Assembly: GCA_003208875.1 (NCBI GenBank)
Contig: QCUR01000011.1
Location: 1-19,231, forward strand
Origin: Prochlorococcus sp. AG-679-M23
GTDB lineage: Bacteria; Cyanobacteriota; Cyanobacteriia; PCC-6307; Cyanobiaceae
Direction of reading: 5' to 3'
DNA: 19,231 nt
Below are positions 1-19,231 of the stretch, piece after piece. The position numbers and the translations under genes were made by a program. Under the pieces are notes generated by a model. It worked only from the letters and a program-made list of their open reading frames with translations, was not told where the DNA came from and did not search any database. Positions within the stretch are counted from its first letter, which is position 1, and each line of letters starts with the position of its first letter.

Positions 1-29
1 TATATTAGAAAGGTTAAACAATTTATATT

Positions 30-305
30 ATGTCCCCTCATAAAAGTCCTAATATTATTAAATACTGCGTAATTACATCTACAGCAGCGATAGTTCTGAT
101 AGCTATTTCTTTAATTCCTGTTTCAAGAAAAGCTTCTTACTGGAATCTATGCCTTGATAAAACAGTAAGTTGGATTAATGAAAAAGAAAAAGATTTAAAA
201 GGGTGGGATAAAGAAGCAAAAGAGAGCCTTGCTGTAGCAGTATGTAATGGAGCTGTTTATGAACCTAAGCTTCAAATAAAAGAATTCACTTCGACAACGA
301 AATAA
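30..305 (+). CDS. Hypothetical membrane-anchored protein
   Basis: 91-aa ORF with an N-terminal hydrophobic helix and two Cys (YWNLC...AVAVCNGAVY); no family recognised. Confidence 0.75.
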   Translation: MSPHKSPNIIKYCVITSTAAIVLIAISLIPVSRKASYWNLCLDKTVSWINEKEKDLKGWDKEAKESLAVAVCNGAVYEPKLQIKEFTSTTK

Positions 306-398
306 ATTACAGGTTATAAAAAGACTTATAAGCTAAGAAATATATAAAAATATTGATTGTCCACATTTTGATTTTAAGAGTCTTTTTTGATCCTTAAT

Positions 399-485
399 CC
401 GTACAATTTTGTTCCTCTAACCGCACACATAAAACTTGAGATAAACTATTTAAATGAATTAGAACTTAAGTGTAGTCAATAGGTA
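399..485 (+). promoter_or_regulatory. Conserved upstream element of C-x8-C microprotein gene (class 1)
   Basis: CCGTAC (399-404) and CCGCAC (421-426) are a 22-bp-period direct repeat, followed by TTAGAACTTAAGTGTAGT (459-476). The same architecture lies on the minus strand at 11920-11998. Confidence 0.6.
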
Positions 486-491
486 AATCTT

Positions 492-644
492 ATGGCACTA
501 AACGACACATTTACCATCCAAGAGATGGATATGGATAAAAAAAACCTTTCATACGATATAAAGGGGAAAGAACTCGAAGCTTATTGGAATAATGAATGCA
601 AAGAGCATCCTACTAATAACCATTGCAAAGTTTATTGTGATTAA
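492..644 (+). CDS. 50-aa microprotein with CP12-like C-terminal C-x3-P-x4-C motif
   Basis: Hand translation: MALNDTFTIQEMDMDKKNLSYDIKGKELEAYWNNECKEHPTNNHCKVYCD*. The C-terminus resembles the CP12 C-terminal Cys loop (C-x3-P-x4-C-x-V-Y-x-D). Confidence 0.8.
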   Translation: MALNDTFTIQEMDMDKKNLSYDIKGKELEAYWNNECKEHPTNNHCKVYCD

Positions 645-666
645 TACTTAATCTTTTAAGTATTCT

Positions 667-694
667 TACGCTTGATTTTTTTATATCACCCGTA
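667..694. promoter_or_regulatory. 28-bp dyad TACG-N2-TGAT-N8-ATCA-N2-CGTA (class 2 element, putative operator)
   Basis: Symmetric palindrome 35 bp upstream of the ATG at 730. The 40 bp at 661-700 match the reverse complement of 15581-15620 at 36/40 positions. Confidence 0.65.
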
Positions 695-729
695 CTAAAT
701 CATAAGCAGATAAAAAGGAGGAAAAACAA

Positions 730-831
730 ATGACTAATTTAGGCATAGAAATTCTATTTTGGATAGTTTTAATTTCTTATCTAGGATTAAGGTTTTCTCA
801 AACTTGGTACGGCTTCAAACAACAATATTAA
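730..831 (+). CDS. 33-aa single-TM microprotein (MTNLG family)
   Basis: MTNLGIEILFWIVLISYLGLRFSQTWYGFKQQY*; strong SD AAGGAGG at 715-721; paralog at 15391-15552. Confidence 0.75.
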   Translation: MTNLGIEILFWIVLISYLGLRFSQTWYGFKQQY

Positions 832-844
832 ATAGGAGGAAAAA

Positions 845-991
845 ATGAAACTACAAACTCAATTCACCGTTCCACACAAACAGTTAAGAGATCTGGATTT
901 TGCCAAGGAGATGGAAATTTTAGAAGAAACTTTAAGGAAAAAATGTATTGATTATCCAACTCAAGAAGATTGTTTAGTTTGTTGCTACTAA
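845..991 (+). CDS. 48-aa microprotein with CP12-like C-x3-P-x4-C motif
   Basis: MKLQTQFTVPHKQLRDLDFAKEMEILEETLRKKCIDYPTQEDCLVCCY*; SD AGGAGGA at 834-840. Confidence 0.8.
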   Translation: MKLQTQFTVPHKQLRDLDFAKEMEILEETLRKKCIDYPTQEDCLVCCY

Positions 992-1067
992 CCATCCACT
1001 ATTAATTTTTTTATTGATCACAGGTTTTAATAATATTCATAAATTTATTAACACTAGAGGTTAAATT

Positions 1068-1586
1068 ATGGAATTAAAATTCTACTCAACAACTATTTTT
1101 AGAGAAACTCCTAAAGTTACATTCTTTGATGCAGGCTTGGTAGCATCTAATGGTTGCGATGTGGTAATTCACTCTAAAGAAGCTATATCTCCACCTGATG
1201 ATTTTGAAGATGAACAATATTATGTTCACGAACATCAAATTGATCACAATTTAGTTATTACTGGCGAAAGAAAATTTATTTTGATAAATCCTTCATGGGA
1301 CGAGCCACATCATGTAATTTATTTAAATAGAACCATGGGGGCATTAGAAATTCCTATTGGAACTTATCACAGATCAATTTCTGGGAAAGAGGGCAGTATT
1401 GTTTTAAATCAACCAACAAGAGATAAATTTTTTGATCCTTCTAAAGAATTTATACCGCAAAAATTAGACAAAGAAATTTTAATTAAGGCAAGAAGAAGTG
1501 CGCCTGTTTATTGGATTTGGGAAAATGATCAAATAAAAAGAGTCCGATTTAATCCTTTGAAACGCAAAGTCAAGACTTTAATCTGA
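1068..1586 (+). CDS. Conserved hypothetical protein, probable cupin/RmlC-like fold
   Basis: 172-aa ORF with SD GAGG; cupin-like motifs YYVHEHQIDH...G and LEIPIGTYHRS. Confidence 0.8.
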   Translation: MELKFYSTTIFRETPKVTFFDAGLVASNGCDVVIHSKEAISPPDDFEDEQYYVHEHQIDHNLVITGERKFILINPSWDEPHHVIYLNRTMGALEIPIGTYHRSISGKEGSIVLNQPTRDKFFDPSKEFIPQKLDKEILIKARRSAPVYWIWENDQIKRVRFNPLKRKVKTLI

Positions 1587-1620
1587 TATAAAAAACTAAT
1601 TAAGATTATTTTACTTCATT

Positions 1621-1659
1621 AAAAAAGCCAGCTTATATCCCTACTAGCTGACTTCTTTA
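1621..1659. terminator. Probable bidirectional intrinsic terminator
   Basis: Imperfect stem AAGCCAGCT...AGCTGACTT flanked by A and T runs, between convergent genes. Confidence 0.45.
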
Positions 1660-1678
1660 ACGATGTTAGTTTAAAAAA

Positions 1679-1789
1679 CTAAATGAATGTATTTGTTGTT
1701 GTTGTGATACTAAGAATTACTGCACAAAAGAAAATGTAAGGAACTACTTTAAGAGGAACGTATCCCTGACTTTTAGAAATGAAATTCAC
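1679..1789 (-). CDS. 36-aa hydrophobic microprotein downstream of hli
   Basis: GTG start 1 nt after the hli stop: MNFISKSQGYVPLKVVPYIFFCAVILSITTTTNTFI*; one TM segment. Confidence 0.55.
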   Translation of the reverse strand: MNFISKSQGYVPLKVVPYIFFCAVILSITTTTNTFI

Positions 1790-1790
1790 T

Positions 1791-1925
1791 TTATACAATA
1801 CCTGGAATGATTTGACCTGTTGTTAGATAAGCACCAACAAGAGCAATAAAGCCCATCATTGCAAATCTTCCATTGAGCTTCTCAGCTACAACCTTCTCTT
1901 TTTCTACTGTTTGTGTTTCTTTCAT
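1791..1925 (-). CDS. hli: High-light-inducible protein (HLIP), multicopy/phage-like type
   Basis: MKETQTVEKEKVVAEKLNGRFAMMGFIALVGAYLTTGQIIPGIV*: AExxNGRxAMxGF chlorophyll-binding motif plus TGQIIPG C-terminal motif. Missed by the ORF track. Confidence 0.95.
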   Translation of the reverse strand: MKETQTVEKEKVVAEKLNGRFAMMGFIALVGAYLTTGQIIPGIV

Positions 1926-1975
1926 TTGACCGTTTGTTATTTAGCTAAGACGCTTTCTAATGCAATCTTGAAATC

Positions 1976-2018
1976 AATCTAATACCGAGGAATAGATAGT
2001 GTGAGTATAATTACTTAC
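1976..2018 (-). promoter_or_regulatory. Putative NtcA-activated promoter of hli
   Basis: GTA-N8-TAC at 2005-2018, followed on the minus strand after 23 nt by TAGATT (TAN3T, 1976-1981). Confidence 0.55.
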
Positions 2019-2105
2019 TCTCATACCCTCTATAAGCTCAGCTTATCAAACTCAAACTTTACTTTTAATCCAGCCCTATTTAAATAACAAAGTGAGGAAT
2101 TTATC

Positions 2106-2444
2106 TTATCCGGTAAATCCCATTTTCTGTTCTGCTGCCATTAATGAACCAACTAACTTATGCTCAGCAACTTTTTCATCATCAGTCATAACTGGCTTGA
2201 TATCAAAATCTATATCAAACTTGACTTTCCAAGGGGCGAAGTGTTCTGTCATTTTTATGCCTGTTGAAGCTTGGACAATAATATAGACATTATTTGAGTA
2301 AGAGGCATGATATCTTCCCATAACTTTAAATCCTTCAAACTCATCATTCAAATTTCCATCTTCAATAACCTTTAAAAACAGGTCATAAGCTGCACCCATG
2401 AGAGCAACGTTTTTAAAAGTTGCAGTTACTAAATAAGTATTCAT
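2106..2444 (-). CDS. DUF3303-like protein
   Basis: 112 aa; GFKVMGRYHA...HFAPW...FDIKPVMTDDE pattern recalled as typical of this picocyanobacterial family. Confidence 0.75.
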   Translation of the reverse strand: MNTYLVTATFKNVALMGAAYDLFLKVIEDGNLNDEFEGFKVMGRYHASYSNNVYIIVQASTGIKMTEHFAPWKVKFDIDFDIKPVMTDDEKVAEHKLVGSLMAAEQKMGFTG

Positions 2445-2476
2445 CTAATAAATTAAACTTTTTTTATAATAGAAGA

Positions 2477-2857
2477 ATGAAAAGTTCTATTTTTAAAAAT
2501 AAGGGTATCAAAACTTTTTTTGATTTTTTTGCGAGAGTTGCAATCTCATCAATATTTATATCAGTTATACCAGGCAAAATTACAGGTTTTGAAAAAACAG
2601 TTGAATATGTATCTTCAAAAGGTATCCCTGATCCAATTGCATCTATCCTTTTAGTTGGAGCAATAATATGCCTTACCTTAGGTTCCGGATTTTTTATCTT
2701 TGGAGGAAATCAAAAAATTGGTTCAGCATTTTTATTATTATTTCTTATCCCAACCACAATTATTTTTCATGTATTTCCTTTCCATCAAAGAGCAGTACTT
2801 ATGAATCTAGGATTAATAGGTGGATTACTTATTACTGCATTACGAGAACCAGAATAA
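2477..2857 (+). CDS. DoxX-family membrane protein
   Basis: Multi-TM protein with ARxAISSIF...GKI, GIP, PTTIIFH and NLGLIGGLL motifs. Start moved to ATG 2477 because the TTG at 2420 overlaps the divergent gene. Confidence 0.85.
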   Translation: MKSSIFKNKGIKTFFDFFARVAISSIFISVIPGKITGFEKTVEYVSSKGIPDPIASILLVGAIICLTLGSGFFIFGGNQKIGSAFLLLFLIPTTIIFHVFPFHQRAVLMNLGLIGGLLITALREPE

Positions 2858-3241
2858 GAGTTTATTAAAAGTACTTAAATACTTTTTTATTATTTAATGG
2901 ATTATTAATATTACTAAGTTTGCCAATATTAATAATTTTGTAAGGTAAAAAAATTTTTAAATTTCAAACTATAAAGAGCAAAGAATAATGATTTTAGGAA
3001 GACAAAATATTGTACTAGCTAGTTAAGATCAAGAGGAGATTAATCTTTATAATTAATGCATAAAAAATATAAATTCAAAACAAGTTGTTGAGCAAGATTG
3101 ATATTCAAATTAGTGACTAAATTGAGTAAAATTTATATAGCCCACAAAAGCAAGCTTTAGGATGTAAGTTTCCCAAAAAGGATTAAATACTACAGTAGTC
3201 AAAATAATACATAACTATAAATAGAATATCTAGACAAAAAA

Positions 3242-3472
3242 ATGGAAAAGAAATTCACTAGAATTACTTTTTTTATAGGTGCAATTTCATCTTTATCCTA
3301 TTTAGTTTTTATTTTCCTCAGGAATTATAATTCTCCAGAAAATATAGAAGAAAGATGTACAGCTAAATTTCAAAAAGACACTAAAAAAGGTGATGGAAAA
3401 ACTGATAAAGAATGGGGTTTAAATATGGATATGGCCAATGATAATTATTTTAAATGCATGAATATTCCATAA
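3242..3472 (+). CDS. Hypothetical single-TM protein with Cys pair
   Basis: 76-aa ORF with an N-terminal TM helix, ERC...YFKC. Confidence 0.65.
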   Translation: MEKKFTRITFFIGAISSLSYLVFIFLRNYNSPENIEERCTAKFQKDTKKGDGKTDKEWGLNMDMANDNYFKCMNIP

Positions 3473-3813
3473 AAATAACTCTTAATTATAGTGATAGAAG
3501 ATAGAGCTAAGAAGTAAAGAACTAAAGCAATCCTAAACGCAACAACTCTTCAATAAGCTGTTTATTCGGCAAGAGATATTGATTAGTAGTTAAGTGGGTA
3601 GAACCTCATTCAAACTTTCAAAAGAAATTTTAAAATGCAAACTGTGCAAGATGTGGCTACATTTTTAACTCTCAATTTATACTTTCATGTGATTTATCTA
3701 AATATGTCCAACAAAACGGTTTAGATAAATTTTTTTAATTAAATAAAAAAACTAACTTAATCTAAAAAATATAATTAAATCATAAAAAATCAGCAAGTGC
3801 TTTATTTGAGTAA

Positions 3814-4131
3814 TTAATCATTTAATTTATAATTCGTCTTAATAGTTTTCACTATTGAGTCTTGTGGTTCTTCACTGGGAAAACAATTAATTATTCTATA
3901 TTTTCCACCTTTCTTATCAGTTTCTACAACTGTGAATTCCACAAACTTGCCTATTCCATCTATTAAATCCTTCACTTCTGTGTTGATTATCTCTTCATTT
4001 TTATTTTCGATAATACGAGATTTCCCACCGCAACTAATTATTGCATTTTCTTTAGTAAGAAAAAAATCTTTATCATTACTGCATGAGGATAGAAAAGATA
4101 AAGAAAATACTATTAAAAGAAGTTTTTTCAT
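3814..4131 (-). CDS. Putative lipoprotein
   Basis: MKKLLLIVFSLSFLSSC signal with lipobox LSSC; ATG at 4131 preferred to TTG at 4137. Confidence 0.7.
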   Translation of the reverse strand: MKKLLLIVFSLSFLSSCSNDKDFFLTKENAIISCGGKSRIIENKNEEIINTEVKDLIDGIGKFVEFTVVETDKKGGKYRIINCFPSEEPQDSIVKTIKTNYKLND

Positions 4132-4254
4132 AGTCAAAAGTTTTTATTTATAAATTACTTATAAGGCAGTTTTATTAAGTATCAGTTAAATAACTTTAAA
4201 ATTCAATATTTAAAAAAAAATTAATATTTTTTCTATTTGCGAAAAATAATACAA

Positions 4255-5280
4255 TTAAAAATAAACTCCAGATGAGTGTAAAAACTCTTTGTAAACTTCT
4301 TGCCAGTGAATAATCCTCTGTTCAAGCCTATTAGGAGGTCCAAGTTTAAATTTTTCCATATAAGACTTTTGAACTGATTCGACAATAACTTTATCTTCAT
4401 CAAGAAAATTAAGGATATCATTTTTCCAAGCTTCTAAATCTTTTTCACACAAAGATGAAGAAGCTAATTTTATTTCTAAACTACATTGATCAATTCTTTG
4501 AGGGGGATAACTTATTAACAAAATACCTTTACCAGGCCAAACTATGATATGCGTCCATGGTAATAATCCAAAAGTATATAAATTTTCTCTACTATTTATT
4601 GGGGTAACAAGAACATTACAAAATTTACTAAATAAATACTTATAGTTCTTAATTGGACCTTGCTCTTTATGTAATGTATTCTTATGAGCGACCGCGACAT
4701 GATAGTCATCAAGTGTATTATCATGAGCTATCTTCCAATTACAATTTAATGTATTAGAAAATTCAGAAAATATACCATAATTTATATTCCATTCATTTTT
4801 ACATTTCAATTCAACTAGTTCAATTTGATCATCTATAGATATTGGTTGATCGCTAAAATTAATCCAAATTAAAGGCCCATTTACTAAAGAATTTACTTTT
4901 TCTAAAAAATAATCACTTAATACCATATTGACTTGAAAATCATCTTTTAATGGCAAATTTTTTAGTTCACCAAAACTATCAAAAGTCCAGCCATGGTAGG
5001 GACAAAAAATACTTTTAGAGGGATTACCTTTAGTTTTAGGCAAACATAATTCAGAACCACGATGCGGGCATCTATTTTTAAAAACAGTTATTGAATTATT
5101 TGCTGAACATGAAATAAATAATGATTGCTTTAAGAATTTTTTTTCTATTATTTCTCCAGCTTTAATTTCTCCAACAAAAATCAATGGATGCCAAAAATTT
5201 TTAGAATATTTATCTAATTCAAAATTAAATATTTGTTTATCGTTATAAAGCCATGTGGGCAAAAAACTCTTGTAAGACAT
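4255..5280 (-). CDS. Rieske non-heme iron oxygenase alpha subunit
   Basis: Rieske motif CPHRG...CPYHGW; mononuclear Fe motif DNTLDDYHVAVAH and a C-terminal ED; start overlaps the ATPase stop. Confidence 0.92.
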   Translation of the reverse strand: MSYKSFLPTWLYNDKQIFNFELDKYSKNFWHPLIFVGEIKAGEIIEKKFLKQSLFISCSANNSITVFKNRCPHRGSELCLPKTKGNPSKSIFCPYHGWTFDSFGELKNLPLKDDFQVNMVLSDYFLEKVNSLVNGPLIWINFSDQPISIDDQIELVELKCKNEWNINYGIFSEFSNTLNCNWKIAHDNTLDDYHVAVAHKNTLHKEQGPIKNYKYLFSKFCNVLVTPINSRENLYTFGLLPWTHIIVWPGKGILLISYPPQRIDQCSLEIKLASSSLCEKDLEAWKNDILNFLDEDKVIVESVQKSYMEKFKLGPPNRLEQRIIHWQEVYKEFLHSSGVYF

Positions 5281-6041
5281 TAATTTTTTTGGATACTTCT
5301 TAAATAATCAGATAATTCATATCTCAACTTTGAGAAATTTGGATCAAGTCTCAATTTATTTAAATCATCTTTTTGTAAATCAACTTTAACTTCTTTTATT
5401 ATTCTTCCAGGATTGGGAGCCAAAATACATATTCGCTCAGATAGCGCTAATGCTTCTTCAATATCATGCGTAATAAGAAGAACAGTCAATGAAGTTTTTT
5501 TCCATAGTTTATAAAGAAAACTCTGCATAGATTCTCTAATCTGCAAGTCCAAGGCTCCAAAAGGTTCATCCAAAAGCAAGATTTTTGGATTTGTAGCCAA
5601 AGCTCTAGCAATAGCAACCCTTTGTTGCATTCCTCCAGATAATTCTTTTGGATACTTAGAAGCTGAATCTTGAAGTCCCACTACTTCAAGTAAATAAGAT
5701 GTTCGATATTTTATTTCTTTTAATTTATAAGAATTCAAGTTCATTCCAAATGAAATATTCTCCTCTGCGGTAAGCCATGGGAAAAGACTATATTTCTGAA
5801 AAACCATCCCTCGATCTAAGCCAGGACCATGAACAACTTTTCCATCAACTTTTACGTTTCCTTTTGATGGATTTTCTAGTCCAGCAATAATCCTCAATAT
5901 AGTACTTTTACCTGATCCAGAACTCCCTACAAGAGTTTTAAACTCTCCCGAACTTATTGAAAAACTAACTTCATCAATTGCCTTTTTTTTATTAGACCCT
6001 TCTCCAAAGTATTTTGAAATATTATTTACATCCAGTTTCAT
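5280..6041 (-). CDS. ABC transporter ATP-binding protein (NitT/TauT family)
   Basis: Walker A GSSGSGKST, signature LSGGMQQR, Walker B LLLDEPFGALD, H-loop THD. Confidence 0.95.
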   Translation of the reverse strand: MKLDVNNISKYFGEGSNKKKAIDEVSFSISSGEFKTLVGSSGSGKSTILRIIAGLENPSKGNVKVDGKVVHGPGLDRGMVFQKYSLFPWLTAEENISFGMNLNSYKLKEIKYRTSYLLEVVGLQDSASKYPKELSGGMQQRVAIARALATNPKILLLDEPFGALDLQIRESMQSFLYKLWKKTSLTVLLITHDIEEALALSERICILAPNPGRIIKEVKVDLQKDDLNKLRLDPNFSKLRYELSDYLRSIQKN

Positions 6042-6863
6042 TTAAACAGCCCATTTGCATGTACGTCTTAAAAGAAATCTAAAGCTCATATCTAGAGTGA
6101 ATCCAATTAGCCCCAAAACTATTAATTCTGCAAATATTTGATCTGTACGAAAAAACCTCTGAGCTAATTGAATCCTTTTTCCTAAACCAACTTCTGCCGC
6201 AATTAATTCCGCAACAATCACTAGGTTCCATGAGGTTGCAATATTAATTCTTAAAGTATCAATAATACTTGGTAAAGAATATCTTGCTATTACTTTGATT
6301 AATAAATCTTTTGTATTACCACCTAAAGTAAGAGTCGTTTCTATAAGCTCCCTAGGAACAAATTTTACTGAATCCATAACCATCAAAACATTAAAATAAA
6401 CTGTTCCAATAAAAATTAATGCAATTTTTGGAGCTTCTTCAATTCCTAAATAAATAATCAGTAAAGGAGTAAAAGCAGCCGCAGGCATATATCTAAGCAT
6501 TGCAATCAAAGGTTCGCATAGTGCACAAAAAGAAGGGAAGGAACCCATTGCAATTCCTAAAGGAACAGACAAAATTGTCGCAATTATAAAACCTGCAAAA
6601 ACCCTACCAGTACTTGCAAATATATCTTGGAATAAGATTCCACTTTCAGCCATATCTAAAAGTGAATAAAAAACTGCTATAGGAGATGGCAAAAACAATT
6701 CACTTACCAGTTTTAGTTGACAAATTACTGACCAAAGTAAAAGAGGCAGCAAAAGTGATGCAATTTGAAGAAATTTTTTATTTAATTTATTTGGTTCAGT
6801 ACCAAATAAAAAGAGGGATAAAAAAAAAGATTTATCCCTCTTGATTAATTTTGAACTAATCAT
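6042..6863 (-). CDS. ABC transporter permease (NitT/TauT family)
   Basis: Multi-TM protein with LPSP, an EAA-like loop (ELIETTLTLGG) and IVAELIAA motif. Confidence 0.95.
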   Translation of the reverse strand: MISSKLIKRDKSFFLSLFLFGTEPNKLNKKFLQIASLLLPLLLWSVICQLKLVSELFLPSPIAVFYSLLDMAESGILFQDIFASTGRVFAGFIIATILSVPLGIAMGSFPSFCALCEPLIAMLRYMPAAAFTPLLIIYLGIEEAPKIALIFIGTVYFNVLMVMDSVKFVPRELIETTLTLGGNTKDLLIKVIARYSLPSIIDTLRINIATSWNLVIVAELIAAEVGLGKRIQLAQRFFRTDQIFAELIVLGLIGFTLDMSFRFLLRRTCKWAV

Positions 6864-6877
6864 TCTAATTCTTTTTA

Positions 6878-7876
6878 TTAACTGATATTTTTTACAAAAG
6901 AAGAATTGAACAAATTGCTCATATCGGGTTTTTCAGGGATAAATCCCACCTTAACCATAAAGTCTGCCATTTGTTTCGCAGCATAAGGCATATGTTTCAT
7001 ACCCAATCCACCACTAAAAGCTTCTAAATTTTCTTCTAATGAAAAGAACCTAGTTCCACCTTTGTATTGTTTATATTCTCTTGTTGGAATTCCAGCTCTT
7101 TTAGCCATGATTTTTTCAGACTTTCTTGGATTCTTTTCCATGAATGCTCTTACATCCCACCAAGTTTTTACTATTTTTTGAACATCATCTGGTCTTTCAG
7201 AAATCAAATCTCCACTAACAGCTAATAAATCTGGAATTGCTCCTGGATAATCTTTTGAACTTGCAATAACTCTTGCTCCGGGTCTCTTCATTGCGGTGCC
7301 CGTAAATGGAGGGAAAGCCCCAACTGCATCTACTTTCCCTGCTGCGAATGCAGTAGCAGCTTGATCAGTTGGAAGTCCCTTAATGATTACATCATCTCTT
7401 GTGAGCCCGACATCATTCAAAGCTAGGACTAAAAGAAAATCATCTACAACTCCTTCTTCAACTGCCACAGTTTTTCCTTTTAAATCGGCAACACTTTTAA
7501 TTGATTTATCTGCGATTATTTGATCATTACCTGCAGAATTATCATTTACTAGTACAACTACTTCTCCACCATTCTCTCCTGGTAGAAAAGAAATTGTGTC
7601 ATTTAGGGTTTGAGAATTTCCGTCAATTTTACCAGCAGCAAAGGTTTCCATTGATTGTACATATCCATCAAACCATTTCATCTCAACATTGACGCCATTC
7701 TTTTCAAACATTTTTTGATCAACAGCTATTGCCCATGGCCACCAACCTGCCCAGTTACTATATCCGAGAGTAATCGGATCACCTTTTGGAGCGGCTGGGC
7801 TTGAAAGTGTACTCAATGAAATTGCTAAAACTAAAGCAATAAAAGAAAAGGCAAAAGCTTTAAACTTTTTAAACAT
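6878..7876 (-). CDS. ABC substrate-binding protein, probably guanidine-binding (Sll1080-like)
   Basis: Signal peptide; GYSNWAGWWPW and NDNSAGND motifs; located in the gdmH cluster. Confidence 0.88.
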   Translation of the reverse strand: MFKKFKAFAFSFIALVLAISLSTLSSPAAPKGDPITLGYSNWAGWWPWAIAVDQKMFEKNGVNVEMKWFDGYVQSMETFAAGKIDGNSQTLNDTISFLPGENGGEVVVLVNDNSAGNDQIIADKSIKSVADLKGKTVAVEEGVVDDFLLVLALNDVGLTRDDVIIKGLPTDQAATAFAAGKVDAVGAFPPFTGTAMKRPGARVIASSKDYPGAIPDLLAVSGDLISERPDDVQKIVKTWWDVRAFMEKNPRKSEKIMAKRAGIPTREYKQYKGGTRFFSLEENLEAFSGGLGMKHMPYAAKQMADFMVKVGFIPEKPDMSNLFNSSFVKNIS

Positions 7877-7936
7877 TTTTTATTAAAAAAAAAGATTATG
7901 TAATATCAATACTTAAGAAAAAATAAATATAAAGTT

Positions 7937-7950
7937 GTAATGATGGATAC
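7937..7950. promoter_or_regulatory. NtcA-box-like site upstream of the ABC transporter
   Basis: GTAatgatggaTAC (GTA-N8-TAC) in the 107-bp hypB-SBP gap, 60 bp from the SBP start. No perfectly spaced TAN3T. Confidence 0.5.
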
Positions 7951-7983
7951 TTTTAGAAAATTCCTAAGATTTGTATTTCTCCC

Positions 7984-8664
7984 TTACTTTTTAAATTCTT
8001 GAATCTTTTTACTTATCCAATTTTTCCATAAATCAAATCCAGTCATTGATGTTGAAGAAATTTCTATCACCTCAGCGTTAGGATTCGTTAAAGAAATATT
8101 TGATTTTAATTCATCAATATCGAAATTTAGATATGGCAATAAATCAACTTTAGTAATCAAAACTAAATCTGCTTCACGAAACATAACTGGATACTTCAGA
8201 GGTTTATCTTCCCCTTCAGTAATACTCAAAAGTGCGACTTTAAAATGTTCCCCTATCTCAAATTCTGCTGGACAAACTAAATTACCCACATTTTCTACTA
8301 ATAAAATGTCTAATAAAGAGGGATTAATTTTTGTTTCTAAAATTTTAAATCCACCATTAACCATATTTGCATCTAAATGACATGCTCTTCCAGTTGTAAT
8401 TGGAACAACTGGAATATTTAATTTCTCTAACCTCGCAGCATCTAAGGTGGTCGTCATATCACCTTCCAAGACGGCAACCTTAATTTTTTTTGATAGATCT
8501 TCTAAAGTCTTTTCAAGTAATTTTGTTTTACCTGAACCTGGACTACTCATTATGTTTAAACAAATTACCTTACACTCATTAAACTTTTTTTTATTAATTT
8601 CAGCTTGGTGGCTATTTTGATGAAGAATATTTAGTTCAATTTTGTCTGAAAGTGGTAAATGCAT
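7984..8664 (-). CDS. hypB: HypB-type Ni-insertion GTPase (GhaB-like)
   Basis: SSPGSGKT P-loop, ACHLDA, ENVGNLVCPAEF, EGEDKPLKYP, TKVD motifs. Confidence 0.95.
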   Translation of the reverse strand: MHLPLSDKIELNILHQNSHQAEINKKKFNECKVICLNIMSSPGSGKTKLLEKTLEDLSKKIKVAVLEGDMTTTLDAARLEKLNIPVVPITTGRACHLDANMVNGGFKILETKINPSLLDILLVENVGNLVCPAEFEIGEHFKVALLSITEGEDKPLKYPVMFREADLVLITKVDLLPYLNFDIDELKSNISLTNPNAEVIEISSTSMTGFDLWKNWISKKIQEFKK

Positions 8665-8704
8665 TTATATATTGAAATACTTATTTATTCTAAATAGTAA
8701 ACCC

Positions 8705-9061
8705 TTACTTTTCTTTAAAATCAATAGATGAAATTTTTAACTCTCTTCCTCTTATAATCTCCTCCAAATTCAAATTACAACAAGGTGATTTATAACCATT
8801 CTCTTTTTTTGGGTAGTACGAATTTTTACATTTAGAGCATCTGCCTTCAAAAGGTATTGTCTCAATAGCAATCTCAGAAGAATCTAACCATGAGCCAAAA
8901 ACAGCGGCATTGAAAGTATTAATTAAAGATATTGGCTCTACACAAGTAAATTCTCCAATCTTAAGATTAATTTTTTCAACTACTATTTTTTCTTTATTTT
9001 TTTTCTCTGCCCATTCTTCCATAGAAAGAATCAGGCATTTTGTCATATCTACTTCATGCAC
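8705..9061 (-). CDS. hypA: HypA-type Ni metallochaperone (GhaA-like)
   Basis: N-terminal MHE Ni motif, CSKC...PCC Zn site, GREL C-terminal motif. Confidence 0.93.
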   Translation of the reverse strand: MHEVDMTKCLILSMEEWAEKKNKEKIVVEKINLKIGEFTCVEPISLINTFNAAVFGSWLDSSEIAIETIPFEGRCSKCKNSYYPKKENGYKSPCCNLNLEEIIRGRELKISSIDFKEK

Positions 9062-9067
9062 AATAAT

Positions 9068-10258
9068 TTATCTCCATTTCTTATCAACCGACATATTACA
9101 TTTATCAAAAATCCATTCTGGCTTTGATTTTCTTGGGAGCTGACCACTTACTACAAGGTGCGCGATGGAATCACAAATGACTCTGGTAGCTAGTAAAGCT
9201 GTCATATCGCTTACATCGTATGGGGGAGAAACTTCAACCAACTCAAGTCCACATACATTTACGTTTCTAATAATATATTCTAAAAGTTTTAATGCTTCTC
9301 GAGGTAACAAACCTCCGGGCTCAGGCCAACCGGTTCCTGGTACAAATCCAGCATCAATACAATCTATATCAAAAGAAATATATACACAATCAGTTCCATC
9401 GGTAGCTTTTTCAATGGCAAAATCTGCTGCTTCTTTTAAACCCATATCACAAATATCAGTAACTGTTAAAACATTCGTACTTCGTTCCCTACAAATTTTC
9501 ACTCCTTCTCTTGGGACTTGCCACCCTCCAATTCCTAGTTGTACGAGATTTTTTGCTGGTGCATTTTTCATATTAGTTGCATGAAACCATGGACAGGTAT
9601 GCATTCTTTCATCTAAATCTGTTTCTTGAGTATCCACATGTCTATCAAAGTGAATAATTCCAACTTTTTTATCCCCTAAATGGCGACAAACTCCTCTTAC
9701 TGTCGGGAAACCTATCGAATGATCCCCTCCTAATATGATTGGGAACGCACCACTTGCAAAAATATGAGCGACACCTTTTGAAATTTGATCAAAACTTTTT
9801 TCATTATTTGCTGGAATTGTAAAAATATCTCCCACGTCACATATAGAAATTTGCTCTCTAAGGTCAACTCCCATTTCGTAATTATAGGGCGTGTAAAGAG
9901 CAGAAATTTTTCTTATACCTTGAGGACCAAATCTTGTTCCTGGTCTATATGTAGTTCCTGAATCATGCGGTACTCCAACTATCGCAACATCATAATTTCC
10001 TACTTCATTTACATTTTCAACATATGGGGCTTTCATAAATGTATTTATCCCCGCAAAATGAGGTAACTCACCTCTTGAAAAAGTAGATATTTTTCTATCG
10101 ACTATACTTTTAGCAGCTTCCAAACCATATTCTTTAGCCCGAGCAACTTCATTTTCCCATCCTTTGAGAGGCAATTTTGATTCCTTATCTAAGGCATCCA
10201 TCCCCTCGCTAGGATGTTTCCTCTCAAATTCAGAATTTTGATTTGATTCAGTTGTCAC
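9068..10258 (-). CDS. gdmH: Ni-dependent guanidine hydrolase (ureohydrolase family, Sll1077-like)
   Basis: GGDHS, HFDRHVD and SFDIDCID metal motifs. RMHTCPW, TGWPEPGG and the long N-terminal extension (TFSRGELPH) match my recollection of Synechocystis Sll1077. Followed by hypA/hypB/ABC as in sll1077-1082. GTG start. Confidence 0.9.
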   Translation of the reverse strand: MTTESNQNSEFERKHPSEGMDALDKESKLPLKGWENEVARAKEYGLEAAKSIVDRKISTFSRGELPHFAGINTFMKAPYVENVNEVGNYDVAIVGVPHDSGTTYRPGTRFGPQGIRKISALYTPYNYEMGVDLREQISICDVGDIFTIPANNEKSFDQISKGVAHIFASGAFPIILGGDHSIGFPTVRGVCRHLGDKKVGIIHFDRHVDTQETDLDERMHTCPWFHATNMKNAPAKNLVQLGIGGWQVPREGVKICRERSTNVLTVTDICDMGLKEAADFAIEKATDGTDCVYISFDIDCIDAGFVPGTGWPEPGGLLPREALKLLEYIIRNVNVCGLELVEVSPPYDVSDMTALLATRVICDSIAHLVVSGQLPRKSKPEWIFDKCNMSVDKKWR

Positions 10259-10527
10259 AGTTTTAAAAAAATTTTTTCATCTAAATTAATACTGTCAATA
10301 AAAATCAAATCAAACCATAAATTGATAAAAAAAATCTTTTAGCTTTTTTATTCTGACAGAAATTTGTGAAGTATTTTATTTACTGAAGAAAATATAGATA
10401 TTAACCCCCTACCCTTCCACACTTTTTTAAATTGATAATTTAATAGATAATAAACTTATAAAAGCAACTCTTAAAGAATTTAATTCATGATTCATCCACG
10501 AGTAGAATTTTCTGATAATCCACTGAC

Positions 10528-10625
10528 ATGACAGAACTTAATTACTGGCTAATGCAAAGTGTACACTTCTAACTATTAATGGGATCTGAAGTTTTACACT
10601 TAATTTAACCAAACTTTAACCAAAC
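10528..10625 (+). repeat. EVE-gene 5' fragment / att-like scar, copy 1
   Basis: Encodes MTELNYWLMQS; core TACTGGCTAATG at 10543-10554; tandem TTTAACCAAAC x2 at 10604-10625. Confidence 0.75.
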
Positions 10626-10737
10626 TTTTAATTGATTTGTATTCGGTTAATATTATTCAAAAAGTTCAATCAAGTGCTGACAGATATTTAAAAACTAAAT
10701 ACTATAAGTCTAAATAATTTTCTAGAAATTCAAATTC

Positions 10738-11163
10738 ATGATCAAGAATTTATTCATAGCATTGGCTTTTGCATTAATGCTTATCAACCCAAGCATTTCT
10801 ATAGCTGCAGAATCTCCTGTTGATGTACAAGAAATCTTCACCTCTTCAGAAAACATCGATGGAGATAATTTTAAGTATCCAAAAGGAAAAGCTGAAATGC
10901 GTTTGATTAGAGTAGAAGTTGAAAATGGAGCCACTATACCTATGCATTCTCATCCTGTACCTTTACTGGGTCATATTGAAAGTGGTGAATTAACTCTTGC
11001 TGAAAAGACAGGTATTAGTAAAACCTTTAAGGAAGGAGATTCATTTGTTCTCTCAGCAAATACTCCTGCTCATACAATGGCTAATAGTGGCGATTCGTCA
11101 GCAGTTATGTGGGTTGCTGTGGCTTCAGCAGAAGGTTTACCTACTTTGAATCCTGAAGAATAA
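10738..11163 (+). CDS. Secreted cupin-domain protein
   Basis: Signal peptide (SIA/AES); cupin motifs PMHSHP...ESGEL and EGDSF...PAH. Confidence 0.85.
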   Translation: MIKNLFIALAFALMLINPSISIAAESPVDVQEIFTSSENIDGDNFKYPKGKAEMRLIRVEVENGATIPMHSHPVPLLGHIESGELTLAEKTGISKTFKEGDSFVLSANTPAHTMANSGDSSAVMWVAVASAEGLPTLNPEE

Positions 11164-11170
11164 ATCAACC

Positions 11171-11219
11171 TGATTGACAGTTAATCTAAAATAAGGGGCA
11201 ATTAGCTCCTTTTTTAATG
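11171..11219 (+). promoter_or_regulatory. Conserved 46-nt leader (TGATTGACA-N4-ATCTAAA, hairpin, T-run, ATG), copy 1
   Basis: Aligns without gaps to 14178-14226. Confidence 0.55.
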
Positions 11220-11600
11220 TCAAATACTAAAGCCATAGAAGATTTAATTAATGGTTATGCAACCAGTGAAGATTCTTCTTTTCTAATACCAAATGTAACT
11301 GAGGATTTTTTAGCTGTAAGACCAAGTGGAAATCCAATATCTGCTAAGGGATTAGTGGGAATGTTTGATAGTAAAGACTTAGTTGCAGAATCATCAGAAT
11401 TAATCAAAACCCACAAAATTGAAATTTACGGTGAGATAGCTTACGCAGTTTTTACTTTAAATGAAATCTTCAGTTATAAAGGAAATAAAAATAAAGATCT
11501 TTCAACTTATACTTGCATTTTTAAAAATTTTAATGGTACTTGGAAGTATTCTTGGATGCAAAGATCTCAAGGCATTACTGATATGACCACATGGGAATAA
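11217..11600 (+). CDS. NTF2/SnoaL-like protein (DUF3804-like)
   Basis: 127 aa; FLAVRPSGNPISAKG...WKYSWMQRS pattern recalled for this family. Confidence 0.8.
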   Translation: MSNTKAIEDLINGYATSEDSSFLIPNVTEDFLAVRPSGNPISAKGLVGMFDSKDLVAESSELIKTHKIEIYGEIAYAVFTLNEIFSYKGNKNKDLSTYTCIFKNFNGTWKYSWMQRSQGITDMTTWE

Positions 11601-11763
11601 ATGAAACGCTTATTATTTTTGGATCTTCTATAAACATTTCAATAAAAAGGATTTAATAATTCATATATTTTGAGTTTTTTAATGCTAAAGATAATTAAAT
11701 TTAGATACAAACAAATCTGGATGGATGAAATGATAATTAGGAAAAATTTAGATAAAAAAATAA

Positions 11764-11904
11764 TTAAATTTCGCAGCCCCGATATGAGGGGTTCTCTTCA
11801 CACTTCAGTTTCCAATAAATTACTTTAATATTAGCTCCGTTATCTATGTTGTTAATAGTCCTAAAGTATTTAGGAATAATTGCATAAGGAACTCTTTTAT
11901 TCAT
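11764..11904 (-). CDS. 46-aa microprotein with CP12-like C-x3-P-x4-C motif
   Basis: MNKRVPYAIIPKYFRTINNIDNGANIKVIYWKLKCEENPSYRGCEI*; SD AGGAGGA; YW-x3-C matches 492-644. Confidence 0.78.
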   Translation of the reverse strand: MNKRVPYAIIPKYFRTINNIDNGANIKVIYWKLKCEENPSYRGCEI

Positions 11905-11919
11905 GATTTCCTCCTACTC

Positions 11920-11998
11920 ACTACACCTATGTTCTAACTACTAACGCATATCATTTATGAGTATCAGTATGTACGGTTTAAGGAAGAATAAAGTACGG
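11920..11998 (-). promoter_or_regulatory. Class 1 upstream element, copy 2
   Basis: On the minus strand: CCGTAC-N16-CCGTAC, then TTAGAACATAGGTGTAGT; homologous to 399-476. Confidence 0.6.
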
Positions 11999-12052
11999 GA
12001 AGAAGACCAAATTTTGAGACTGTTATTTAATTGCCAGTCCTAGGATTAATAC

Positions 12053-12098
12053 ATGGTTGTCATGAGGCAGTTGCAGGGATACAACTGAAGCCAACCAT
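12053..12098 (+). other. Long hairpin in probable 5' UTR
   Basis: ATGGTTG/CAACCAT outer stem and CAGTTG/CAACTG inner stem, 24 nt before ATG 12123. Confidence 0.45.
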
Positions 12099-12122
12099 AA
12101 AATATAAATTGCATAATTAAAT

Positions 12123-12305
12123 ATGACTTATTACAGTTGCTTCGATCAAAATGGACAGATTATTGCTAGATGTCAAACTTTTCAAGATATTGAAGTTTTA
12201 AAAAAAATGGGGAGACCAATAGTAGAAATAAAAGAGATGAAGAATGAGGAATTGGTTGTCTGTTCATTAACCGGAAGTCCATCTGATTTCAACATGGATT
12301 ACTAA
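12123..12305 (+). CDS. Small Cys-containing hypothetical protein
   Basis: 60-aa ORF with three Cys (YSC, ARC, VCSLTGSP). Confidence 0.75.
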   Translation: MTYYSCFDQNGQIIARCQTFQDIEVLKKMGRPIVEIKEMKNEELVVCSLTGSPSDFNMDY

Positions 12306-12440
12306 AAAATTTTTTATTAAAACAAACCATAAACAATTTGAGATTCATCAAAATAGAAAACATACTAAATTTGTTTTTTGTATTTTTTATAACTTCTTTT
12401 TAGTATTCATTGGTCAGAATGAAATTCCATTAAATATATT

Positions 12441-12584
12441 ATGTCAAAAGATTTAGATGATAATTCTTATGAAAAAAGAATTGAAAATATAGAAAAAGGT
12501 AAATCTTATTTAAATTCAAATGGTTTTTTTCGTTCTAAATCAAACCTTTTTGAAGATATACAAAGATTCATTTATAAAAAGTAA
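12441..12584 (+). CDS. 47-aa hypothetical microprotein
   Basis: MSKDLDDNSYEKRIENIEKGKSYLNSNGFFRSKSNLFEDIQRFIYKK*; no family recognised. Confidence 0.45.
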   Translation: MSKDLDDNSYEKRIENIEKGKSYLNSNGFFRSKSNLFEDIQRFIYKK

Positions 12585-12720
12585 AAGGTAAGTAACCCTC
12601 ACTACTAACTAAAAAAAATAAAGAGTTATAAAATTTTAAGAGGTATATAAACCACAAAAATAAAATTTAGACAAAAAATTATGAGCAAGAGCTTTCATTA
12701 AGCTAAAAAAAGATTATTCT

Positions 12721-12891
12721 TTAAATGAAGTAATTATTTGTTTCTTTATTAAAAGTCATTTCTTGAGCCCCCTTCATGCATCCTCCAGCTGGGTAGCTAA
12801 TAACCTTTTTTGATATTGCACCGATACCTATAGCGACAATAGAAATACCTAATATTGCTTTTGATCTTTTGCTCGCGAGAAGAGATTTCAT
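12721..12891 (-). CDS. 56-aa hypothetical protein with signal/TM segment
   Basis: MKSLLASKRSKAILGISIVAIGIGAISKKVISYPAGGCMKGAQEMTFNKETNNYFI*; co-oriented downstream of clpS. Confidence 0.55.
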   Translation of the reverse strand: MKSLLASKRSKAILGISIVAIGIGAISKKVISYPAGGCMKGAQEMTFNKETNNYFI

Positions 12892-12944
12892 TGAGATTTT
12901 GTATTTATTAAATAATAGGAATATTGACTTTTATTATGTGGATT

Positions 12945-13241
12945 TTAAGCAGCTTCAATTGGTGCCATTGTTAATCCCCTGATAACCAGTTGCTCGTGGT
13001 ATAATTCTGCCTGTTCAAGGTTCCCTCTCCATACTTCCGCCAAACCTGACTTGTCTACTTGAATGGCAAGATTCCATGATCTTTTTTCACTCATTCCTGG
13101 AATAATTACTAGCAGGCAATTAGCAACATGTTCAAAAGTATTAAAATTATCATCTAAAACTATTACTCGTGCTTCCGGATATTTTGTTTTTTTTATCTTT
13201 GGTTCTAAGACCGTTGTGGGTGATGTGGTAGAAAGGTCCAT
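12945..13241 (-). CDS. clpS: ATP-dependent Clp protease adaptor ClpS
   Basis: VIVLDDNFNTFEHVANCL N-degron pocket motif; QVDKSGLAEVW...AELYHEQL...GLTMAP typical of cyanobacterial ClpS. Confidence 0.92.
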   Translation of the reverse strand: MDLSTTSPTTVLEPKIKKTKYPEARVIVLDDNFNTFEHVANCLLVIIPGMSEKRSWNLAIQVDKSGLAEVWRGNLEQAELYHEQLVIRGLTMAPIEAA

Positions 13242-13352
13242 CTTTACTGCTTTTGTTTTAGCTTTAGATCTACTATTAATTTTTTTAAATTCTAGCTTTC
13301 TTTCAAGTCTACGGAGACCAGACCATGTTGCGGTTTTCCGTTTAGACGATAA

Positions 13353-13438
13353 AACTACTGGCTAATGAAGAGTGATCCAGTTTGATATCAGAGGGGTTCT
13401 CAAGGATTTATAATTATTTACCCAAACTTTACCCAAAC
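13353..13438 (+). repeat. EVE-gene 5' fragment / att-like scar, copy 2
   Basis: AACTACTGGCTAATGAAGAGTGATCCA (NYWLMKSDP); tandem TTTACCCAAAC x2 at 13417-13438. Confidence 0.75.
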
Positions 13439-13497
13439 CTTTTATTGATTAACCGTAAATTTAAAAAAGAAGTAATTAACTCCATTTTATATGACGA

Positions 13498-13986
13498 CTA
13501 AGGGGTAACTTTATCAAAAATCTCTTCTTGGATATTCTCTCCAAAGGAATAGACCTCATAACTTTTGTAATGATCGTGAGAGTGTGAACCATTATTGTGT
13601 ACTTCCATTCCTGGAGAACCATGAGGCATCCCTGGTACAGCAATACCTGCAATGGTTGGAGATTTTAAATTTAACTTTTTAATTGATTCAAAAGGCACAT
13701 GACCCTCTATAAGATAATTTCCCATTTTTGCTGTGTGACAAGACCTGAAATTATTTGGAATTGAATATTGATCTTTAATTAATGAGATATCTTCAACAAT
13801 ATTATCGACAACTTCTAAACCATTACTCCTTAAATGGTTAACCCATTTTTTACAACAACCACAAGAACCTGATCTATATGAAATAATTTTTGGGAAATTC
13901 AGATTATTTTCACTTTTTATTGGTGCAGCTTTTAAAGCTGGAGTAAATATTAAAAGTGCAAGTACTGAAAAAAATGATTTTTTCAC
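13498..13986 (-). CDS. DUF411 (CopG-like) periplasmic metal-binding protein
   Basis: Signal peptide; CGCC..W, SCHTA, IEGHVP and GIAVPGMPHGSPGME motifs; His-rich insert. Confidence 0.9.
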   Translation of the reverse strand: MKKSFFSVLALLIFTPALKAAPIKSENNLNFPKIISYRSGSCGCCKKWVNHLRSNGLEVVDNIVEDISLIKDQYSIPNNFRSCHTAKMGNYLIEGHVPFESIKKLNLKSPTIAGIAVPGMPHGSPGMEVHNNGSHSHDHYKSYEVYSFGENIQEEIFDKVTP

Positions 13987-14110
13987 AAAGGTTGTTTGAC
14001 TGTTTTTCTATTTTATATATTTTCCTATTTTAAAACTGAAATTTAATATTAAAAATCCTTATTTGAAGAGTTTTAACAATAGGTTCTGAATTTTTTAAAG
14101 TATAATTTTT

Positions 14111-14164
14111 TTGGTGTTTCTTTGGAAGAGTTTCACCAAGAGGGGCTAATTTTAGCCCCTTTTA
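14111..14164 (+). ncRNA. Candidate small two-hairpin RNA ending in an intrinsic terminator
   Basis: TATAAT at 14101-14106; stem TTGGTG/CACCAA; terminator AGGGGCTAA-TT-TTAGCCCCT followed by a T run. Confidence 0.35.
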
Positions 14165-14177
14165 TCTAAAATATCTT

Positions 14178-14226
14178 TGATTGACATTCGATCTAAACTG
14201 GAGGGATAAAACTCTCTTTTTTAATG
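14178..14226 (+). promoter_or_regulatory. Conserved 46-nt leader, copy 2
   Basis: TGATTGACAttcgATCTAAA, GAGGG/CTCTC hairpin, TTTTTTAATG. Confidence 0.55.
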
Positions 14227-14379
14227 GCAAATCCAGATCAAAAAACGATATTAATAGAGCAGGCTTATGAGGAAATTAAAGAAATTTGTAATAAATTCCA
14301 AGAAGACTCTGGAGCTTCAGATATGGAAGTAAAAACTTTATTAAGAGAACTTGCTAGAGTTTGGGAAAAAGAAAATTAA
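14224..14379 (+). CDS. 51-aa helical hypothetical protein
   Basis: MANPDQKTILIEQAYEEIKEICNKFQEDSGASDMEVKTLLRELARVWEKEN*. Confidence 0.7.
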   Translation: MANPDQKTILIEQAYEEIKEICNKFQEDSGASDMEVKTLLRELARVWEKEN

Positions 14380-14493
14380 ATGGAATTAGTGCATCAAATA
14401 TTTCCTCCTTGGCATATCTATATGGATGTATTTCTTCTTGGTGTTGGTTTATATGTTTATCTAAGAATTACTAAAAAAATAAATACAAAATAA
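14380..14493 (+). CDS. 37-aa single-TM microprotein, copy A
   Basis: MELVHQIFPPWHIYMDVFLLGVGLYVYLRITKKINTK*; differs from copy B by 6 synonymous and 3 conservative codon changes. Confidence 0.7.
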   Translation: MELVHQIFPPWHIYMDVFLLGVGLYVYLRITKKINTK

Positions 14494-14683
14494 ATGAAAC
14501 GCTAACTAAGCTGTTTCTATATTTTTTCTAAACTTTCTTCGACCAAATATCTTCGATAAACTAAATAAAATACTTTGGATTTAGCTGGCTTATGAAAAAG
14601 TTCACAAAATGCTATGCCAGCAACCCTATTTACCGTAAATCATAGTCTATGACTGAACCTAACTACTGGCTAATGAAAAGTGA
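14380..14683 (+). repeat. ~300-bp direct repeat, copy A
   Basis: Colinear with 16858-17171; ends inside the EVE fragment. Confidence 0.9.
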
Positions 14684-14748
14684 GCCTGTCTAGCTATTAC
14701 TGGAATCTCAAGAATTCTAAATTTTCTATTCACACTTTATTCACACTT
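14649..14748 (+). repeat. EVE-gene 5' fragment / att-like scar, copy 3
   Basis: MTEPNYWLMKSEPV*; tandem TATTCACACTT x2 at 14727-14748. Confidence 0.8.
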
Positions 14749-14806
14749 TTGCAGACTGAAAAACTAACCGATATTGACTTCGGTCAGTTGGTATATTTCT
14801 AACCAA

Positions 14807-14974
14807 ATGCAAGATTGGATTGTGAGTAGAAAACCTGACTATCCTATTCTGGAAGAATGTATTGCTTGGGTAGAAGAAAAGTTAAAGAGAGATGGATCGG
14901 ACTATAAATTAACAAAACAAGATCTTGATGATATTGAAACTACTTATGAATTTCAAACTAGTGATTTAAATTAA
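14807..14974 (+). CDS. Hypothetical acidic small protein
   Basis: MQDWIVSRKPDYP...; ATG 14807 preferred to TTG 14774. Confidence 0.6.
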   Translation: MQDWIVSRKPDYPILEECIAWVEEKLKRDGSDYKLTKQDLDDIETTYEFQTSDLN

Positions 14975-14977
14975 ATT

Positions 14978-15154
14978 TTAAACTCTTTCTTTAAATGATT
15001 TTTTAAAAAGAGTATTTGGTTTTTCTGAAGCAGTTTTCTTAAGATATTCAGGAATATAACTATATGAAACTAATTTCTCATCAGCATTATGAAAGTAGTT
15101 TTGAAATTCATTAAAGTACTTCTGGGGTAGAGTGAGAGGTTTTTTAATCTTCAT
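14978..15154 (-). CDS. 58-aa microprotein, N-terminus similar to the C-x8-C family but lacking Cys
   Basis: Start reassigned to MKIKKPLTLPQKYFNE (SD AGGAG upstream); compare MKLQTQFTVPHKQLRD and MNKRVPYAIIPKYFRT. Confidence 0.65.
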   Translation of the reverse strand: MKIKKPLTLPQKYFNEFQNYFHNADEKLVSYSYIPEYLKKTASEKPNTLFKKSFKERV

Positions 15155-15168
15155 TTTTATTCTCCTGA

Positions 15169-15351
15169 TTAGTAATGAAAATATGGAATTTCTTCTGATG
15201 GCTTTGGAACAAAAGAACAAATTCCAAATTGCATGCATTCCATTTGGTCATCATTTAAAGCTCTCGAGTTTGAATTCCGACCTGAGAATGTATCTAGAAA
15301 AAAATGTATTGTATTTTGAATCTTATGTTTATAAGGATTTCCGTAAGACAT
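15169..15351 (-). CDS. 60-aa hypothetical protein with C-x5-C
   Basis: Strong SD AAGGAGG in the leader TCAAGGAGGTTAATCATG; ECMQFGIC motif. Confidence 0.7.
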   Translation of the reverse strand: MSYGNPYKHKIQNTIHFFLDTFSGRNSNSRALNDDQMECMQFGICSFVPKPSEEIPYFHY

Positions 15352-15390
15352 GATTAACCTCCTTGATTTTTTGAAAATTTTTAAACCCTA

Positions 15391-15552
15391 TTATTCAATA
15401 ATGCAATAGGGGTCACTTTGTGATTTGCTGCAAAAAATTGTTTTGCGTAGATAGGCTTTTTCATATTTTCTATAAATACTTTGAGTTATAAAAACTCCAA
15501 AGTAAATAAGTAAGACAGTCAATATGAGTAGCTCTAATCCTAAGTTGGTCAT
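15391..15552 (-). CDS. 53-aa fusion: MTNLG TM microprotein plus C-x8-C tail
   Basis: MTNLGLELLILTVLLIYFGVFITQSIYRKYEKAYLRKTIFCSKSQSDPYCIIE*; SD AAGGAGG; 13/27 identities to the N-terminus of 730-831. Confidence 0.78.
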   Translation of the reverse strand: MTNLGLELLILTVLLIYFGVFITQSIYRKYEKAYLRKTIFCSKSQSDPYCIIE

Positions 15553-15586
15553 TTGATTAACCTCCTTTGATTTGAGTGTTATTTAG

Positions 15587-15614
15587 TACGTTTGATATAG
15601 AAAAATCAAGCGTA
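15587..15614. promoter_or_regulatory. 28-bp dyad TACG-N2-TGAT-N8-ATCA-N2-CGTA, copy 2
   Basis: Minus strand reads TACGctTGATttttctatATCAaaCGTA, 34 bp upstream of ATG 15552. Confidence 0.65.
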
Positions 15615-15713
15615 TGAATACCTAAAAAAATATCAAGTAACAACTTTAAATAACTTCGGAACTAAAAATATGACTTTAATTCTGATACTAAATTTTAAAT
15701 AAATCAGCATAAT

Positions 15714-15741
15714 TACGGATATACAAAAAAAATTATTCGTA
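15714..15741 (+). promoter_or_regulatory. TACG-N20-CGTA element, copy 3 (outer half-sites only)
   Basis: TACG 15714-15717 and CGTA(CTAA) 15738-15745, with the same 20-nt spacing as copies 1 and 2. Confidence 0.45.
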
Positions 15742-15749
15742 CTAATTTC

Positions 15750-15941
15750 CAATTAATCAAATGGAGGGATTAGAAATGATCGATAGTCCACCAGAGAAGT
15801 TTATTAGATTGGTTTAAACAGCCAACTAAATTAGCAGCAAGGATCAAAGATTTAGGTGCGTTGTTAATTTATTCCCAGACATAACTAAGTACTAAGTGAA
15901 GAGATTGTTTCCTAAAGGCGGGAGTACAATCTCTTTTTTTT
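15750..15941 (+). ncRNA. Candidate island sRNA or dual-function RNA (possibly Yfr8/Yfr9-like)
   Basis: GC-richer noncoding block ending in the hairpin AAGAGATTG...CAATCTCTT plus a long T run. Family assignment is from memory only; the 5' end is approximate. Confidence 0.4.
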
Positions 15942-16021
15942 AGCTTATTAAAAGGTGAGATTACTCATAGAGATTCATAAAATTTATGCTTAAATATTCG
16001 AGATTCTTATTCAACTTATAA

Positions 16022-16393
16022 ATGGTTTACTCACAAGCAAAAGTTATTGCAGGTGGATTAGCTCATATCCCAATAGTCATATCAGTGTTTTATTTTATAA
16101 TGAAAACCTTCAATAAGAGAGCATTAGAATTTGCTGAAGCGAATAAATCAATAAAACTAAAGTCAAAAATAGTAGAATCAAAAACTGAAGCGAAGCCATT
16201 GATTGCAGTGAAAGCAGAAACAGAAGAGGTAAAAGAAACCGAAGTTAAAGAAGAGAAAGCACAAGCTATAAAGGAAATCTCAAATAAGCTAGAAGAGATT
16301 GAAAAAAAAGCAGAAGATGTAAAAGAAAAAGTGAAAAAGAAACAGAAAGATAAGAAAAAAAAGAAGAAAAAAAAAGATATGAAGAGAGATTAA
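16022..16393 (+). CDS. Membrane-anchored protein with Lys/Glu-rich low-complexity tail
   Basis: N-terminal TM (GGLAHIPIVISVFYFIM), charged tail, poly-Lys end. Confidence 0.75.
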   Translation: MVYSQAKVIAGGLAHIPIVISVFYFIMKTFNKRALEFAEANKSIKLKSKIVESKTEAKPLIAVKAETEEVKETEVKEEKAQAIKEISNKLEEIEKKAEDVKEKVKKKQKDKKKKKKKKDMKRD

Positions 16394-16510
16394 TTAATTG
16401 AAAGGATTGTCATCCAATTTGCATTCCATTCATATGGTAGTTTTTGCTCAAGCATTTATGCTTTGGGGTTCTCAGCACTATATTTCCAGAGTCGATAGGA
16501 GTATAAATAA

Positions 16511-16590
16511 TTCAGGAGTCAAAAGCACTTCATCGACTTTGTGGACACTGAGGTGCATGACTTGAAGAGGGCGAAAAGCCCTCTTATTTA
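16511..16590 (+). ncRNA. Candidate structured sRNA with terminator
   Basis: TATAAA at 16502-16507; nested stems TTCAG/TTGAA, AGTCA/TGACT, GCACTTCA/TGAGGTGC; terminator AAGAGGGC-GAAAA-GCCCTCTT. Confidence 0.45.
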
Positions 16591-16857
16591 TTTAGTTAAA
16601 AAGATAGATCATAAATACTAAATCACATAAATAAACATAATAACTTTGTATCAATATGAACGTAATGAATAAAATTTAACATTGCTACAGTTGAGGTGCG
16701 TTGTTAATATTGGCATCTTTCCGCTGATATTCCCGCCCGGATTTAAACCAATTAAATGTTGATCTAAATTAGAGAATATTGAAGACCTCTTTTTTAATGG
16801 ATAAAAGATTTATAGCGGAAAAGATAATGATTCTTGATTTCTTTAATTGCTTAAAGA

Positions 16858-16971
16858 ATGGAATTACTTCATCAAATATTTCCTCCGTGGCATATATACT
16901 TAGACGTTTTTCTGCTTGGTATTGGTTTATATGTTTATCTAAGAATTACTAAAAAAATAAATACAAAATAA
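16858..16971 (+). CDS. 37-aa single-TM microprotein, copy B
   Basis: MELLHQIFPPWHIYLDVFLLGIGLYVYLRITKKINTK*. Confidence 0.7.
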   Translation: MELLHQIFPPWHIYLDVFLLGIGLYVYLRITKKINTK

Positions 16972-17171
16972 AAGAAACGCTAACTAAGCTATTTCTATAT
17001 TTTTCTAAACTTTCTTCGACAAACTATCTTCGATAAACTAGATAAAATGCCTTGGATTTAGCTGGCTTATGAAAAAGTTAACAAAATTCCATACCAGCAC
17101 CATACCAGCAGCCCTATTTTTCCCAAAATATAGACTATGACTAAACCTAACTATTGGCTAATGAAAAGTGA
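16858..17171 (+). repeat. ~300-bp direct repeat, copy B
   Basis: Colinear with 14380-14683; carries an extra tandem CCATACCAGCA (17089-17110). Confidence 0.9.
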
Positions 17172-17244
17172 ACGGGATGCATTTTTACAGTCATAGCAAG
17201 AGTTTTATTTTTTACAAAAAATTCCATTCGAACCCTATTCGAAC
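17137..17244 (+). repeat. EVE-gene 5' fragment / att-like scar, copy 4
   Basis: MTKPNYWLMKSERDA; ATTCGAAC repeated with 11-bp period at 17223-17244. Confidence 0.75.
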
Positions 17245-17600
17245 TTTTAAGAGAAATTAAAATATAAATACGGAGCAAGATATAGATACAATTTTTACTT
17301 TCAATTTATACTTTCTTATGATTTATATAAGCCAGTTAAAATTTTAAATCTGTTTTATAGTTTTATTAATTATTCACAAAATTAATGGATAACTTTAGTT
17401 ACTACGATTATCTAAATTCGATATCATTTCATCCACCTTTAATGATAATAACTACAGCAGTATTTTTCTTTATAAGAAGAAAATTCTTATTAGATGAAAA
17501 AAAATACTAAACTGCTTTATTTAATATTAAAATCTTTAAATGAATTAAAGATTAAATAAAGGAAAGAAGTTAAAAAAACCAAAGTATATATTGATTCCAT

Positions 17601-17969
17601 TTAATTTACCGTTGTAATAGAACTGCTTAATCCGTAAGTCAGAAAAATAAAAGTGGTGAATGAAACTCCAATCATTACAGTGGTATAAAGTTTATTCAAT
17701 TTAAAATTATTTTGAATAGATGAAAAGTCAGCTATGACAAAGTTTTTCATTGAATATTTTTCTCTACTTATGAAGTTATTACTGTTAACTAAATTTCCAA
17801 GAATAGGTTTAGAGGTAAGTGAATTTTCTTGAGAAATAACAGCATTGAAAGCTTTATCTTCATTAAAGAAGGTTGGGAACATATATGTATGCCATAAAGC
17901 AATTACCGCAACCCAAAAGATTAGACTTAAACCTGCAATACCAAAAAGTAAGAATCTAAATGTCTCCAT
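17601..17969 (-). CDS. Hypothetical two-TM membrane protein
   Basis: 122-aa ORF with hydrophobic N- and C-terminal helices. Confidence 0.7.
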   Translation of the reverse strand: METFRFLLFGIAGLSLIFWVAVIALWHTYMFPTFFNEDKAFNAVISQENSLTSKPILGNLVNSNNFISREKYSMKNFVIADFSSIQNNFKLNKLYTTVMIGVSFTTFIFLTYGLSSSITTVN

Positions 17970-18179
17970 AATTATTATTTATTATGGTTCCAAATCTACA
18001 ATAGATTTATTTAGTAAAATTTAAAAAATATACTTTAACTAAACCAATAAATCATTCCCTATAGTGACTAATGTTCAAAACTAATGTTATTAAGTGTTTT
18101 TACTTAAACATAAATTAAAGATTTAGTTTTTTATTTATTTATAAAGATCAAAATAAATAACAAATTAACTATTTATCAA

Positions 18180-18473
18180 ATGGACTTTAGAATTTTATTA
18201 GTTATTACTCCAATTATTTTTGCCTGGATCTTTACAGTATTTTGGTTAGGAAAATGGGATGTATTTAGATTGACACCTTTCGGATTACCTAAACAAGGTA
18301 TAGCTCCTTTTAAAAACTACCAAGTATGGGAAGATTCATCGATTATCAATACAAACAGACCTGAGGAGGGTTATCCTGTTTTTACTATAAGAACTGCAGC
18401 TGTAAATGCCTTAGGAATTCCAACCATTTTCTTCCTTGGCGCAATTTTAGCAATGCAGTTTAAATCTTATTAA
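18180..18473 (+). CDS. PsbY-like / cytochrome b559 beta (PsbF)-like fusion protein
   Basis: N-terminus [13 protein letters not shown] is PsbY-like. C-terminus [30 protein letters not shown] aligns to PsbF YPIFTVRWLAVH..., with the heme-ligand His replaced by Asn. Confidence 0.85.
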
Positions 18474-18486
18474 TTAAGGTAATTTG

Positions 18487-18672
18487 ATGGATATCAGATT
18501 CTTAATTGTAGGAGCTCCTTTTATAGTTGCATTTTTCTATACTTTGTTTTGGCTCAAAAGATGGGGAGCTTTTAATTCATCCTCTAATAATAATCCAAAA
18601 AAAATGACTAAAAAAGATGAACGGTCAAGTAGAGATTTGATATTAGAAAACATCTTCCAAACAAAAAATTAA
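18487..18672 (+). CDS. PsbY-like small membrane protein, paralog of the upstream N-terminus
   Basis: MDIRFLIVGAPFIVAFFYTLFWLKRW versus [26 protein letters not shown]. Confidence 0.7.
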   Translation: MDIRFLIVGAPFIVAFFYTLFWLKRWGAFNSSSNNNPKKMTKKDERSSRDLILENIFQTKN

Positions 18673-18708
18673 TTTACTAAACAAAATTCAAATAATTAAT
18701 TATTTATT

Positions 18709-18807
18709 ATGATTCCTTTAGAACAATTTGTGTTTTTAGCTGTTTCCCTTTATGCTTATTTTCATCTTTCAATGAGTCTGGTAAGCATATTAATTAATTT
18801 TCAATAA
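18709..18807 (+). CDS. Possible 32-aa hydrophobic microprotein
   Basis: MIPLEQFVFLAVSLYAYFHLSMSLVSILINFQ*; co-oriented with the psbY/F-like genes. Confidence 0.3.
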   Translation: MIPLEQFVFLAVSLYAYFHLSMSLVSILINFQ

Positions 18808-18958
18808 AAACTTATTTTAAATAAAATACAACATCTTAATGTATAAAATAAATCTTCCTAAATTTAGAAACTCAATGTATAAATATAAAAGTAGAAATTA
18901 GAGAAATCTACTAGCCGTTAGCTTTGATAACTTCGGTTTGTAATGAGAACCTCTCTTT

Positions 18959-18997
18959 AACCTCATTTTCTTTTTCGCAATCTTAGAAAATGAGGTT
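18959..18997. repeat. Perfect 13-bp inverted repeat
   Basis: AACCTCATTTTCT-N13-AGAAAATGAGGTT. Confidence 0.6.
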
Positions 18998-19138
18998 TAA
19001 ATTTAATAGAAATCCTAATAAAAATAATATTTTATTAGCAGCAATTTTGGCAGCTTTTATAGAGTTCATATCTTATAAAAAAATCTTCCTAATTAAATTA
19101 TATTCAAATTAGTAATGCAAAGATAAAATTCAATAAGA

Positions 19139-19208
19139 TTTGATAATGAGAATCTATTGCAATAAGCCGCCTAATGGTTCATAATTGACATTAATTCTCA
19201 TTATCAAA
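19139..19208. promoter_or_regulatory. Two inverted Fur-box-like sites
   Basis: TTTGATAATGAGAAT and ATTCTCATTATCAAA form a perfect 15-bp IR. 19142-19160 and 19187-19205 each match GATAATGATAATCATTATC at 14/19. Confidence 0.55.
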
Positions 19209-19231
19209 AGACTGCGAATATGAATTTCCAT

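Follow-up and report, generated by a model that had tools for sequence, protein, structure and literature searches.

Published island formation in Prochlorococcus rests on elements at seven tRNA/tmRNA genes. These are the only targets named for tycheposons in the portion of the preprint text available, where no protein-coding target appears and 474 of 501 lie at these genes (Hackl et al., bioRxiv 10.1101/2020.12.28.424599). The same portion mentions unnamed recombinases that are not tRNA-associated, and these may include the EVE-type integrase described here. As set out there, tycheposons and 'cryptic elements' resemble the EVE elements in having an inward-facing tyrosine integrase at one end, a length of 5–12 kb and, it appears, optional replication genes. 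Further shared features are nutrient and defence cargo and a tandem mode of integration, proposed below for the EVE elements, which shifts earlier arrivals aside to build up an additive island. The EVE elements differ in their target: they enter a protein-coding gene at its 5' end and replace the start of that gene.

The picocyanobacterial integrase cluster158946, found upstream of tRNA-Phe or tRNA-Cys, retains the equivalent of Arg212 in the available text of its description (Flamholz et al., PMC10187409). Standard profiles miss both this enzyme (best template lambda integrase 1Z1B, 13% identity) and the EVE integrase, and both are associated with variable cargo that includes restriction-modification and nutrient genes. 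The EVE branch has Ser at the Arg212 equivalent, a distinction from cluster158946 that is drawn from the published description, and the three EVE-type integrases measured (G328, G502 and G131) lie at least 150 kb from tRNA-Cys and tRNA-Phe. The recombinase IntDOT tolerates unlike overlaps. In the excerpted account of the IntDOT subgroup, which belongs to the arm-binding tyrosine recombinases, the first catalytic Arg is absent, in IntDOT with the function taken by a downstream Arg, and the attDOT and attB overlaps differ (Smyshlyaev et al., PMC8138268). The EVE integrase likewise lacks the first Arg and has a candidate replacement downstream, Arg377, a likeness in catalytic residues; IntDOT belongs to Bacteroidetes conjugative elements, whereas no conjugation genes were seen in the EVE elements. 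The TIGER/Islander islands in protein-coding genes share with the EVE elements an attP that completes the interrupted gene, and the available main text of that study mentions neither EVE nor Prochlorococcus (PMC12884075). Integron IntI has no arm-binding domain, in contrast to the modelled EVE integrase, among whose fold matches an integron integrase ranks 40th. A repeat called PRE1 is reportedly enriched in Prochlorococcus islands; a literature search on it returned nothing relevant, a search linking Prochlorococcus, genomic islands and the EVE domain found nothing, and a review of EVE proteins mentions neither cyanobacteria, murD nor integrase. Set against the tRNA/tmRNA targets, the murD-EVE island shows a protein-coding anchor whose enzyme, attachment site and arm code are defined, so that the origin of this island can be tested directly.

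EVE stubs and their arms

The window analysed here, a 19,231-nt stretch of a Prochlorococcus genome, contains four EVE-like cores on the + strand, beginning at 10543, 13356, 14664 and 17152 and encoding NYWLMQS or NYWLMKS. Their reading frame stops after 9, 9, 9 and 14 codons in cores 1–4, respectively. Searching the whole genome with up to 2 mismatches gave six matches: the four window cores, C7:89501, which has no arm pair, and the single intact EVE gene. The latter is read from the minus strand at C2:302077, roughly 6.3 kb into contig C2. The core pattern was matched 0 times when the window was shuffled 300 times. This search bears out the four cores and their peptide as given in the preliminary description, and locates the intact gene to which that description pointed; the middle motif that it reported in copies 1–3 is also present. 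Its derivation of the cores from the EVE 5' end stands: all four copy that end of the one EVE gene in the genome. Copy 2 lacks both the ATG and the upstream arm and is therefore not a complete EVE 5' end. The core has the shape of an inverted repeat, clear in only 4 of the 8 complete elements described below. Judged by this repeat, a 7-bp overlap, and with it the putative crossover, would lie at 10553–10559 in junction 1. Counts of overlap sequences in relatives are biased, because the core scans demanded an attB-type overlap.

Phased 11-bp tandem arms flank the cores on both sides and not downstream only. The downstream tandems start at +61 (11/11), +61 (11/11), +61/+63 (best 11/11 at +63) and +71 (9/11) from the core at junctions 1–4. 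The offsets first proposed, +61 for copies 1–3 and +71 for copy 4, thus hold for copies 1, 2 and 4, and copy 3 fits best at +63. Of 5000 segments of 43 bp drawn at random from the loci examined, 28 held a tandem that matched at 9/11 or better. Upstream arms lie at about −63, as two copies at junction 4, a decayed pair at junction 1 and one copy at junction 3, with none at junction 2. Across stubs the offsets are −60 to −66 upstream and mostly +60 to +63 downstream, with +71 to +74 in 21 of 208. The genome has 7 arm pairs of five types, all on C11 and the end of C2 and in the same orientation, and the type upstream of junction 1 (B) is that preceding the intact EVE gene. No tRNA was found in the window, and a guanidine riboswitch looked for upstream of an agmatinase-like gene was not found. 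The preliminary description had overlooked the upstream arms, the core's shape as an inverted repeat, the remains of the integrase gene and, around 3601–3617, a fifth arm remnant.

Table 1. Features of the window (positions in nt; J, junction).
Feature	Position	Strand	Evidence or remarks
Broken 5' scrap of EVE-targeting integrase gene (about nt 87-213 of intact gene), with stops	3486..3609	+	blastn 82% over 127 nt to L282 integrase; nhmmer E 4.7e-6
Core-less remnant: E-type arm and element end	3601..3701	+	78% like 17230-17330; fused to integrase scrap via short shared word
J1 upstream arm, decayed B-type pair	10482..10503	+	72% to C2:302175-302056
J1 EVE stub (MTELNYWLMQSVHF, then stop) containing core	10528..10572	+	core search
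J1 middle motif (10581-10591) and downstream A-type arm pair (10604-10625)	10581..10625	+	repeat search
Cargo, J1-J2: cupin, DUF3804, small ORFs, ClpS (minus strand)	10738..13241		
J2 core, middle motif, A-type arm pair (13417-13438)	13356..13438	+	left flank without arm or ATG
Cargo, J2-J3: DUF411 protein, small ORF	13498..14379		
D-type element right end; one upstream arm copy (14612-14622); EVE start ATG 14649	14379..14683	+	86% like 16857-17171
J3 core, middle motif, C-type arm pair (14727-14748)	14664..14748	+	
3' integrase scrap (about codons 503-512) fused to arm	14754..14784	+	26/31 nt identical; weak alone
Cargo, J3-J4: small ORFs, sRNA Yfr11 (15755-15940)	14774..16856		
Second D-type element right end; upstream arm pair (17089-17110); EVE start ATG 17137	16857..17171	+	repeat and arm comparison
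J4 core and E-type arm pair (17223-17244), outward by one helical turn	17152..17244	+	

Within a hypervariable island, the EVE promoter and 5' end might have been duplicated and recombined homologously to yield stubs of this kind, or the stubs might serve as small RNAs or mini-ORFs, with the integrase a bystander. The window does contain a 316-nt duplication, this genome is without the integrase gene and the island contains sRNAs. Such an origin nevertheless leaves unexplained why arms lie downstream of stubs and of 0 of 93 intact EVE genes (67 of the 93 have a typed upstream arm), why arms match across elements and why the integrase has a fixed place. No Rfam family was found over the stubs, which speaks against small RNAs, and we consider this explanation largely refuted.

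The integrase at the EVE site

In relatives, the same arms lie beside a lambda-type tyrosine recombinase of about 527 aa, in keeping with the earlier suggestion that integrase genes should adjoin the arm repeats. The EVE core precedes the integrase start by 79–156 bp in 22 of the 23 starts with upstream DNA (three duplicate rows were removed, and one further start is truncated by a contig end). A quick tree places the enzymes at the EVE site in a dedicated branch, with related enzymes at the ends of other protein-coding genes. Matches to the EVE type were found in 17 of 285 congeners. This genome has no intact EVE-type integrase, a Pfam PF00589 search of it gave no integrase at the EVE site, and none was noticed beside an EVE core among the genus matches listed for PF00589. 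Viral contigs contained no match to the core or to the integrase; a looser core pattern had 11 matches there, with no EVE-type integrase seen.

The structure model (pLDDT 81.7) has full-length lambda integrase as its best fold match (505 columns, E 4e-8), an N-terminus of strands plus helix, and a core-binding domain that matches 3nrw. According to this model, the integrase is composed of the arm-binding, core-binding and catalytic domains of lambda-type recombinases. Lys379, Arg464 and Tyr496 are conserved in all 20 integrases compared, in which the first catalytic Arg is replaced by Ser (Ser300), the first His by Tyr, and the His/Trp position is occupied by Asn 17 times and by His 3 times. 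Ser300 is accompanied by Arg377, two residues before Lys379, which may substitute for the first catalytic Arg. The integrase is not called at cut-off by Pfam, NCBIfam or PHROGs, pointing to a family missed by all three which may use a shifted active-site arginine.

Traces of this enzyme occur in the window. The segment at 3486–3609 is by far the best blastn match to the L282 integrase in the genome, and the 3' scrap at junction 3 scored 27/36 against a control maximum of 24 (nhmmer E 0.025, weak). A longer version of the latter arm-integrase fusion occurs in 37 other stubs of 226.

Complete elements in relatives

Eight complete elements of 5.6–12.0 kb were found in relatives, each with the order EVE stub, arm, inward-facing integrase, cargo, matching arm and restored EVE gene, and with identical arm types at its two ends. 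Cargo includes PhoX and an hli-like gene in L305 and type I restriction-modification in L303. Replication genes comprise a DnaB-like helicase in L115 and a weak match to a RepB-type regulator in L301, with no mobility or replication hallmark genes recognised in five others. Complete element L302 carries a DUF3804 gene that agrees with the window's copy at every one of the 70 residues compared. Four metagenome runs mapped on L304 gave no end-to-end circle joint, a result from contigs, which cannot show absence.

Alternatively, the junctions would be prophage scars, or the work of tRNA-targeting tycheposon integrases or the host's core integrase at a secondary site. The genome does carry a core integrase, and element L102, which lies beside an apparent partial tRNA-Pro (recognised by eye), shares with the EVE junctions both the middle motif and the design of the 11-bp arms. 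Set against this, the EVE site has its own integrase branch, alignable with the L102 family over only 58 columns (probability 2.4%), and phage structural genes number 0 among 58 cargo ORFs (Pfam) or 17 (PHROGs), making these origins highly improbable. The L102 integrase had itself been a candidate for the EVE site and was rejected as belonging to another att site.

In 62 of 109 typed pairs of consecutive junctions, the arm following the first is of the type that precedes the second, with 47 mismatches (161 pairs in total, of which 52 untyped were dropped); 5000 shuffles gave a mean of 24 and a maximum of 38, a test that overstates significance because the genomes are related. The two arms of a single junction match in 25 of 152 cases against 29 expected. 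EVE N-termini differ according to arm type, and junction halves are found reshuffled among genomes. The left flank of junction 2 is joined to 7 distinct cores with other arms and to no intact EVE gene, and is either a secondary site or a decayed end. The D-type right-end flank adjoins 35 cores, and at 16 of these it leads into an intact EVE gene.

The murD-EVE island

Among 29 family loci, murD adjoins EVE in 12, all with a GC content of 0.61–0.71, and this adjacency in the high-GC relatives is the empty site. Of the 17 loci where murD does not adjoin EVE, 12 have an arm pair before it. In all 28 congeners murD lies 28.8–74.6 kb upstream of EVE on the same strand, and Yfr20, a marker of island 5, falls between the two. 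Island 5 has been described as a phosphorus and high-light island (PMC2518516).

Taken together, these observations make it very likely that the junctions are attachment sites of a family of Prochlorococcus integrative elements, whose arm-binding recombinase inserts them at a point about ten codons into the EVE gene. In the order of events that we infer, an element arriving by a presumed transfer route would bring with it a promoter region, a start codon and the first codons of EVE. Through the presumed activity of its integrase, the EVE gene would be rebuilt at the element's right end and the old 5' end displaced as a stub at the left end, beside the integrase. Each newcomer would shift older material towards murD, and the resulting junction would consist of an arm from the older element, the EVE stub and an arm from the newer one. 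Integrase genes would mostly be deleted later, as in the window, with the cargo persisting as island DNA. Successive EVE insertions would explain the growth of a main variable island without a tRNA anchor. The original proposal, that elements with a tyrosine integrase entered the EVE gene repeatedly, is supported by the dedicated integrase, the complete arm-matched elements and the reshuffled junction halves. The junctions are mostly hybrids of two neighbouring elements and not plain scars. Nor does each bound a cargo module in the window, as had been envisaged: arm types at consecutive junctions run A then none, A then D, and C then D, with no match, and the stretches between them are therefore decayed or recombined remains and not clean single modules.

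As an addition to this account and not a replacement, the integrase-less units between junctions might be non-autonomous cassettes instead of dead remains, mobilised in trans when an EVE-type integrase visits, and so form an integron-like array. In 38 of 226 stubs an arm, of one of two types, is joined to about codon 500 of the integrase gene with almost the same breakpoint throughout. Typed junction pairs have a median spacing of 3.0 kb, many of them arm-matched, and L042 has a pair of identical junctions separated by 2547 bp. A single ancient deletion, passed on through descent and homologous recombination, would look no different, however, and the window units have unlike arm types at their two ends, so that we think such cassettes possible though rather doubtful.

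A broader reading, which we advance tentatively and with confidence just short of even, extends the integration account to an undescribed picocyanobacterial integrase clade that would target the ends of protein-coding genes and not tRNAs: EVE 5', rsmE 5', ychF, ycf3, histidine phosphatase and probably the rpsD and iscA 3' ends. With its EVE branch would come an eighth integration hotspot in Prochlorococcus, the one behind island 5; each arrival would swap the EVE promoter and N-terminus, and the enzymes would have a relocated catalytic arginine, use unlike overlaps and move integrase-less cassettes in trans. Prochlorococcus is hard to engineer, and the enzyme and its site are a candidate native integrase and target for that purpose.

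One stub lies remote from its genome's own EVE gene (G109:C1:1539530), and L102 has one next to a different element; secondary sites or rearrangements do therefore occur.

Probable attachment junctions in the window

The four cores of the window (junctions 1–4), their reading frame, the middle motif between core and downstream arm and the phased 11-bp tandems that form the arms were all borne out on the sequence as the preliminary description had them. The core pattern gave 0 matches in 300 shuffles of the window, and 11-bp tandems of this quality occurred in 28 of 5000 random windows. These motifs are real and are very likely the attachment junctions of integrative elements that target the EVE gene. 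No tRNA was found in the window contig (C11), nor any intact integrase. The source genome (1.65 Mb, ~31% GC) has a single intact EVE gene, with its 5' end at C2:302077 on the minus strand, which is the sole other true copy of the core in the genome; motif-sharing records that carry a name are Prochlorococcus. Since the C11 end continues into the C2 end in the loci of five relatives (L059, L060, L067, L080 and L312), the stubs (displaced EVE 5' ends) very probably lie upstream of the EVE gene and on its strand. All seven arm pairs of the five types in the genome share this orientation and are confined to C11 and the end of C2.

Junctions 1, 3 and 4 are arm-stub-arm hybrids, and junction 2 lacks both a start codon and a left arm. 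Consecutive junctions in the window have mismatched arm types, so that the units between them must be decayed or recombined. The earlier proposal of repeated integration into the EVE gene is supported, with the refinement that the stretches between these junctions are not intact single modules. The E-type arm of junction 4 has its match in a fused pair on C2, a possible sixth, core-less junction that probably arose by arm-to-arm deletion. The arm of junction 3 runs into an integrase 3' end with 26 of 31 bases kept, a resemblance that is weak by itself; a longer form of this fusion is present in 37 others of 226 stubs. The left flank of junction 2 (13284–13359) is 78% like G000:C4:33745–33820, a stretch ~1 kb from tRNA-Ser(tga) and followed by a middle-motif-like word. 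Alignments of the HypA/HypB gene cluster with relatives stop at ~10320–10340, shortly before junction 1, so the cluster may have entered through the EVE site; no riboswitch was found at this cluster.

Features of the window and of contig C2 (G000, source genome)
Feature	Position	Strand	
Scrap of integrase 5' region, 82% identity, fused to core-less arm	window 3486–3609		
Arginase-family hydrolase, HypA, HypB, ABC importer, Rieske oxygenase	window 4255–10258	minus	
sRNA Yfr11	window 15755–15940		
97-aa ORF, C-terminal match to cytochrome b559 (PF00283)	window 18180–18473		
Core-less E-type arm pair, flanked on one side by left-end and on the other by right-end context	G000:C2:304425	minus	

Cores and arms across relatives

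The exact core is present in 85 of 121 congeners, with two or more copies in 19 besides this genome. Loci fetched from relatives contained 388 distinct sites, from which 93 intact EVE genes (some non-cyanobacterial) and 284 stubs with sufficient flank were kept and the others dropped. Arm sequences sort into five types. An upstream arm pair could be typed in 67 of the 93 intact genes and a downstream pair was seen in 0/93; 238 of the 284 stubs have a downstream pair. Of 109 typed pairs (from 161, 52 being untyped and dropped), 62 had the same arm type after one junction as before the following one, against a shuffle mean of 24 and maximum of 38 in 5000, which is not to be read as a probability because kin are not independent. 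The two arms of a single junction were alike in 25 of 152 cases versus 29 expected, i.e. at chance level. Matching across units, and only at chance within junctions, argues that the element unit spans one junction to the next. EVE N-termini vary by arm type (MPQQEPS, MTEIN, MTEPN and others), which shows that the start of the EVE gene is supplied by the element. The expected synteny breaks were also found: the flanks preceding junctions 3 and 4 stand elsewhere before an intact EVE gene in 16/35 and 16/36 adjacent cores, and before other arms in the remainder, and these differing partners of the same flank place the breakpoints at the core. In one relative (L042:16208 and 18755), identical junctions 2547 bp apart form a tandem copy of an integrase-less unit. 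In another (G109:C1:1539530, L035), an EVE stub lies ~676 kb from its own genome's EVE gene, on the opposite strand.

Complete elements and their integrase

Listing long ORFs near cores detected a protein of 527–528 aa that begins directly beyond the downstream arm. It falls below cut-off in Pfam, NCBIfam and PHROGs, and the best match of its predicted structure is lambda integrase. Matches occur in 17 of 285 congeners; with a profile, 53 of 401 family genomes give a match. Three duplicate rows were removed and one cut short by its contig was left out; of the 23 distinct starts that have upstream DNA, 22 lie 79–156 bp after an EVE core, the proximity of integrase to arm repeats that had been anticipated; the exception is a long-branch relative. 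Eight integrase-bearing elements of 5.6–12.0 kb end at the core, as had been predicted, in the order stub, integrase, cargo, intact EVE and with matching arms, L302 having a split integrase and L115 a truncated one. Cargo in the seven scanned includes PhoX, a type I restriction system, a DnaB-like helicase, TPR proteins and a DUF3804 gene resembling that of the window. In six of the eight, the left junction and the rebuilt gene differ in the last three bases of the inferred 7-bp overlap, which suggests that unlike overlaps are tolerated and that selection keeps the EVE frame intact. Two conserved small ORFs near the right end (~106 aa, L303:10760–11077; Cys-rich, 80 aa, L303:10471–10710), also seen in L302, L304, L305 and L039, have no family match and are candidates for an excisionase or regulator.

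In a quick tree of 52 proteins, 20 EVE-adjacent integrases fall within one 23-row branch (support 98), whose other rows are two truncated by their contigs and a single long branch. Lys379, Arg464 and Tyr496 are invariant, and the first catalytic Arg is replaced by Ser in 20/20. Ser300 is paired with Arg377 in 31/31 and Arg300 with Arg377 in 0/20 (99/99 and 0/7 in alignment A3), an association that counts as a single evolutionary event, not many. This arrangement mirrors IntDOT, in which the missing Arg is replaced by a downstream Arg (PMC8138268).

Wider family and known systems

More distant relatives of the integrase sit at the 3' end of ychF, of ycf3 or of a histidine phosphatase gene, at the 5' end of rsmE and, by eye, at the ends of rpsD and iscA (loci at ends of other protein-coding genes: L358, L360, L363, L364, L365, L374, L375, L376, L380 and L390). 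In 20 regions of such distant family members, ARAGORN detected no tRNA next to the integrase. Many att sites of the wider family also have the middle motif, which may be a binding site for a host factor. Another integrase (L102:11850–12100) has the same layout of arm pair, partial tRNA (by eye), GGATCTCAAGG motif and arm pair.

The EVE elements behave like tycheposons but are not classed as such. They share the mode of island growth described in the available text of the tycheposon preprint (Hackl et al., bioRxiv 10.1101/2020.12.28.424599), where tRNA/tmRNA targets are the only ones named; the integrase may be listed among those authors' non-tRNA integrases. It differs in both integration site and active site from cluster158946 (Flamholz et al., PMC10187409). 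The EVE gene as an integration target was not found in the literature searched.

Empty site and genomic island

In 12 of 29 family loci, each of GC 0.61–0.71, EVE comes immediately after murD, an adjacency that we read as the empty site. The phased arm pair of the five types is absent from these 12 loci and present in 12 of the remaining 17. Among near-complete congeners, murD and EVE share a strand in 28/28, with murD 28.8–74.6 kb upstream and Yfr20, the only ncRNA of island 5 (PMC2518516), located between them. The part of this interval closest to murD may to some extent be old and fixed. The source genome carries murD and Yfr20 on C6, both pointing toward the start of that contig, which fits a contig order of C6, C11, C2, the C6–C11 link being putative.

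Follow-up and report, generated by a model that had tools for sequence, protein, structure and literature searches.

The window, by which we mean the whole analysed stretch of 19,231 nucleotides, is the entire contig C11 of a 1.65-Mb Prochlorococcus genome (30% G+C, 16 contigs). The features discussed here are collected in Table 1. The window also contains a high-light-inducible-type gene, and the database homologs of its small proteins are labelled "hypothetical protein [Prochlorococcus marinus]" by their sources. The window copy of the long MTNLG-type microprotein gene, referred to as gene 1, heads a three-gene microprotein operon, which continues with gene 2 (g2) and a truncated CP12-tail-like gene (gene 3). 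A tail-less MTNLG paralog is found elsewhere in the window, among small genes with C-x8-C ends.

Table 1. Features of the window, with positions counted from its first nucleotide
Feature	Position	Strand	Basis and remarks
Gene 1, long MTNLG-type microprotein, 53 aa	15391..15552	-	ORF; predicted TM ~5-24, basic amphipathic stretch, Cys41-x8-Cys50 loop
Gene 2 (g2), 60-aa soluble microprotein	15169..15351	-	GGAGG-led ORF between gene 1 and gene 3
Gene 3, truncated CP12-tail-like member, 58 aa, no Cys	14978..15154	-	ORF; tail-coding part decayed
Conserved 33-nt upstream block, gene 1 copy	15613-15581	-	with GGAGG at 15565-15561, inside leader/promoter region 15553..15629
sRNA Yfr11	15755..15940	+	Rfam 89.3 bits, E 8e-14; divergent, ~200 nt upstream of gene 1
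CP12-tail-like microprotein, 50 aa	492..644	+	upstream of the short form 730-831
Conserved 33-nt upstream block, second copy	668..700	+	ahead of 730-831
Tail-less 33-aa paralog (short MTNLG form)	730..831	+	ORF, BLASTP
CP12-tail-like microprotein, 48 aa	845..991	+	14 nt downstream of the short form 730-831
Further CP12-tail-like member, 46 aa	11764..11904	-	same window

The protein encoded by gene 1 has a single hydrophobic stretch in its N-terminal half and, as the initial annotation had described, bears a C-terminal C-x8-C of its own, formed by Cys41 and Cys50. The helix is predicted to continue past the membrane stretch as a basic amphipathic segment carrying Arg28, Lys29, Lys32, Arg36 and Lys37. 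The N-terminal flank contains no positive charge, while the stretch that follows the TM segment contains five Arg/Lys residues and one Glu. An AF2 model based on the 34 aligned long forms (pLDDT 83.8) consists of a single helix at residues 4-43 and a loop at residues 44-53. In all copies, a GGAGG ribosome site is located 8-9 nt ahead of the ATG. A word-indexed database search gathered 84 clusters at 90% identity for the gene 1 family, nearly all of 53-54 aa, and a six-frame search found gene 1 matches in 118 of the 151 genomes of the genus and in 41 of the 50 near-complete ones. The family-wide search for the MTNLG family covered 121 genomes of 64 genera; the 117 genomes of 63 other genera yielded a single weak match, which contains an in-frame stop. 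The family is restricted almost wholly to one genus, of the high-light Prochlorococcus type. It comprises three subfamilies, namely the 53-aa long form of the window type (LT1), a 52-aa long form (LT2) and the 33-aa short form, with pairwise pN/pS values of 0.33, 0.25 and 0.31, respectively (31 distinct copies in the case of the short form). Judged from its sequence, 15391-15552 on the minus strand is a real gene under purifying selection, which encodes a predicted single-pass membrane microprotein.

The long forms share the tail motif F-C-x-[KE]-S-x-S-[ND]-P-Y-C, a ten-residue loop that is conserved in both long subfamilies; LT2 differs from LT1 in its TM and linker parts, and its tail is the same. 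Among the 34 distinct long forms aligned, F40, C41 and Y49 never vary, and at least 90% share P48 and C50. To describe the surroundings of these genes, 72 loci were fetched, comprising the genome's own 3, the 29 best matches, 20 diverged full-length and 20 short loci, of which the diverged and short ones were chosen down the match list, blind to neighbour genes. The Cys pair on which the initial annotation had built is kept by the orthologs, being present in all 29 LT1 loci, in 17 of the 18 LT2 loci and in 68 of the 84 database clusters. Of the 16 clusters without it, ten are truncated, frameshifted or chimeric, and six show a single substitution. Within LT2, locus L051 has no Cys pair, and in L034 the pair lies farther from a longer C-terminal end. 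The tail appears to be an ancestral feature of the long forms.

Searches of the available libraries returned no family of known function for the window's microproteins with Pfam or NCBIfam, and the PADLOC scan of the microproteins gave no match. The closest Pfam entry for the gene 1 protein was DUF3185 (PF11381), which scored 14.5 bits against a gathering cut-off of 25.3 (E 0.034) and covered the TM stretch only. Among PHROGs, only the 33-aa peptide was matched, by two weak families with function unknown (E 0.005). The top feature score in the ESM Atlas was 0.85, compared with a lead level of 0.9. Neither the phage records (tblastn, E up to 1) nor the IMG/VR contigs contained a relative of the 53-aa protein.

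The 33-aa peptide at 730-831 had been proposed to be a paralog of gene 1 with 13 of 27 residues identical, and BLASTP reproduced this figure over the first 27 residues (E 7e-8 as a single comparison; the same match is weaker in a whole-genome search, E 0.02). The paralogy goes beyond chance, since the two genes also share a 33-nt upstream block and the GGAGG site. This block occurs only twice in the 1.65-Mb genome, upstream of gene 1 and upstream of 730-831, and a GGAGG follows each occurrence. A third MTNLG copy, which is also tail-less, is located on contig C6 and has a 49-aa C-x8-C gene directly downstream. The upstream block was not flagged by a sigma-70 consensus scan. Because single-sequence folding gives weak structures (-2 to -11 kcal/mol), with the stem absent in several copies, we do not claim any structure for it. 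RNA contigs take in the block, extending to 15622 (X1) and to 15711 (X3), and do not mark the transcript start; part of the RNA depth over the block comes from the paralogous short-form loci, with loose ends at 15582. RNA depth is zero at 15630-15663 in three of the four runs.

The short form in the window is flanked by two C-x8-C genes (492-644 and 845-991), in agreement with the initial annotation. MTNLG and C-x8-C genes are found together elsewhere, too: for 19 of the 24 short forms, in loci of two types, the same strand carries a CP12-tail-like gene at a distance of 13-215 nt downstream. Of the five exceptions, three have decayed remnants (L061, E 9.6e-12; L062, E 0.027; L060, E 0.12). The neighbour table behind these counts leaves out, through its start-motif pattern, six MTNLG-like ORFs (L028, L056, L033, L032, L010 and L015), which show the same patterns by eye. 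The association between the short form and CP12-tail-like genes is real. It is not obligate, because CP12-tail-like genes decay while the MTNLG gene persists, and because they occur in genera in which MTNLG was not found.

The C-x8-C neighbours belong to a family of their own. Seven small ORFs of the genome have C-x3-P-x4-C-x-[VI]-Y-[CD]-[DGN], or a near variant of it, as their C-terminal sequence, and the canonical CP12 gene on contig C1, the sole Pfam CP12 match in the genome, has the same ending. In two sets, of 34 and 24 sequences, the C, P and C of C-x3-P-x4-C do not vary. When a profile of 34 proteins was searched against the PDB, CP12 peptides made up three of the four matches (E 0.11-0.99), and a broader profile, to which other genera had been added, matched CP12 chains only (3b1j_C, E 0.028; 3zdf_C, E 0.21; 6gfo_E, E 0.35). 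Aligned with 25 true CP12 proteins by hhalign, the family matched over 22 columns that run to the very C-terminus on either side (P 8.4e-4 and 1.4e-4, probabilities 24% and 52%), and a column permutation with the Cys residues fixed gave P 0.0014 for the likeness of the C-x8-C neighbours to true CP12. By these profile comparisons, the neighbours appear to resemble the GAPDH-binding C-terminus of CP12. The Pfam CP12 model barely matches the family, finding one of the 34 proteins (E 0.051, under the cut-off) and none of the genome's seven; therefore, we name the family CP12-tail-like rather than CP12. It comprises 1791 clusters at 90% identity (E up to 0.001), with no Pfam domain among the 120 matches listed. 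Within the taxonomic family, it occurs in 47 of the 121 genomes and in 32 of the 64 genera. Some members in other genera are 70 aa long, have an additional Cys pair and end in K-V-Y-D-D, and the cyanophage P-TIM68, a myovirus, has its own 51-aa CP12-tail-like member.

The second gene of the operon, g2, had been overlooked in the initial annotation. It has its own GGAGG site. In an alignment of 28 sequences, its proteins are 56-61 aa long; the segment E-C-M-Q-F-G-I-C never varies, and the end, E-E-[IV]-P-[YF]-F-H-Y, is conserved. It is located 33-40 nt downstream of LT1 in 27 of 29 loci and is truncated in the other two, and a g2-like gene lies ~540 nt upstream of LT2 in divergent orientation in 11 of 18 loci. 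Thus, no other gene accompanies the Cys-loop forms as constantly as g2, the CP12-tail-like gene included. The AF2 model of g2 is of low confidence (pLDDT 56.4) and too poor for a fold search; co-folding of gene 1 and g2, run without controls, gave a score of 0.00, which bears on binding in neither direction. Gene 3, the family member for which an absence of Cys had been reported, is indeed a 58-aa ORF free of Cys. Orthologs of 72 aa with an intact C-x8-C tail at their end match it at 48% identity across 58 residues (E 1e-19), and it is therefore a truncated member of the CP12-tail-like family. Its DNA homology continues ~25 nt beyond the stop codon into decayed tail-coding sequence, which indicates that the tail was lost through decay and not through transfer. 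Metatranscriptome contigs from all four marine runs (four studies) cover 14950-15560 and bridge both the gene 1/g2 and the g2/gene 3 junctions. These contigs, which are unstranded and may include DNA carry-over, fit co-transcription of the three genes.

The initial annotation had interpreted gene 1 as a Rosetta-stone fusion, in which the TM peptide gained the C-x8-C of its neighbour while the neighbour lost it, so that a module shuffled between subunits would serve a joint membrane-tethered switch. Several features of the locus invite this interpretation. The two tails have the same Cys spacing of eight and the same C-terminal position, a combination that is rare here: no C-x8-C falls within the last 20 residues of any of the genome's 1131 ORFs of at least 150 aa, and a spacing of eight accounts for 40 of its 1149 adjacent Cys pairs up to 20 apart (3.5%). 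The downstream gene lacks the tail in the window strain, and short forms lie directly ahead of C-x8-C genes in 19 of 24 loci. In addition, the weak best alignments found by hhalign fall on the Cys loops, which alone are aligned, when the long forms are compared with the CP12-tail-like family (11 columns, P 0.087, probability 0.7%) and with CP12 (14 columns, P 0.034, probability under 2%).

However, the likeness ends at the Cys residues. Cys-anchored column permutation of the long-form tail gave P 0.38 (against the neighbours' tail) and 0.46, with no positional likeness beyond Cys. The neighbours' tail reads C-x3-P-x4-C-x-[VI]-Y-C-D, with an invariant proline at loop position 4, whereas 66 of 68 long-form tails have their proline at position 7; the long-form tail also has neither the aromatic-Trp (Y-W) lead-in nor the Y-C-D end. 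LT2 bears the same tail as LT1, with a CP12-tail-like gene downstream in none of its 18 loci. A length-unrestricted profile search of 1.84 billion representatives returned 43 matches, the longest of 100 aa, and none of the 43 has a C-x3-P-x4-C tail. Furthermore, a single operon in each of L017, L018 and L019 comprises LT1, g2 and a gene of 72 aa whose CP12-like tail is intact. Since the LT1 gene coexists there with the intact gene, the Cys pair was not shuffled between subunits. Of the marks of a Rosetta-stone fusion, homology of the N-terminal part was found, whereas homology of the C-terminal part, and the replacement of genes split in one place by a gene fused in another, were not. Because the tail does not reproduce the CP12-like module of the neighbours, the locus does not represent a Rosetta-stone fusion, and we regard a joint switch assembled in this way as improbable. 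The link originally drawn between MTNLG and C-x8-C thus holds for the genomic association of the short forms but fails for the tail, which is not the neighbours' module. A very old and distant relation between the long-form and CP12-like tails may exist, and we retain this possibility because a shared C-terminal C-x8-C is so rare in the genome.

The small RNA Yfr11 adjoins the operon. Its level falls in the light and rises with DCMU, as reported by Steglich et al. (2008, PMC2518516). It is located beside LT1 in divergent orientation in all nine close relatives scanned and in none of six loci of the second LT1 group. In all four runs, its RNA word depth is far above that of the operon. The Yfr11 region and the gene 1 region share direct repeats of 27 nt at 70% or weaker, and by a 30-nt inverted repeat the 5' ends of Yfr11 and gene 1 are alike, not complementary. 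No convincing complementary stretch was found between Yfr11 and the leader or coding region of gene 1, and the RNA contigs, being unstranded, would not reveal an antisense transcript.

Other functions could be envisaged for these peptides. Small photosynthetic subunits typically have a size of this order and one TM helix, and the peptides might accordingly belong to a membrane complex such as a photosystem, cytochrome b6f, NDH-1 or a transporter, either as small accessory subunits or as factors in its assembly, with the Cys loop as a contact or cofactor site unrelated to the neighbours. The location of the loci among high-light-inducible protein genes, and the way the MTNLG gene outlasts its decaying neighbours, would be consistent with such a role. 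Confinement to almost one genus and a multi-copy, variable number are unlike core subunits, however, and no Pfam, NCBIfam or PHROG family of known function was matched, which leaves this role unlikely in our opinion. We are somewhat more sceptical of a toxin role, in which the MTNLG peptides would act on the membrane as part of a type I toxin-antitoxin system, or of a similar island-borne addiction or defence module, restrained by an RNA such as Yfr11. Type I toxins such as TisB, ShoB, ZorO and similar peptides resemble them as small hydrophobic single helices with a strong ribosome site, a nearby divergent sRNA and an island location; the MTNLG genes are likewise multi-copy, occupy variable island regions, possess ribosome sites of unusual strength, and have a divergent sRNA gene ~200 nt upstream. 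Toxin-antitoxin readings have also been discussed for other peptide-bearing Yfr RNAs, and Yfr6 and Yfr9 are peptide-bearing RNAs of Prochlorococcus, according to Steglich et al. (PMC2518516). In contrast to these toxins, no convincing complementary stretch was found for the MTNLG gene in the adjoining RNA, the peptides' conserved soluble Cys-loop tail (predicted to be cytoplasmic) is also under purifying selection, and they have soluble protein partners that appear to be co-transcribed; the PADLOC result speaks against a defence module as well.

The least plausible proposal is that the short ORFs are leader peptides or uORFs which regulate the downstream genes through their translation, the peptide itself being functionless. 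The distance of 13-40 nt to the next gene and the conserved leaders that the loci have in common are what such a mechanism would predict. Nevertheless, a pN/pS of 0.25-0.33, together with a TM character and a Cys-loop motif that are kept across 40-100% identity, is hard to reconcile with a functionless peptide, and LT2 has no gene directly downstream to regulate. We therefore give this proposal hardly any credence.

The best explanation, which we hold with moderate confidence, is that gene 1 encodes a membrane Cys-loop microprotein that heads an operon, is not a fusion, and would act as a cytoplasmic thiol or metal switch in the light/redox control of carbon metabolism. We infer its topology, thiol switching and partners as follows. 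The N-terminus would be outside, and the basic helix and Cys loop would face the cytoplasm because of the positive-inside rule. Cys41 and Cys50 could then alternate between dithiol and disulfide, or hold a metal; for a pair in such a cytoplasmic location, a role as a structural bridge is less likely than one as a metal ligand or as a regulated dithiol/disulfide. For the tail itself, the original wording of a "membrane-tethered redox or metal switch" is reasonable as a putative description. The protein may act at the membrane surface jointly with the apparently co-transcribed Cys protein g2. The context is likely to be light/redox control of carbon metabolism because of the repeated CP12-tail-like pairing and the adjoining redox-responsive Yfr11. 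A bolder proposal, which we offer as a long shot, is that MTNLG peptides, g2 and CP12-tail-like proteins form a Prochlorococcus-specific thiol-switch network next to Yfr11, which would, depending on the photosynthetic redox state, bring GAPDH or a different CP12 target to the membrane or set it free there, and which P-TIM68 would tap.

The 53-aa protein shares with CP12 (PF02672) a Cys pair eight residues apart near the C-terminus of a very small cyanobacterial protein, and hence a plausible thiol/disulfide switch. It is unlike CP12 in having a TM anchor, no AWD_VEE core, a proline at position 7 instead of 4 and no Y-D-D end, and the Pfam CP12 model does not match it at E up to 1. On these sequence grounds, it is not a member of the CP12 family. 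We know of no cyanobacterial regulatory microprotein that combines a TM helix with a C-terminal Cys loop, nor of one that is encoded in a three-microprotein operon. The regulatory microproteins of cyanobacteria (reviews PMC7760959, PMC11848123) are shorter than 100 aa, too small for catalysis and likely to bind larger partners under stress or light shifts, as may be the case here. In the literature searched, which covers CP12 surveys incompletely, we found no account of the TM family, of g2 or of the CP12-tail-like family. Within this literature and the libraries searched, the locus is an undescribed microprotein operon.

Prochlorococcus is the ocean's most abundant phototroph and has few classical regulators; therefore, small proteins and RNAs likely bear much of its regulation. 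The locus reveals three unannotated, co-travelling microprotein families, namely a TM peptide that may carry a Cys loop, a 60-aa protein with two Cys residues and the CP12-tail-like proteins. If the latter bind GAPDH, they would provide a multi-copy, island-borne layer of Calvin-cycle control in cells and phages beside canonical CP12, for which the membrane peptides could supply a location. The locus also has a corrective value, as equal Cys spacing and adjacency mimicked a fusion where there is none. In several genomes, a cluster of the type found around 730-831 and the LT1 operon stand back to back, whereas in this window the two are 14 kb apart.

Among the Cys-loop forms of the MTNLG family of single-pass transmembrane microproteins, the most constant neighbour is g2, the 60-aa ORF that follows gene 1, the 53-aa long form, in the operon. 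The motif E-C-M-Q-F-G-I-C is invariant in g2 and its aromatic C-terminus is conserved; family-library scans returned no family match. The small CP12-tail-like genes adjoining MTNLG genes are frequently decayed, by internal deletion of the loop, a premature stop or loss of the start, with the transmembrane gene remaining intact at these sites. These genes belong to a large, unannotated family of 1791 clusters, found in 32 of the 64 genera of the bacterial family and in one copy on cyanophage P-TIM68. The genome to which the window belongs carries seven copies, three in the window and four on other contigs. The forms of other genera are 70 aa long, with a second Cys pair and K-V-Y-D-D at the end.

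The surroundings of LT2, the 52-aa long subfamily, bring in a further gene. Two ORFs lie about 70-350 nt upstream of the LT2 gene on the same strand, a basic one of 35 aa and one of 54-56 aa, both present at L035, L039-L041, L044, L045, L047-L049, L051 and L052. The 54-56-aa ORF has two C-x3-C motifs and adds a further Cys microprotein to those that accompany the MTNLG family. In one database cluster (P0078), residues 1-33 of the 53-aa protein run on into the C-terminal half of a protein of the high-light-inducible type; the product is either a genuine recombinant or an assembly chimera.

The 85 nt upstream of the MTNLG genes were compared across the fetched loci (L001-L072). A leader/promoter block is common to LT1, the 53-aa subfamily with the Cys-loop tail, and the locus-1-type, tail-less short forms, and the same position in LT2 and in a second LT1 group holds different inverted repeats. 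Covariation is possible in this upstream region, though single-sequence folds are weak. In the window, a 30-nt inverted repeat (70%; 15561-15590 and 15738-15767) makes the 5' end of the sRNA Yfr11 a mirror of the gene 1 leader; the likeness extends to a GGAGG-like site with a 13-codon ORF behind it. Yfr11 word depth exceeded that of the neighbouring operon by orders of magnitude in all four marine RNA runs.

Two direct repeats enclose a block made up of the operon, the Yfr11 gene and an ORF of 123 aa rich in Lys and Glu, and the structure of this block is therefore cassette-like.

Features of the window and of related loci
Feature	Position	Strand	Remarks
Yfr11 sRNA	15755-15940	+	
Direct repeats, ~300 nt	14379-14683; 16857-17171		84-91% identical, 2478 nt apart
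37-aa TM microprotein ORFs	14380-14493; 16858-16971		one per direct repeat
g2, 60-aa ORF	15169-15351	-	own GGAGG site
CP12-C-terminus-like microproteins	492-644; 845-991; 11764-11904		basis: C-terminus like that of CP12
CP12-C-terminus-like microprotein, cyanophage P-TIM68	L104 2501-2656		
Decayed CP12-tail-like genes	L060, L061, L062; window 14950-14985		L060-L062: downstream of short form
Gene cluster	4255-10258	-	Rieske oxygenase; NMT1-type ABC transporter; Ni chaperones; arginase-family enzyme
Neighbouring small TM proteins	18180-18473; 18484-18672	+	N-termini alike

Elsewhere in the window, the gene cluster encodes the binding protein, permease and ATPase of its transporter, together with HypB-like and HypA-like chaperones. 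The cluster appears to resemble the cyanobacterial Ni-dependent guanidine hydrolase systems. The first of the two small transmembrane proteins matched the cytochrome b559 (PsbE/F) transmembrane profile barely above the cut-off (31.4 bits, E 1.3e-7).
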